NCBI GenBank assembly: GCA_019058315.1
Contig: JAHPZH010000005.1
Coordinates: 96,001 to 160,000, forward strand
Source: Candidatus Helarchaeota archaeon
Lineage (GTDB): Archaea; Asgardarchaeota; Lokiarchaeia; Helarchaeales; RDOG01
Reading direction: 5' to 3'
Length of the DNA stretch: 64,000 nucleotides
Part shown: piece after piece, positions 1-64,000 of the stretch
Numbering within the stretch: the first letter of the stretch is position 1
Layout: every line of letters starts with the position of its first letter
The notes under the pieces: model-generated
What the model was told of the DNA's origin: nothing
The model's input: the letters and a program-made list of their open reading frames with translations, nothing else
The model's database searches: none
Translations under genes and position numbers: made by a program

Positions 1-2934
1 AAGAGATGTTTCTGGGAAATTGAATCGAACACTGACCATAGATATTGGGTTTACTGAATCAGTTAAAATTAAACCTAATTTTGCACCCGGCGTACTAGAA
101 CCCCCAAAGCATCTATGAACAACACTTGGACCGCTTGATTTGCCAGCGACTGAATAAAAACCATAACCTGAACCTGAACTTGTGGTAATACCAATTGTTC
201 GTTTATAATCCTTAGTGAAAGATCCTCCCCTTAACATCAGCGCTTCTTCTCCAATATAATATTCACGTGAATAATGTTCGACATCGGTCATAATTGACAT
301 ATATTTTGGATACCCTACTATAGTGGGAAGCACAGAACGAGGACCATCTTCTCCTGCAAAACCCGCATAACTAAAATTCGATCCTAATTCCAAACAGATG
401 GGGTTTCCTTTTGGATCTTTGTATACTTTCGGTTTTACCTTTTTGAGAGATTTGAATTTTATATCAATTTTTTGAATAAATTTTTGTATTTGCCTTTTAG
501 AATCACTCTTTATCAACATTTCATTAAGAACTGCTTTTATTTCGTTTGTAAGGGGAGAATCTTTTGTACAAATTGTATTAAAAATCCTTTCGCTAATATT
601 AATTAAACATTCATCTTCTTGTTCCTTTGTAATATGACCCTCTTTTGATAACTGATGAATATCTGTAACTATTTCTTGATACAAATCAATATTATTATCA
701 TCGATTTGGCTTATCTCATCTTCTGCAGCTATCATTAAGATGTTATTATCATTTACTAGAATCAAACTTTCAGAAATAATTTTTAAAATATTATAAATGA
801 GAGTTTTACTGTTTTTTTCTTTATTTTTTTCTGCAATTTCTTGAATAAGTTCAATTATTTTCCTCTTTACAAGCCTATGATTAACATCTTGTATCATCCC
901 AGCTTTCTTTGTAATTCTTAGAAATTCAAGCCCTGTACCAACTAACTTAGGATTGAGATAAATATAGTGAATTAGTGCATCTAATAGTGCATTAAAATAT
1001 GGTCCATATTCTTTTGTATCCCAACTCAATATTTCTGAATTATTTTTCTTGATAAATTCCTTTTTAAAAAATATTTCTAATGGAGTTTCAATTTTTCGTC
1101 CTAATTGGAGAACAGATGCATCAACTAACATAGCACCTAAGCAGCATGCTATAGCTTTATCATCTTGTAATATTTTAACTTGAAAATTAGCCTTATTACC
1201 GGGTTGATAAGTGCTTTTATCACTTTCAATATCAATTTTTAGCTCTTTTCTCTCAGGATTTACGTAAATCTTTCTTTCATTTTTTTCTAGGATACCATTT
1301 GATCTAAAAGCATATGTTATAACTTTTAAATTACCCCACATCTTTCTAGTGATTGGAATTTTAAAATCCGCCGTTCCCTCAGTTGCAAGCTTCACTGTTC
1401 TATAAATTATATTCTCCTTCTCGATATCGACATAGATAGGAATATTCTCCCTATCAACAACTGCATTTAAATGTAAAAAATCGTTAATATTTAAGCTAGG
1501 GGATTCTATGTTTGTATTAAGCCATATTTTTGGGTTTTCTTTTTCTCCTTCTTTCTGCTCTTTTTCTTCTTTTATTACTGCTTTTTCAACAGTCAGTCCT
1601 TTGCGGACTGTTTTGGATTCATCTAATAATTCCGATTCAATCATGATATTAATATCAAAATTCTTCTTTTTCTCTGTAGGATAATCAATTTCAAAAGTTA
1701 AGGGACATCTTCCTTCATTATCTGTTTTTGCTACTTTGAATTTTGCATGGTGTTTCAGCTCAGTATCATTTATCGAAGCTAAAACAAAACACTCGTTTAA
1801 TGGGACTTTTTTATTTTCTAGGGTTGGAACTTCTGTTTTAATTATTACTTCTGCTTGTTGACCTGGTTCAATACTTCTCGCCATATCTGTTGTTACGATC
1901 AAAGCTTGCTTTACTGTGCTAATTTTTATTTCCTTATTAGCTTTGCGTTTTAAACTGTCAGTAAGTTCAAATATAATTTTAGATTCTCCCTCTTTCATTT
2001 CAGGAACTTGGAACCTATAAATATATTCTCCTTTTTCATCTGTTTCCCCATAAGTTTGGAGAATTTGTTTATTTTCTGGTGATATAATTTCAATTTTAGC
2101 ATTGGCTTTTTTCACGGGTGCTCCGTAAAAATATTCGGACTTTAATTCGAGTCTAAATTCGTCCCCTATTTTTAGATATTCTGGTTCACATTTTACTTTC
2201 AATTCTATGTCTGGTGGTTGATAATTCTCGATTTTAATTGATTTTTCAGATTTAAAACCTTTAACCGAAACTTTAACTTTATAAACTCCTTCTATTGCCT
2301 CTTCAGCTATTGGAATTTGAAGTTCTCCTATCCCAAATTTAGAATCACATGAAATTTTTCTAATAAGTATCCTATTATTTTGTGGATCAGTTAATGTTAC
2401 TTTAATAGGCTCTTGACTTGGTTGATAAGTACTTCCTAACAGTTTCCAAAGGATAAAACGAATAAGTATCCTCTGTCCTGGCATGTAATAATCACGATCT
2501 GTAATCATATAGCATATATATTCTTCCTCTTTTCTGGTAAGATCCAACCTCAAAGTTTTTTCTTTTCCATCAATTTTAACCTTAATTTCATAAAATTTAT
2601 ATTCAGCATCAAATTCAAATTCCAATGAACCTAAATTATCTGTTAATCCCTTAAAAACAGTTTTATTGCCGTTGATCAACTTTACTTTACAATTAATGGG
2701 AAAAAAGTTCTGATCCATACAAATAATACGGCCAGAAATTTTCTCACCTTCTTCGAACTCCGAATTCATTTTAACAAAAATAAGTGGGGGTTCCCTTAAA
2801 TTCGAAATTTGACTGATCAGACTTTGAACTTTCTCAACATCTATTGAAGTTATTTGATTAAGAATATCCACATCAAGTTTATCTTTTTCTTTAATATTGA
2901 GGAGCCTTTTTAGTTTTTTACATGTTGTATCCAA
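1..2934 (-). CDS. Alpha-2-macroglobulin-family (MG-domain) protein, 3'-truncated by the window edge, with actin- and GTPase-derived peptides in the bait-region position
   Basis: Hand translation gives 978 stop-free codons from TTG at 2934 (SD-like AGGTGGT at 2947-2941) to base 1. A2M motifs occur in the expected order: MG2 ITDRDYYMPGQRILIR, ENYQPPDIEL, EYFYGAPV, SDKSTYQPG...LVDASVLQL and post-bait VRFNFPETSL. No N-terminal hydrophobic segment. Not in the supplied ORF track. Confidence 0.88.
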   Translation of the reverse strand, partial: MDTTCKKLKRLLNIKEKDKLDVDILNQITSIDVEKVQSLISQISNLREPPLIFVKMNSEFEEGEKISGRIICMDQNFFPINCKVKLINGNKTVFKGLTDNLGSLEFEFDAEYKFYEIKVKIDGKEKTLRLDLTRKEEEYICYMITDRDYYMPGQRILIRFILWKLLGSTYQPSQEPIKVTLTDPQNNRILIRKISCDSKFGIGELQIPIAEEAIEGVYKVKVSVKGFKSEKSIKIENYQPPDIELKVKCEPEYLKIGDEFRLELKSEYFYGAPVKKANAKIEIISPENKQILQTYGETDEKGEYIYRFQVPEMKEGESKIIFELTDSLKRKANKEIKISTVKQALIVTTDMARSIEPGQQAEVIIKTEVPTLENKKVPLNECFVLASINDTELKHHAKFKVAKTDNEGRCPLTFEIDYPTEKKKNFDINIMIESELLDESKTVRKGLTVEKAVIKEEKEQKEGEKENPKIWLNTNIESPSLNINDFLHLNAVVDRENIPIYVDIEKENIIYRTVKLATEGTADFKIPITRKMWGNLKVITYAFRSNGILEKNERKIYVNPERKELKIDIESDKSTYQPGNKANFQVKILQDDKAIACCLGAMLVDASVLQLGRKIETPLEIFFKKEFIKKNNSEILSWDTKEYGPYFNALLDALIHYIYLNPKLVGTGLEFLRITKKAGMIQDVNHRLVKRKIIELIQEIAEKNKEKNSKTLIYNILKIISESLILVNDNNILMIAAEDEISQIDDNNIDLYQEIVTDIHQLSKEGHITKEQEDECLINISERIFNTICTKDSPLTNEIKAVLNEMLIKSDSKRQIQKFIQKIDIKFKSLKKVKPKVYKDPKGNPICLELGSNFSYAGFAGEDGPRSVLPTIVGYPKYMSIMTDVEHYSREYYIGEEALMLRGGSFTKDYKRTIGITTSSGSGYGFYSVAGKSSGPSVVHRCFGGSSTPGAKLGLILTDSVNPISMVSVRFNFPETSL

Positions 2935-3166
2935 AAATAGACCACCTAAAATTATAATTCGATGTCTATAACGTAAAATATATTTTTAATTTTTCTAGCT
3001 AAAGCCCTTCTTTTATAGTTTTATTTGTAAGACCTTTATCATCGACAAAGTTCATAGTGTTGAAAAAAATTCATTCAGTTGATAATTTCCTAATTTGATT
3101 CAAATTAGAAAAAAAGAGCAAAAATATTTCAAATGAAATAAAAAATTAGAATACTAGAAGAAATAT

Positions 3167-4333
3167 TTAGATTACACCATCTTTTTGTAGCTTAGAAATT
3201 TTTTCTGATGTATATCCCAATAATTCCGATAAAACTTCTATGTTATGCTGTCCTAATTCTGGTGCTTTAGTTTTAAAAGACCCAGGACTTTCGGATAATC
3301 TTATAAAAATATTTGGAAACCATGGTTTTTTTTCTGCTTTTGGAAAATCGAATTTATCAACTACCATTTGCCTTGCTATAATCTGAGGGTGTTTGTGTGC
3401 TTCCTCATATGGAACAATTCTTCCCGCCGGAATATGAGCTTTTTCAAGAATTTCCAATAGTTCTTTGACGTTTTTTGATTTAATCCATTCACGAAATATT
3501 GGAAATAATAAATCAGAATTTTCTCTTCGTAGTTTTGTATTTTTGAAGCGTCTATCTTTGAGCAAATCTGGTCTTTCTATTGCTTTACAAAAATTTCTAA
3601 ATTGTCGTTCTGTTGCAACCACAAGAGCAATTGATCCATCTTTTGCCTGATAACAATTATAAGTTGGACGGTCTTTTTCAAGTGTTTCTTTATCAATATA
3701 ACTTAGAATATGTGCCCGAAGATTGTAAGCAAACATCATATCTTGCATTGAAATATCAACGAATTGACCTTTTCCAGTTTTATCTCTAAAGCGTAGTGCC
3801 TCTAAAATCCCTAATGCAACATATGCACCTGCATTTAAATCAGAAAAAGGTATTCTTGGGGGATATGTATAAATTTCATATACATCTAAAATACCGCTTG
3901 TCGCTTGTGCTATTATATCAAATGCTGGTTTTCCCTTGTAAGGACCCGTTTGCCCAAATCCCGTAATTGCTGCATATATTAATTTAGGATTAATTTTTTT
4001 TAATTCTTCATAACCAAGACCTAATCGTGGCATAACATCAGGAGTAAAATTCTCTAATACCACATCAGTTTTTTTTACTAATTCTTTAAAAATTTCACGG
4101 GCTCTAGGTTTTTTAAAATCTAGAGTTATGGATTTTTTATTCCTATTTAAATATGTCAAAAGCGGGTCTATTTCTGGTCGGATCAAACAAGCTAACCTGA
4201 GTGTTTCGCCAAATCCTGGCATTTCAACCTTGATTACCTCCGCTCCCATATCTGCGAGAAGCTGAGATCCCCAAGGACCTGAAAAATATTGAGATAGATC
4301 CAGTACACGAATTCCCTCTAAAGCATCTTTCAT
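3167..4333 (-). CDS. CoA-transferase family III (CaiB/BaiF)
   Basis: LEGIRVLDLS, LADMGAEVIKVE, NRNKKSITLD, ENFTP, GFGQTGPY, APELGQHN motifs. Confidence 0.95.
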   Translation of the reverse strand: MKDALEGIRVLDLSQYFSGPWGSQLLADMGAEVIKVEMPGFGETLRLACLIRPEIDPLLTYLNRNKKSITLDFKKPRAREIFKELVKKTDVVLENFTPDVMPRLGLGYEELKKINPKLIYAAITGFGQTGPYKGKPAFDIIAQATSGILDVYEIYTYPPRIPFSDLNAGAYVALGILEALRFRDKTGKGQFVDISMQDMMFAYNLRAHILSYIDKETLEKDRPTYNCYQAKDGSIALVVATERQFRNFCKAIERPDLLKDRRFKNTKLRRENSDLLFPIFREWIKSKNVKELLEILEKAHIPAGRIVPYEEAHKHPQIIARQMVVDKFDFPKAEKKPWFPNIFIRLSESPGSFKTKAPELGQHNIEVLSELLGYTSEKISKLQKDGVI

Positions 4334-4446
4334 CTAATACCCTCTTTTCTAAAAAATTTATAAAATTTCGGTTGTAATAAAATATGATTTAATTAAAATG
4401 TAAATACTAAATTTAAAAAAATAAAAAAATTTGGGAAAGAAAAAAT

Positions 4447-4551
4447 CTAACGATCAATTTCTGATAAATCAAACCATTTTTCTAATTCTTCGATGTCTTC
4501 TGGGTCTAATTCTCCCCAATCGGGCCATTTTTCTTCTTTTTCTTCTTCCAT
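4447..4551 (-). CDS. 34-aa acidic, Trp-containing small protein (MEEEKEEKWPDWGELDPEDIEELEKWFDLSEIDR)
   Basis: ATG at 4551 preceded by SD-like AAGGTG, 11 nt after the stop of the upstream co-oriented gene; TAG at 4449-4447; below the ORF-track size cutoff. Confidence 0.6.
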   Translation of the reverse strand: MEEEKEEKWPDWGELDPEDIEELEKWFDLSEIDR

Positions 4552-4562
4552 CGGAACACCTT

Positions 4563-4808
4563 TTATAGATTTTTTTCAATCCATTCCTTTAAAGCTTCTT
4601 TTCCGGCTTTTTTTACGTTTTCCGCACTAAAGGAGCCATATTTTTTTACAATTGCTTTTTCTAATTTTGCAAAAGTATCATGTTCCATTACAAAATGCAT
4701 TCTAGGTTTCATTTCATTAAGAAAATATTCAACTATAGTGTCTTGCTCGCGCATATATTCAGAAATATCCTCTTTTTTTATTCCAGGCTTACCTAAAAAT
4801 TCTGCCAT
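4563..4808 (-). CDS. Small hypothetical protein, possible ribbon-helix-helix-like C-terminus
   Basis: ORF with SD-like GTGGTGA; beta-alpha-alpha pattern RMHFVM...EALKEWIEK. Confidence 0.6.
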   Translation of the reverse strand: MAEFLGKPGIKKEDISEYMREQDTIVEYFLNEMKPRMHFVMEHDTFAKLEKAIVKKYGSFSAENVKKAGKEALKEWIEKNL

Positions 4809-4829
4809 AATTAATCACCACTTTTTTGC

Positions 4830-5099
4830 TTATTTTACTCCCTTAGGTACTTTTAAAATCAAAAAATGGCCATCTAAAGGCCAATCGAGAACAACCCTCT
4901 TTCCTTGACTCCATGTACCCTGATAAACACCACCAGTACCGTCTGCCCAATTCGAAATTAGAGCACTGCAAAGTGTTTCAATTTTTAATCCAGCCTTTCT
5001 AGACCATTTTTTTAGTTTTTTCATGGTTTCCTCAGAAATTGAAACTTCTATCTTTTCATTTCTTTCTTCAGTAAAAAATTTTGATGGTTCTTTTGACAT
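4830..5099 (-). CDS. Small protein with CopG/ribbon-helix-helix-like N-terminal half
   Basis: KIEVSISEETMKKLKKWSRKAGLKIETLCSALISNW fits an RHH pattern; SD-like GTGGT upstream. Confidence 0.6.
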   Translation of the reverse strand: MSKEPSKFFTEERNEKIEVSISEETMKKLKKWSRKAGLKIETLCSALISNWADGTGGVYQGTWSQGKRVVLDWPLDGHFLILKVPKGVK

Positions 5100-5158
5100 T
5101 TTTTACCACTTCTTTTTAAAATTAATTTAATTTAAATATTTTACAAATCACCTTAAAC

Positions 5159-6628
5159 TCATTCTTTAAATGCCATTCTTTTATATGTTTTCGCCCAATA
5201 ACCGTCATAAAACAAAGAACTGACTGGAAATCTGGGAGGTGAAGCCATCCTAGGTGTTGCTGGAATTCCTATACTCAATGTTGTAGGAACTATCCAGCTC
5301 CCAGGAATTCCAAGTTTATCCATCCATACTTGTTTACGCCTAGTATCAGCCGCAGTAAGGGCATTAAAACCCATTCCAAGCCCAAGCACCGGACATAAAT
5401 TCCACATATTTTGAATTAACATCGATAAAACCATTGTTGCTGTACTTGTGCCTCCCATTCCACCCCTTGGTTCAAAGTTATATGATGTTTGTATACAAGG
5501 TATTATAGTTGCATAGCTACGTGCTGGATAATACATAAGACTGCCGTCAGCCATATATTCATTAATTTTGGGATATATTGCCTCAGGTAAATACCATAAT
5601 CTATCTGCAACCATCTTCCAAGGAACCATTCCGAAGACAAACTTTGACATTTCCATTCCGCATTTTCCTAGAAATAATTTAGCATCATGATCTCTTGGTT
5701 CCCGTAAGAGAACTAAACGAAAATTTTGCATATTAACCATAGAAGCGGTGTTTCTGGCAGCTTCTAATATTGCTTCAATTTTCCACTCGGGCACCTTACC
5801 GCCTCCATCCTGCTCGTAAACATCATGATTTTCTTTAAATATTCTAATTGATCGTCTTAGATAAATAGAATCAAATACATCCATGTTAAATTCGAAGTCT
5901 TCTGGCATTTGATCCTTTTCATTCACATTTTCTCTAAAAGCAATTCGTCGATAGGGTCTTCCCCAATATCCATCAAATACAAGGCGTTCTAACGGTAATT
6001 TTGGTGCACGTGCAGTTGGATATAGTCGATTACCTTGCTCAGGCATACCAAAACATAGCCCAGCGAAGAGTTCCCAATCATGAGGAACACCCAATTTATC
6101 CTTTATCATCATTGCAGTGCGTTCTGAAGCAAAGGGTGCTGTTACAATAGACATTCCTACATTTTTACCAACTGAAGCGGTCCACATATTTTGAATTCCG
6201 GTTGCACAGACTACTGCACCGAATTCTGGTGGAGCTACCATATAGGGAGTGTCATACCAATTGCCATTTCCTATAGCCAAAACGAAAGTATCACACTTTT
6301 CAATAATATCCCCAGCAGTCTCATTTTTTGTCCATTTTTCGATATATAGGGGGCGGACCTCTGGGGGTATATTTTTTAGTCGTTCATTTAAAAGTGGTGC
6401 AGGAAGCATAGTTTTTCCGTGAATGTGGATTTCTCTACACATTTTAGCAACCCAATTTTTTATATCCTCATCCTTAACAATTATAAACCGTAAATGCTGA
6501 ACATTCTCCGGCGAGGGGGCCCACCGAGCCGCGTCATAAATGCCTTCCATTACTTCAGGTTCTATTTCACGCTCTGGTTTAAAGGTTTTAACCGAGGACC
6601 TTAACATTAATGCATCATAAATATTCAT
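5159..6628 (-). CDS. Tandem two-domain nitroreductase-family flavoprotein
   Basis: Two copies of R(R/S)S(V/I)(K/R)xF ... WAPSPENVQ / NTASMVNMQ ... QNMW, each ending in PxLP/RFP...F(Y)DGYW. Confidence 0.9.
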   Translation of the reverse strand: MNIYDALMLRSSVKTFKPEREIEPEVMEGIYDAARWAPSPENVQHLRFIIVKDEDIKNWVAKMCREIHIHGKTMLPAPLLNERLKNIPPEVRPLYIEKWTKNETAGDIIEKCDTFVLAIGNGNWYDTPYMVAPPEFGAVVCATGIQNMWTASVGKNVGMSIVTAPFASERTAMMIKDKLGVPHDWELFAGLCFGMPEQGNRLYPTARAPKLPLERLVFDGYWGRPYRRIAFRENVNEKDQMPEDFEFNMDVFDSIYLRRSIRIFKENHDVYEQDGGGKVPEWKIEAILEAARNTASMVNMQNFRLVLLREPRDHDAKLFLGKCGMEMSKFVFGMVPWKMVADRLWYLPEAIYPKINEYMADGSLMYYPARSYATIIPCIQTSYNFEPRGGMGGTSTATMVLSMLIQNMWNLCPVLGLGMGFNALTAADTRRKQVWMDKLGIPGSWIVPTTLSIGIPATPRMASPPRFPVSSLFYDGYWAKTYKRMAFKE

Positions 6629-6646
6629 TTTTCACACCCTGCATCA

Positions 6647-7069
6647 TTAGCCTGCCATATCAGCCAATTTTTTTGAAAAATCAGGGTCTCTTGAAATTAT
6701 ACTGGAAGAAAATTGAAGACCTTCATTTAAATTAGCCATTATCCAACCTTTTCCTGCTCTTATTACCTTCATCAACATTCCTGGATTTTTGAATATCTCA
6801 ACACCATCTGCATCATTTATAAAACAAAAAATTACTTCTGGGGAAGGATACTCACCTGAACGAACTTTCATGATCAAGTTTTCATTTTTAAAATAAATTA
6901 TGAGATGAAACCGTTCTTCCCATTTCGAAGATTCTATACTACCATTGATTCTAAAGCCGATGACCTTTCCATCGTATGTAGAAATCCATTTTTTAACTGA
7001 TTCTTTGATTTTGTCAGATTTTGGAGCTTCTTTAGCTATAAATTCGACTAATTCGCGTATTTTTCCCAT
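6647..7069 (-). CDS. Hypothetical protein, SCP2 lipid-binding-like
   Basis: GEYPSPEVIF...MKVIRAGKGWI resembles SCP2-fold archaeal proteins; neighbours are acyl-CoA enzymes. Confidence 0.5.
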   Translation of the reverse strand: MGKIRELVEFIAKEAPKSDKIKESVKKWISTYDGKVIGFRINGSIESSKWEERFHLIIYFKNENLIMKVRSGEYPSPEVIFCFINDADGVEIFKNPGMLMKVIRAGKGWIMANLNEGLQFSSSIISRDPDFSKKLADMAG

Positions 7070-7295
7070 TTTTATCCCTTGTTTAAGTTTTTTTATTCTT
7101 AAAAAATATAAATTTTGTAAACAAAATAAAGTAGTAAGTAAATTTTAAGATATTTGTTTTCGATTTGTTTTGTTAGAGACTATGAATCCCTCCCTTTAGG
7201 AAAGAGTATCACAAACGTCTATTACTAATAAAATTAAAAAATAAAAGATAAAATTATTCAATAATACGTTAATCATTAATTGAGATGTTGATTGC

Positions 7296-8714
7296 TTGGA
7301 AATAGATTTTAACCCACTTTTTTATCCAAAATCTGTGGCAGTTTATGGAGCCAAAGAAAATAGGGCGGGATATATCACGCCTTTTCAAGAATTCAATTAT
7401 CAAGGTAAATTATTTCTCATCTCTGATAAAGAAGATGAAGTCTTTGGGATTAAATGTTATAGATCCATTTTTGATTTTCCTGATCCAGTCGATTTCGTGA
7501 TAATTGCAATTCGACGCGAATATGTATTACAGGCTATTAAAGATTGTAAAAAAAAGGGAGTAAAATTTGTCCATATCTTTACTGCAGGTTTCAGCGAAAA
7601 AGATAGTGAAGGAAAGGAAATTGAAGATAAAATATTAGAAGTTATTAATAAGGAGCCTAGAGGACCTCGAATAGTTGGACCTAACTGTATGGGATTATAT
7701 TCTCCGGAGGGAAGGTTGTCATTCGGTCCGAGCTTTTCGAGAGAAAGTGGTCCTGTAGGTGTTATAAGCCAGTCAGGAGCATTAGCATATAGATTTGTGT
7801 TTGATGGAATGTATCGAGGATTTAGATTCTCAAAATTAATCTCGTTAGGTAATAGTATTGATTTAACGATGTTAGATTTTCTAAAATATTTGAATCAAGA
7901 TCCAAAGACAAAAGTTATTTGTATTTATTCAGAGGGACTCTCTTCAAATCAAGGAAAGGATTTATTGAAAATTTTAAGGGAAGTTAAAAAACCAGTCGTT
8001 ATACTAAAAGGAGGTTTGTCAGAAGTCGGTAAAAGAGCTGCGATGTCCCATACAGGTTCTATAGCTTCGGATCAAAATGTTTGGAATTCAATTTTCAAAC
8101 AAACATCTGCAATTTCCGTCGAAAGTCTGACTGAACTTGCAGATCTTGCTCTTGCATTTTCTTATACAGATTTTCTTCCAAAAACTAAAAGAACTGCGAT
8201 CATGTCTTTTTCTGGTGGAATTTCAGTTGTCGGAGGAGATTTATGTACTAAAATTGGATTAGAAATTCCTCAATTCACAAGTCAAATTCGAGAAGAAATG
8301 AGAAAATATTTTCCTCCATGGGTTGAACCCCAGAATCCTTTAGATCTTCCTTCTATTTTTCGAAAACCACGAATGTTAGATATATATAGAAGTTTAGCAG
8401 AATCGGATTTTATAGATTCTGTCATCATTCAAGCACCTGGAAGGCTTGCGGACCCTTATTGGGATAAATTGAGACAGAGAAATCCAATTACTGTTCTAAA
8501 ATACTTAACAGAAGGTGGTGAAATTCTAAGAGAGCATAAAAAATTATATTTTATCTCATGTCCACCTTCTTATTTTTATCAAAAAAGAGAAATGATAAAA
8601 GAGAATTTCCTATCCCGTCGTTTTCCAGTATTTTTTTCGGTCCTTGACGCCGGTAGAGCGATATTAAAAATGAATGAATATTATTTAAAACAAGAAAAAT
8701 TAAGTCAATTATAA
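7296..8714 (+). CDS. ADP-forming acyl-CoA synthetase alpha subunit (CoA-binding, AcdA-like)
   Basis: LFYPKSVAVYGA, TAGFSE, GPNCMG, SQSG, SLGN, catalytic SHTGS, NPLDL. Confidence 0.9.
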   Translation: MEIDFNPLFYPKSVAVYGAKENRAGYITPFQEFNYQGKLFLISDKEDEVFGIKCYRSIFDFPDPVDFVIIAIRREYVLQAIKDCKKKGVKFVHIFTAGFSEKDSEGKEIEDKILEVINKEPRGPRIVGPNCMGLYSPEGRLSFGPSFSRESGPVGVISQSGALAYRFVFDGMYRGFRFSKLISLGNSIDLTMLDFLKYLNQDPKTKVICIYSEGLSSNQGKDLLKILREVKKPVVILKGGLSEVGKRAAMSHTGSIASDQNVWNSIFKQTSAISVESLTELADLALAFSYTDFLPKTKRTAIMSFSGGISVVGGDLCTKIGLEIPQFTSQIREEMRKYFPPWVEPQNPLDLPSIFRKPRMLDIYRSLAESDFIDSVIIQAPGRLADPYWDKLRQRNPITVLKYLTEGGEILREHKKLYFISCPPSYFYQKREMIKENFLSRRFPVFFSVLDAGRAILKMNEYYLKQEKLSQL

Positions 8715-8716
8715 AA

Positions 8717-9304
8717 TTAAGAGATTAATAATAATCCAAAGTATTTCAGTTCGTCTAGATTTTTTTCAGTTATAGTTTCAAGATTAAGACCAACTTTTTT
8801 CACTGTCGAAAATACATCAATCCCAACTGCTTCCATAGAGGGTCTAGCTTTATTTCTATGTCTACAAAATGTCCGTGCGACTAAAGGATCGATATCATCA
8901 TCCAATTCTTGCTTAATACATTTTTTACACAACAAACAACTTCCTGTAGAAAAAGCAAAAGCTTTAGGATAATTTAATTGAAATGCTTTCTTTTCTAATT
9001 TAACCATGGTTTTTTGCATTTTTTTATGATTTTGCATTAAAGGACCTGAAACTTCGCCTTTAAAGCCGATAAGAAGTGCGTGTGTATAATCTTTGATAAA
9101 TTTTTTTGTTTCCTCTATACTTGGGACAAAGGGAGGACAACATAAGGTATTTCCATAGACTTCGCACCCAAACATACATTTCCAACGTGGCCATCCATCA
9201 ACTACTACTTTTTCAGCCGGAATATATTTGGTGAATTCTCGAGATGCTCCCCACTTAACAGCAGAATCAGTTAGAATTTGAATAAGTTCATTAATTTCAT
9301 CCAT
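8717..9304 (-). CDS. DUF2284-type predicted metal-binding protein
   Basis: RWKCMFGCEVYGNTLCCPP, GSCLLCKKC, CRH...ARPSMEAVGIDV. Confidence 0.85.
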   Translation of the reverse strand: MDEINELIQILTDSAVKWGASREFTKYIPAEKVVVDGWPRWKCMFGCEVYGNTLCCPPFVPSIEETKKFIKDYTHALLIGFKGEVSGPLMQNHKKMQKTMVKLEKKAFQLNYPKAFAFSTGSCLLCKKCIKQELDDDIDPLVARTFCRHRNKARPSMEAVGIDVFSTVKKVGLNLETITEKNLDELKYFGLLLIS

Positions 9305-9408
9305 TTTAATTACCAGAAAATTGAATTCTTTGAAACTATTAGATGAATCTATTTTAGAGATATAAGTTTGATTAAAAAGTAAAGACTATTTTTCTTATTT
9401 GATTTTTA

Positions 9409-10209
9409 TTATTTCTTTTTACTATTTACATGGTTTAGGAATGCTTTAACAACCATATGGAACTTGGGATCAGGCACAACGGAGAGATGGTCTCTGCCTT
9501 GTATCTGAAAATGACAGGCACCTGGAATTAGATTTGATATCAATGTTTTATTTTGAATTAAGATATCATTAGAACCCACTACGGTCATTACAGGTACTTT
9601 AATTTTTTTGAGAGCTTTTTTCATTTTTGAACGAGTCGTAAACTCTTCTTCTGCTTCTTGAAAATTACCCTCCATTACCGCGGCCAAAGCCTTTAGATCG
9701 CTACCTGTAGACTCCGCAAATGTTCGAAATTGACGAGCTACTGCATCATTTATTTCGTCTAGACTTTCTGCCCTTAATGCATCTACCATAACCCTAAACA
9801 TTGAATTAATTTGTTTTGTAGTTTTAGAGGGTAATGTTAGTCCATATCCGCCTAAAATAGCACAATTAAAACGTTGTAGCTCTCGGACTAATAAACCTAA
9901 AGTGATTCGAGCACCCATAGAATAACCAAAGAAGTTTGCTTTTTTAATAGATAAATGATCCATAAGTTTGGTGACATCTTCCAACATTTTTATACCATAT
10001 TGAGCTGGGTCTGTTGGTTTATCGCTTTTTCCATGACCTCGACAATCAATTAAAATTAGTCTATTCTCATTCTTTAGAACCTTTATCCAATTTGTTGCTC
10101 TCCAATTAAAGTCGATATTAGCTGCAAATCCATGAATCATAATTAGATCTGGACCTGATCCTTCAATTTCATAGTAAATCTTAACTCCCTCATTATCAAA
10201 AAATGGCAT
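9409..10209 (-). CDS. Alpha/beta hydrolase
   Basis: HGF oxyanion motif, DCRGHGKS, nucleophile GYSMG, GSND, GRDH. Confidence 0.92.
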   Translation of the reverse strand: MPFFDNEGVKIYYEIEGSGPDLIMIHGFAANIDFNWRATNWIKVLKNENRLILIDCRGHGKSDKPTDPAQYGIKMLEDVTKLMDHLSIKKANFFGYSMGARITLGLLVRELQRFNCAILGGYGLTLPSKTTKQINSMFRVMVDALRAESLDEINDAVARQFRTFAESTGSDLKALAAVMEGNFQEAEEEFTTRSKMKKALKKIKVPVMTVVGSNDILIQNKTLISNLIPGACHFQIQGRDHLSVVPDPKFHMVVKAFLNHVNSKKK

Positions 10210-10260
10210 TATTATCCTTCTCCAATTTTTTTATGACTAAATAATTAAAGTATTATTAAT

Positions 10261-11508
10261 TTATTCAAAGAACTTTTCTTCGGTATATTCTGCTCCAACT
10301 GCATCTTTTTCTACATCTCGAGCTTCGATTTCAGGTATTTGTTGAAGTTCTTTATAATATTCATGTTGAATTAATAGATTCATTATTTCATTAGTCCCAG
10401 TCCATATTGTTGTAAGTCTAGCATCTCTCAAAAGTCTTTCTATTGGATAAACGTTCGTATAACCAATTCCTCCTAATATTTGCATAGCATGATTTATTAT
10501 TTGCCAATTCGCATCAGTGGAAAACTTTTTTGATTGACTTACCATTCGACGAATAACACCAGAATTCATCCCATCATTAGCATCGATATGCCTAGCAGTT
10601 GAGTAAACTAAACATCTTGCAGCATCAAGTAAGGTTATACAGTCGGCTATTTTAAATGAAACTCCTTGATACTTCATGATTGGGCTTCCAAATGCTTTTC
10701 GACGGGTGCTATATCTCGCAGCAATCTCTAATGCAGCTCTTCCAGAACCAATAGCACCACCTGCGCTGGTCATTCTTTCTGGGATCATCATTTGATTAAA
10801 AATTAATCCACCCATATTTAATTTACCTATTAGATTTTCTTCTGGAACTTCAACATCTTTGAAAAATAGTCTACCAGTTCCACCACCACGAGACCCCATG
10901 AGCCCATAGACATGTTTTACTTCAACTCCAAAATCTCTTTCAATAAGGAGCACACTTATTGATTGGTGTGGATCAGAAGTTTTTGGGGCCGTTTTAACAT
11001 AAACTAGAAAAACATCGGCACCTTCTGAACCAACCACGAATCTTTTCTGTCCATTTACAATAAAATATCCATTCTTTTTTTCTGCTAAACAGGTAGCACC
11101 AAAAAAATCTGAGCCGCCCCTAGGTTCAGTTAGAGCTTCAGCACAAAACATTTTTCCCTTTAGAATAGGCTCGAGATATTTCGTTTTTTGTTCCTCATTG
11201 CCAAATCTATTAATTGCCTCCCCGATTATACTGACAAGTGAATATAAACATGCTAATGAGCAACCTAAAACTCCTATTTCCTCTAAAGCTGCGATCTCTG
11301 CGACCCAGTTGAGCCCTTGCCCTCCATACTTTTTCGGAAATCTAACGCCTAATAATCCTTCTTTGGCAAGTCCCTGCACATATTCCTTTGGATATTGAAT
11401 TTCTTCTTTATCCATTTTTCGTAATAAATCATGAGGTACATTTCTTACATATTCTCTCGTTCTATATTTTATATTTTTTTGTTCCTTGTCTAAAAAAATG
11501 TCATACAT
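10261..11508 (-). CDS. Acyl-CoA dehydrogenase
   Basis: ALTEPRGGSD, NGQKRF, RKAFG, QILGGIGY, RDAR...GTNEI. Confidence 0.95.
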   Translation of the reverse strand: MYDIFLDKEQKNIKYRTREYVRNVPHDLLRKMDKEEIQYPKEYVQGLAKEGLLGVRFPKKYGGQGLNWVAEIAALEEIGVLGCSLACLYSLVSIIGEAINRFGNEEQKTKYLEPILKGKMFCAEALTEPRGGSDFFGATCLAEKKNGYFIVNGQKRFVVGSEGADVFLVYVKTAPKTSDPHQSISVLLIERDFGVEVKHVYGLMGSRGGGTGRLFFKDVEVPEENLIGKLNMGGLIFNQMMIPERMTSAGGAIGSGRAALEIAARYSTRRKAFGSPIMKYQGVSFKIADCITLLDAARCLVYSTARHIDANDGMNSGVIRRMVSQSKKFSTDANWQIINHAMQILGGIGYTNVYPIERLLRDARLTTIWTGTNEIMNLLIQHEYYKELQQIPEIEARDVEKDAVGAEYTEEKFFE

Positions 11509-11690
11509 GATTATTTAGCTCCATCTATTCTTTTTAAGATTTTTTTTCTATTTGGTTTTTTCATAGATACTTTAGACTTTTATCTTTAAATATTGGTAGT
11601 TTCTATTGTCTTTTATTATTTTAAATATAAGGTTTAGAGATTTTTTAATATTTGATGAACATAACTTAGTTTTCATAAATCTATGGTTGA

Positions 11691-13109
11691 ATGCTTATGG
11701 ACTCAAAACATTCTGAAAAAGTACCACTTAAACAAAAGTTAGGTTATTCATTTGGTGCAATCCCTGGCGGATTACTCGCGTTTGTGTTTACTATATATTA
11801 TGTTGAATTTTTTTACAATGATTTAAAACTATTACCTATTTATTTTATCGTAGGACAGATTATATATGCAATTGTTAATGCATTTAATGATCCTCTCCTT
11901 GGTCAACTCTCAGATCGTACAGATCGCAAGAAATGGGGAGGAAGAAGAATTCCTTATATAAAATATGGAGCACCTATCTGGGTACTAACATATATTATGA
12001 CTTGGTTCCCCTGGAGCTTTGATAATCAAATCATAATTTTTCTTCATTTTGTTGTGAGTATTTGTGCATACGATACTATGCTAACCCTAGTAATTTTATG
12101 CTGGATGGCGTTAGTTCCGGAAATGACATCAGATATAGACGAACGTAATAAAATTAATTTTCTAACCTTATTAGTCGGTTTTTTTGGTATACTACCATTC
12201 TTTATTATCATGCCTGGTGCAAAAGCAGCGGGTTTGGGACCTTTTCAATTTGTAAATATCATAATTGGAATAATTTCTTTGATATGTTATTTTATTGTCG
12301 CAGCAACTAACAAAGAGAAACCTGAATTTCAGAAAGATGAAGTTTTTCCTCTTATAAAATCAGCAAAAGAAACTGTTAAATTAAAATCATTTTTACTATT
12401 TATTGGTTATAATTTTTGTGGAGTTTTAAAAGGATCTATTAGTTTAAGTTATATTTTCGTTTTTGCTTATATTCTAGGTGGGGAACCATCTGATGCTATA
12501 ATTTTGTTTTTACTAGTCTATTTACCTGTTTCTTATGTTTCATATATATTTTGTATGAGTTTAAATTCAAGATCAAATTGGAGTATGCGGAAAATTATCT
12601 TAATTTTTGGGTCATTACAAGTTATAGGAAATATTGTTATATTTCTGCTTATAATTAATCCACAAACCGAATCATTAGTCTGGTTTGGGCTTGTTTGGAC
12701 GACTTTCTTTGGGGGTTATGGTATATTTACAACATCTATAATGAGTCTCTCAATGGATGAGGATGAAGTCAATCAAGGAACTCGTAGAGAAGGTATGTTC
12801 TTAGGAATGAATGCTTTATTTACAAAACCCGCAAATAGTATAGGGCCTATATTTGCCACATTTATTCTTGAAGCATCTGGGTATTTAAAAGGTTTGTTAT
12901 TGATGAGTCGTTCTCTTTTTCAGTTACCAGAAGCATTGTTTGGAATAAAAATACTATTTTTAATAATTCCTGCAATTTTTTCACTAATTAGTTTTATTTT
13001 TATGTATTTTTACCCACTGCATGGTGAGACATTAAAAGAACTACAGTCAAAATTAGAAGAACTTCATAAGAAAAAAAGAGAAAAATTAGTATCGAATTCA
13101 GAAAAATAA
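11691..13109 (+). CDS. MFS transporter, GPH/MelB-like glycoside symporter
   Basis: NAFNDPLLGQLSDRT...GRRIPY, D(EDE)...RREG; about 12 hydrophobic segments. Confidence 0.9.
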   Translation: MLMDSKHSEKVPLKQKLGYSFGAIPGGLLAFVFTIYYVEFFYNDLKLLPIYFIVGQIIYAIVNAFNDPLLGQLSDRTDRKKWGGRRIPYIKYGAPIWVLTYIMTWFPWSFDNQIIIFLHFVVSICAYDTMLTLVILCWMALVPEMTSDIDERNKINFLTLLVGFFGILPFFIIMPGAKAAGLGPFQFVNIIIGIISLICYFIVAATNKEKPEFQKDEVFPLIKSAKETVKLKSFLLFIGYNFCGVLKGSISLSYIFVFAYILGGEPSDAIILFLLVYLPVSYVSYIFCMSLNSRSNWSMRKIILIFGSLQVIGNIVIFLLIINPQTESLVWFGLVWTTFFGGYGIFTTSIMSLSMDEDEVNQGTRREGMFLGMNALFTKPANSIGPIFATFILEASGYLKGLLLMSRSLFQLPEALFGIKILFLIIPAIFSLISFIFMYFYPLHGETLKELQSKLEELHKKKREKLVSNSEK

Positions 13110-13139
13110 AAAATTCTTGTTAAGAAGTTAAACAATAAA

Positions 13140-13781
13140 ATGAATCTAATTACAGAAAATTATTTGGAACAAATTAAGCGTTGGCCTAAAACTGGGCATC
13201 ATATATTGGCGCAATATAATGATAAATCTGTTGTTGTATACCAAGCTTATAGCACTTCTATAGGTCATTTTGCTGCAACTCATGGATATTTCGGTGGAGA
13301 ATTCAAATTAAATCGGATGTCTTGGATTAAAACAAATTTCCTTTGGATGATGTATCGCAGTGGGTGGGCCACGAAAATTGGGCAAGAGGTCATTCTAGCA
13401 ATTAAAATTAAACGTAATGCATTTGATTCCATACTATCACAAGCCATCCATTCAACTTTTATCCCAGAAATTTATGAAAGTAGAGAGAAATGGAAGGAAT
13501 TAGTTAAAAATTCAAATGTAAGACTACAATGGGATCCTGATCATGACCCTTCAGGTAAAAAATGTGAAAGACGAGCAATTCAACTAGGTCTTCGTCGAGA
13601 TGTATTAAAGAAATACGCAAAAGAATGGATTATTGAAATCGAAGATATAACTGGTTTTGTAACTGAACAGAAACAAAGTATTCAAAACGATAATTTTTCC
13701 AAATTAATAACGCCACAAGAAAAAGTATATCCAATTACTAATCTAAAAATTATTAAAAAGTTTGGATTATCTAAAATCTAA
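13140..13781 (+). CDS. DUF4291 family protein
   Basis: VYQAY, RMSWIKTNFLWMMYRSGWATK, VRLQWDPDHDP, RRAIQLGL. Confidence 0.88.
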   Translation: MNLITENYLEQIKRWPKTGHHILAQYNDKSVVVYQAYSTSIGHFAATHGYFGGEFKLNRMSWIKTNFLWMMYRSGWATKIGQEVILAIKIKRNAFDSILSQAIHSTFIPEIYESREKWKELVKNSNVRLQWDPDHDPSGKKCERRAIQLGLRRDVLKKYAKEWIIEIEDITGFVTEQKQSIQNDNFSKLITPQEKVYPITNLKIIKKFGLSKI

Positions 13782-14916
13782 TCATTTTTATTTTTAATCC
13801 ACAAAAAATACAAAAAGAAGAATCACTAGGTATTGATTTCTTACATTTAGGACATTCTATTGATGAACTTTCTTTAATATATTCATCTTTTTCTAAATAT
13901 TTTTGATATTCCCAGAGGTCTAATTCTTTATTACAATTCTTACAAATTGCTTTTACTTTCAACCATTCAAAAAATTCAGCCTTATGATAATTTGCATTAC
14001 AAAAGGGACAATAAACGATTTGTTCTGCACTTATGGTTCTATTGCAAATTAAACATTTTGGAATGTTATTTAAACAAGATTTACATATTTTAGCACTTCT
14101 TGGATTTGCATTTCCGCAAGATGAACATATCAGGGGCTTGGATGGAATTTCAAACTCTTCGCTTAGATGAACTTTTTCATGTATTTTTTCATTGGATAAA
14201 TTAAATTCATTGGTTGGCGGTTTAGGGGTATTAGGGGCGTGGGTATGGTGAGAGAGTCTCTCTATAGAAATACTTGGAGGTTTAGGAATAGGTGACCTCC
14301 AATCTCTATAACTTGTATCTATCCCGCTATCAATTCTATAATTTCTTAACCTTCTAGCTGGAGGGTTTCTTTCTATGATGTATTGTATATGTTTCATCAT
14401 TTTTGGTTTGTAATATCCAATTATATTTATAATCATCCCTATTATTGCTACTACGATATTAGTTCCTATACCACCTACTCGATTGGCAGTCATTCTTTGA
14501 AATTCTTCAATAAAAATAATTAATGCTCCTAGGAATGGAGGTAAACCCATTTCAAAATTTAATTCTATATCTAATGAAAGAATTATGTATGCAACCGTAA
14601 AAATAGTCAGTCTTATTTGTGAAATAATATAGTCTAATTTAATAAACAAACTAGGGATTATAATAATTTGTGCAATTATTCCTATAATTATTCCAGTATA
14701 TATCAATTTATTATTATCTAATTTACTCCCAAAATATACTAAAGCAAATTCAATAAGAAGACCACTAATATTAAATATGCCTACATATCTATATTCAGGA
14801 GTTTTTCCCACAACTGTGATGAACACAGTTATTGCTGCGTTTATTATTGTAGTAATGATGAAAATAATCCCAATAAAATATCCAATTCCAGAACCTTCTT
14901 CATTATTTAATGTCAA
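13771..14916 (-). CDS. Multi-TM protein with zinc ribbon + RING-like finger + zinc ribbon (putative membrane E3 ligase)
   Basis: About 6 N-terminal TM helices, Pro-rich linker, CSSC..CKSC, CLIC-x9-CPFC-x4-H..EWLK..CKNC, CPKC..CIFC. Confidence 0.8.
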   Translation of the reverse strand: MTLNNEEGSGIGYFIGIIFIITTIINAAITVFITVVGKTPEYRYVGIFNISGLLIEFALVYFGSKLDNNKLIYTGIIIGIIAQIIIIPSLFIKLDYIISQIRLTIFTVAYIILSLDIELNFEMGLPPFLGALIIFIEEFQRMTANRVGGIGTNIVVAIIGMIINIIGYYKPKMMKHIQYIIERNPPARRLRNYRIDSGIDTSYRDWRSPIPKPPSISIERLSHHTHAPNTPKPPTNEFNLSNEKIHEKVHLSEEFEIPSKPLICSSCGNANPRSAKICKSCLNNIPKCLICNRTISAEQIVYCPFCNANYHKAEFFEWLKVKAICKNCNKELDLWEYQKYLEKDEYIKESSSIECPKCKKSIPSDSSFCIFCGLKIKMIRF

Positions 14917-15800
14917 GACATTTTAACCCCACAAAAAATACAATAAACTGAATCCCTAGGAATGTGTTTTTTGCAGTTTAAGCACATTTTTGGTGATAAT
15001 TTTTCAATTTTACGATCAATTTTATCGGTAATTTCTTCTAACTTCTCTTGAAGATCTAAATATTTTTGAAATTCCCACATATCAATTTCTTTCTTACAAA
15101 TTGGACAGCTTGCATTTACCTTTAACCATTCCAATATCTCAATTTTATGAAATGGAACACTACAATAAGGACAAAAAACCGATTCAATCAATGGAATAAG
15201 TTTTTTACAAATAACACACTCACCAAATTCAGTTGAACAATATCCACACTGCTTTGAATTTAATGGAATTGTATGGTGACAGATAGGACAGATATTGGCT
15301 TCATAGAGGGCTGATCTTTTTTCATATATTTCAGATATATTATTTAATAAATTGAATATATCATTTGCAAGATCTTCTAAATCTTTTTTTAATTCAGATC
15401 TATAAATTAATGGAATTAATAAAAGAATACATATAAAAGGTATAAGGATAATAAAAAATACAATTTGAGAATGTAATGAAGTATAAATTGATAATGTAGC
15501 TAAAAAAGCTATAGATATAGAAATTAAAATATACAACATTACTAGTACTGTTCTCTTATATCTAATTGTAATATTGGTCCCTATATTCTCTGCAAATGTT
15601 ACTATACCTTTATAAGGAATAGTTTTATCTGGACTATTAAAAAATTTCTTTTTAAATTCAATAGAAGATTCAGTTATTTTAGTTATTGATGCAGAATTGT
15701 CTTTTAAAAAAGCGATAATTTCTTTTTTACATTTATCTTTAGATAATTTTATTGTTGCAGAATGCAAAATGATACCATCTGATGATAATTCCAATAACAT
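14913..15800 (-). CDS. Two-TM protein with zinc ribbon + RING-like finger + zinc ribbon
   Basis: CVIC..CPYC..HKIEILEWLK..CPIC; paralogous C-terminus to both neighbours; 4-nt overlap with the downstream gene. Confidence 0.8.
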   Translation of the reverse strand: MLLELSSDGIILHSATIKLSKDKCKKEIIAFLKDNSASITKITESSIEFKKKFFNSPDKTIPYKGIVTFAENIGTNITIRYKRTVLVMLYILISISIAFLATLSIYTSLHSQIVFFIILIPFICILLLIPLIYRSELKKDLEDLANDIFNLLNNISEIYEKRSALYEANICPICHHTIPLNSKQCGYCSTEFGECVICKKLIPLIESVFCPYCSVPFHKIEILEWLKVNASCPICKKEIDMWEFQKYLDLQEKLEEITDKIDRKIEKLSPKMCLNCKKHIPRDSVYCIFCGVKMS

Positions 15801-16006
15801 ATAAATAAAACTGACATTTCCCTACAAATTATCTTTTAATTCATAGTTTATAAAAATTAATTTTATTGCAAAGAAAATAAAAATATTATTTTTTTATCTC
15901 AATACAATTCTTTTTAACAAAAAAATTTGAGTATATCAGTTGTTTCTGCCGATTTTTAAACTTTTTTGAATTAATATTAAAATATCAAATTACATTGCCT
16001 TTTTTA

Positions 16007-16861
16007 TTATTTGTCGTAAATTATTCTAATCCCACAAAATATACAATAAATTGAATCCTTAGGAATCTGTTTATTACAGCTCGTACATATTTTAAAAGAT
16101 AATTTCTCGATTTTATGATCACTTTTATTGGTAACCTGTTCTAACATCTCTTGTTGTTCTAAATATTTTTGAAATTCCCACATATCTATTTCTTTCTTAC
16201 AATTGGGACATTGAGCCTTAGTTTTTAACCACTCAAGAAACTCGATTTTATGAAAACAAGCATTACAAAAGGGACAAAATACTGCCTCAACCAAAGCCAT
16301 TTTTTTCTTACATATTATGCATTTTTGAAATTCAGTAGAGCAATTTTTGCATTTTTTTGCAATTAATGAATTTTCAATACCACAGATGGGACATTGAATT
16401 GTTTGAGGACCTTTTAAATAGTTTTCATCAAAAAGTCTAAATTGTAATAAATGATTAATAATAACATCTGCAATTTTTGATTCTATATTCATATATGCTA
16501 CGATTACAATAATTGGAATTACAATTCCAAAAAAAATCGGAACTAACCCTAATAGTATATTCGAAATTATAAGAAATATCCCAAGACCTAATAAAAATAT
16601 TGAAAAAAGAGATGAAAGTAAAAGGAGGACGAAGTTGTCAATTTTAATATATATTTTTGTTTGAACATCTCCTTCAAAGGTTACTTTTCCTTTATATACA
16701 ACCTGATCTTGTGTTGTTACTGAATCAATTAGTCCAATTTTTTCAAATTCTATTTCAGTTTCAGTTAAATTATGTATTGAAAAATCAGCAGAATTTTTGA
16801 AAAATTGGATGATTTCATTTCTGGATATATTCATAGGTAAATCGATTAATTCAGATTTCAA
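16007..16861 (-). CDS. Two-TM protein with zinc ribbon + RING-like finger + zinc ribbon
   Basis: CIIC..CPFC..HKIEFLEWLK..CPNC, DMWEFQKYL shared with 14913-15800. Confidence 0.8.
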   Translation of the reverse strand: MKSELIDLPMNISRNEIIQFFKNSADFSIHNLTETEIEFEKIGLIDSVTTQDQVVYKGKVTFEGDVQTKIYIKIDNFVLLLLSSLFSIFLLGLGIFLIISNILLGLVPIFFGIVIPIIVIVAYMNIESKIADVIINHLLQFRLFDENYLKGPQTIQCPICGIENSLIAKKCKNCSTEFQKCIICKKKMALVEAVFCPFCNACFHKIEFLEWLKTKAQCPNCKKEIDMWEFQKYLEQQEMLEQVTNKSDHKIEKLSFKICTSCNKQIPKDSIYCIFCGIRIIYDK

Positions 16862-16981
16862 ATTAAATTTCCAGCGGATTAAATTTTAAATAATGAAACA
16901 ATTTGATTTTCCCTATTCAAACAACAATAATTATTAATTTAAATAGATTTGTATTAATGCATTTAAAAAATAAAAAGAAAT

Positions 16982-18244
16982 TTATTCTTTAAGTTCTCTG
17001 TATAACTCTCTTTGGCATAAAAATCTTAAAATATCTGTTGTTCCTGCTGATATTTGACCAATTTTTGCATCTCTAAAAAAACGTTCTACTGGAAAATCTT
17101 TAGTGTATCCAACTCCACCACAGATTTGAACTGCATCCAGACAAATCTCCATCTGATAATCCGCACACATAAACTTTGCAGCAGCAACTTCTTTAGTCGC
17201 CTTTAATCCAGCATCTAGCATTCTTGCAGCTCTTAACATCATCAATCGTCCAGCTTCTAGTTTTGCGTACATATTAGAGATTCTAAAACTTATCCCCTCA
17301 AATTCCCGTAAAAATTGACCGAATTGTCTCCGTTTATTTGCATATTTAAACGCAACTTCAAATGCAGACCTTGCAATGCCAAGATATTGTGAGCATGTAA
17401 AGCATCGTTCACCATCCAGCCCCGACATCATAATACTAATCCCTTTATTCTCCATATCAGGTCCACCAACGAGGTTCTCCTCCGAGACTTCACAATTATT
17501 AAATTTTAAATGTGAGTTGATAGAACCTTTTCGTCCACATAGTTCATAATCTCTTACTCTTTTAAAACCTGGAGTATCGGTAGGAAAGATAAATGCACTA
17601 ATTCCTTGATGTTTTCTTGGCGCATCGGGATTTGTTAATGCGTATAATAATAAATAATCGGCTTTGCTACCATTTGTAATGTATCTTTTTTCTCCATTTA
17701 TAATATATTTATCTCCTTTTTTAATGGCTGTAGTCCTCATACCACCAACTGCGTCTGACCCAGCAGTAGGCTCTGTTATAGCAATTGCTCCTAATTTCTC
17801 ACCTTTTATACCAACGGGAATTAAATATTTCTTTTTCTGCTCTTCAGTTCCAAAATGGATGATAGGTGCACAAAACAAATTAGCACTTGCACCATACGTC
17901 ACGACAACTGCAGAATTTATAGCAGCTAATTCTTCTCCAGATATTACTCTGTATACAAATCCCTTACCACCCCCCCCAATAGAAGTGGGAAATGCGAGAG
18001 ATAATAACCCGTCTTTAGCCATTTTTTTATAGATATCAACACAGATATCAAATGCTTTATCAAGATCTACATTACCTATCCTTTCTATTTCAGCATCGAC
18101 TGGAAGAATGTTTTTTTTTGCCCATTGTCTCATTTTGAGTCTAAATTCGTTTTCCTCATCACTATATAAGAATAAGCTTCCAGGATTATTAATGGATTCA
18201 CCATATTCTACATTAAGATCTTCAAAATTGACTTTTCCTTCCAA
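16982..18244 (-). CDS. Acyl-CoA dehydrogenase
   Basis: AITEPTAGSD, NGEKRYITNG, RRQFG, QICGGVGY, RDAKI. Confidence 0.95.
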   Translation of the reverse strand: MEGKVNFEDLNVEYGESINNPGSLFLYSDEENEFRLKMRQWAKKNILPVDAEIERIGNVDLDKAFDICVDIYKKMAKDGLLSLAFPTSIGGGGKGFVYRVISGEELAAINSAVVVTYGASANLFCAPIIHFGTEEQKKKYLIPVGIKGEKLGAIAITEPTAGSDAVGGMRTTAIKKGDKYIINGEKRYITNGSKADYLLLYALTNPDAPRKHQGISAFIFPTDTPGFKRVRDYELCGRKGSINSHLKFNNCEVSEENLVGGPDMENKGISIMMSGLDGERCFTCSQYLGIARSAFEVAFKYANKRRQFGQFLREFEGISFRISNMYAKLEAGRLMMLRAARMLDAGLKATKEVAAAKFMCADYQMEICLDAVQICGGVGYTKDFPVERFFRDAKIGQISAGTTDILRFLCQRELYRELKE

Positions 18245-18316
18245 ATTAACTCACCATTAGTTATAATTACAATCTATTTGTGATTCAATTTTCTTTTTTT
18301 TAAGGTTTGGGTTTTC

Positions 18317-19687
18317 TTATTGTTCTTCAAGTTTAGTGGTAATCAAACCAGATATAAACAATAAAACACCGAGTATAGGTCCTAAAAAGTAAAATGCGCC
18401 TTTAGCCCCTAAAGAGTAAGTAAATACTGCCATAAACATGTTTCCCGTTGCTCCTGATATACTAATAAATGTGGCATTGAATCCCATACAAGTTGCTTCT
18501 TGATCTTTTTTCACAATCCCCATTAATATACTAAAAGGTAAAATTAGAATTCCTGATAATCCCACAGCCAAAAACAAAAACCAAATAACACCTTGAATTT
18601 GGATAGAAATGATGGCAGAAGATGGTAATTCAATAACGAATTTAAAAAGACCAGGAAATTCTACAAAAATGATTGAACTTGGAGTTAGGGTAAAAATTAG
18701 TGTGAATGGAAAAACTGCGGCTAAGAAGAACAAACAAAAGAGAATACTTCTTTTTTTTCCCCAAACATCACCTTTTACGTTCCAAATATAAATAAATCCA
18801 CCTAAAATTAATAAGAGCAAAATTCCCATAAGTCCAAATTCTAATTCATTTTTTATTTCAAATACACTAACCGCAAATGCTGTTAGGGAAGATAACATAA
18901 TGAGAAAGCCGAAATTCCATACGAATTGGGCAATTTGAAAGAGTAAAAATTGTCTATCTTTTAAAATTTCGGTATAAGATCCTTTTTTGGGGTTCTCATT
19001 TACTTTTAGAAAAGGTCTTTCTGGTTCTTTAATTTTTAAAAAAGTTATAATAGAACTACAAAGGAGAATAAGTGAGAGTACTCCGCATACAAAAATATAT
19101 GAATCTATAATAACTAATAGAAATGCGGGTAGAATGATCATAATTCCTGTTCCTATACCACCGATTATATTCCAAAAACTTGACATCTCTATTCTTTGGT
19201 CTTCAGGGGTTATTTCCGGCATCAGAGCGACGTATGGGATGTTCATGCCATTAAATATAATGGAATAGACTATATAAATGGCAATTATATAAATAAAGAT
19301 TGCCCCAGGTTGTGTCTGGAGATCTTGACGAAAAAATGGAACAGAAATCAACCAAAATAGAAATGCCGAAATTGGTGAAAATATGATTATCCAAGGTCTC
19401 CTTCTCCCATATTTTGATTTAGTTTTATCTGATAAATGACCAAAGATAGGAGCAAAGATTATTCCGATTATACTCCCCATACTTAGTAAGAAATATCTAA
19501 AAAAATCTTGATTTAAAGTAAAATGCAATTCATCTTGAAGGAAGAAATATAAATAACTCGTGGGAAAACTTGTTATCAGGAAAATTCCTAAGTTCATAAT
19601 CGAATAATATATCATTTCTTTCGTTTCCATTCTTGCACCACGAAAATTTATATTACTAAAGAATAGACTTTTTGACAATTTTTTCAT
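18317..19687 (-). CDS. MFS transporter (GPH/MFS_2-like)
   Basis: GHLSDKTKSKYGRRRPW, PYVALMPEI; about 12 TM; real start may be METKEM. Confidence 0.9.
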   Translation of the reverse strand: MKKLSKSLFFSNINFRGARMETKEMIYYSIMNLGIFLITSFPTSYLYFFLQDELHFTLNQDFFRYFLLSMGSIIGIIFAPIFGHLSDKTKSKYGRRRPWIIIFSPISAFLFWLISVPFFRQDLQTQPGAIFIYIIAIYIVYSIIFNGMNIPYVALMPEITPEDQRIEMSSFWNIIGGIGTGIMIILPAFLLVIIDSYIFVCGVLSLILLCSSIITFLKIKEPERPFLKVNENPKKGSYTEILKDRQFLLFQIAQFVWNFGFLIMLSSLTAFAVSVFEIKNELEFGLMGILLLLILGGFIYIWNVKGDVWGKKRSILFCLFFLAAVFPFTLIFTLTPSSIIFVEFPGLFKFVIELPSSAIISIQIQGVIWFLFLAVGLSGILILPFSILMGIVKKDQEATCMGFNATFISISGATGNMFMAVFTYSLGAKGAFYFLGPILGVLLFISGLITTKLEEQ

Positions 19688-19758
19688 TGTCTAATAAAAT
19701 TTGTTCTATTTAAACAATCAAAAAACCTTTAAGTTAGTTTAAAGAGAATAAATTAAAA

Positions 19759-21087
19759 TTGAAATTGGTGAAGATTATGGGATTAGATTATAAAAAAACA
19801 TTCTATATAGGACTTGGATTCTTCACAACAGGAATTACATGGAGTTTATTTAATGCATATGTTCCAATTTTTCTCTCATATTTTGGGATTCCCTTTACAC
19901 TGATTGGTTTTATTATGACACTTGATAATATTAGTGCAATAACCCTCCAACCAGTTATCGGGGCTCAAAGTGATAAAACTTGGTCAGATAGATTTGGAAG
20001 GAGGATACCTTATATTCTTATTGGTATACCATTAGCGGCTTTCTTTTTTACATTAATTCCAATATTTACGCCCTCAAATATAATCAGTTTCGAAAATTTG
20101 AGGAAAATATTCGGTTTTGGACCTGAAGATATTATTTTAGACAGAACTCTCATCGGTTTTGCATTTTTCACAACTTGGGTTATCTGTTTCAATATAGCAA
20201 TGTCATTATATCGAGCCCCTACAGTTGCTCTTATGCCAGACCTTGTTGAAAATGAATATAGAAGTCGAGCTAATGGAATTATTAATCTTATGGGCGGAAT
20301 CGGATCGGTATTTGCATTTGCTGTAGGTTCAATCCTCTATGATATGAATTGGATACTTCCATTTTTAGTTACATCTGGTTTGATGATTGTAGCTTTGATT
20401 ATTTTAGTCTTAAAAATAAAAGAACCGAAAGTTCCTATGGGTACTGTGAATGAAGAGGAAAAAGTTAATATTATAGAAGGTTTTAGGGAAGTCTTTAGTA
20501 GTCGAGATGATAAGAGTATTCTTTTTATATTATTAGCAATCTTTTTCTGGTTTTTCGGATATAATGCAGTTGAAACATGGTTCACGACTTATGGAAAACA
20601 AGTTTTAGACATCTCAGAATCCAGTGCGGCATTTTCATTGAATCTAATTGCCATACCATTTATATTAATGGCAATACCTGCTGGAATTGTGGCAGAACGA
20701 ATCTCAAGGAAGAAAACAATAATGATCGGTTTAGTGATGATTATTGCTTGTATAAGTCTGGTATCATTATTAAGCCTGATAATGAATCCTCAAAATATAT
20801 TATTAATAATTTTGATAAGTTTTCCTATAGTTGGGGTTGGTTGGTCACTTGTAAATATAAATTCTATTACTATGATCTGGGAAATTGGAAAAGGTGAGAA
20901 ACAGGGAGCTTATACTGGTATTTATTATTTCTTTAGTCAAGCAGCAGCAATATTAGGCCCTCCATCAATAGGACTATTTTTTGATATTTTTGGTACACCT
21001 CTGCCATTATTTCCACTTTCAACAATATTCTTTGTATTAGCGTTTATATCAATGATTTTTGTAAAGAGTGGAGAATATCAGAAATAA
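19759..21087 (+). CDS. MFS transporter (SLC45/maltose-permease-like)
   Basis: SDKTWSDRFGRRIPY, ALMPDL, RSRANG, GAYTGIYY. Confidence 0.9.
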   Translation: MKLVKIMGLDYKKTFYIGLGFFTTGITWSLFNAYVPIFLSYFGIPFTLIGFIMTLDNISAITLQPVIGAQSDKTWSDRFGRRIPYILIGIPLAAFFFTLIPIFTPSNIISFENLRKIFGFGPEDIILDRTLIGFAFFTTWVICFNIAMSLYRAPTVALMPDLVENEYRSRANGIINLMGGIGSVFAFAVGSILYDMNWILPFLVTSGLMIVALIILVLKIKEPKVPMGTVNEEEKVNIIEGFREVFSSRDDKSILFILLAIFFWFFGYNAVETWFTTYGKQVLDISESSAAFSLNLIAIPFILMAIPAGIVAERISRKKTIMIGLVMIIACISLVSLLSLIMNPQNILLIILISFPIVGVGWSLVNINSITMIWEIGKGEKQGAYTGIYYFFSQAAAILGPPSIGLFFDIFGTPLPLFPLSTIFFVLAFISMIFVKSGEYQK

Positions 21088-21205
21088 TAATTTTTTTTTC
21101 TCTTTTTTATTTAAAACTTATTTATTAACTCTTTTTCATATGGAAAAAATTTTATAATCAATCATTTAATTAAGAATCTATAATTTACTAAAATGGAGTT
21201 ATCAA

Positions 21206-22534
21206 TTGGAATTTAGTTATAAAAAAGCCATAATATTAGGATTAGGGCTTTTTACTACCGGAATAACTTGGAATTTATTTGTTTCATACGTACCTATTTT
21301 CCTAAGTTATTATGGTATTGCTTTTTCAATTATAGGTTTGATAATGACATTTGATAATTTCACCGCAATATCAATCCAACCGTATATTGGCACAAGATCT
21401 GATAAAACTTGGTCTCATAGATTTGGAAGAAGAATGCCTTATATTCTTATAGGAATTCCGATTGCTGCATTTTTCTTTGCTTTAATCCCCCTATTCATAC
21501 CTAAAGATTTGATTAATTTTGGAAATTATTCTATTTCACTTAATCCAGATATAGTTAGCTTTGGATTTTTAATTACTTGGATAATTTGTTTTGATATCGC
21601 TATGGCAATTTATCGCTCACCTGTGACAGCTCTAATACCAGATCTAATTGATAACGAACATCGAAGTAAAGCAAATGGAGTTGTGCAGCTGATGGGAGGG
21701 ATCGGGGCTATCTTTGCCTATACAATTGGGGCAATATTATATAGTATTCACTCTGAAATTCCCTTTTTAGTGACCTCTATCGTAATGATTATAGCATTAT
21801 GTGTTTTGGTAATAAAAATTAAAGAACCTGAAGTTTCAATAGTTAAAAGTGACAACAAGTCTGAAATTAACTTAATTAATGGATTTAAAGAAGTATTTAG
21901 TAAAGAAAATCGGAGTTTATTATATATTCTCTTAGCAACTTTTTGTTGGTATTTTGGTTATCAGGCTATAGCAACTTGGTTCACGACTTATGGAGTAAGA
22001 GTCCTCTTAATTGGTGAAGCAGTGGCTTCTAGTTATTTAACTTTAATAGTCTTTCCATTTATACTCTCCACACTACCAAGTGGAATTCTAGGTGAGAAAA
22101 TTTCCAGAAGGAAAACGATATTTATTGGATTATTATTGATAATATCTTGTTTTTTGATTATTTCCATTTATAGTATAATCTTTATTATTCCTATTGACCC
22201 AATTTTGATACCTTTATTTAGATTTAACCCACCAAATACTCTAATTTTACTGATTCTTATTTCTTTTCCCATTATAGGAGTTGGATGGGGTTTTATAGAA
22301 ATAAATGCTATTACTATTGTTTGGAACATGGCAGGAAAGGAAAAACAAGGTACATATACCGGAATATATTATTTTTTTAGTCAGGCCGCAGCAATAGTAG
22401 GACCCCCACTTATTGGATTAACATTCGATTTAACGAAAACTCAACTTCCTTTATTTCCAATTTCCTTGATATTTTTTATATTAGCCTTGATGTCAATGTT
22501 TTTCGTAAAAAATGACGAATACACACAAAAATAG
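21206..22534 (+). CDS. MFS transporter, tandem paralog of 19759-21087
   Basis: SDKTWSHRFGRRMPY, ALIPDL, GTYTGIYYFFSQAAAI; same length (442 aa) as neighbour. Confidence 0.9.
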   Translation: MEFSYKKAIILGLGLFTTGITWNLFVSYVPIFLSYYGIAFSIIGLIMTFDNFTAISIQPYIGTRSDKTWSHRFGRRMPYILIGIPIAAFFFALIPLFIPKDLINFGNYSISLNPDIVSFGFLITWIICFDIAMAIYRSPVTALIPDLIDNEHRSKANGVVQLMGGIGAIFAYTIGAILYSIHSEIPFLVTSIVMIIALCVLVIKIKEPEVSIVKSDNKSEINLINGFKEVFSKENRSLLYILLATFCWYFGYQAIATWFTTYGVRVLLIGEAVASSYLTLIVFPFILSTLPSGILGEKISRRKTIFIGLLLIISCFLIISIYSIIFIIPIDPILIPLFRFNPPNTLILLILISFPIIGVGWGFIEINAITIVWNMAGKEKQGTYTGIYYFFSQAAAIVGPPLIGLTFDLTKTQLPLFPISLIFFILALMSMFFVKNDEYTQK

Positions 22535-23036
22535 ACTTTTAATCTGACTTATTATCCATTTCTTTTTTTAAAAAATACAAAATAAAAAATTTAAAGCATA
22601 ATATTTACTTTTTATACAATTGTAATAAAATGGACATAATTATACAAAAAGGTACTAAATATACCAATAATACATAAATTTGTAACAAGATATACTAACT
22701 ACAACTAAATAGTAATATGTTTGATTAATTAGATTTAAAAATTATCCCTCTTTTTTTTATGTAGAGATTGATTATTGCTTAAAAAATTTACCAAATCATA
22801 TTTGGAAAATAAAAAAATAATTAATTAAAGGTGTGAAGTTATGATTTCAATCGAAAATCTATCATATTCAATTAGTTTAGTCCCATCAGAAGATAAAGCA
22901 GAAAGTATCATTTTAGCATTTATTCAATTAGTTTTTAGGCAAAATTTAAAACGCTAAAGAACTATTTCAGCAAATAAATAGTTCTTCTTATGAGAGAGAG
23001 GATCATAAATAAAAGATTTTATAAAAAATATTATAA

Positions 23037-24419
23037 TTATGGTTCCATTTTGTACCATTCTTCTATTTTTTTCATTAGGGAGGTAGAATGATCGATTAAT
23101 TCCCCATCGGCATCCTTAAGTATCATATTAAACATTTTTTGATTTAATTCAGAATTTTCTTTGGCAATATTCGTGTTTTGTTCTGGATCCTTTTTTAAAT
23201 CGAATAAATATTCATTCTTTCGTTTATAATCTGTAATATATGCATAATTCTCATCACGAACCCAAACATAGCTATTAAAACCACATGTTACAAATTTTCG
23301 ATCTTCAATATAGTCATTGTCAAGTAATTTCCAGAGATTTATTCCATCAATAGGATTTGGAGGAGTGGCATCTAACACATCTAATATTGTTGGAAAAACA
23401 TCAAAATTGTAAACAAAGCTTTTAATATGCTTTCCCTTTCCTAATCCTTTCGGATGTCGTATAAAGAAGGGTATGTCAATTAATTCTGGATATAGACCCC
23501 ATGGAATTTTTCCTGTCATATTATGTTCACCAAGTTGATGACCATGATCGGATATACAAAAGATAAATGTATCATCTAATAGTCCTAAATCAATAACTTT
23601 ATCCATTAATTTTCCTATCCAAGTATCCACCATTGTAACTTCACCAGCATAACACGCTCTCATATATTTAAGTTCGTCGGGAGTAAGATAATCTATATTA
23701 GTGAGATAGTTTGGAGTAATAATTTCTTGACCATCATAATTGGGAAAATACATGTCTCGATAGTGCTGAGGTGGATCCCAAGGTTCATGTGGATCAAAAG
23801 AGTCAATACATAGGAAAAATTTCTTTGATCCCTTAGTTTCTTCTAACCAATTTATTGCTTTAGAAAATACTTGAGGAGCAAAATAATCCTCTTCTTTATT
23901 ACGATTTGCAACGTTTTTTAAATATTGATCTAGAACTAAAGCCATATGGGCGGAAATACCACTTTTAGGAAAATATTTTTTCATATCTTTCCCACGAATT
24001 TTTGGAGTAGATTTATACAGGTCTCCTTCTTGTCCTCTAATCCAATAAAATTTAAATCCGCGATGAAAATTCATTGATGGTTTGAACTGATGATAAGTAT
24101 CTGTAATGAAGACATTCCTATATCTACGTTTGAGAAGTATTTCAGCAAGAGTAACTTGCTTTTCAGGGATAGGTTCCCAACCCATTGCGCGTACCATATC
24201 GCCTTTGCGAGGATTATATGTTTTAAAAGGAAAACAGCGAATTCCTGTATGTATAGCTCGTCTAACCGGAATAGTAGGCAAGGATTCTGGGTACGCATTA
24301 TCGAAAATTATACTATCCTTTGCGAGACGATCCATATTTGGAGTTTTAATCCATTTATTGCCATAAATCCCGACATGATCTTTTCGCAAAGTATCTAAAA
24401 TAATAAGAATTACATTCAA
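23037..24419 (-). CDS. Sulfatase / alkaline-phosphatase-superfamily hydrolase
   Basis: NVILIILDTLRKD, PTIPVRRAIHTG, FDPHEPWDPP, SDHG, LFDLKKDP.Q. Confidence 0.9.
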   Translation of the reverse strand: MNVILIILDTLRKDHVGIYGNKWIKTPNMDRLAKDSIIFDNAYPESLPTIPVRRAIHTGIRCFPFKTYNPRKGDMVRAMGWEPIPEKQVTLAEILLKRRYRNVFITDTYHQFKPSMNFHRGFKFYWIRGQEGDLYKSTPKIRGKDMKKYFPKSGISAHMALVLDQYLKNVANRNKEEDYFAPQVFSKAINWLEETKGSKKFFLCIDSFDPHEPWDPPQHYRDMYFPNYDGQEIITPNYLTNIDYLTPDELKYMRACYAGEVTMVDTWIGKLMDKVIDLGLLDDTFIFCISDHGHQLGEHNMTGKIPWGLYPELIDIPFFIRHPKGLGKGKHIKSFVYNFDVFPTILDVLDATPPNPIDGINLWKLLDNDYIEDRKFVTCGFNSYVWVRDENYAYITDYKRKNEYLFDLKKDPEQNTNIAKENSELNQKMFNMILKDADGELIDHSTSLMKKIEEWYKMEP

Positions 24420-24539
24420 TTGATAACTTCCGTATAAATTTTTTCAATACTAAATCATTTTATATGATGAATAAATAAATTATTTATTGGAATTATATAA
24501 TTTAAAGCTCTAATTCAAAAATGTAAGGAAAAAATTGGG

Positions 24540-24923
24540 ATGAATCTAAAAGAATCGTCATTTCTTATTTATGGCATAATATTATGTGTATTTGGAATAT
24601 CACTCTTAATATACGGATATGGAATTTACAAAAAAGAAGCATTAAGATTTAATATTTTAACTTTTTTAATATTTATGGAAATCGCTCCCGAATTTAAATT
24701 AGACTTTTCTTTACTTCCATATTATTTCGCATTTTCTTATTATCCCATAGAAATATTTTTTAATATTTACATATTATTACTGGAGTTTATTCAAAATACT
24801 TTACAGCCTTACATAATATCTGTATTTTATCCAATTGTAGGTGTAGTTTTCATAACTATTGGATCGATATTCATAACTCTAGGAATTATATATTTTCGAC
24901 AACAATATTCCAATATTCAATAG
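24540..24923 (+). CDS. Small hypothetical membrane protein
   Basis: 127-aa ORF with several hydrophobic segments filling an intergenic gap. Confidence 0.6.
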   Translation: MNLKESSFLIYGIILCVFGISLLIYGYGIYKKEALRFNILTFLIFMEIAPEFKLDFSLLPYYFAFSYYPIEIFFNIYILLLEFIQNTLQPYIISVFYPIVGVVFITIGSIFITLGIIYFRQQYSNIQ

Positions 24924-24954
24924 CTTGGGAAGAAGAATTAGAATTTAGATTTAA

Positions 24955-25398
24955 TTAATTGAGATTTTCTAAAAAATCTTTAATTTTTTTTACCATAACT
25001 TTGGCATCATCTTCATTTTTCGGATACTTTATCCTAATTATTGGGATATCTTTTATAGAAACTAAATATTTTATTAAATTAGCGGCACGTGTACAGCCTA
25101 AACAACCAATACTCCAGTCATCGTCGGTTTCCTCAATAATAATCGCAGCTTCAGCTTCTTTAACTAGAGGACCGATAAGCCCCATTCTTCCCCTTATACC
25201 GCTGGGCGCTTCTACTGGGACGAAGTCAAGTCCTTTTTTTAAATCATCTTCTGTTATATTAAAAGGAGGACTATCTATATCAGGACTTAATATTCGTTGA
25301 CGAATTTGTGTTTGAAGCATTAATGGTTGATGCCCAAAACGTTCAACTAGGTCACCTAGAATAAGACTATTTGGGGGATAAATGAATATTTTTTTCAA
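24955..25398 (-). CDS. mmp5: Methanogenesis marker protein 5
   Basis: KIFIYPPNSLILGDLVERFGH, DSPPFNIT.DD.KKGL, EAPSGIRGRM, GCLGCTR are the recognisable family signature; synteny with mmp3/mmp6. Confidence 0.9.
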   Translation of the reverse strand: MKKIFIYPPNSLILGDLVERFGHQPLMLQTQIRQRILSPDIDSPPFNITEDDLKKGLDFVPVEAPSGIRGRMGLIGPLVKEAEAAIIIEETDDDWSIGCLGCTRAANLIKYLVSIKDIPIIRIKYPKNEDDAKVMVKKIKDFLENLN

Positions 25399-25413
25399 TT
25401 TTTATTCTCTTAT

Positions 25414-25884
25414 CTATTTTTTTGGGATAATTTCCTCAATTATGTTCTTAATTTTTTCTGAATTAAGAGGAATTTCTTTTTTAGGCTCTTCAATTTCAAT
25501 TTTTTCCTTATTATCGATCGAATTTAGAGCTTCGCTTATATATGGAAGAAGTGAATGCTCAAATTCTAAAAAATGAAATCCGTATCTTGGTCCTCCACCC
25601 GATGTAGCTCTACAAATTCGGGGATCACCTGGTGGAAAGCCTCTCATTCTGGTAAATATATTATTTTTATCTAAAGAGCGAATTTGATTTGTGATTTTTG
25701 AAATAATAGTTTTTTTTCCTTCAACTATAATACCAAAGCAGGTTTCTTTGATTTTTATTGGTAATCTTAAGTTTATAACGAAGCTTAACAGTTCAGCAGG
25801 AGTTAAGCGGGAATAAGGACTTAATATATAGATCCTAGCTTCGAAATCTTCGTTATCTTGACCCATTTTCAAATTATCCTTCAT
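25414..25884 (-). CDS. mmp6: Methanogenesis marker protein 6
   Basis: IKETCFG, IFTRMRGFPPGDPRICRATSGGGPRYGFHFLEFE. Confidence 0.9.
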   Translation of the reverse strand: MKDNLKMGQDNEDFEARIYILSPYSRLTPAELLSFVINLRLPIKIKETCFGIIVEGKKTIISKITNQIRSLDKNNIFTRMRGFPPGDPRICRATSGGGPRYGFHFLEFEHSLLPYISEALNSIDNKEKIEIEEPKKEIPLNSEKIKNIIEEIIPKK

Positions 25885-25982
25885 TTTTCTATATCATTTC
25901 AAACAAAATTTGTATATTTCAAAATTTTTTCTAATAAACAAATATTAAATTTCATTATAAATTTCATCAATATTCGAATTAT

Positions 25983-27539
25983 TTACTTAAGTTCCATAAT
26001 CCAGATAATATCTCCAATATCAAGTTTTTTCAAAAAATCTAATCCTTCTTCAACATTTCCAATATAATTTGTTGCCTCTAAAACTTCTCCAGTAGCACCA
26101 TACTGAGTGCTTTCATCTAATCGAATACCTATTAACCCAGTTAATCGCCTCATTGCGTTAGTTAAACCTATATCACCCGGTCTATAAATTTCTGGTGAAT
26201 ATTCTCGTGGAACAGTTCGAATAGTTCTCTTTCGACTAAGTGGTGCTAATAAAACCATATTTTCGGTTACTTCCATTATTTGGAGTCGTCCAATTGGTGT
26301 GTGAATCATGTCTGCCGCTGTTCGAAAGTGCATGGTGCTTCTAGGAGAACTTTCATCATCAAGTTTAACTTTGATTAGTAAATCAGGATCGAGTCCTAAT
26401 GATTCTACGGATTTTTTTGTCCAGACGTCCATGGTATATTGAGGATTTTGTTCAATTATTATTGCATCATCCCCTTTGTATCCATTTCTTATTAATATAA
26501 TATTTCTTCGAGCAAGGTATTCTTCTGCTTCTCTATTTGTCATTTGAATAATCCGTAAATTATCCGGAATCGTTTTAATCAAAATTTTATCCTCTAATCC
26601 TGCATGTGTAATAATATCGATGCCCTTAGTGACCCTACCTATAACATTATGAGACGCTGTAAAGGATGTATCTTGTTTATAAAAGTATAATGCACCGACT
26701 TCATGACCGGAATTTCTAACCGTTATTGCTCCTTTCACTCTAAAAACAGTATGTTCTTTCTCAACTTTTATTCCAACAAGATCATTATTTTGCAAATACA
26801 TTGAGGTTGAGAAATCTACAGATAAAATATTGTTGCTATTTTTAATTATACTTAAAAAATGATCTGCGGATTGAGGTGCATTCTCAGATAGTACTACTTC
26901 AATATAAGAATTAATTTTCATATTCTTAGTTACTTTTTTTTCTATAATGTCTTCATAATATAAAATTGCAGAAAATTCTCTGCTTAATTTAGTTGGTCGA
27001 ATATCAATTATAGAATCTGTTCTTCCAAAGCTCGGAAGTAAGTATTCTCCTCGAATTACTGTTCCAAATATACCATTGCTTTTTGTCTCTGGAGCTCCAT
27101 ATGTTCCTTCATGGTTTAATTTACAAAAACATAAATGGGCATTTTCAGAATCAAAACCGCCAAAACTAAAAAATATGTCTCTTTTTTTATATTTAACTGG
27201 TGTTTTTAAAGCATTTAAATTGAATTCTCTTAAATCTATAGGTCCGAAGGTTAGAATTGGTCGGGCTAACCAGCCAACGCTTTGGTTTTTCAAATTTTTA
27301 TAAATTTTCATCCAAATTTGTTGAAATTCAATATCTGTTAAACGAATTTCTATTAGACCTTTGGTAGTTTCGATCTCGAATTCTTGAATTTCCTCCCTTT
27401 CTTCAATTTGTTCTTCTTCCCATGTAATCACAATAACACAACGTTTATCAAAGGGCATATTTGCTTCTTTTAATGCCTCAAATACCGTACTTCCCTCTTT
27501 TACTTGGAATTCAACTCCATTAATTTCTATAGGAATCAT
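25983..27539 (-). CDS. mmp3: Methanogenesis marker protein 3 (cyclophilin-like, UPF0288)
   Basis: IEINGV N-terminal beta-grasp-like segment, ETTKG, SFGGFD, APQSADHF, TVRNSG...YFYK, GLTNAMRRLTGLIGIRL...YGATGE..EATN; ATG at 27539 preferred over the ORF-track start at 27587. Confidence 0.88.
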   Translation of the reverse strand: MIPIEINGVEFQVKEGSTVFEALKEANMPFDKRCVIVITWEEEQIEEREEIQEFEIETTKGLIEIRLTDIEFQQIWMKIYKNLKNQSVGWLARPILTFGPIDLREFNLNALKTPVKYKKRDIFFSFGGFDSENAHLCFCKLNHEGTYGAPETKSNGIFGTVIRGEYLLPSFGRTDSIIDIRPTKLSREFSAILYYEDIIEKKVTKNMKINSYIEVVLSENAPQSADHFLSIIKNSNNILSVDFSTSMYLQNNDLVGIKVEKEHTVFRVKGAITVRNSGHEVGALYFYKQDTSFTASHNVIGRVTKGIDIITHAGLEDKILIKTIPDNLRIIQMTNREAEEYLARRNIILIRNGYKGDDAIIIEQNPQYTMDVWTKKSVESLGLDPDLLIKVKLDDESSPRSTMHFRTAADMIHTPIGRLQIMEVTENMVLLAPLSRKRTIRTVPREYSPEIYRPGDIGLTNAMRRLTGLIGIRLDESTQYGATGEVLEATNYIGNVEEGLDFLKKLDIGDIIWIMELK

Positions 27540-27691
27540 AAAACATTGCCAAAAAAAATTATATGGAATATATAAAAGCAAACACAAAACAATTTTTATA
27601 TTCTTCCAGCAATCGATGAAAAGTTAATATATAATTAATATTAAATTTATCTCAATATGTTTTATATAATATAATTCCAAAGGTTTTTATC

Positions 27692-28537
27692 TTGTTGCGT
27701 GAGCTTACAATTTTCCGTGGGCATGATAAAATTTTCCAACAAATATATGGTCATTCCTTAGATCTTTCATCATTAGTAGATTTCCTAAGGCAGATCAAGA
27801 AAGATTTTATTCAAATTATAAAGATTGTAGAGTTTAAAATCGCTTATGCAGTTAATAGAGAAAGAGATTTACTCTTCTTATTCATTACCGATTTTACAGA
27901 TGATGATCTAACAATTTATAATACTCTTGAACCTATGATTGAAGAATTCATTGAAAAATATGGAGAAAGTATAAAAACCGCTCCATCAGAAACATTTAAT
28001 TCATTCCTGGATATAGCGGATAGGGTTTTTGAAGAAGTTAGAAATAAAGTCACATTAATCGGATTTTCAGGGACTGGTAAAACCACAATCGCAAGGTTAT
28101 TGGAAAAAAAGGAATTACCGAAACGTCACATTGCCACAATTGTTGGAAATGAAGTTAAGATTCCATTAACTGATGGGACTAAACTTTATTTTTGGGATAG
28201 TGCAGGGCAAGAGAGATATTCAAAAATGTGGCCGAAATTTATTGAGGGAGCGGATCTCGTCATGCTTATTGTCGATTCTACAGAAGAAAACGTTCATGAA
28301 TCTCGTTTATTCTTAAAATTAATTGAAGATAATGAACCAGCAGCAAAAGTTGTAATAATAGCCAATAAACAAGACTTACCAGACAAATTGTATCCTCAAG
28401 AAATTCAAAAACGATTAGTAGATAAAAGATTAGGGGAAATTCCCACATATGGTTTTGTAGCTCTCGATCCTGAAAATCGTACAAAAATGTTGGAGATTAT
28501 TAAAGATAACTTACGACTATATTCGATTAAATTTTGA
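27692..28537 (+). CDS. Longin-like domain fused to Arf/Rag-like small GTPase
   Basis: About 115-aa N-terminal longin-like region (MLRELTIF...LLFLFITDFTDD) then GFSGTGKTT, DSAGQE, NKQD; typical Asgard architecture. Confidence 0.85.
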   Translation: MLRELTIFRGHDKIFQQIYGHSLDLSSLVDFLRQIKKDFIQIIKIVEFKIAYAVNRERDLLFLFITDFTDDDLTIYNTLEPMIEEFIEKYGESIKTAPSETFNSFLDIADRVFEEVRNKVTLIGFSGTGKTTIARLLEKKELPKRHIATIVGNEVKIPLTDGTKLYFWDSAGQERYSKMWPKFIEGADLVMLIVDSTEENVHESRLFLKLIEDNEPAAKVVIIANKQDLPDKLYPQEIQKRLVDKRLGEIPTYGFVALDPENRTKMLEIIKDNLRLYSIKF

Positions 28538-28644
28538 GTTTTTTTAATTTCAAACTGTTGAATTTTTTAATATAAGCTCAAGTCTAATTTATATTCATTA
28601 GAAGAAAAATAAATTAAAAATAATAACGACTTTTATTGAAAAAA

Positions 28645-28875
28645 TTAACCAATTTTCTTTAGATATTGGTCTCTACACTTTGGACATTCTGGTTCATGTA
28701 GAGGATCACTGAATGTGGAGTCCCAAGCGCAGTTGGGGCACTTTAAGAGATCTCCCGAGTGCATAATCCTGTAAAGCTTATTATGTCCTGTGGTACAATC
28801 GGGACAAACAGGAACCATTATAGCTTCTTCTTCTGAGAATTCATATTCGCATCTAGTGCATTTATATTTTACCAT
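28645..28875 (-). CDS. Small multi-zinc-ribbon protein
   Basis: Four CxxC pairs: CTRC, CPDC, CPNC, CPKC; SD GGAG upstream. Confidence 0.75.
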   Translation of the reverse strand: MVKYKCTRCEYEFSEEEAIMVPVCPDCTTGHNKLYRIMHSGDLLKCPNCAWDSTFSDPLHEPECPKCRDQYLKKIG

Positions 28876-28921
28876 ATTAAACTCTCCATTTTCTAAGAAA
28901 AAAAATTATAGAATGATTATT

Positions 28922-30121
28922 TTAAGATATCGATATTGGAAAGTTTTCGGGTTCTTCACCTTCGTCAACACGTTCTATGTGAGCTTGGAATAACTTTTCT
29001 TTTTTAATTTTTGCTGCCTGATTTGTAGCATCCGCATATTCAAATCTACTTGAATCCTTTCCTTTCCAAATCCAAATTATATTCTGACCAGGGTCCGATA
29101 TAATTGCAACCATTTTACTATTGATGGCATCTGTCTCTTCTAAGCCTTCCCTCTTTACTTGGTATATCTTTAGTTCCATTGCTTCTTCTTCAGGCATTTC
29201 ACTTGTCAGCATAATTTTAATCTTAGGTCTATCTGCACTACGCCAACCACAGCTCGTGTTCGGGCAGTATTTCCGTATTAGCTGCTTTTCACCTTCTACA
29301 AATTTATATTCTTCATAAGTTGGGAAGCCACATTTGGGACATGGACCGCCTTTTACCGTTTCTTCAGCTTTTTCATAAACAGGTTTCTTAGGAATTTGCT
29401 CTTTTAATTCTTCTATTTTATTATTAAGTTCTGTGATTTTTTTATTTAATTCATCCGTTTCAGTATTAGCTGCATCAATTTTACTATTTAATTCATTAAT
29501 TTTTTCGTCTTTTACTGAAACTTCTTTTTTTAGTGAATCGAACTGAGCTAATTGATCCTCAAGATCCTTTATTTTTGATTCATTCTCAGATTTAAGGTTT
29601 TCTAGCTCGGAAACGTTGCCCTCCAATTCTGAAGCTTTACTCTTCAGATCAGAAACTTCGCCCTCCGATCCCGCACTTTTGTCTTTTAATGTAGAAATTT
29701 CATTTTTTTGTTCGTTAATTTGATTCTCCAGTTCGGAAATTTTACTATTTTTATTAGAAACCTCCTTGTCCAACTCTTCAAGTTCATTCGTTTTATCTGA
29801 GATCGCTTTTTCCAATTCGGATATTTTTTCTTTTTTTTCGTTTAAAGAATTTTCAGCATCTTTTTTAGTTGTAGAAAGTGAATTATTCAAATCATTAATT
29901 TTATTTTCTAATGAAGTAATGGTTTCTTTTTTTTCTTTAAGCTCGGTTTCTAAATTTTCTAGAATAGTTTTTAATTCATCATGATTCTTAGTTAATTCTG
30001 CAACGATTTTTTCTTGTGATTCTATTTTTAAATTTAGATCTAGAATATCAGTACCCAGAATTTTATGACTTTTACTTGGATTGCTTCTAATTTTATTAAG
30101 AAGATCTTTATCAATCGGCAT
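28922..30121 (-). CDS. Coiled-coil + zinc ribbon + C-terminal gelsolin-like domain protein
   Basis: About 230-aa heptad coiled coil, CPKC...CPNTSC, then IWIWKGKDSS..E...A..A...RVDEGEEP.NF gelsolin consensus; ATG at 30121 preferred over the ORF-track start at 30157. Confidence 0.8.
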   Translation of the reverse strand: MPIDKDLLNKIRSNPSKSHKILGTDILDLNLKIESQEKIVAELTKNHDELKTILENLETELKEKKETITSLENKINDLNNSLSTTKKDAENSLNEKKEKISELEKAISDKTNELEELDKEVSNKNSKISELENQINEQKNEISTLKDKSAGSEGEVSDLKSKASELEGNVSELENLKSENESKIKDLEDQLAQFDSLKKEVSVKDEKINELNSKIDAANTETDELNKKITELNNKIEELKEQIPKKPVYEKAEETVKGGPCPKCGFPTYEEYKFVEGEKQLIRKYCPNTSCGWRSADRPKIKIMLTSEMPEEEAMELKIYQVKREGLEETDAINSKMVAIISDPGQNIIWIWKGKDSSRFEYADATNQAAKIKKEKLFQAHIERVDEGEEPENFPISIS

Positions 30122-30260
30122 AATAATCCCATGAAAATGTAATTTTATTTTTATCAATTAACATATAATCAATTAACATATATTTTTAGGAATCTTAGCT
30201 TATTTAATTTTTCAAATTCAGTTTATTCAGTTTTTCATTGTTTCTTTAAAATAATAATTT

Positions 30261-30761
30261 TTATTCTTCAATTTCAAGCATTGTTACAGAATCACCTGTA
30301 ATCTCAACAAAACCTTTCTCAACTAAAAGGGGAACTACTCTATTTTTTATAACAACTGCTGGAATTTTAGTTCCTTTATGTAACTCATCAAATGTAGCTG
30401 TATGTTCAGTACTTTCAGACAAGGTAATCAAAATATCTATAGATTCTTTCTGTGAAGGTAACCAGCTTGAAATTATCTTAGTAGAATATCTATATCCTTC
30501 CAATTTTTTATTCAAAGAGCTGTTCTCATTTTTTAATGGTTCAATTTCATCCTTCAACTTCATAAGTTCATTTTTTTCTTGTTCCAATTCTTGAATTTTT
30601 TCCTTAGTTCTTTGTAATTCGGCCTCCAATTCATCAATTTTATTGATTTTGTCTTTAGTTGTTTCTACTTCTTCTTTTAATTGCTCAATTTCTTTATTCT
30701 TTTCATCTAATTCGTTTTTAACAAGTGCCTTCAATTTTTCTAAATTTTCTAATATTGACAA
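30261..30761 (-). CDS. Coiled-coil protein with C-terminal winged helix
   Basis: Heptads for about 90 aa, then TFDELHKGTKIP...LVEKGFVEI; SD GGAGG upstream. Confidence 0.7.
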   Translation of the reverse strand: MSILENLEKLKALVKNELDEKNKEIEQLKEEVETTKDKINKIDELEAELQRTKEKIQELEQEKNELMKLKDEIEPLKNENSSLNKKLEGYRYSTKIISSWLPSQKESIDILITLSESTEHTATFDELHKGTKIPAVVIKNRVVPLLVEKGFVEITGDSVTMLEIEE

Positions 30762-30868
30762 ACTTGAACCTCCATTGATTCATCCTCTTTTTTCTCAATG
30801 AGAAAATTAATTTTGGTTGACTAGTGTTATTATTCATTTTACTATAAGTATCTAAGTGGTAATAAAAA

Positions 30869-31714
30869 TTGATAGATTATCATATTCACTCAAAATTATG
30901 TCGTCATGGAGAAGGAGATTTAGAAGAATATGTTAAGTCAGCAATTAAAAAAGGTCTTATTGAAATTGGATTCTGTGAGCACTTCCCACAAGAATTTTTA
31001 ATTGAGGATTTACCTAAAAAATACCATAATTTAATTCCAATTGAAGATTATGCAATGCCATTTGATGAATTTCCTAATTATGTTGAGGAAGTATTGAGAC
31101 TACAAGCAGATTATAAAGATAAGATGATAATTAAATTAGGAACAGAATTTGATTTCTTAAAAAATAAAATTGACTTCATTTCTAAAGAAATAAGAAAATA
31201 TCCATTTGATTATGTTTACGGTTCTATCCATCAAATATATTTTAATGGAAAACCATTTGCATTTGATGATAGTCGATTCTTAAATTTTTATGATGAATAT
31301 GATATAGACCTTCTTTATGAAATTTATATTAAAGCCTTAGAACAATTAATTAGTTCAAAATTATTTGATGTTGTTTCACACTTAGATTTAATGAAGAAAT
31401 ATGGGTTTAGACCTAAAGATACAAGCAAATATAAATCATTAATAAACCAAATTTTAACTTTAATTCAAAAAAATGATTTAATTATCGAATTGAATACCGC
31501 AGGATCACGAAAGAAAGTAGGCGAATTTTATCCTGAAGATTTTATTTTACTCGGAGCATATGAAAAAGGAATCGATATCACTTTAGGCTCAGATGCACAT
31601 AAACCCAATGAAGTTGGTTATAAATTCGATGAAGCCATAAATAAATTAAAAAATATTGGTTTTGAATATATAATAAAATTTACAAGGAGAAAAAAGCAGG
31701 AATATTATATTTAA
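30869..31714 (+). CDS. hisK: PHP-family histidinol-phosphatase
   Basis: DYHIHS..CRH, FCEH, GTEFD, DYVYGSIH, SHLD, ELNTAG, GSDAH. Confidence 0.85.
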   Translation: MIDYHIHSKLCRHGEGDLEEYVKSAIKKGLIEIGFCEHFPQEFLIEDLPKKYHNLIPIEDYAMPFDEFPNYVEEVLRLQADYKDKMIIKLGTEFDFLKNKIDFISKEIRKYPFDYVYGSIHQIYFNGKPFAFDDSRFLNFYDEYDIDLLYEIYIKALEQLISSKLFDVVSHLDLMKKYGFRPKDTSKYKSLINQILTLIQKNDLIIELNTAGSRKKVGEFYPEDFILLGAYEKGIDITLGSDAHKPNEVGYKFDEAINKLKNIGFEYIIKFTRRKKQEYYI

Positions 31715-31931
31715 TTTGAAAAACTTTTTTAAAAAAACTAATTTTTCCTAAATTCATAATCTTGAATAAATTAATTTGTTGATATTTAGACTAATTTGAA
31801 AAAAGTAATATAGAATTTTATTTGAAATAAAATTAATTATTTAAAGCAATTACTTAATTACTAACAAAATAATTCTAACAAAATAATTAAAAAGAAAGAA
31901 TATCTAGAATGAATAAATTTGATTAATTTTC

Positions 31932-32435
31932 GTGTTGATAATAATGGCTGTAAAAAACGACGTTTTAAAAGAGACTTTTGAAAAAGTTAAAGAATTTTTA
32001 ATTAAGATAGGAATTAATGAAAAAAATATTATTGAAAATGAGGAAGAAAATTCCTTTGAAATTCCTCTTACGATAGAGTTTGAAAATTCTGATCCTATTA
32101 TTTTAAAAACTAAAATGTTAATTACTGAAAAATGGATTTTTTCAAAATGTCTAATCATATATGATAATAAACTTCCTTCTGGAAATATTAAAAATTTACT
32201 TTATCAAGAGTTGCTAAAAGCAAATTTTGACTTAGCAGAAGTTACTTTTAGCTTAGATCAAGTGAATAATATTTATATTGAGACAGATATGCCAACAACC
32301 ACACATTATGAGAATTTTCAATCCGAATTTCAGAGTATACCATTCGGAGTCCTCCACTTCTTTAATGATATTGTTCCAAAAATTAGTAGCGAAATAAAAC
32401 GTCAGAATACCTTTGATCGATCAATGTATGTTTAA
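31932..32435 (+). CDS. Hypothetical protein, YbjN/type III chaperone-like fold
   Basis: LYQELLKANFDL.EVTFSLD..NNIY pattern. Confidence 0.55.
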   Translation: MLIIMAVKNDVLKETFEKVKEFLIKIGINEKNIIENEEENSFEIPLTIEFENSDPIILKTKMLITEKWIFSKCLIIYDNKLPSGNIKNLLYQELLKANFDLAEVTFSLDQVNNIYIETDMPTTTHYENFQSEFQSIPFGVLHFFNDIVPKISSEIKRQNTFDRSMYV

Positions 32436-32465
32436 TTATTAATCAAAATTCTTATGCAGTTGCCC

Positions 32466-33569
32466 TTATTCTTTCCTTATTTTTAATTTGATATCCTTTT
32501 TTTCTTCCATTTCCCTGAGCATTTTAATAAGTTCATTATATTCAATATCAAGCGACTTAGCTATTGAACGTGCTGATACATCACCTGTACATAATTCTCG
32601 AATTTTATATTCCTTCGGGCTCATTAATCCGAGTTGTACTCCCATGGGGCTTAATTTTTTAATATTTTTAGGTAGATAATCAGGTGTGCCCTCAGATGAG
32701 AAATCAATCCAATCTTTATCTTCATATTTATCTAGAATATCGATAACCTCGGATTTCTTAATAGAAGTAATCTCAGCAATATCATCAATAGACTTTTCTC
32801 CAGAACAATTTTCTAATACGAGACGTTCATCATCCTTGAAACCAATTGTCAATGATACAGGTTCAATCAATTTTGGATACAGCATTACAGGTTTTCTTGT
32901 TCTAGATATTGGTTCAATTATTCTAATCCGAAGCCAACCTTTATCTCTAAATTTTTTAATTACCTCATCAACTTCTTCACTTAATAAATTTGATTTTTTA
33001 CAGATATCTTCTACACAAGTATCTCCATCAATTAAATTTAATACAACTGATTCTGTAAGTTCGAATTTATCTTTCATTTTCAATTTTCGTAATAAATAAG
33101 GAACTCTTCGGATTTTAGCTTCAGTTTGATCCTGTTTTTTTGATATTAATGGTTCAATTACAGGACTTGAATTGAATGTAATTTCGGGAGCTTCAATTAT
33201 AGGAGGAAAATTTCCTTGTAATAGATCTTCTAACGGCGAACCATATTCATTGATTTTACTTTTAAAACCTAGAAGTTGACCATGTTTAATTGATTTAGCT
33301 TTGGCATAGAGAATTATTGCGATATTTTCACTAACTTTAAAGAATACTAAATTTAATGACGATAAAGGCATTGCATAATCATTAACTTTTAAAAGCGAGA
33401 AACTCGATCTCATAAAATTTTGTAAAAAATCAATATGTTCATTATATGCTTCATCTAAGTGATATAACTCACCATTCCTCCCTGCAATTGCAATATAGGC
33501 CCTTTTTGTTAACATACTGCCCATATAATCCGAAATTTCTTTAGCAATATTAGAAATTTGATTTTCCAT
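32466..33569 (-). CDS. Roadblock/longin-like N-terminal domain plus three winged-helix repeats
   Basis: Three repeats such as VLNLIDGDTCVEDI...KGWL, LENCSGEKSIDDIA...KDWI, ELCTGDVSARSIA...KKDI. Confidence 0.65.
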   Translation of the reverse strand: MENQISNIAKEISDYMGSMLTKRAYIAIAGRNGELYHLDEAYNEHIDFLQNFMRSSFSLLKVNDYAMPLSSLNLVFFKVSENIAIILYAKAKSIKHGQLLGFKSKINEYGSPLEDLLQGNFPPIIEAPEITFNSSPVIEPLISKKQDQTEAKIRRVPYLLRKLKMKDKFELTESVVLNLIDGDTCVEDICKKSNLLSEEVDEVIKKFRDKGWLRIRIIEPISRTRKPVMLYPKLIEPVSLTIGFKDDERLVLENCSGEKSIDDIAEITSIKKSEVIDILDKYEDKDWIDFSSEGTPDYLPKNIKKLSPMGVQLGLMSPKEYKIRELCTGDVSARSIAKSLDIEYNELIKMLREMEEKKDIKLKIRKE

Positions 33570-33977
33570 ATAAAAAAATGAAAGGTTTTGATAATATATA
33601 ATTATTGTATTTTTATTATATTAGATCTATTCACTAAGATAAAAATATTATGGAATTAACTCCCATTACATCTTATCTTTTGGATTACCGGATAATTGGT
33701 ATAAGAAATCTGGAATTTCATTAAAATGGTTTGATTTAATTGTTAAATTATCAAATTTTTTTAGGATAAATGAACTCAAAACCATTATAAATTCAATAAT
33801 AAATGATTTAAAAAATATAGAATTTCCTCTAGATGTTAAAAATGTTAGAGAAAAAGTTAGGTTATGGGTTTATTCTAATAAAATTTAGATGTTTTAATCG
33901 CTTTACTTGGACTTTGGAAATGGCAATGTTCGAAAAAGTAAAATACTTAACTAAGTCTGAATTAAGTAGGGAAAGTT

Positions 33978-36245
33978 ATGCAAAGTGATGAGGAAATAAA
34001 ACTTAGATCAGAAATTTCAGAATATGAGAAATTTCTTGATAAACATTCAATGAGGCAAAATCAATATATGGAAACATTAGTCAAGTACTTAAACGCAAGT
34101 TATGTCCTATCTAAAATTCGGGATAAGGCAGATATTCTTTTTAAAGTTTTTAAAAGATTGGAGAATTTTTCTAAACTTACTTCTGGAAAATTAATTTTTG
34201 ATAAACGTATTAATACACAAGTAATTATCGCTGGACTTTATTTAGAACTTGCGCAGATTCGGGATAAGGAAGCTAATGTAGTCAAAGCACATAAAGCCAT
34301 TGATCTCGCAGAAACACTTTTAATAAGTATAATTTCACCGATACCAAATCGTGATGAATTTAATTTAAAATTCGATTTATTACGCAGCTCTGGATTTATG
34401 ACACTTTCTGACGTTCGAGAGACTAAACAAAACTTGATAGAGGCAATAGAAATCATAGAACGTGCATATAAATTATATAGATCCAGAAAAAACCGAAATG
34501 ATTATTTTATAATGATGACTAACTTGGCAAATTCTTATTATTCATTAGCTGGATTTCAAGAAAAAGAAGATAATCTTTTAAGAGGTCTAAAGGTATATAA
34601 AAAGTCCCTTAAATTCCGTTCGAAATCTAATCGGATTATTTATGTGAAAAACCTTATTTTTATTAGTGCAATTTATTGCCAACTTGCTTCAATTAGAAAT
34701 GAAAAGAAACTAATTAAAAACTCGGATTCCACACTTAGTAAAGCTTTAAGAATCTATAATGTTAACAAAAATCCACTCGAATATGCAAGGATTTGTAATA
34801 CGATTGGGCTTGTTTATAATCATTTGACAAAACATCAAAATAAAGAAGAGATACTCACACAAGCAATTCAAGAGCTTAAAAACGCATTAAGAATCCTCTC
34901 TATTGAAAAATATCCAATGGATTATGCAATAAATCAATATAATCTTTGTCTATCCTATTTCTATCTATCCAAAGTTCGGGATAGATACAATAATCTATCA
35001 AAGGCAATTCAGTTTGCTCACGAATCCCTAAATATTTACAAATTTAATAAATTTCCTCTAGATCACATGAATACCCAAATTCTTCTTGGGATTGCGTATC
35101 TAGAATTAGCTTATTTTAGAGAAAGAAATGATAATTTAAATAAAGGTTTAAAATCCTTGGAATTAGCCGTAACGATTTTTTCCAAAAGGAAATATCCAAT
35201 AAAATATGCTATAATTAAAATTAATATGGGGGTTTACTATGTTTATTTTGGAACTATACGTGGCAAAGAAACAAATCTAAAGAATGCTATTGCATCATAT
35301 AACGAAGCACTAGGCATTTTAACAATCGAAAAAAATCCAACTTCTTATGCATTAATTCAACATAACCTAGGAGCAGCTTTTTTCCATCTCGCTGAAGTTC
35401 GAAATACAAGGAGTAACCTAGCAAATGCATTATCAGCTTACAAAGAAGCTCTTAAGATTAGAAATATTGACGAATATCCTCGAGATTATTTTATAACACA
35501 AATAAACCTCAGTACAACATATTCATATTTATCATTATTTCAAGACGAAGATGAGAATATAAGTAAAGCATTTGCAGCTTATAAAGAGTCATTGAAAATA
35601 ACAACCATTGAAAAATTTCCATTAGATTACGCATTAATTCAAGAAAATCTTGGATATATATATGGCAATCTTGCTATAATTCGGGATAAAAAAGAAAATC
35701 TTAATAAATCAATAAAAGCGTATTATGAAGCTTTAAATATCATAACCTTAGAGGAATTTCCTCTTATTTATGCTAGAATTCAAATTGCCCTCGGAGCTGT
35801 TTATAATAATCTTTCAGAGGTTTCTGGAGACGAAAATTTTCTTTCTAAAGCTATGGATGCTCTTGAAGCATCAGCAAAAGTTTTTTCATTTAGAAATTAC
35901 CCTCTTTTCTATGCTCAGATCCAACATTATCTTGGAAATGTTTATAAGGTCATGGCGAAGTTCCGAGAAAAAGAAAAGAATATCGCTTTTGCAATCCAAG
36001 CTTATAAAGAAGCTCTAAGAATTAGAATCCACGAAAAGTACCCAATTGATCATGCCGAAACGCAGTTTAATCTAGCTAGGGCATATAATACCCTAGCTGA
36101 AATCGGAAACAAAAAAATAAATTTGGAAAAAGCAATTCGGGCTTATGGAATCGCCTTGAATACATTTACTGAAGAAAAATATCATATAAAAACTGAAATG
36201 ATTAAAAATGAATTGGAAATCGCTATAAATAATTATTCGGGATGA
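33978..36245 (+). CDS. Tetratricopeptide-like repeat protein
   Basis: More than 10 repeats of YP.DYA..Q.NLG.AY..LA..R....NL.KAI.AY.EAL.I. Confidence 0.9.
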   Translation: MQSDEEIKLRSEISEYEKFLDKHSMRQNQYMETLVKYLNASYVLSKIRDKADILFKVFKRLENFSKLTSGKLIFDKRINTQVIIAGLYLELAQIRDKEANVVKAHKAIDLAETLLISIISPIPNRDEFNLKFDLLRSSGFMTLSDVRETKQNLIEAIEIIERAYKLYRSRKNRNDYFIMMTNLANSYYSLAGFQEKEDNLLRGLKVYKKSLKFRSKSNRIIYVKNLIFISAIYCQLASIRNEKKLIKNSDSTLSKALRIYNVNKNPLEYARICNTIGLVYNHLTKHQNKEEILTQAIQELKNALRILSIEKYPMDYAINQYNLCLSYFYLSKVRDRYNNLSKAIQFAHESLNIYKFNKFPLDHMNTQILLGIAYLELAYFRERNDNLNKGLKSLELAVTIFSKRKYPIKYAIIKINMGVYYVYFGTIRGKETNLKNAIASYNEALGILTIEKNPTSYALIQHNLGAAFFHLAEVRNTRSNLANALSAYKEALKIRNIDEYPRDYFITQINLSTTYSYLSLFQDEDENISKAFAAYKESLKITTIEKFPLDYALIQENLGYIYGNLAIIRDKKENLNKSIKAYYEALNIITLEEFPLIYARIQIALGAVYNNLSEVSGDENFLSKAMDALEASAKVFSFRNYPLFYAQIQHYLGNVYKVMAKFREKEKNIAFAIQAYKEALRIRIHEKYPIDHAETQFNLARAYNTLAEIGNKKINLEKAIRAYGIALNTFTEEKYHIKTEMIKNELEIAINNYSG

Positions 36246-36342
36246 TCATATACCTGAAGTAGGTTTTTATAAAAACATGATTTTAACAAGTTAAAGAAAA
36301 CATATAAAAAAATGATATCTATAGAATTTTTTGCATTTTTCT

Positions 36343-36825
36343 TTATTTTTGTGCGTCTTCAAGAGATTTAAAAAAAGCTACGTTAATTTTTGCATTTAAG
36401 GGGAATAATTTAACATTATCAGAAATATTTTTGAGTTTAATTGTTAATCCCCCTATTGATCCAAGAAAATGTTTCTGACCTACATCATATATAATACATT
36501 TCCCTAAAAACATAGCAAAATCTTCTTTAATCTCATCTTTACTCATTTTTATAGAAAGCTCATTTTTTTCTCGAAGAAAATAATTAAAATTATCTTCAAT
36601 TGATTCTATCAAACTTATTGGAAGTTCTAAATCCACCTCGAAATCTTGCGAACTTATTTTAATATGTTGAATATTTGGTATATCGGTTTTAAAGTTTTCA
36701 AAAATTTCACCTGAAAACATTATTTCATCAACAAATCGACTTTTTTTTCCCTTTGTAACTTGTTTTGTTTTTATTTTTTTATCTGTAGGTTTTGGCTTCT
36801 TTGCTTTTGGCATTACATAGACCAC
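36343..36825 (-). CDS. Probable RNA polymerase subunit Rpo8/RPB8-like OB-fold protein
   Basis: FLGKCIIYDV...LGSIGGLTIKL resembles the RPB8/RpoG Y.M.G..Y....S.GGLL..L signature; basic N-terminal tail. Confidence 0.5.
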   Translation of the reverse strand: MVYVMPKAKKPKPTDKKIKTKQVTKGKKSRFVDEIMFSGEIFENFKTDIPNIQHIKISSQDFEVDLELPISLIESIEDNFNYFLREKNELSIKMSKDEIKEDFAMFLGKCIIYDVGQKHFLGSIGGLTIKLKNISDNVKLFPLNAKINVAFFKSLEDAQK

Positions 36826-36953
36826 TCATATATTTTTTAATAAATAGTATCTCCAAAATAAAAATCAATTTCTCAACTTTATTTTGATATTTAAAATAAT
36901 CTTAAACTATTTTTAAAATGAATTATTTTTTAATTAATTTTAGCATTTTTACC

Positions 36954-38264
36954 CTAACTAGTATCTTTAGGTAATTTGGGAGCATATATACTGAATAAAA
37001 TGATAGAAACGAGTAAAATACTTGAAGCATATATAAATGCAGAGGATGCTGAAAAAGTTTCATAGATATACCCAAATAAGAGTGTTTCAGGTATGCACAT
37101 CAATCCAATTAGTAAATAATATAACCCATATGCGCTACCTCGTTTTTCCTTTCCTGCAAAATCCCCGACAAATGCCCTAGAGACTGGATCAACTAATCCT
37201 TTATATAGACCATAGAGACCAAAGAATGAAGTAATTAATACTATAGATATTTCACTCGCTTTAATGGGAACACTTAAACCAATACATACAGTTAAAAGAA
37301 TTATTAATCCAAGGATAATTACTTTTTTACGACCAACTTTATCGGATAATCTTCCAGCATAGATAGCACTAATTGCATATGTTATATTTAATAGTCCATA
37401 AATTAGGGGTATTAATGTGAATGATGGTATAAAGGTTCCTAAACCAATTTTTGTAGCAAAATCTTGATAGAATTGAATTATAGGATTAACGGGAAAAAAA
37501 TCCCCCGCTCTAATAATTAAAAATGCAATATTTACCGCAGAAAACTCCATAATGCTTAGAATTAAAATTAATTTTATAAAATCTTTTGTTATTTTTTTTG
37601 TTTTAATAGTTGTTTTAGGAATTTTTACATCTTTTACAAATAATAACACAATTATTGCAATAATTCCTGGAAATATTGAACAAATAATGATATTTGAATA
37701 TGTTATTGATAGAAATAAAAGTAAAAAAACTATGAATGGAGCCAAAATTGCCCCTGTTGTGTCCATAGCACGATGGACACCAAAGTACTTTCCTGTTTTT
37801 TCAGGACGCCAATAACTAATAAGAGCATCCCTTGGAGACGTTCTTATACCTTTACCGAAACGATCTGAAAATTTTAAAAGAAGAATTGGCTCCCAAGTTC
37901 TTGCTAATCCAATTAAAGGTTTTGTTACATTTGATAATATATATCCAGACAATATTATTGGTTTTCTTTTTCCAATTTTATCAGAAAACCATCCCGAAAA
38001 GCCTTTAACTATATTTGCTGTCGCTTCAGCAATACCTTCAATTAAACCTAATATTGTTATACTAATTCCCAATGATAATAAATATAATGGAAAAACGATA
38101 ATTAGCATCTCTGAACTTAAATCTGTAAATAAACTAGTGAAGCCTAATATTAAGATATTAACGGAAACACCGATTACTGTCTTATCAACAGGTTTATCTT
38201 CAGATATATTTTCAAATTTATCTTGTGTTTTATCTTTCTCCAAATTCATCACAATTACAATCAT
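36954..38264 (-). CDS. MFS transporter
   Basis: SLFTDLSSEM, GWFSDKIGKRKP, DRFGKGIRTSPRDALI, FGVHRAMDTTGA. Confidence 0.92.
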   Translation of the reverse strand: MIVIVMNLEKDKTQDKFENISEDKPVDKTVIGVSVNILILGFTSLFTDLSSEMLIIVFPLYLLSLGISITILGLIEGIAEATANIVKGFSGWFSDKIGKRKPIILSGYILSNVTKPLIGLARTWEPILLLKFSDRFGKGIRTSPRDALISYWRPEKTGKYFGVHRAMDTTGAILAPFIVFLLLFLSITYSNIIICSIFPGIIAIIVLLFVKDVKIPKTTIKTKKITKDFIKLILILSIMEFSAVNIAFLIIRAGDFFPVNPIIQFYQDFATKIGLGTFIPSFTLIPLIYGLLNITYAISAIYAGRLSDKVGRKKVIILGLIILLTVCIGLSVPIKASEISIVLITSFFGLYGLYKGLVDPVSRAFVGDFAGKEKRGSAYGLYYLLIGLMCIPETLLFGYIYETFSASSAFIYASSILLVSIILFSIYAPKLPKDTS

Positions 38265-38330
38265 TTAAAAAATTTATAAGTTTTATTTAATCATTAGTGA
38301 ATTGTATAATAAAAAAAAAGGAAATACCCC

Positions 38331-38621
38331 ATGTATCAGAGTTTTATTACTAAATCTGATTTGATTGAACGTATTCATAAATCTGTAAAACTATTTTTTT
38401 TCAGAAAGAACATTAAAGGTAGTAAGTCAGAGCAGATTGAGAGTGTTGAAAAATTTGTTGAAAATTATTTAACACTTTATGATTTTAAATCCGATTTAAT
38501 TGCTATAGATTTCCGAAAAAAGGGTATAAGAATTAAACTTAAGAATCTTAGACGTTATAAAAGTGGTGACAGGCAAAAATTACTTTCAAAACTTGATTTT
38601 TTACTAAAGGGAGGTAAATAA
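38331..38621 (+). CDS. Small basic hypothetical protein, first gene of a three-gene operon
   Basis: 96-aa ORF whose 3' end carries the GGAGGT SD of the next gene. Confidence 0.6.
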   Translation: MYQSFITKSDLIERIHKSVKLFFFRKNIKGSKSEQIESVEKFVENYLTLYDFKSDLIAIDFRKKGIRIKLKNLRRYKSGDRQKLLSKLDFLLKGGK

Positions 38622-41600
38622 TAATATTAAGAACACTTCCATTTTGGGATTTAACAAAAAATGATCTATCGATTAATGAAATATTACTAAAAAAGGATTA
38701 TACCAGAGTTATCCCTTTTATTTTTAATAGGAAAGGAGATATTGGAAGTTTTGGAAGTGTCGAAGATACGTTTTGGGCTCTTTTGGCTCTCCATTTAATG
38801 CAAAAGCTAGATTCAATAAATAGAGATAAAATAAACAAGTTTATTTTTAGTTTTAGGTCTCCTATCGGGGGATTTTTTTCAAATAATGAAGATTATCCTG
38901 ATGTTAGAACTACATTTTATGCCATTTCTTGTTTACATCTCCTTGGTTTGGATTTAAATGAGGATGAGAAGCGAATAACATTTAATTATATAATGGAAAG
39001 CAGAACTAAAGAAGGTTTATTTCTTCATTGTAAGGATCCAAATTGTGATTGTCATCAAAAAGTTGCATTTCTCTATGCGTTTTTTGCAATTGGTAGCATA
39101 ATTTTATTAGATTTTCAAGAAAAATTAGAATCTGAATTCTTTGAAAAAATTACATCATTAGATTTTAATATTCATAATTTTGACACTTTCTTTTTCTTTT
39201 TAGCCATAAATCTGTTACAAATTGATATAAGAATGGAAAATAAAGACTTATTAAAAATTATTCACTTTTTTCAAAGAAAATCAGGTGGTTTTGGACGTAT
39301 TCAAGATACTTTTTGGATAATAACTTGGTTAAATTCTCAAAAGTTTTTACATCGAATTAATAAAGGAGTAGTAATAGAAAAATTTCTCGAAAATCGAAAA
39401 AATTTAGATGGAGGATATAATGAAAAAGGGGAATCAAACTCAACTTTAAAAGTTACAGCTCAAGCGATTATAATTCTTTCCATTCTTAATCCACTTGTTG
39501 TAAAGGAATTAGAAAATGAAATATTTAATCGATTAAGCGAGAACACTCATAATTTATTAAAACGTTTTTCTGATCAATTTTCTATAGAAGAGGAGCGAAT
39601 AGCCGAAATTATAGTTATGCTTAATTCAAAATATAAATGGTTGAATGTTAAATTATTAAAATTCGAATCTGTTTTCAATAAATATATTCAAAACTTAAAA
39701 TCTTCAGAACAAAAAATTGGCCAAAATATTTTAAAATCAGTTTATGATGCAAACCAGAAAAAAATTGACTTATTAGAGTTAGCTAATTCTCTTAATGTTA
39801 ATGAAGAAGAATTAATTCGAGTATTATATGATTTAATAGATGCCAAATTAATTTATGGTAATATTGAACCATCTCAACTCATAAAAGACTCTCATATGCT
39901 TGAAATAAGTTATCTACCTCAATATATTTTAGTAAGAAAAGATCTTCTTCCCTCTGACGAAGTTTCAGTTGAATTGGAAAATTTAAACTTACTTCAAGAA
40001 CAAATTATTGAAGGTATAAATAATCTCCAGAAATATCCAATAGATTTCAAAGAAAGTATAGAATATTTATTGGATATCGATGAAGTTGAAATCGCCAATT
40101 TTAAAATTACTAGACTTTTTAATGATTATTTAATCATTATTCAATCTAACGATGAGGATATTACTGATAAAATTTCAAATATGAAATATTTTAAATCGGA
40201 TATCACAAATCTTTACCAAAAATGGAAAAATGTCTCATCATCCACACTTAAGGCTCTACAAGATATAAATAATGACTTATCAGTAAAAATTTCTTCCAGA
40301 ATGAAAATTGTTACGGCATACAATGATTTAGAGCAATTTGTTAATTTTGTAAATGAAAATATTAACAAATTTAGAAAAAAAATTGAAGTATTTACAGCGA
40401 TTTTTTACAAAACATCCAGCAGAAATGAATTATCTCTTAAATCTCAAGAGTTTATAGAGTTTCTTGATGATATGGATGAAGAATTTAAAGAAATTGCCCA
40501 ATATATCCAAAAAAAGAGCAAGGAATTAGCTAGCATTACTAAGAAAACAAAATTATTTAAAAATGTCATTATTTCAGAAGATCCAATATTTCGTAAGAGA
40601 ATTATTAGCACTGATTTAAAGAAAAAACTACAACCTTTTGGAAATTGGTTAGAAAGCCAGTGGAGCCAAAAGAGAAATGATTCTTTCAAAAAAATTACAG
40701 AATTCAGATCCAAAATACATAAACATGAAGAATTGATTAAATATATTAACGAAATGGAAATTTCAATCATTGCACAATTAAAAAATATCAATAATTTGGA
40801 AAATCATGGAAAAATTTATTCAGGAACTGTAAAAATTATTAATTCCATAAACAAATCAGACAAATATATTTCTAATTTTATTAGAGATACAGGTAAAATC
40901 CTTGAGGATTTTGATTTAGTAGTTCAGGACATCCCAATTATTTGGTCAGATAAAATTAAACAATTTGGGAAGAAGATTCAATCTATAAGAGAAAAAATTG
41001 GAAAGAAAATAATTGATAAACTCGAAATTCAAAAAAAGAATGAATTTGAAGAAAAAATTGAAAATCAAATACAAAATTTTATAATGAAATTAAATGAACT
41101 TGATGAAATACAAAATTTTCATTGGAAGAAAATAAATATTAGTTATAATGAGCTTTTAAATAATCAACTTTCTCTTATAAAACAATCTATTTTTCAAAAA
41201 AATGAAGATTTAATTAGAATCTATAGGGAAAATTCGGAAAAATTTTCTGGATTTGGAGAGTTAAGTCTAATTCCATTAAGAAAATGGGAAAATTTTTACG
41301 AATCCTTCGATGATGGTTTACGAAAGAAAGAAAACGATATTTTAGATATTATATTAGTTCGAATTTTGTTTCAATTATCAACACCGAGGACTGGCGGGCG
41401 TGTAAATCTATCAAAACTCTCTGAGATTATTGGTCTAGATCAAAAAATTATCAATAAAAGGTTAAAGAAATTAGAAGAAAATTTTAAAATTGAAGTGAAT
41501 TTTATTGATAAAGAAAAAGTAATCCCGCTAACTGAAGAAAATCAGACACAACTTAGATTTGAGGATTTTGTTTTACAGTTTTCTCAAGAATTTAAAGAAT

Positions 41601-42493
41601 CTAATGAACAATTAAATCGCTTTTTTAATTATATCTGTGATCGAAAGAAAATTTCAGAAAATGAAGAAGAGATTAAAAGTAAATTAAACCAACTTTCCGA
41701 AAAAATACTAGATTGTGAGATGGAATTAAAGAAGAGTTATTCTATTCAAATGAAAAATGAATATAATAAAAATATTTTAAAGAATTTAGAAGATATAATA
41801 CAAAAATCAAAAGAGAATTTGAATAATATTCAATATATCTTAAATATTAGAGCGGAATATGACGATACTATCAAAATAGAATTTTTTAAAATACATAAGA
41901 AATTTGAAGAGATTTCTGATTTTAGTGCATTTGATGAATTAAAGACGTTTGAAGTATATAATGCTGAGATTGATGAATTTAATCAGTTGATTAACAATTT
42001 CAACATAAAATCTGATGAATATATAAAAAATCAATCTAAAAATATTGAAAATTTTAGTAATTATATTATTGATTTAAGAACTAAATATAACAATTCCCTT
42101 AAGAAATTAAAATCAGATTTAAGAATTCTCAACTCGCAGAAAATTCAGAAAATTAAAAGTAAAATAATTGTAAATTTGAAGGTGATTTTAAAAACAAAAA
42201 TCGAAGAGTACCAATTAAAATTTCAAGAAAATTTATACAAATTCGAAAATGAAGCGTATAAATTAAAGAAAAGGGAGGATATTGAATCCTTAAATGAAAT
42301 AATCAAAGACTTTTATGTAGAATTAAATCAACACCTAAAAAATACCCAACTAGAAATTGAGGACTTTTTAAAGAGTAATGAGACCAACTATAAATTGACC
42401 CGTCTTAAATACAAATTTGAAGATATTTTAAAATCTTGGAATCCAGAAGAAATTAAAGAGGGTTTACTTATATATCTAGGCTCATTTTTATAA
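38621..42493 (+). CDS. Large protein: prenyltransferase/squalene-cyclase-type alpha-alpha toroid repeats + winged-helix (PCI-like) domains + long helical coiled coils
   Basis: Repeats GSFGSVEDTFWAL, GGFF...DVRTTFYA, QRKSGGFG..QDTFW, RKNLDGGY; wH segments KIDLLELANSLNV...LIYGNI and GRVNLSKLSEIIGL. The frame is open 54 codons upstream of the ORF-track start (38783) back to ATA codons after a GGAGGT SD. Confidence 0.75.
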   Translation: MILRTLPFWDLTKNDLSINEILLKKDYTRVIPFIFNRKGDIGSFGSVEDTFWALLALHLMQKLDSINRDKINKFIFSFRSPIGGFFSNNEDYPDVRTTFYAISCLHLLGLDLNEDEKRITFNYIMESRTKEGLFLHCKDPNCDCHQKVAFLYAFFAIGSIILLDFQEKLESEFFEKITSLDFNIHNFDTFFFFLAINLLQIDIRMENKDLLKIIHFFQRKSGGFGRIQDTFWIITWLNSQKFLHRINKGVVIEKFLENRKNLDGGYNEKGESNSTLKVTAQAIIILSILNPLVVKELENEIFNRLSENTHNLLKRFSDQFSIEEERIAEIIVMLNSKYKWLNVKLLKFESVFNKYIQNLKSSEQKIGQNILKSVYDANQKKIDLLELANSLNVNEEELIRVLYDLIDAKLIYGNIEPSQLIKDSHMLEISYLPQYILVRKDLLPSDEVSVELENLNLLQEQIIEGINNLQKYPIDFKESIEYLLDIDEVEIANFKITRLFNDYLIIIQSNDEDITDKISNMKYFKSDITNLYQKWKNVSSSTLKALQDINNDLSVKISSRMKIVTAYNDLEQFVNFVNENINKFRKKIEVFTAIFYKTSSRNELSLKSQEFIEFLDDMDEEFKEIAQYIQKKSKELASITKKTKLFKNVIISEDPIFRKRIISTDLKKKLQPFGNWLESQWSQKRNDSFKKITEFRSKIHKHEELIKYINEMEISIIAQLKNINNLENHGKIYSGTVKIINSINKSDKYISNFIRDTGKILEDFDLVVQDIPIIWSDKIKQFGKKIQSIREKIGKKIIDKLEIQKKNEFEEKIENQIQNFIMKLNELDEIQNFHWKKINISYNELLNNQLSLIKQSIFQKNEDLIRIYRENSEKFSGFGELSLIPLRKWENFYESFDDGLRKKENDILDIILVRILFQLSTPRTGGRVNLSKLSEIIGLDQKIINKRLKKLEENFKIEVNFIDKEKVIPLTEENQTQLRFEDFVLQFSQEFKESNEQLNRFFNYICDRKKISENEEEIKSKLNQLSEKILDCEMELKKSYSIQMKNEYNKNILKNLEDIIQKSKENLNNIQYILNIRAEYDDTIKIEFFKIHKKFEEISDFSAFDELKTFEVYNAEIDEFNQLINNFNIKSDEYIKNQSKNIENFSNYIIDLRTKYNNSLKKLKSDLRILNSQKIQKIKSKIIVNLKVILKTKIEEYQLKFQENLYKFENEAYKLKKREDIESLNEIIKDFYVELNQHLKNTQLEIEDFLKSNETNYKLTRLKYKFEDILKSWNPEEIKEGLLIYLGSFL

Positions 42494-42526
42494 TTTCAAA
42501 AAATTGAATTAAAAAGGGTAACAAAG

Positions 42527-43657
42527 ATGGAAAAATATTTAGAATTATTATCTGAAAAAACACCTTTTGATTCCTTCGTTTCCAAGAGGTATAAGCGAGA
42601 ACAATTTGATATTCCAGATATAAGAAATTCTATAGATAAAGAAATTATGAACATAATCAAAAATCTGAAAAATCAACAGGAAAATCATATATTTGCAATA
42701 ATAGGTGATGTGGGATCAGGAAAAACTCATTTTTTTTGGGTTCTAAATAATTTGTTTAATATTAAATCACCAGATTTTTTTATTACATACATTTCACCTC
42801 AAGATACTAAGATTGATGACGTTTATTTTAATCTATGTTCAAATATTTTAGCAGATCTGGGAGAAAAATCTCTCAAATTGATTGCATCAAATATAATTAA
42901 TATCGGTGGTGGAAAGACTATAAATTTAGATTTACTTGGGCTCATTAAAATTAAAAAATCACCAAGAATTATAATAAAACAAATTTTTCAAAAACTAGAT
43001 CCCGAAATTTCAGAGTTTGAAAGAAGTTTAATCAAAGTTTTCATCTATTTAGGGGCAGGAACTACATTCGAGCGAGAAATAGCATTAAAATGGTTAAAAA
43101 AAGAATCACTAACCGCAAAAGAACTTAAAAAATTAGACATTAAATCAAATGATTTTACAGAAAAGGAATACCAGGAAATTTTCAAATTTATCTCAACTTA
43201 TATTGGAAAACCTTTAGTAATTTTTTTTGATGATATTGAATATTTTCAATTGTTAGATAAAGAGAGAGAATTCGCAGAATTAATTAATACTATATACATG
43301 TATCTAAATTCAGTTTTAATAATTTTAACATCTTTATCAAGTAGTTGGAGTTATTTTAAAAATTTAATTGAGACCGTATTGAAGAAAGAATTTAAAAATA
43401 CTAAGAGTTTGAACAATTTTACAGAAAATAATGTCCTAAATTTTTATAAGAAATCAATGGAGGAATTCTGGAAAAAAAATAAACTCAAACCACCACAAGA
43501 TCCTTTATTTCCCTTAAATAATAAAATTTTAAAAATAATCCATCTTAAATCCAACGGTAATCCACGTTTAGTAAAAAAAATGCTAAAAGAATCCATTGAA
43601 CAGGAATTATTTGAAATTCAAGTGGAAAATTTATGGGAATTAAAGGAAATGATTTAG
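42527..43657 (+). CDS. P-loop AAA+-like ATPase (BrxD/DUF2791-like)
   Basis: Walker A GDVGSGKT, Walker B VIFFDDIE, ALKWLK, PLFPL, SNGNPR. Confidence 0.8.
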   Translation: MEKYLELLSEKTPFDSFVSKRYKREQFDIPDIRNSIDKEIMNIIKNLKNQQENHIFAIIGDVGSGKTHFFWVLNNLFNIKSPDFFITYISPQDTKIDDVYFNLCSNILADLGEKSLKLIASNIINIGGGKTINLDLLGLIKIKKSPRIIIKQIFQKLDPEISEFERSLIKVFIYLGAGTTFEREIALKWLKKESLTAKELKKLDIKSNDFTEKEYQEIFKFISTYIGKPLVIFFDDIEYFQLLDKEREFAELINTIYMYLNSVLIILTSLSSSWSYFKNLIETVLKKEFKNTKSLNNFTENNVLNFYKKSMEEFWKKNKLKPPQDPLFPLNNKILKIIHLKSNGNPRLVKKMLKESIEQELFEIQVENLWELKEMI

Positions 43658-43802
43658 AAATATCTTTTTTTTTTAATTCAAAGTAATCTTTTCTTTATTA
43701 AAGCATTAATTATGGTCTAATTTTTATCATATTTTTTTAAATATTCAAAATAATCAATAAATTATATGGATTCAAGATAGATAAAGAAAAGAGTGGGGCA
43801 TT

Positions 43803-45002
43803 TTGCTTCAAAAAAAATGTTTAGAAGATGTTATAGTATTAGACACATCACAATTTCTTTCTGGTCCTTACGCATCAAGTTTACTAGCGGATTTAGGGGC
43901 GGAAATCTGGAAAATTGAACCTCCAATTGGGGAAATAATGCGGCTTTATACATTATTCAAACCCTCAATTGCACCAATGATGAATTTACTCAATAGAAAT
44001 AAAAAATCTATTACACTAAATATGAGAAGTAAAGAAGGTAAAGAAATTTTTAAAGAATTAATAAAAAAAGTGGATATTCTTTTAGAAAACAATGTTCCAG
44101 GTTATATGGATAAATTAGGTCTAGGTTACGAAGTGTTAAGAGATGTAAATCCTGGTCTGGTTTATTGTGCAATTAGTGGATTTGGTCAAACTGGTCCATT
44201 AAGAGAACGCCATGCATTTGATATGATAGCCCAAGCTACTGGTGGTATCATGAGTGTATTGGAAAGAGAAGATCGAGCACCTTCAGTATTTATTGCAGAT
44301 CTTGGTGCAGGTGTACATGCCGCATATGGCATACTTGCTGCATTACATTATCGAGATAAAACGGGGATAGGACAATTCGTAGATATTTCAATGCAGGATA
44401 TCATGTACGCATTTAACTTTAGAGCTGTAATACGTGGTGCATTACCAGAAGATTCTTTGCAAAGAGAAGACCAAGAACGTATAACGGTCCCAATATATCA
44501 GAGTTTTAAATGTAAGGATGGATATGTGGCAATCGTGGCTATTACGGATCGGCAGTGGAAGCGTGTAGTTCTCGCAATGGATAGAAAAGAATTACTCCGA
44601 GTCCGTAAATATAGAAATGTAATAAAAAGAATAGAATTTGTCGATGAAATTTATGAAATTGTAGAGTCTTGGACAAAAGATAAAACAGTTGTTGAAGTAA
44701 TCGAAATAATGGAAAATGCAAAAATTCCATGTGGACCCATAGTTCCTTATAAGGAAGTCTCAAATCATCCACAGATACTTGCCAGAGAAATGGTTAGAGA
44801 ATATATTGTGGATGATCCAGAAAAGAAAGGCGAGAAACGAAAGATTACAATACCAGGAATTCTCATAAAATTGTCTGAAACTCCAGGCGATATCTGGACA
44901 CTAGCACCAGGCCTTGGTGAACATAATAAAGAAATTTATGAAGGTATTATGGGATATAATAAAGAAAAACTTATCCATTTTAAGAAAAAGGGTATAATTT
45001 AA
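43803..45002 (+). CDS. CoA-transferase family III (CaiB/BaiF), paralog of 3167-4333
   Basis: LADLGAEIWKIEPP, NRNKKSITL, GFGQTGP, DISMQD, APGLGEHN. Confidence 0.95.
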   Translation: MLQKKCLEDVIVLDTSQFLSGPYASSLLADLGAEIWKIEPPIGEIMRLYTLFKPSIAPMMNLLNRNKKSITLNMRSKEGKEIFKELIKKVDILLENNVPGYMDKLGLGYEVLRDVNPGLVYCAISGFGQTGPLRERHAFDMIAQATGGIMSVLEREDRAPSVFIADLGAGVHAAYGILAALHYRDKTGIGQFVDISMQDIMYAFNFRAVIRGALPEDSLQREDQERITVPIYQSFKCKDGYVAIVAITDRQWKRVVLAMDRKELLRVRKYRNVIKRIEFVDEIYEIVESWTKDKTVVEVIEIMENAKIPCGPIVPYKEVSNHPQILAREMVREYIVDDPEKKGEKRKITIPGILIKLSETPGDIWTLAPGLGEHNKEIYEGIMGYNKEKLIHFKKKGII

Positions 45003-45011
45003 TTTAAAATC

Positions 45012-45371
45012 TTATTCCTTCAAATTTTCTTCTTTAAATTTATCTGGTTGAGGTTTAGGATTCATAAAAAAATAAGCGAGATCATCTTGAGAATAACATT
45101 CATCCCCTTCTTTATATAACCATAACTTTTTCTTTTGTTCATCTGACAGTGTAATTTGTTGGCAACTTCCACCCCCTATCAAAATGCCTCGAAAAACATC
45201 TAATGCTTCTTGCGATTCACCTTCTATTCTCATCTCCAAATAAATTCCATCAGCTATTGATTTATACAATGCCAATAACCATTCTCTATCCTCTAAATCC
45301 CAAAGAGCTGGCTTTGGTATATATTTTTCTTTAGGATACTCCCAATCAATCGAGCTAAGAAGTACTTTCAA
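45012..45371 (-). CDS. Hypothetical protein (intact copy; decayed paralog at 48938-49219)
   Basis: TTG start with SD GGAGTG; in-frame homology to the pseudogene copy supports coding status. Confidence 0.75.
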   Translation of the reverse strand: MKVLLSSIDWEYPKEKYIPKPALWDLEDREWLLALYKSIADGIYLEMRIEGESQEALDVFRGILIGGGSCQQITLSDEQKKKLWLYKEGDECYSQDDLAYFFMNPKPQPDKFKEENLKE

Positions 45372-45500
45372 TATTTCAACACTCCGAATTATCTATCTCT
45401 TGGGAATTGAACGAAATATATAAATGATATGATTAATAAAATTTTTAAGTTAGGAAATTAAATAGATTAAAAAAATGAGATTTTTTTAGAAGAAATATTT

Positions 45501-48500
45501 TTATAATATTTCTTTTTTAGTATTTTCTTTAAAATTTGTTTTAGAAACCGATTTATTTCCGAATTTTTGATTTAATTCTTTAATTATTTTATTAATTTTC
45601 TCAATAGTTCTATTATTTTTAATCAGAATTGTAGCAATTATAGAAAATGCTGATATAATGCCAATGATGATTCCTAAACCAGGTAATGACAAAAATAAAT
45701 TTAAAATATCACCGTCTCCTGATGTTAAAATTAAATTAGGAAAACTAGGCTCATCAGGTGTTGGCTGAGTTGTTGTTATAGTTACAATAACTGTATCCGA
45801 ACAAAATTGATTAATGCTATCATTATATTCAATAGTATAATTGAATATCCCAGTTACACTTCGATAAATAGGAACATTTATGTAAGTATTATTATACCAA
45901 TTAGTCCAATCTATCCATACTACACCATTTAACCAAACTCGGTATTGTGGCAGACCAAATCCTAAACCCCAATCATCATATAGTATCCAACCAATTGTTT
46001 CTGAACCATCTAGAGAAGTTATAATATCATTAGGTTGATTTGAAGTAGGTTGATAATCTACTATAGTAATTATTACTGTATTTGATAATCCAAATATATT
46101 GAACATATCATTATATTCTATAGTATAATTGTAAACTCCTAGAGCAGTGCGGTTAATAGCTATATTGAGAGGAGTATTGTTGTCCCATGAGGTCCAGTTT
46201 ATTAAGATATAATATTGATCATTTGTATCATTTACCCATACACGATATTGACCCGGACCAGAATCATCATATAGTATCCAATTAATGGTCTCTAATCCAG
46301 TTATAGAAGTTGTAATTGGTATTGGATTGTTAGAAGTAGGTGGATTATCTGTAATTGTAACTATTACTGTATCTGGTATGCCAAATATATCGAATATATC
46401 ATTATATTCTATAGTATAGTTGTAAACTCCTAAAGCAGTGCGGTTAATAGCTATATTAAGCGGAGTATTATTGTTCCATGATGTCCAGTTTATTAAAATA
46501 TAATAATTGTCATTTGTATCATTTACCCATACACGATATTGCCCTGGACCACAATCGTCGTATAGTGTCCAATTAATGGTCTCTAATCCGGTTACAGAAG
46601 TTATAATTGGTGCTGGATTGTTAGAGGTAGGTGGATTATCTATAATTGTAACTATTACAGTATCTGGTATGCCAGAAATACTGAATGTATTATTAAATTC
46701 AATAGTATAGTTGTAAACCCCGGGAACAGTGCGGTTAATAGCTATATTAAGCGGAGTATTATTGTCCCATGATGTCCAGTTTACTGAAATATAATAATTG
46801 TCATTTGTATCATTTACCCATACACGATATTGCCCTGGACCACAATCGTCGTATAGTGTCCAATTAATGGTCTCTAATCCGGTTACAGAAGTTATAATTG
46901 GTGCTGGATTGTTAGAGGTAGGTGGATTATCTATAATTGTAACTATTACAGTATCTGGTATGCCAGAAATACTGAATGTATTATTAAATTCAATAGTATA
47001 GTTGTAAACCCCGGGAACAGTGCGGTTAATAGCTATATTAAGCGGAGTATTATTGTCCCATGATGTCCAGTTTACTGAAATATAATAATTGTCATTTGTA
47101 TCATTTGCCCATACACGATATTGTCCTGGACCAGAATCATCATATAATATCCAATTAATTACTTCTGAACCTATACTTGTTGTGTTAATAATCCCAGGAT
47201 GGTTTGAATGAGGTCGTTTAGCAAGTATTACCCTTTGGGCATAAATATCATCACTGGTTCCGCTTCTAGAATCTCGCCATGAAACGATTGCACCATTTAA
47301 ACCATCGAAACAAATTTCTGGACTATCTTGATTATCGATTGCCGTGCAGATAATAGTTTCACTACCTAACCATTCCAAATCTCCGCTGGAATTTACTTTC
47401 TGAACATAAATATCAGTTTCAAGAAATCCTTTTCTATCATCAGACCATGTAATTATTGCGCTACCCGTTCCATCGCTGCAAATTTGAGGTTCCAATTGAT
47501 CATCACTTACCGTACAGATGGCAGTTCCATTATTTACCCATTCCAAACCTCCACTAGAATTTACTTTCTGTGCATATATATCCCAATCGCTACCTCTTTC
47601 ATCTTGCCATACGATAATTGCACCACTATTATTATCACTACAAATTTGAGGGGTAATTTGATTATTGACCTCCGTACAAATGTCAGTTCCATTAGCTACC
47701 CATTCAATACCTCCACTGGAATTAATTTTTTGTGCATATATATCATCATTACCATCTCTTCCATCTCGCCATGTGATAATGGCACCTCCAGAATCATCAC
47801 TACAAATTTGAAAATACCATTGGTCATTGATTTCCGTGCAGATGGCAACTCCGTTGTCTGCCCATTCCCTTTCTCCACTAGAATTAACTTTTTGTACATA
47901 GATATCAAGATCACTACCTCTATCATCTTCCCACACAATGATTGCACCTCCAGCACCATCACTGCAAATTCGATTATTCGACTCGGATCCACTTGCTAAA
48001 CAGATATTAATTCCATTATTTACCCACTCTATACCTCCAGTGGAGTTTATCTTCTGCGCATAAGTTTCGTAATCGCTCCTATAATCGTCCCACGTCACAA
48101 TTGCTCCCCCAGCGCCGTCGCTGCAAATTTGAGGATCCCATTGATTATTACTAGCTGTGCAAATGGCAGTTCCATTATCTGACCACTCCAAACCTCCGCT
48201 GGAATTTACTTTCTGTATATATATATCCCGATCAGTACCTCTTTGATCTTCCCATACTATAATTACACCGCCCACACCGTCACTGCAAATTCTAGGTCTA
48301 CGTTGTTCACCAGTTGCCGTGCAGATGAGAGTTCCATTATCTATCCATTCCGTATCTCCACTGGAATTTACTTTCTGAGCATAAATTTTCCTATCGCTAC
48401 CTCTTTCATCTACCCACACAATGATTGCACCGCCCGCACCGTCATTACAAATTTGAATATTATATTGATTCCAGATAGCAGTGCATACAGCAGTACCATT

Positions 48501-48674
48501 ATTATCTTTATTCCATATTAAAATAGGTGCGGCTTTAGTAGAAATCATTGTATTTCGGTATGAGTTATTCCAAAAAGGTAAAAAATTTATTGTGGACGAA
48601 ATATTAGTAAATAAGATAGTTGAAATTATAAAAACCAATCCAAATAATAAATTTAAACATTTATATTTTTTCAT
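45501..48674 (-). CDS. Cell-surface glycoprotein: signal peptide, 8-repeat beta-propeller-like region, five Ig-like repeats, C-terminal TM anchor
   Basis: Eight ~54-aa repeats IC..DG.GGAI.W.D.R....IY.QK.NS.G..EW; five ~97-aa repeats P.SN.P...I.W.LYDD.G.GQYRVW...YNYTIE...DTVIVTI; many NxS/T sequons; hydrophobic N- and C-termini. Confidence 0.88.
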   Translation of the reverse strand: MKKYKCLNLLFGLVFIISTILFTNISSTINFLPFWNNSYRNTMISTKAAPILIWNKDNNGTAVCTAIWNQYNIQICNDGAGGAIIVWVDERGSDRKIYAQKVNSSGDTEWIDNGTLICTATGEQRRPRICSDGVGGVIIVWEDQRGTDRDIYIQKVNSSGGLEWSDNGTAICTASNNQWDPQICSDGAGGAIVTWDDYRSDYETYAQKINSTGGIEWVNNGINICLASGSESNNRICSDGAGGAIIVWEDDRGSDLDIYVQKVNSSGEREWADNGVAICTEINDQWYFQICSDDSGGAIITWRDGRDGNDDIYAQKINSSGGIEWVANGTDICTEVNNQITPQICSDNNSGAIIVWQDERGSDWDIYAQKVNSSGGLEWVNNGTAICTVSDDQLEPQICSDGTGSAIITWSDDRKGFLETDIYVQKVNSSGDLEWLGSETIICTAIDNQDSPEICFDGLNGAIVSWRDSRSGTSDDIYAQRVILAKRPHSNHPGIINTTSIGSEVINWILYDDSGPGQYRVWANDTNDNYYISVNWTSWDNNTPLNIAINRTVPGVYNYTIEFNNTFSISGIPDTVIVTIIDNPPTSNNPAPIITSVTGLETINWTLYDDCGPGQYRVWVNDTNDNYYISVNWTSWDNNTPLNIAINRTVPGVYNYTIEFNNTFSISGIPDTVIVTIIDNPPTSNNPAPIITSVTGLETINWTLYDDCGPGQYRVWVNDTNDNYYILINWTSWNNNTPLNIAINRTALGVYNYTIEYNDIFDIFGIPDTVIVTITDNPPTSNNPIPITTSITGLETINWILYDDSGPGQYRVWVNDTNDQYYILINWTSWDNNTPLNIAINRTALGVYNYTIEYNDMFNIFGLSNTVIITIVDYQPTSNQPNDIITSLDGSETIGWILYDDWGLGFGLPQYRVWLNGVVWIDWTNWYNNTYINVPIYRSVTGIFNYTIEYNDSINQFCSDTVIVTITTTQPTPDEPSFPNLILTSGDGDILNLFLSLPGLGIIIGIISAFSIIATILIKNNRTIEKINKIIKELNQKFGNKSVSKTNFKENTKKEIL
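46496..47106. repeat. Perfect intragenic tandem duplication, 291-nt period
   Basis: 46496-46815 reads identical to 46787-47106 by eye; the flanking repeat copies are diverged. Confidence 0.9.
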
Positions 48675-48937
48675 TATTAATGCATTCCTTAAAAACTGAA
48701 ATTATCCCTTTAAATCAGGTAAATTCTATTATAAAGTAATTATAAATGGTTTCTATTGATTATTTGTTAAATTTACTTCAAATTTAAATAATTCCTTCTT
48801 TATTTTTAATGAAATAATTAAGTCAGAAAAACAATAATATAAATCAAATTAACGATCTTAAGTAAGTTGTATTTATTTATGTGGAAAAAGTGGAATTTAT
48901 TATCCTAAATCTAATAAATTTTTAATTAAAATATAGT

Positions 48938-49219
48938 CTAATAGCAATTTTATCCTTCTTTATATAACTATGACTTGTAATTATGCTCATCAGACAATGA
49001 GAGTTAGCGACAACTTCCAACACCCATTAATATTCCTCGAAAAACATCTAAGGCTTTTTACAATTATCCTTCTATCCTCATTTCCAAGACAATTCTATCA
49101 GTGATCGCTTTATACAGTGCAAATACCAAATCTCTATTTTCTAAATCCCACATACTCAGCTTTGGTTCATATTTTTTAGCGGGCTACTTCCAATAAATCA
49201 TAATAATTAGCACTTTCAT
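48938..49219 (-). pseudogene. Decayed paralog of 45012-45371
   Basis: MKVLIIMIYWK*PAKKYEPKLSMWDLENRDLVFALYKAITDRIVLEMRIEG*L*KALDVFRGILMGVGSCR*LSLSDEHNYKS*LYKEG*NCY* aligns without gaps to MKVLLSSIDWEYPKEKYIPKPALWDLEDREWLLALYKSIADGIYLEMRIEGESQEALDVFRGILIGGGSCQQITLSDEQKKKLWLYKEGDECY. Confidence 0.9.
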
Positions 49220-49268
49220 TATTTTAACACATAAAATTATCAATTTCTCAATAAATTCCCTGATAAAA

Positions 49269-50477
49269 TTAATTAGGACCAAAATGTTTTAAAATGACTA
49301 AATTTTCAGTCTTACTTAGATTTGTAAAATTCACACCAGCTTTAGCTTTTTCATGTGAAATGAAATATTCATCATTTGTAATTTCCCCATACCTTATTTG
49401 TGTTGGAGTCTCTAATGGCAATTTATCAATTGTGCCATATCCTTGAATTGCAATTAGTCCATAAGCTGCATTTTCTTTATTTACAATGCTTTGACCTGGA
49501 AATACTGTAAGTCTTTTACCAGAAAACTCCTCCATTCCATAAATTATATTATGTTCTTCATAACCAATAGCATGCATTTCCTCAATTTTTTTCACAGGTT
49601 TTGGAGCACAGAAATGGTGCTCTTTAAAATTTGGATCTAGATTTGCTTCCCAATCGATTAAATCAACAATATAATCTAAATTTTCTTGTTTATCTTGTGG
49701 AACATCTTTTATTACAAGATTCCACTCAATTGAATTACCTGTAACGAGGGATTGAAACATTGCAAAGACATCACTAGCTTTCTGTATTTCATAAGTCACT
49801 AATGTTCCGGGTGCATGTAGAATTCCTGGGGGGATTGACCATCCTGTCCCCGGCTGTAATGCATATGCTTTTGAAAAATTTAAAATGCCGTTGTCTCCCT
49901 GATTCCAATTCGCTAAACACTTTTTAATATCTTCCCGGGTCGTTCCAGGCACAAATCCAAAAAATGTATATGGGAAGTTATTATAAGTAAAATTCAATTG
50001 TTCAGGAAAATAATACGCCTCAGGCTTTCCAAGTCTCCCAACATCTTTAGCTTTAATATCATCTTGATGAAGATGGAATGGTATTGGATTCATATTATCA
50101 AAAAATTTAGTTAAAACCATCCATCCCTTGTGTTTTTCTATAATATGTTTTCCAAGAATTTGATCACCTATAAGATCAATTGCTTCTTTTAGAAGAATTC
50201 TATTTTTTGGGGATTTAGGATCAATAATTATGTAACTTAATCCCTCATCTTCTGGTGTCCCCGGTCCATTATCAGCAATTGTAGTTGATGCAAGCCACCT
50301 TTCGTCGATTCCTCCTCGGTTTTTTCCAAGAGCATAGATATCCGAATTTACCAATTTTAATCTTCTTCCTGGGTTAAGAAATGCTCGTGGAACCCAAGTT
50401 GGACTTAAATGTAGAATTCCATCATTAGCCTTGAGATATTCCTTAAGTATTTTTTGTTTCCGGTTCATTTTATTCAC
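49269..50477 (-). CDS. Cupin-fold mannose-6-phosphate-isomerase (class I)-like protein
   Basis: ERWLAS, KFFD...PFHLHQ, GKPEAYYF, GILHAPG, YEIQKASD metal-binding pattern. Confidence 0.75.
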   Translation of the reverse strand: MNKMNRKQKILKEYLKANDGILHLSPTWVPRAFLNPGRRLKLVNSDIYALGKNRGGIDERWLASTTIADNGPGTPEDEGLSYIIIDPKSPKNRILLKEAIDLIGDQILGKHIIEKHKGWMVLTKFFDNMNPIPFHLHQDDIKAKDVGRLGKPEAYYFPEQLNFTYNNFPYTFFGFVPGTTREDIKKCLANWNQGDNGILNFSKAYALQPGTGWSIPPGILHAPGTLVTYEIQKASDVFAMFQSLVTGNSIEWNLVIKDVPQDKQENLDYIVDLIDWEANLDPNFKEHHFCAPKPVKKIEEMHAIGYEEHNIIYGMEEFSGKRLTVFPGQSIVNKENAAYGLIAIQGYGTIDKLPLETPTQIRYGEITNDEYFISHEKAKAGVNFTNLSKTENLVILKHFGPN

Positions 50478-50591
50478 AATAACACGTTAAAATACTAATT
50501 ATTAAATTACTTAAGAAAAATTTTCTAAATAAAATTATCAAATTTTTTTAATATTTTACTCGACGATAATAAAGAATTATCCTTTAAATGT

Positions 50592-50876
50592 ATGGCGACA
50601 AACATAACATATAACTTTGGCCGAGATGAAAAATTGGAAACCGATGAAAAAAAATTTGGAACTTTTGAGTTATATGAGGAAAATATTGAATCAATTAAAG
50701 AAAACTGGACCATAAATGATAAATATTTTTCTCCCGAAGTTGGTATTTTAAGTATGTTAATGTTATTAAATGATATCTTTTTGCAGCCACATATTCAATC
50801 CCTCGTAAATCAATTTTTAACAAAAAAATATAAAGAAATAATTTTGCTTTGCTATATTTTTAAACCTCAAATATAA
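50592..50876 (+). CDS. Hypothetical protein or gene fragment
   Basis: 94-aa ORF in an intergenic gap; no recognisable motif. Confidence 0.3.
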   Translation: MATNITYNFGRDEKLETDEKKFGTFELYEENIESIKENWTINDKYFSPEVGILSMLMLLNDIFLQPHIQSLVNQFLTKKYKEIILLCYIFKPQI

Positions 50877-50923
50877 TCGATTTTTTAAACTCCAGCGTCG
50901 GTTTCCAATTTTTCATCCAATTT

Positions 50924-53900
50924 TTAACTATTTTTATTATTTTCGAATCCGAATTTCCAATCTAATCGTTCCAAATATTCATTTAATGAGCTCACTGTAT
51001 ATCCTTTTCTTCTAATACTTTCTATTGCATCAACTAGAGCTATTGCTAATTGTAAATTCGTCAAAACAGGAATATTAAATTCTACAGCCATTCTTCTAAT
51101 ATCATATTCGTCGTTTATTACTTTAAGGTATTTTTCAACATTTTTAGTTGTAGGAATATTAATAATCATATCTAATTTGTTATTAGTAATATAATCCCTG
51201 ATATTTGGCTTTACTTCAGATTCTGAAAGTTTATGAAGGATTGTTACATCAATTTTATTCTTTTCAAGTACTTCAGCTGTATGATCAGTTGCAAAAATAT
51301 TGAAATTCAGTTTATGTAATTTTTGAACTAAGGGTAGGATTTGACGTTTTAATAATTCTCCTCCAACGGTAACTAATACGTTTCCTTTCTCTATTGGGAC
51401 TTCTAAATCGGTAGCAATCAGTCCTTTTAATAAAGCTTCATGAAATGTTTCACCATAACAAGCTGCCTCTCCAGTAGAAGCCATTTCAACTCCAAGAACT
51501 GGATCAGCACCACTTAGCCTCATGAAGGAAAACATGGGAACTTTTATTCCATAAAAATCTATTCCAGATGAAGGTTTATTATGGAAACCGGTTACCTCAT
51601 ATAATTTTTGTCCCAGCATTACTGTGGCTGCAAGTGTCATTAAATTAACACCCTTCGATTTAGAAACAAATGGCATTGAGCGAGATGAGCGAAGATTACA
51701 CTCAATGACATATACTTCATCATCCTTAACGAGGTATTGAATGTTAAATGGTCCCTTTATTTTTAGAGCTTTTGCGATTTGTCCAGTTTTTTTCCTAATT
51801 CTATTGTTTATCGCTATCGGAATAGTATAAGGAGGTATGGACATAGTGGCATCTCCTGAATGGACACCGGCATTTTCTATATGTTCTATCACAGCCCCAA
51901 TAAACACATCTTCGCCATCACATACTCCATCTACGTCAACCTCCCGTGCATCTTCCATATACTTACTAATTACTACTGGAAATTCTTTAGAAATCATTGC
52001 TGCTAAATCCAAATATTCTTTAAGTTGACTCTTAGAATAAGCAACTCGCATTGCAGCACCAGATAGTACATAAGATGGACGAACTAAAATAGGATATCCA
52101 ACTTCATTGGCAAACTTAAAAGCATCATCTTTAGTTGTAAGCTGGCTCCATTTTGGTTGTTTAATGCCTAACTCATCTAATAATTTACTAAATTTAGAAC
52201 GGTCCTCTGCTCTGTCGATATCCCTTCCTTCAGTCCCAATAACTTCTACCCTTCCAGTTCTATAAATTTGTTGAGTTGAAGCTAACTTTGGTGCCAAATT
52301 ATTCGAAACTTGACCTCCAACAGAAACCACAACACCCCTAGGATATTCTTTTTCATAAATATCTAAAACTCTTTCAAAATTAATTTCCTCAAAATATAAT
52401 TTGTCACTCATATCATAATCAGTTGACACGGTTTCAGGATTATAATTTATTATAATAACTTCTTTCATTCCTAAATCCCTAAAAGCCCAAGCAATATTTA
52501 CTGTTCCCCAATCGAATTCAACTGAGCTACCAATTCGGTAAGTACCACTTCCAAGTACTATAATCTTACTAAAATCTTGTTTATTAGTAAAAACTAAATC
52601 ATCTTCTTTGCCTCCATAAGTAGCATAAAGATAATTTGTTTGGGCAGGCCACTCGGCAGCTAAAGTATCTATTTGTTTTATAACGGGAGAACAATCTATT
52701 TTATTTCTTATCCTTCTAATAGTTATTTCATCAGTATTAAGACATATAGCAATTTGAACATCAGAAAAACCATATTTCTTTGCTTTCTGAATAGCCTTAT
52801 GTAATTCTTTAGGGGCTGAATGCAGACTAAGACTTTTCAACCATGCTTCAATATCAACAATATTTTTTATTTTGTAAAGGAACCATTTATCTATGCCAGT
52901 TAACTGAAAAATTTCATCAATACTCATTCCTGCTTTCATTGCATCTGGAATAATTAGAAATCTCTGGTCTGTCGGATTTATCAATATATCCTTTAATTCT
53001 TCTAATGAATAATCATAACCATCATTACATACCAGACCAATTTTACCAATTTCTAACATTCGGATTGCCTTTTGAAATGCCTCTTCGAAATTTCTACCAA
53101 TTGCCATAACTTCTCCGACACTCTTCATTTGCGTCCCTATCCGTCGACTGACTTTTCCAGTGAATTTCTGTAAATCCCACCGAGGTATTTTTACAACAAG
53201 ATAGTCCAATGCTGGCTCAAAACATGCTGTTGTAACATTTGTCACTCTGTTAATTAACTCTGGCAATGTATATCCTAAAGCTAATTTTGCAGCAATATAA
53301 GCTAGTGGATAACCTGTTGCTTTCGAAGCCAGAGCTGATGACCTTGATAATCTTGCATTAACTTCAATAGCTCGAAATTCAAATTCATCAGAAGGACCTG
53401 AATACATGCCATACTGAATATTGCATTCACCAACAATACCCAGTTCTCGTATAACCCTTATCGAGGCAGCCCGTAATTCGTGGTATTCTTTATTAGTAAG
53501 AGTTTGAGAAGGTGCAATAACAACACTTTCACCTGTATGAATCCCCATAGGGTCGAAATTTTCCATATTACATACCGTTATACAATTGTCTGCATAATCT
53601 CGGACTACTTCATACTCTATTTCTTGCCAGTACGGTCTTTCTAAATATTCTTCAATTAATACTTGATGAATCATGCTTTGAGCAAGACCCGTTCCTACAA
53701 TTTGTCTTAATTCATCCTCATCATGAGCAACTCCAGATCCTTTTCCTCCTAAAGTATACGCAACCCGTACCATAATTGGATATCCTATTTCGTCAGCAAT
53801 TTTTAAAGCTTCTTCCATGGAAGTAGCACTGCCACTCTTTGCTACTTCTACATTTGACTTTAACATGGCTTGTCTAAATAATTCCCTGTCTTCTGTTGCC

Positions 53901-54271
53901 TCAATTGCAGAAATAGGCGTACCAAGAACTTTAACACCATATTTTTTAAAGATTCCTTTTTGCTTTAGCTCTACACCTACATTTAAGGCAGTTTGACCAC
54001 CAAATGCTAACATTATAGAATCAGGTTTTTCCTTTTTAATTACTTCTTCAACAAATTCAACTGTAATTGGTAATAAATATACAGTACCAGCCAGTCGGGG
54101 ATCGGTCTGAATAGTTGCAATATTTGGATTAATTAGAATGCATTCAATGCCCTCTTCACGAACAGCCTTTACAGCTTGACTTCCACTATAATCAAATTCT
54201 CCAGCTTGACCGATTTTGATGGCTCCTGAACCCACGACCAGAACTTTCTTTACCCAATCAAATTTAGGCAT
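50924..54271 (-). CDS. carB: Carbamoyl-phosphate synthase large subunit
   Basis: GSGAIKIGQAGEFDYSGSQA, NPNIATIQTD, duplicated ATP-grasp domains, C-terminal MGS domain. Confidence 0.98.
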   Translation of the reverse strand: MPKFDWVKKVLVVGSGAIKIGQAGEFDYSGSQAVKAVREEGIECILINPNIATIQTDPRLAGTVYLLPITVEFVEEVIKKEKPDSIMLAFGGQTALNVGVELKQKGIFKKYGVKVLGTPISAIEATEDRELFRQAMLKSNVEVAKSGSATSMEEALKIADEIGYPIMVRVAYTLGGKGSGVAHDEDELRQIVGTGLAQSMIHQVLIEEYLERPYWQEIEYEVVRDYADNCITVCNMENFDPMGIHTGESVVIAPSQTLTNKEYHELRAASIRVIRELGIVGECNIQYGMYSGPSDEFEFRAIEVNARLSRSSALASKATGYPLAYIAAKLALGYTLPELINRVTNVTTACFEPALDYLVVKIPRWDLQKFTGKVSRRIGTQMKSVGEVMAIGRNFEEAFQKAIRMLEIGKIGLVCNDGYDYSLEELKDILINPTDQRFLIIPDAMKAGMSIDEIFQLTGIDKWFLYKIKNIVDIEAWLKSLSLHSAPKELHKAIQKAKKYGFSDVQIAICLNTDEITIRRIRNKIDCSPVIKQIDTLAAEWPAQTNYLYATYGGKEDDLVFTNKQDFSKIIVLGSGTYRIGSSVEFDWGTVNIAWAFRDLGMKEVIIINYNPETVSTDYDMSDKLYFEEINFERVLDIYEKEYPRGVVVSVGGQVSNNLAPKLASTQQIYRTGRVEVIGTEGRDIDRAEDRSKFSKLLDELGIKQPKWSQLTTKDDAFKFANEVGYPILVRPSYVLSGAAMRVAYSKSQLKEYLDLAAMISKEFPVVISKYMEDAREVDVDGVCDGEDVFIGAVIEHIENAGVHSGDATMSIPPYTIPIAINNRIRKKTGQIAKALKIKGPFNIQYLVKDDEVYVIECNLRSSRSMPFVSKSKGVNLMTLAATVMLGQKLYEVTGFHNKPSSGIDFYGIKVPMFSFMRLSGADPVLGVEMASTGEAACYGETFHEALLKGLIATDLEVPIEKGNVLVTVGGELLKRQILPLVQKLHKLNFNIFATDHTAEVLEKNKIDVTILHKLSESEVKPNIRDYITNNKLDMIINIPTTKNVEKYLKVINDEYDIRRMAVEFNIPVLTNLQLAIALVDAIESIRRKGYTVSSLNEYLERLDWKFGFENNKNS

Positions 54272-55490
54272 TTAGACTCCTCCGTAATTCTTTAATATAA
54301 TTATCAATTAGATATTCTGCGTCCACAGGTCCAGGAGTGTGTTCAGGATGAAATTGAACAGAATAAGCAAACTGCTTTTCATGTTTTATCCCTTCATTTG
54401 TTTTATCATTGGCATTCATAAACCAAAGTTTAAGACCTGTTCCTTTCATTGACTCATTATCTACAGAAAAACCATGATTTTGAGTGGTGATATAACATCT
54501 ATCAGTCTCCAAATCTATTGCTGGTTGATTTTGAGAACGATGACCATATTTTAATTTGAAAGTCTTAGCCCCCATAGATAGCGCAAAAAGTTGATTACCT
54601 AAACAAATTCCCATAAAGGGTAATTTTTCTTCTAATATTAGAGTTCTTAATGTTTCAATCGTTTTTACACATTTAGCAGGATCTCCTGGTCCATTTGTAC
54701 AAAAAAGACCATTAGGCTCATATTTTAAAATTTCATCAGCTGAAGCATCATATGGAAATCTGATTATATCTGCTCCATTTTTTAACAAGACTTTTAAAAT
54801 ATTAAATTTCATTCCAGTATCAATCAAAGCAACTTTAATCTTGGAATCATTTTCATAAATAATCGGTTCCTGAATTGATACTTCCTTAACTAAATCTCGA
54901 TCATTGGGATCTTCAACATGTTTTACTTCTTTTTTTAACGCTTCGATATCTGGTTCTTCTCCCTTCTCACAAACCTGAACAATTCCTAACATAACTCCAT
55001 GAACTCTTAATTTCTTTGTCAATGCTCTTGTATCAATTTCTTCAATACCTGGAATGTTTTCTTTTTTTAACCATTCATCTAAACTCATTTTACTTTCCCA
55101 ATGGTTAGGTCTCTTACAAAGTTCGTGGATTATTAGAGCTGTTGGTTTGATTCCGTTTTTTATTTTTATATCCTCGTATTTTGGGGCATCATCACCTGGT
55201 TTTATTATCGAAAAATCACTCTCAAAAAAATCAGGGATATTCCATTTATCTCTCTTATTAGGATCGGGTACACCATAATTACCAATTAAGGGATATGTTA
55301 AAGTTAAAATTTGACCTTGATATGATGGATCAGTTAAACTTTCTGGATATCCTACCATTCCAGTATTAAAAACAACCTCACCAGATATTTTTTTAGAAGC
55401 TCCGAAACCAATACCTTCGAAAACCGTACCATCGCTTAGAATTAATACGGCTTGCCTACTATTTGCATCTTCATCTAGCATACAAATCAT
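54264..55490 (-). CDS. carA: Carbamoyl-phosphate synthase small subunit
   Basis: GEVVFNTGMVGY.E.LTDPSY, NGPGDP, GICLGNQ, QNHGF, QFHPE. Confidence 0.98.
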   Translation of the reverse strand: MICMLDEDANSRQAVLILSDGTVFEGIGFGASKKISGEVVFNTGMVGYPESLTDPSYQGQILTLTYPLIGNYGVPDPNKRDKWNIPDFFESDFSIIKPGDDAPKYEDIKIKNGIKPTALIIHELCKRPNHWESKMSLDEWLKKENIPGIEEIDTRALTKKLRVHGVMLGIVQVCEKGEEPDIEALKKEVKHVEDPNDRDLVKEVSIQEPIIYENDSKIKVALIDTGMKFNILKVLLKNGADIIRFPYDASADEILKYEPNGLFCTNGPGDPAKCVKTIETLRTLILEEKLPFMGICLGNQLFALSMGAKTFKLKYGHRSQNQPAIDLETDRCYITTQNHGFSVDNESMKGTGLKLWFMNANDKTNEGIKHEKQFAYSVQFHPEHTPGPVDAEYLIDNYIKELRRSLNA

Positions 55491-55566
55491 TTTTAAAATG
55501 ATAATTTTTTAAAAAAAAGAATTCGTTATAGATAGAACTAATTTTATAATATAACGAATGATACTT

Positions 55567-56295
55567 CTATTCTAATTCTTCAGGAATAATAAAGCATTGG
55601 ACTGTTAATAGGCAAAATATTGTCATAAATGCTTGCCATTCATAAAATGGGGACGATAAATAAAATGGTGTAATTGGATTAGGGATAAAGCGACCAGTTC
55701 TATTAGTCGGAGCGAGAATTACCCATAATAATCCACAAATTAGGCAATATATTAAAAATGAAAGGTAAATAACTAATAAAATCTTAGAAAACGTAATGGT
55801 TTTGCCCTCTGATAGATTATTTTTTAACATTAGAATTGCAGAAAAAAATGACATAAGAAAAAACCCTAAAAAAATAAATCCTGCATTTATAAGATGGATA
55901 AGCTTAAATATACTCGGTTCATAAAAGTTTGGGATTAATCCAATGAGTATTGAGCCAATTGAATATGTAAAGAAAAGAAATGCTATTAACTTTGCGTCAA
56001 ACTTGTTTATTTTAGAATATTTTTTATATATATATTGGATGATAGGTAATGTTAAAATTCCCAATGAAATAAAACCTAAACTAAAAAAAATAAATCCAAT
56101 TGGGTTTTCTTCAGGCCACCCCAATCGGCTTATCATAGAAGTCGTCCAGTTATACGGATAAATCGGAATATAAGGGTATAATAATCTCGCCATAAATAAA
56201 AAAAATAGAAATGTTCCAATTATGAAGGGTACATAATAATACGTAAGACTTTTTTTTGAAATCATCCCTTGAAAAATTTCTTTTAATTTCGGCAT
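55567..56295 (-). CDS. Multi-pass membrane protein (DUF998/Frag1-like)
   Basis: YNWTTSMISRLG...NP, H..AG motifs; about 6 TM; ATG at 56295 sits 1 nt after the Rab stop, whereas the ORF-track start at 56448 overlaps the GTPase gene. Confidence 0.7.
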   Translation of the reverse strand: MPKLKEIFQGMISKKSLTYYYVPFIIGTFLFFLFMARLLYPYIPIYPYNWTTSMISRLGWPEENPIGFIFFSLGFISLGILTLPIIQYIYKKYSKINKFDAKLIAFLFFTYSIGSILIGLIPNFYEPSIFKLIHLINAGFIFLGFFLMSFFSAILMLKNNLSEGKTITFSKILLVIYLSFLIYCLICGLLWVILAPTNRTGRFIPNPITPFYLSSPFYEWQAFMTIFCLLTVQCFIIPEELE

Positions 56296-56296
56296 A

Positions 56297-56839
56297 TCAA
56301 ATTCCTTTATGTATTGATTTTTGCCAATATTCAAATGCAAGTTTAGCCAATTCATTAAAAGCCTCCTCCACACCTTGACCTTCTTTGGCTGATGTTTCAA
56401 TATAGGGACAAGGAACTTGGTCTGCAAAAGATTTTGCATCTTTTTCACGTATAGTCCTCATAATCTCCAGATCCACTTTATTTCCAATGAGAACTATGGG
56501 AATCCTCCCTGTAAAGCTCCAAAGATCCTTTATCCATTTAAGAATATTAGGACTGAATGTTGTATAACGAGTTAAATCAAAGACAACTAAAGCTCCTGAA
56601 GCTTCTTTATAAAATGCTTGGCGTATAAATTTAAATCTTTCTTGTCCTGCAATATCCCAAATGGAGAGAGTTATTTGATTCTCGCCATTATTGAGGGATA
56701 CATCCTTCACAAAGAGGTCACAACCTACAGTCATCTTATATTCCTTTTGAAAGACATCATTGACGAATCTTTTAATCATAGTGGTTTTTCCAACAGCTGC
56801 ATCCCCTATCAATAAAATTTTAAATTTATATCTTACCAT
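56297..56839 (-). CDS. Rab-like small GTPase
   Basis: FKILLIGDAAVGKTT, YKMTVGCD, IWDIAGQERF, GNKVDL, ETSAK; ATG at 56839; no C-terminal Cys. Confidence 0.93.
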   Translation of the reverse strand: MVRYKFKILLIGDAAVGKTTMIKRFVNDVFQKEYKMTVGCDLFVKDVSLNNGENQITLSIWDIAGQERFKFIRQAFYKEASGALVVFDLTRYTTFSPNILKWIKDLWSFTGRIPIVLIGNKVDLEIMRTIREKDAKSFADQVPCPYIETSAKEGQGVEEAFNELAKLAFEYWQKSIHKGI

Positions 56840-56855
56840 TTTAAATACTCGATTT

Positions 56856-58127
56856 TTATTTTTTCTTCGTTGAAAATGCAGCATAAGCTTTTAAATATAC
56901 TTTAACCGGGATTATTTTTGGATTACGTCTAAAACTAGCCGGAATTTGAGCACCACAGCGAGAACATAAATCAGAACTTCTAAGCCAATCTTTAAATGCG
57001 TCTGCATGGGCAGGATGTTTACAATTAGGGCATAAGATTATACCCCTTCCTTTATCTGAAGGTTTAGGTAATTGAAAACAGAATATGCATTTAAAATCCT
57101 CAACGGTTATTACTCCTGCTACTGGCAATAATTCTTTTAATTTTCGACTAATTTGAGGCTTTTTTTTCTGATCAGGCACTTGAACACGGGATTGCCTTTG
57201 AACTCTTGTAATTCGAACTGTGGGTTTTTGGCGACGAGGTCTTGATACAGTAACAGTGGGCTTTTGACTAGGGCGACGATTTGTTGGAATATTTGATCTT
57301 GGTCTAATAGGGGTTCTCCTTCGTGTAGTTGGGATATTAAAATCCCTTAATTGTGGAGGAGGTCTCATTTCTGTAGTTATCTCTGGCATAGTATAGGGTG
57401 CAGTTGATTTCCCATACCTAATTGATAAAATTAATGAATAAATACATAAGAAAATTACAATTAAACTAGGATTTTGGTGAGTAGGTTTCAATGGAAAATA
57501 AAAAAAGTCAATATAATAATAAAAAAGGATAAGATAGACAAATTCAACCATAAATATATAAAAAGTACATAGATTTCCAAACTTTCTACCAGTTGTCGAT
57601 TTTTGGCCTATATGGACTACGTGATATTTTTTAAAACATGAATATAGTGAATATAAAGAATAAAGAAAGTAGGGAGCGGCAAATATAATATTCCATGTAC
57701 TCAAATATAATTCGCTCCCAGTCAAGATATTCCATTCCAGAATATTAGTAAAATTACCCCACAAGCTAAATAACATTCCCATAGATAGCGTGCCGGAAAT
57801 GAAAAAAGAAGTATTATGTGGTGAATTGAATTCACGGTGGTATTTTATTAATGAGAAAAATTTGATAGTAAAACAAAACCAAAATCCTATCAATAACCAA
57901 GAAATAAACAGAGCGGAAACATTTCCGATAGCTCTATTAAATTCTAAAGAAAAATAAAGAATATATACAAACACATTTATTGTATTTAAATTGAAATAAT
58001 CATAAATTATCATAAAAGCTAGAAATGTGAGATAATCGTTCTTCGATACAATTAAAGAAGTGGTATTTATTACCGCAATTATTAAAAAAAGCAAAAATAT
58101 GATAAAATACCATCGTTTTTTAACCAA
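56856..58127 (-). CDS. Polytopic membrane protein with C-terminal RING-like finger (putative E3 ligase)
   Basis: About 7 TM helices, Arg/Pro-rich linker, CIFC...CPNCKHPAH...DWL...CSRC; inside the ubiquitin-like operon. Confidence 0.8.
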   Translation of the reverse strand: MVKKRWYFIIFLLFLIIAVINTTSLIVSKNDYLTFLAFMIIYDYFNLNTINVFVYILYFSLEFNRAIGNVSALFISWLLIGFWFCFTIKFFSLIKYHREFNSPHNTSFFISGTLSMGMLFSLWGNFTNILEWNILTGSELYLSTWNIIFAAPYFLYSLYSLYSCFKKYHVVHIGQKSTTGRKFGNLCTFYIFMVEFVYLILFYYYIDFFYFPLKPTHQNPSLIVIFLCIYSLILSIRYGKSTAPYTMPEITTEMRPPPQLRDFNIPTTRRRTPIRPRSNIPTNRRPSQKPTVTVSRPRRQKPTVRITRVQRQSRVQVPDQKKKPQISRKLKELLPVAGVITVEDFKCIFCFQLPKPSDKGRGIILCPNCKHPAHADAFKDWLRSSDLCSRCGAQIPASFRRNPKIIPVKVYLKAYAAFSTKKK

Positions 58128-58164
58128 GAAATAAATACCACCAGGGATTTATTAGCATTATCAT

Positions 58165-58968
58165 TTACTCTTCATCATATTCAAGATATATCGCTTTTCC
58201 CTCGATAATCGGGTCTATAAACTTCAGTAGATCGGGTAATATTTTAGCACTTAATGCACCTTTTACTTCGAAAGGAACAGCAAACCATTTTCTAGTTTTC
58301 AAGTTTGCCTTAAAAATATTAAATCCAAATGAAGTTCCATCAATCATGTATGGGTCAATTACAAGAGCAATAGATTTTTTCCATAGTCTTTGATATCTAC
58401 TTTGAGTACCAAAATCTTCTGTGCTCATAAAAAGACCGTAGGATGGGTGTGAATGATACCACCCACATATAAATAAATTTCTGTTTCTTATATCATTAAA
58501 TGCCCTTACGTAATTTTTATAGTCCTTAATTTCAGCATATATGGCCGAACCGTGCCCCATTGGATAGGCATCTTCTATATGGAGCGCTTTACCGTTTTCT
58601 AATTTTCCAGCTAAAAGCCCTATTACTTCAACCCATTCATCCCTAGGAATGTTAGAATTAGCATATTTAAGTGCATGACTAGCAATTTTTAGAACTGATC
58701 CGACTGAAATTTGGATAATATCTGCACTTTTTGAAACTTCGATAGGGAGCGGTTTTTCAACTGATTTTTCAATAATAACAGTCTTTTTCTTTGTAGGTTT
58801 AGAAATATCTATAGTAGGTTCCTTTTCCTCAGATTTTAATTCGGTATATATTTCCTCAAGTAACTCTTTTTTTAACTCTTCTTTAATTTTCTTTTTAAAT
58901 GCTCTTACATCAATATGCTTGCTATTAGCATCATTATTATTATCCATTAAAAATCCTCTTTTTACCAT
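58165..58968 (-). CDS. JAMM/MPN+ metalloisopeptidase (Rpn11/CSN5-like)
   Basis: VEVIGLLAG, GWYHSHPSYGLFMSTED..TQ, ALVIDP. Confidence 0.93.
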   Translation of the reverse strand: MVKRGFLMDNNNDANSKHIDVRAFKKKIKEELKKELLEEIYTELKSEEKEPTIDISKPTKKKTVIIEKSVEKPLPIEVSKSADIIQISVGSVLKIASHALKYANSNIPRDEWVEVIGLLAGKLENGKALHIEDAYPMGHGSAIYAEIKDYKNYVRAFNDIRNRNLFICGWYHSHPSYGLFMSTEDFGTQSRYQRLWKKSIALVIDPYMIDGTSFGFNIFKANLKTRKWFAVPFEVKGALSAKILPDLLKFIDPIIEGKAIYLEYDEE

Positions 58969-59489
58969 TTTTTATTAGCATACTTTTTAACTAAATGTTT
59001 TACTTTCTTATCGAACTCTTTAGGATCCTTCATCATTTCAACTGCTGCTTTTTTATTGAACACATCAGTTGGATTAATGAATTTTCCTCTCGTATTCAAC
59101 ATAGCTATAATTGCCTCTACAACAGTAACTGCAGTCTTTGAAGGACTCCAACCACCTTTTTTACCTATATAATTTGGATCAATAAGCGCAAGGCAAATAT
59201 TTCTTTGTCCTGGATATTCATGAGGTTTTGGCCAAAAATTGGGGTGCCATAAACCTGTATGCATACGTACAAATGGAGGATGTCGTGGATATTCAGCGGG
59301 AAATCTCAATTCAAGTCTAAAAAGACCTCCTTGATAGGGAGTTTTCTTAGGTCCTTTTATAGTTATGGCAAGATGATCAAGACTTTTTCTTTTAGGGTTG
59401 AATGGTTTTAACTGAACGATACTTCCAGTTTTTAATAATTTTTTTAGTTGTGCAACATCTTGAGAGATTCGACTGCTTCTTAAACTCAT
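58962..59489 (-). CDS. Ubiquitin-conjugating enzyme E2 (UBC)
   Basis: GPKKTPYQGGLF, FPAEYP..PP, WHPN...ICL catalytic Cys, WSPS. Confidence 0.93.
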   Translation of the reverse strand: MSLRSSRISQDVAQLKKLLKTGSIVQLKPFNPKRKSLDHLAITIKGPKKTPYQGGLFRLELRFPAEYPRHPPFVRMHTGLWHPNFWPKPHEYPGQRNICLALIDPNYIGKKGGWSPSKTAVTVVEAIIAMLNTRGKFINPTDVFNKKAAVEMMKDPKEFDKKVKHLVKKYANKKW

Positions 59490-59622
59490 TTTATCACCTT
59501 ATTTTTCTATTAAGATTTTCTAAATTATTTAAATTATTAAAAATTTTCATTAAATTTATAATTTGTTTTATATTTTCACCTAAATAATTCAAATAAAAAT
59601 TAAAATTATACATTTTTTCTCA

Positions 59623-60843
59623 TCATGTGATAACTAAAGTTATAAAAATTTCTCCACCCTTAAATCCGACAGCAGTAATAAGTTCTAGTTGTCTTAAGTC
59701 ATTTTTTTTCGGTGTTAGGTCTAAATCAATTTCTTTTACCATATCGAAATCCATTATTGTTAACATCGGTTCCATTTCTGGGTCGGGTTTAAAGCCTTTA
59801 TTTATTAGCAAATTAATAATATCATGCATTGGAGCTTTATGGTGGATATTAAGTTTCACACGCCTAACATCATTACTACATTGAATACAATTTGGATTTC
59901 TCTTTTTTTCAATGGAATAAAATTTCATTGTCATACCATTATAAATAACATAAGATTTAATTGGTTCTCCTAATTTCTTATTTCCTGCAATCCAATTTAA
60001 AATTTTAATTGTTTCATGTGACTGGAGAGATGCAATCACTGCATTAATGGTTATTATCCCCGGATCATGCCTATCCAAAAGTTTAACTACTTCGGATTGA
60101 GTAAATAGGGGTAAAAAATTAAATTTTTTTACAAGTTCATTTGCTTCCTTTCGAATGAAGTTAATCTCCTTACTTTTTTTTGGGTCAGGATCTCGATTAT
60201 ATTTTTCATTAAAAAACATAGTGGATTTAATCACACAATGAACTCTTTTTCTAGGTATTCCTACAACAGTACAAGCTGCCATTTCATCCATTTCTGAAGG
60301 AGGGGGTGGATAACATTCGAAACAAGCATTTTCATATGGAAATATTGTATATACATGACCATTATATCCAGAGACACCGCCATCAAGAAGTGGCTTATTA
60401 AAACGTACACATTGTGCATTTAAATTGAGTCTAGCATTTATTGAGTCCAATCCACCAACAACAACATCAGCTGCTGCGTAAACTTCCGGTTCAAGTCTTT
60501 CGAGTGAAGTATGATAACTTTTAATTGTAATATTGGGATTAATTTTTTTCAATTTCTTCATAGCGGCTGTTGCTTTGGGCTCACCCATTTTAGCATCAGA
60601 AAATAAAATTTGTCTATTTAGATTAGAGTATTCTATTATATCCAAATCCACAAGATCGAGATGACCAACTCCCAACATTGCCAGATTTTTAGCAACTTCG
60701 CACCCAAGACCTCCTACACCCGCAATTAACACTCTTGAATCTTTAATTATTTTTTGTCTCCAGCCAGCAAGCCTAAATTGACGGTTATATAATTCTCTTT
60801 CTTGTGAATTTAATTCTTTGTTAAAAAAATCAGATTCATCCAT
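59623..60843 (-). CDS. Ubiquitin-like activating enzyme E1 (UBA2/UBA3-like)
   Basis: YNRQ, GVGGLGCE, DLDIIEYSNLNRQ, CFEC, catalytic ACTVVGIPR...HC, CIQC, C-terminal extra domain. Confidence 0.93.
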   Translation of the reverse strand: MDESDFFNKELNSQERELYNRQFRLAGWRQKIIKDSRVLIAGVGGLGCEVAKNLAMLGVGHLDLVDLDIIEYSNLNRQILFSDAKMGEPKATAAMKKLKKINPNITIKSYHTSLERLEPEVYAAADVVVGGLDSINARLNLNAQCVRFNKPLLDGGVSGYNGHVYTIFPYENACFECYPPPPSEMDEMAACTVVGIPRKRVHCVIKSTMFFNEKYNRDPDPKKSKEINFIRKEANELVKKFNFLPLFTQSEVVKLLDRHDPGIITINAVIASLQSHETIKILNWIAGNKKLGEPIKSYVIYNGMTMKFYSIEKKRNPNCIQCSNDVRRVKLNIHHKAPMHDIINLLINKGFKPDPEMEPMLTIMDFDMVKEIDLDLTPKKNDLRQLELITAVGFKGGEIFITLVIT

Positions 60844-60976
60844 TTTTTACACCAATTTTTAGATAGATAACTCATCTCAATAATATCAATTTTATTAAAA
60901 AAAAAGGTTGAAAGAAAGTAATTTTAGATTTAAAAAGTAATAATTTTTTATATTTAAGTTACAATAGAATTTAGTT

Positions 60977-61330
60977 TTACCCTGCTGTGCTAGCGGGAAT
61001 AAGAAGTACAGTGTCTCCGTCTTTTACATTATAGTCCATTAAAGGACTTGCGTCATCCATTGTGACTCCACCAAATGATAAGTGAAAATCACCTGGATTT
61101 AACCCAAATAGATTTCCTACAGTTTGCTTAATGGCACTAATATTATTGCCAGTATCTACCATTAATTTTTGCTTTTTCTCGCCCGGTCCAATCGTACTCA
61201 TAAAGAAAAGATTAACTTGATCACCACTAACTCCCGCTTTTGGTGTTTTAGATGCTATACCAGGACTTTTAGATGATGGTTCTTCTAATTCTTCATCAAA
61301 ATCTTCTGATTCCTCTAACATATTTAACAT
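60977..61330 (-). CDS. Ubiquitin-like protein with acidic N-terminal extension, ending ...PASTAG
   Basis: Beta-grasp consensus ISAIKQ.V...GL....HLSFGG..MDD..PL.DYNVKDGDTVLL; first gene of the E1/E2/JAMM cluster. Confidence 0.88.
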   Translation of the reverse strand: MLNMLEESEDFDEELEEPSSKSPGIASKTPKAGVSGDQVNLFFMSTIGPGEKKQKLMVDTGNNISAIKQTVGNLFGLNPGDFHLSFGGVTMDDASPLMDYNVKDGDTVLLIPASTAG

Positions 61331-61460
61331 CTCATATTTTTTTAAAAAATTCTTTATAATAACCTTATGTGAAATGTTTATTTTTAACCTTTATCTTTGC
61401 GGTAATATCAAACATTTTATATGAATATTAGATTCTAAGGTTTAACTATCAATTCTTTCA

Positions 61461-62663
61461 ATGAATTATCATTTCGTGAATTATATGAAAGATAAACAAC
61501 CCCCAAAATATCAGATCGCCGATAAAACCCCAACTTCCGAAGAATACCCTCCTATAAGCGAGAAATTGCTTAAAAAATTACAAAAAGAACGATTAAATGT
61601 TGAAAAAGAGTGGAAAAAGCTAGAAGAAGAACGGAATAAATTGGAGAAAGTCATTAAAAAAATGGAAAGTTATGGAGCTACAATCGAAGATCTTGAAAAG
61701 AAGAGAAAAGAAAAAGAATATGAAGTAAAGGATCTTTTAAGGGAAAAAGATCAGTTAAATAATGAATTAGATAGAATAAAAAAAGAAATTGATAATGAAA
61801 AAAGTAGATTAGCTTCCCAAAAAGACAAGATGGATATTATGAAAGAAAAAGTCCGTTCAAAAGATAAAGAATTAGATAAAAAAATGAGTGAGATAAAAAG
61901 TAAAGAAATAGAATTAATTCGTTCAAAAGAACCTGTGGAGAAAGAAATTGCAAATTTAGAAAGACAGAAGGACAGAGAGAAATCACAATTAGAAGATCTT
62001 GGTAAAAAAATTGGGAAATATAAAAATGATGTTAAAGATCTCCAAGAAGATAGAGATCGTTTAAAAAATGAGCGGGATAAATTAGAAAAAGAGGTTGTAC
62101 GAGAGAAGCAATTACTTTCTGATGAGAGAAATAAAATTGAGAAAGAAAAAGATGACTTAAGCAGGAAAAAGAAAGACTTAGATAAAAGAATTAATGATTT
62201 AGAGGGGAAGAAAAAGGATTTAAGAAATATAAAAGATGAGCTTAGTAAAGAAAAAAATGACTTAATAAAAACTAGAGAGAAAGAACAAGCACGGGTGAGG
62301 GATTTAACCAATAAAATTCCAAAGTTGGAAAGCGAAATAAATTCATTAGAGAAAAAAATTCAAGATTTAAATGTTAAATTGAGCGATTTAAAGAACAATA
62401 AAAGATTATTAGAAAATGAAATTAATAGAATGTCAAAAGAGATAGAAAATAATAAGGCCAAAATGCAAAACGAAATGAAAAATATTGAAAATGAAAAAAC
62501 AAAGATAAATAGCGAAAAAGATAATATCAAACGTGAACGGGATAAATTAAAAGAAGAAAAAAGTAATTTAGAAAATGAACGTAAAAATTTAGAAGAACAA
62601 ATAAGAAAAATGAAAACTATTAAGAAAGAAAAAATAAGAACTAAAACCCCTTTAGGTTATTAG
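61461..62663 (+). CDS. Long, uninterrupted coiled-coil protein
   Basis: About 350 aa of K/E-rich heptads with an internal duplicated block (EKE.EVKDLLREKDQL.NE.D..KKEI / KNDVKDLQEDRDRLKNERDKLEKEV). Confidence 0.8.
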   Translation: MNYHFVNYMKDKQPPKYQIADKTPTSEEYPPISEKLLKKLQKERLNVEKEWKKLEEERNKLEKVIKKMESYGATIEDLEKKRKEKEYEVKDLLREKDQLNNELDRIKKEIDNEKSRLASQKDKMDIMKEKVRSKDKELDKKMSEIKSKEIELIRSKEPVEKEIANLERQKDREKSQLEDLGKKIGKYKNDVKDLQEDRDRLKNERDKLEKEVVREKQLLSDERNKIEKEKDDLSRKKKDLDKRINDLEGKKKDLRNIKDELSKEKNDLIKTREKEQARVRDLTNKIPKLESEINSLEKKIQDLNVKLSDLKNNKRLLENEINRMSKEIENNKAKMQNEMKNIENEKTKINSEKDNIKRERDKLKEEKSNLENERKNLEEQIRKMKTIKKEKIRTKTPLGY

Positions 62664-62668
62664 ATTTT

Positions 62669-64000
62669 TTATTCCCACTCAATAGTTGCTGGTGGTTTAT
62701 GAGTAATATCATAGACTACTCTTGATATTTGGGATATTTCATTTGTGATCCTTGTGGAAATTTTTTCGAGTATCTCAAATGGAATTTTAGCAAAATTAGC
62801 AGTCATGGCTTCTCTACTTTTGACTGCCCTTATTGCAAGTACATAATCATAAGCTCTTGCATCTCCCTTTACCCCAACGCTTTTAATATTTGTTAAAACG
62901 GCAAAATATTGCCATAAACCATCTTTTAAGGCTTTATTTTTTTCTATTTCATCTGTTACTATTTTATCAGCCTTTCTTAATAATGCAATCTTATCAGGTG
63001 TTATCTTGCCAATTAACCTTACAGCTAATCCAGGACCGGGAAAGGGTTGTCTATGAATAATTTCCTCTGGTAATCCCAATGATTTTGCAATTTCTCTGAC
63101 CTCATCTTTATATAAATCTTTTAAGGGTTCTACAATTCCCTTAAATTTTATCTTTGTAGGGATTCCAGCAACATTATGGTGACTTTTAATTTTATCAGAA
63201 TATTTACTTAATCCCGATTCAATTCTATCTGGATAAATTGTGCCTTGAATAAGATATTCTGCCCCAAATTCTTCAGCAACTTCTTCAAAGACTTTAATAA
63301 ACTCTTCTCCAATAATCTTTCTTTTCTGTTCTGGGTCTGAAATATTCCTTAATTTTTTGAAAAAACGATCCTGTGCATTAATTAATTTAAGGTTCACTCC
63401 AAGTTTTGTAAAGGTTTTTTCAACAAATTCAGGTTCTCCCTCTCTCATAAGACCTTGATCCACAAAAACAGCCATTAGATTTTCCCCAATAGCTTTAGAA
63501 GCAAGCACTGTGGAAGTGCTCGAATCTATACCACCACTTAGTGCAATTATTGCTTTTTTATTCCCAATTGTTGAAACAATCTCCTCAATAGCATCATTTA
63601 TTATAGATGTAGGTTCCCAATTAGCCTCACATTTACATATATTAAAGATAAAATTTCTTAACATTTTTATTCCATTTTCAGTATGAACCACCTCGGGATG
63701 AAACTGTAGTCCATAAATATCTTGCTTTTTATTTTGAAATGCAGCAATTGGACAATTACTGGTATGAGCTAATATTTCAAATTCTTCAGGAAGGCTAAAA
63801 ACAGTGTCACCATGGCTCATCCAAACTTTCTCCTCTTGTTTTAAACCTTCTAAGATCCCTATCGGTTTATCTACAATTATTTTAATAGAACCATATTCTT
63901 TCTTAGCTCCACTTTCTACTTTTCCATTAAAAGTTTGAGCAAGTAAATGATGACCATAACAAAGACCAAGGATTGGAATATTTAGACTTAAGATCCTCTT
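62669..64000 (-). CDS. guaA: GMP synthase (fused GATase + ATPPase), 5'-truncated by the window edge
   Basis: In-frame upstream ILGLCYGHH...WMSHGD, QFHPEV, ALSGGIDS, QGTIYPD, IKSHHNV, HRQPFPGPGL, KPPATIEWE. Confidence 0.97.
   Translation of the reverse strand, partial: KRILSLNIPILGLCYGHHLLAQTFNGKVESGAKKEYGSIKIIVDKPIGILEGLKQEEKVWMSHGDTVFSLPEEFEILAHTSNCPIAAFQNKKQDIYGLQFHPEVVHTENGIKMLRNFIFNICKCEANWEPTSIINDAIEEIVSTIGNKKAIIALSGGIDSSTSTVLASKAIGENLMAVFVDQGLMREGEPEFVEKTFTKLGVNLKLINAQDRFFKKLRNISDPEQKRKIIGEEFIKVFEEVAEEFGAEYLIQGTIYPDRIESGLSKYSDKIKSHHNVAGIPTKIKFKGIVEPLKDLYKDEVREIAKSLGLPEEIIHRQPFPGPGLAVRLIGKITPDKIALLRKADKIVTDEIEKNKALKDGLWQYFAVLTNIKSVGVKGDARAYDYVLAIRAVKSREAMTANFAKIPFEILEKISTRITNEISQISRVVYDITHKPPATIEWE

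Follow-up and report, generated by a model that had tools for sequence, protein, structure and literature searches.

Asgard ubiquitin operons and Rab-like GTPases have both been used to argue for archaeal roots of eukaryote-type membrane trafficking, and a conserved physical link between ubiquitin and Rab genes would make this idea testable. Whether such a link exists is the question raised by a locus of Candidatus Helarchaeota, where seven minus-strand ORFs encode a ubiquitin-like modifier (Ubl), an E1, an E2, a JAMM protease, a polytopic RING protein (TM-RING), a Rab-like GTPase and a DUF998-family membrane protein within positions 55567-61330 of the window, i.e. the whole stretch of 64,000 nucleotides that was analysed (Table 1). 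An initial annotation of this DNA had interpreted the locus as a complete membrane-localised conjugation system, possibly modifying or recruiting the GTPase, and as a potential precursor of ubiquitin-Rab coupling.

Table 1. Features of the locus, with positions in the window.
Feature	Positions	Strand	Length	Remarks
Ubl modifier	60977..61330	-	117 aa	PF00240, E 8.9e-8
E1-like activating enzyme (ThiF/Uba-type)	59623..60843	-	406 aa	PF00899 ThiF, E 2.4e-63
E2-like conjugating enzyme	58962..59489	-	175 aa	PF00179 UQ_con, E 2.9e-26
JAMM/MPN metalloprotease	58165..58968	-	267 aa	PF01398 JAB, E 5.1e-13
TM-RING, polytopic RING-type E3 candidate	56856..58127	-	423 aa	Pfam RING E 3.3e-4, below gathering score
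RING-Rab spacer	56840..56855	-	16 nt	AAATCGAGTATTTAAA
Rab-like small GTPase	56297..56839	-	180 aa	ATG at 56839; PF00071 Ras family, E 1.5e-49
DUF998-family polytopic membrane protein	55567..56295	-	242 aa	ATG at 56295; assigned by transitive homology
T8 run	55511..55518	-		49 nt past the DUF998 stop, before carA; candidate archaeal terminator

ORF analysis and Pfam searches confirm the seven co-oriented genes, and the spacings given in the initial annotation are likewise correct: the E2 and JAMM genes overlap by 7 nt, 16 nt separate the RING stop from the Rab start and 1 nt lies between the Rab and DUF998 genes. The Rab and DUF998 starts retained here are those conserved in two near relatives, L037 and L039, the longest listed ORFs beginning further upstream. 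The E2/JAMM overlap is peculiar to this genome, L037 having a 16-nt gap instead, and so is the 1-nt gap between the Rab and DUF998 genes, which a 1-nt indel in an A-run has produced and which measures 11 nt in L037 and L039. The RING-Rab spacer is 15-16 nt long in both relatives, with ...GTAT(T/C)TAAAATGG conserved, and the Rab and DUF998 genes are placed as a pair between the RING gene and carAB.

The first five genes are a conserved Asgard unit. Indeed, E2, JAMM and TM-RING genes with Ubl and E1 nearby were found in all related loci examined, namely 80 species-representative loci, 19 loci of relatives and 20 loci of other Asgard families. All contigs of sufficient length among the species-representative loci (1.13 Mb) hold Ubl-E1-E2-JAMM-RING, E2-JAMM-RING is syntenic in 19/19 of the relatives' loci, and the 20 loci of other families keep the five genes and have no Rab. 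Members of the TM-RING family are present in 116 of the 301 Asgard genomes sampled; these come from eight GTDB families and keep the gene order E2-JAMM-RING. For E1, identity is 64-72% among class-level relatives and falls to ~45% in other Asgard families, and E2 is 73-83% identical across Lokiarchaeia loci.

The Ubl, whose N-terminal extension is acidic and rich in Ser and Lys, is a beta-grasp modifier whose C-terminal Gly is free for activation, the penultimate residue being Ala and not Gly. It ends in ...IPASTAG with no propeptide, and STAG is likewise the exact end in 46 of 66 relatives, the remaining ones adding 1-4 residues. The operon encodes together a ThiF-type E1 and a UBC-fold E2, each with a predicted catalytic Cys, as judged from Pfam and from motifs read by eye: in the E1 translation GxGxxG and the Cys in ...AACTVVGIP... 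look intact, and the E2 translation contains an HPN motif and a Cys (...WHPNFW...RNICLAL), its gene being immediately preceded by the Shine-Dalgarno (SD)-like AAGGTGAT. A JAMM/Rpn11-like metalloprotease (motif HSHPSYGLFMSTED, in which HxH-x7-S-x2-D looks intact by eye) is encoded between E2 and RING at each of the loci examined; it is likely a deconjugase and likely also a processing enzyme in those relatives whose Ubl carries a short C-terminal extension. Two further E2-like genes are found elsewhere in the genome, so the Ubl-E1-E2-JAMM-TM-RING operon is a separate ubiquitin system.

TM-RING consists of a helical membrane domain (approximately residues 1-240), a disordered basic linker rich in Arg, Pro and Thr (243-322) and a RING/U-box-like zinc finger (339-423). 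Its AlphaFold model (mean pLDDT 71.2) has eight helices of 16-29 residues each within residues 2-238, the first three of low confidence. Pfam RING profiles match weakly (E 3.3e-4, 20.7 bits, and E 8.2e-3, 16.8 bits, both below gathering thresholds). The best 50 Foldseek matches in the PDB are all RING/U-box domains or complexes containing them, with probabilities up to 1.00 yet no E below 0.03, and residues 339-423 superpose on 3lrq with a VIA Z of 7.6. Furthermore, the zinc ligands C347, C350, C366, C369, H374, C388 and C391 are conserved together with D376, these seven clear Cys/His ligands and the Asp being invariant in 37 sequences. The structure matches and the invariant ligands thus identify a RING-type zinc finger E3 in the cluster. 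The membrane domain resembles HRD1 chains weakly (Z 6.8 and 6.6, rmsd 4.7-4.8 over 152-154 residues), a Z of 6.8 being common among helical bundles and too low to tell such bundles from chance; at the sequence level no match to HRD1 was found for this domain, and its other structure matches in the PDB (Foldseek) were weak helical bundles only. Judging from the predicted membrane topology, the zinc finger is most probably on the cytoplasmic side, where it would be reachable by E2~Ubl. A limited literature search turned up no account of the polytopic domain that this Asgard RING protein carries, which does not prove its novelty.

From their sequences and from the structure models, the five genes are predicted to form a ubiquitin-like conjugation/deconjugation system with an AG-ending modifier and a ligase that would be anchored in the membrane. 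With all five families present, motifs that look intact and a RING/U-box fold, this part of the initial annotation, a complete membrane-localised system with a polytopic RING E3, is supported. The operon is a standard Asgard ubiquitin-tagging operon with a membrane-anchored RING ligase, and its E2-JAMM-TM-RING core with an AG-ending modifier and a nearby E1 belongs to the most stably conserved neighbourhoods of Asgard ESPs.

The sixth gene encodes a Ras-superfamily G domain that is nearest to Rab. Its G1 (GDAAVGKT), G3 (WDIAGQE), G4 (GNKVD) and G5 (ETSAK) motifs are intact, catalytic Gln included, its best match among solved structures is a Thorarchaeota Rab (7ezb, E 1.2e-39), followed by Rab11 and Rab1, and its best 60 solved relatives are all Rab/Ypt/Sec4. 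The prenylation Cys that had been noted as missing is indeed absent, the tail (...FEYWQKSIHKGI) containing no Cys in the last 30 residues; in L037 and L039 the tail reads ...YWQKTNT. Because there is no C-terminal Cys for geranylgeranylation, the protein is termed here Rab-like and not a bona fide Rab. In the Rab tree, the operon-linked protein and its L037 and L039 copies form a clade (support 99/99) whose stem measures 0.34 versus 0.11-0.18 for the conserved copies; its dN/dS relative to L037 is 0.15. Each of the other six genomes of the order has at least one strong Rab match at 47-66% identity (one in five genomes, three in G006), and the matching conserved copy in this genome, at C7:87454, is 68% identical. 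The operon-linked gene is probably a faster-evolving, lineage-restricted extra copy of an order-wide Rab-like GTPase and would have originated by duplication, an origin that is not proven since the tree is poorly resolved, with 9 of 14 inner forks open. A metagenome scan for further operon-linked copies gave none above 67% identity, and neither a ubiquitin-system gene nor a DUF998 gene was found in 80 metagenomic loci (352 kb) around the nearest Rab relatives. The genome contains ~81 small GTPases among ~4850 crude gene calls; the operon-linked Rab is tightly flanked by a polytopic gene on each side, and by these crude calls a polytopic membrane gene close by and in the same direction is seen for none of the other 80.

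The seventh gene product, with six long membrane helices and a conserved loop (YPYxWTTSMISRLGWPEENPIG), has itself no match in Pfam, even at E 10. Its close homologues are named DUF998 by NCBI, and 8 of the 17 homologues aligned (31-82% identical) match PF06197, with a best E of 3.9e-11, so that its putative membership in PF06197 rests on transitive homology. In the ESM Atlas the model (pLDDT 90.4) matches one cluster of DUF998 proteins (TM 0.71/0.80) and another that is Frag1/CWH43-like (TM 0.76/0.69), and Foldseek gave no match below E 0.5 in the PDB. The gene has a dN/dS of 0.38. To our knowledge DUF998 has no known function, and the name therefore explains little.

How widely, then, do these two genes accompany the ubiquitin operon? 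A Rab and a DUF998 gene follow RING only in L037 and L039, two near relatives with ~85% protein identity. The seven genes are 76-91% identical between these loci and the window (dS 0.23-1.07), and their surroundings are syntenic over more than 20 kb at 75-90% identity; in genomes this close, in which the whole region is syntenic anyway, retention of the linkage says little. Outside this clade, Rab/DUF998 was not found after RING in any of 119 loci (19 + 80 + 20). The 19 relatives' loci have no match to either gene within ~1.5 kb downstream of RING (~0.6 kb covered in L009), and the gene found there is usually convergent. The 80 species-representative loci have none either, 74 of them extending at least 1.5 kb past RING, and the first ORF past RING is on the opposite strand in 61/77. 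The pair was not found after RING in genomes of the same order, and in G001, a genome of the same family, the operon is followed by convergent genes. A G-domain profile built from 80 G-domains of this genome, run to catch divergent GTPases that the BLAST query might miss, detected small GTPases in 4 of 103 loci (1.39 Mb), two of which are the near relatives; the only two detected in the 101 loci outside the near clade are both non-adjacent, lying 4.5 kb upstream of the operon in G001 and 1.1 kb downstream, behind an opposite-strand gene, in G176.

The Rab adjacency is thus confined to L037 and L039 and is not kept across independent lineages. The synteny comparison proposed with the initial annotation gave largely the outcome which that annotation had named as contrary to its own reading, a Rab gene unlinked in relatives. 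While the complete membrane RING conjugation system stands, a precursor of ubiquitin-Rab coupling, or a Rab modified or recruited by this system, finds no comparative support, the Rab being unlinked in the 119 loci, G001 included. Being young and narrow, the link is not citable as evidence for an ancestral ubiquitin-Rab connection. Transfer of the seven-gene block as a unit, suggested by the carA and carB of L037 (45% and 65% identical to those of the window), was considered and rejected, because the other flanking genes are 75-90% identical and carAB of L039 88% and 95%; this indicates that carAB was replaced in the L037 lineage.

Runs of five or more T are absent from the JAMM-RING, RING-Rab and Rab-DUF998 intergenic regions, and a T9 run lies between Ubl and E1 and two T5 runs between E1 and E2; the T8 run beyond DUF998 is the first intergenic one downstream of E2. 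Such counts are a rough guide in a genome of 30% G+C, where T-runs also occur inside membrane-protein genes. SD-like motifs precede E1, E2, RING and DUF998, and none is present in the RING-Rab spacer or at the start of Ubl, the first gene. Given the short spacers (16 nt; 1-11 nt) and the lack of a T-run before the end of DUF998, the Rab and DUF998 genes are probably co-transcribed with E2-JAMM-RING within the narrow clade. Transcription from a promoter of their own inside the RING 3' end, so that Rab-DUF998 would share only its position with the operon, seems to us improbable: the last 60 nt of the RING gene do contain the AT-rich TATA-like stretches GTATATTTAAAAGC and AAAAAATAAAAA, and Rab resembles the first gene Ubl in starting without an SD-like motif, but TATA-like motifs are everywhere at 30% G+C, and no terminator-like T-run separates RING from Rab.

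Two other explanations were considered. Rab-DUF998 may be an old, self-contained module of a GTPase and its membrane partner, moving as a pair and having landed beside the ubiquitin operon. The short gap of 1-11 nt and the AGGA motif ahead of the start of DUF998, shared by three genomes, are compatible with this, as are the distant DUF998-like genes that come directly after a Rab-like gene, with a gap of 41 nt in G006 and 88 nt in G038, that stand next to one in divergent orientation in seven genomes of the genus g7, or that lie ~1 kb away from one in G034. However, the Rabs beside these distant genes are different long-branch paralogues (31-38% identity), the seven g7 cases represent one genus, and with one GTPase per ~50-70 kb a few chance neighbours are expected among ~50 loci. 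Moreover, no GTPase adjoins the five DUF998 genes that, outside the near clade, are the closest homologues (P0004, P0005, P0007, P0013 and P0015; 42-58% identity), P0016 has one ~1 kb off on the other strand, and Rab relatives at 57-67% identity have no DUF998 neighbour. As the closest homologues on both sides lack the partner, an old conserved pair was rejected, and we judge a mobile module unlikely. Still more doubtful in our estimation is a coupling limited to this lineage, in which the membrane RING system would have recruited a Rab paralogue and DUF998 as substrate, regulator or membrane receptor, with either Ubl modification or the two polytopic proteins bringing the Cys-less Rab to the membrane. 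Genes of one operon often share a function, and the tight co-directional spacing with no intergenic T-run from E2 to DUF998 points in this direction, together with an arrangement and a 15-16-nt spacer kept in three genomes (dS 0.2-1.1) under purifying selection. That this Rab diverged faster than its conserved paralogue after it arose is compatible with a new function, the gene is the genome's sole GTPase flanked tightly by polytopic proteins, and a Hodarchaeia cluster of ubiquitin, Yip1 and a Rab-like GTPase provides a precedent (bioRxiv 10.1101/2023.07.25.550441). Against it stand the absence of the linkage outside the near clade, the same family included, the closeness of the three genomes, the frequent joining of unrelated genes in newly formed operons, and a Rab start whose missing SD-like motif leaves room for a start of its own. 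A complex prediction of TM-RING, DUF998 and Rab (Rab scored; chains given as alignments) returned a score of 0.00, which speaks neither for nor against.

The explanation that we favour, and consider reasonably probable, is that the conserved five-gene operon is functional and that Rab and DUF998 are a recent addition, neither integral nor ancestral. The two genes would have been added recently in this genome and its two near relatives, would probably be read through from the E2-JAMM-RING transcript, with both under purifying selection, and would have no functional link to the ubiquitin system. The purifying selection on both genes, the tight spacing with no intergenic T-run and the polytopic neighbours on both sides count against this explanation, as do the recurrence of RING-GTPase neighbourhoods and the poor resolution of the Rab tree. 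The identities of the genes, the conservation of the five and the narrow linkage of the other two are direct observations. A local, recent functional link within the narrow lineage is conceivable. That a duplicated Rab and a Frag1/DUF998-fold protein were captured into the membrane-RING transcription unit and now work with it is quite improbable; if true, the ligase could for example tag a GTPase devoid of a lipid anchor or serve as its docking site, and ubiquitin-GTPase coupling at a membrane would have been invented independently and recently in a prokaryote.

[quoted passage not shown] Ubiquitylation operons of this type were already reported across Asgard archaea. The same five protein families are clustered here, with the same E1-E2-RING cascade logic and a JAMM protease alongside. 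In Caldiarchaeum the RING is a small soluble protein and the modifier carries Gly-Gly plus a propeptide, whereas here a long basic linker joins the RING to ~240 residues of polytopic membrane domain, the modifier terminates in Ala-Gly (IPASTAG), in most cases with no propeptide, and the JAMM gene is itself part of the operon, placed between E2 and RING. Asgard ubiquitin-ESCRT gene clusters (PMC9192718) likewise place ubiquitin genes beside trafficking-type genes, and a Helarchaeia E1/E2/RING cascade ubiquitylates UEV-Vps23 (bioRxiv 10.1101/2023.07.25.550441), whereas no ESCRT or UEV gene is in or adjoins the present operon. The Hodarchaeia cluster mentioned above, which comprises ubiquitin, UEV-Vps23, a polytopic Yip1 and a Rab-like GTPase (bioRxiv 10.1101/2023.07.25.550441), shares with our locus the joining of ubiquitin, a Rab-like GTPase and a polytopic membrane protein, but the membrane partner here is DUF998 and not Yip1, and the Rab link is seen in near relatives only. 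Elsewhere in our genome a soluble RING-like gene adjoins a degenerate Ras-like gene; this pair and the Hodarchaeia cluster indicate that RING-GTPase neighbourhoods recur.

The Rab-like GTPase, best matched by the Thorarchaeota Rab 7ezb (PMC10933270), lacks a prenylation Cys, as Asgard small GTPases usually do, and differs from known Asgard Rab-like GTPases in being a lineage-restricted paralogue. The better-known conserved Asgard Rab-like neighbourhoods involve Roadblock/LAMTOR1-like and DENN proteins and not ubiquitin genes (bioRxiv 10.1101/2020.10.19.343400). The DUF998-family protein is predicted to share its six-helix membrane fold, with a conserved first extramembrane loop, with DUF998 (PF06197) and Frag1/DRAM/Sfk1 (PF10277); it falls below Pfam detection for PF06197, while its homologues match. 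In eukaryotes, Hrd1 and MARCH-type proteins are polytopic RING ligases, in which a multi-helix membrane domain is followed by a cytoplasmic RING that recruits E2. TM-RING shares this architecture, although no sequence relationship was detected, and by analogy it probably works like these ligases. The five-gene unit is a more solid result than the Rab link, and finding the membrane substrates of its TM-RING ligase would be worthwhile.

The initial annotation of seven co-oriented genes at window positions 55567-61330 was confirmed. All seven lie on the minus strand, and six have Pfam matches, those of the RING protein being weak. The spacings claimed at that stage are also correct, with a 7-nt overlap of E2 and JAMM, 16 nt between the RING stop and the Rab ATG, and 1 nt between the Rab stop and the DUF998 ATG. 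The carA and carB genes are encoded on the same strand downstream of the DUF998-like gene (50924-55490), and a divergent gene for a 400-aa coiled-coil protein is located upstream of Ubl (61461-62663), its counterpart in the near relative L037 (GCA_013375355.1) being 75% identical.

Genes of the ubiquitin operon and its continuation (window positions)
Gene	Position	Strand	Pfam match
Ubl	60977-61330	minus	ubiquitin family, E 8.9e-8
E1	59623-60843	minus	ThiF, E 2.4e-63
E2	58962-59489	minus	UQ_con, E 2.9e-26
JAMM	58165-58968	minus	JAB, E 5.1e-13
RING protein	56856-58127	minus	RING matches weak, best E 3.3e-4
Rab-like GTPase	56297-56839	minus	Ras family, E 1.5e-49
DUF998-like gene	55567-56295	minus	no match

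In the model of the RING protein, built from a 37-sequence alignment (mean pLDDT 71), a helical membrane domain extends to about residue 240 and is followed by a disordered linker rich in Arg/Pro/Thr (residues 243-322) and then by a compact C-terminal domain. The top 50 Foldseek PDB matches of this C-terminal domain are all RING/U-box domains or complexes containing them, with a probability of up to 1.00 and an E value never better than 0.03, and residues 339-423 match 3lrq with a VIA Z of 7.6. Furthermore, seven Cys/His positions and one Asp of the RING domain are invariant in the 37 sequences. The structural matches and these invariant ligand positions justify describing the protein as a polytopic RING E3 candidate, as had been proposed. 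The membrane domain resembles HRD1 too weakly (Z 6.8) for this match to be interpreted. Within this domain (residues 74-170), W83, N105, F109, S143 and P152 are invariant polar/aromatic residues and the E99/S102/H104 'NSPHNT' loop is nearly invariant in the same alignment, which suggests that it may do more than anchoring.

The membrane-RING ubiquitin operon, with its five genes, is genuine; it is widely conserved, ancient and ordinary for Asgard archaea. Indeed, E2-JAMM-RING is syntenic in the loci of 19 relatives, and scanning a single genome of each species with a pattern retrieved 136 relatives of the RING protein, the best 80 loci of which (1.13 Mb) carry Ubl-E1-E2-JAMM-RING in the same order on every sufficiently long contig. 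By profile search, the TM-RING family occurs in 116 of 301 Asgard genomes, belonging to eight GTDB families; in 20 loci from other families all five genes are present and the E2-JAMM-RING order is constant, Ubl-E1 being sometimes moved to the other side. The C-terminus of the modifier, IPASTAG, is conserved: among 66 relatives read, 46 end at STAG, that is, with Ala-Gly and not Gly-Gly, and in the remaining 20 the AG is extended by 1-4 residues (I, YF, YV, K, C and others), which would need to be trimmed, presumably by the JAMM protease of the operon.

Some variation is seen around this unit. Most Lokiarchaeia loci (L043-L121) have two extra Ubl paralogues, one per strand, at a distance of about 1.5-2.3 kb on the upstream side of the operon's own Ubl gene; the lineage of the window is devoid of them and has the divergent coiled-coil gene there instead. 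In a locus from another Asgard family (L268:3403-5176), the next gene after TM-RING encodes a 192-aa polytopic protein that has no zinc finger and resembles the membrane domain of TM-RING itself, and Ubl-E1 is found further downstream (E2-JAMM-RING-TM-...-Ubl-E1).

The extension of the operon by Rab and DUF998 is recent and confined to one small clade of Helarchaeales. All seven genes, with carAB after them, were found in one other assembly, that of L037, and a second near relative, L039 (GCA_048940975.1), has RING-Rab-DUF998-carAB on a contig starting within the RING gene. The seven proteins are 76-91% identical between the window and these two relatives (dS 0.23-1.07), and 25 kb around the operon are syntenic at 75-90% identity, so that the shared gene order is expected from recent ancestry alone. 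Outside this near clade the Rab gene is unlinked in every locus covered, a result that the initial annotation had named among those refuting its proposed ubiquitin-Rab coupling: no Rab-like or DUF998 match adjoins the operon in the 19, 80 and 20 loci mentioned, and in the same-family genome G001 the operon (47-57% identity; RING about 27%) is followed by convergent genes. At least 1.5 kb is available downstream of RING in 74 of the 80 species-representative loci, and 61 of 77 loci have an opposite-strand gene as their first downstream ORF. Divergent GTPases were sought by searching every ORF in 103 loci (1.39 Mb) with a profile made from 80 G-domains of the window genome; apart from those of the two near relatives, it yielded only two GTPases, one 4.5 kb upstream of the operon in G001 and one 1.1 kb downstream, behind an opposite-strand gene, in another compared genome (G176). 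As a separate observation, carA and carB of L037 (L037:8900-13397) are only 45% and 65% identical to those of the window, the flanking genes all being 75-91% identical and the L039 copies 88% and 95%; these identities suggest that a foreign copy has replaced carAB in situ in one lineage.

The Rab-like GTPase has intact G1-G5 motifs and no C-terminal Cys, and its best match among solved structures is a Thorarchaeota Rab (7ezb, E 1.2e-39), with Rab11 and Rab1 next. Strong matches at 47-66% identity are found in all six other genomes of the order, one in each of five genomes and three in G006, and the window genome itself also has this conserved copy (C7:87454-87945), 68% identical to the operon-linked one. 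In a maximum-likelihood tree, the deeper forks of which are unresolved, the operon-linked copies group together with 99/99 support, on a long stem of 0.34, among conserved copies with short branches (0.11-0.18). We read the operon-linked Rab as a lineage-restricted, faster-evolving duplicate, the tree not being proof. In 80 metagenomic loci that surround the closest relatives of this Rab, no ubiquitin-system or DUF998 genes occur. Close to the 3' end of the Rab gene (56297-56320), a 1-nt length difference within an A-run alters the C-terminal tail, ...QKSIHKGI in the window and ...QKTNT in L037 and L039, and reduces the gap to DUF998 from 11 nt in these relatives to 1 nt; the 1-nt coupling is thus specific to the window genome.

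The last protein is a probable member of the DUF998 family, where it is placed by three lines of evidence. It has no direct match in Pfam; NCBI gives the name DUF998 to homologues of it at 82% and 53% identity, 8 of 17 aligned homologues match PF06197, and its confident model (pLDDT 90) matches DUF998 and Frag1/CWH43-like clusters of the ESM Atlas (TM 0.7-0.8). An old Rab-DUF998 module was considered and is not supported. The closest homologues outside the near clade (42-58% identity) lie in unrelated neighbourhoods from which a GTPase is absent. For a homologue at 31% identity, a Ras-family gene is encoded on the opposite strand at a distance of about 1 kb. Distant DUF998-like genes do adjoin Rab-like genes in G006, G038, G034 and genus g7, and these GTPases are other long-branch paralogues, not orthologues of the window Rab, representing few independent events. 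Such pairs, seen in several Lokiarchaeia, are co-directional in G006 and G038 (L124 and L125; gaps of 41 and 88 nt) and divergent in seven genomes of the single genus g7 (L144, L147-L150, L152, L154).

A young, lineage-specific functional link between the ubiquitin operon and Rab/DUF998 would agree with the tiny spacers, with the lack of intergenic T-runs from E2 to the end of DUF998, after which a T8 run occurs, and with purifying selection on both extra genes (dN/dS 0.15 for Rab and 0.38 for DUF998). A further point in its favour is the tight co-directional polytopic neighbour, which according to crude gene calls the remaining 80 small GTPases of the genome all lack. However, small GTPases number about 81 among the genome's roughly 4850 genes and many operons were scanned, so some adjacency is expected by chance; most Asgard ESP genes lie outside conserved neighbourhoods and are prone to duplication (Liu et al., bioRxiv 10.1101/2020.10.19.343400); and the SD-like motif present before E1, E2, RING and DUF998 is missing at the Rab start. 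A three-chain complex prediction gave no answer and was weighed neither for nor against. Altogether, we consider such a link improbable.

Two further E2-like genes are present elsewhere in the window genome, and the operon studied here is therefore a separate system. An ESCRT-linked E1/E2/RING cascade has been reported for Helarchaeia in a preprint on Asgard UEV-Vps23 (bioRxiv 10.1101/2023.07.25.550441); for another lineage, the general concept of a Rab-like GTPase and a polytopic protein encoded next to ubiquitin genes has thus already been published there. On another contig of the window genome (C1:200021-202996; L277:2522-5497), a 301-aa Ras-family protein with a degenerate P-loop is encoded 61 nt before a soluble RING-like protein of 170 aa that shares the CPxC...AH.D...CPxC signature with TM-RING, and the next gene encodes a proteasome-activating AAA ATPase. 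Of 41 relatives, 38 have the small RING-like protein, whereas its degenerate Ras-family neighbour is found only in the window genome and the same-family genome G001. The five-gene unit corresponds to an already described class, the archaeal ubiquitylation operons (PMC5654768), from which it differs in that its ligase is membrane-embedded, its tag ends with Ala-Gly and its JAMM lies inside the operon.
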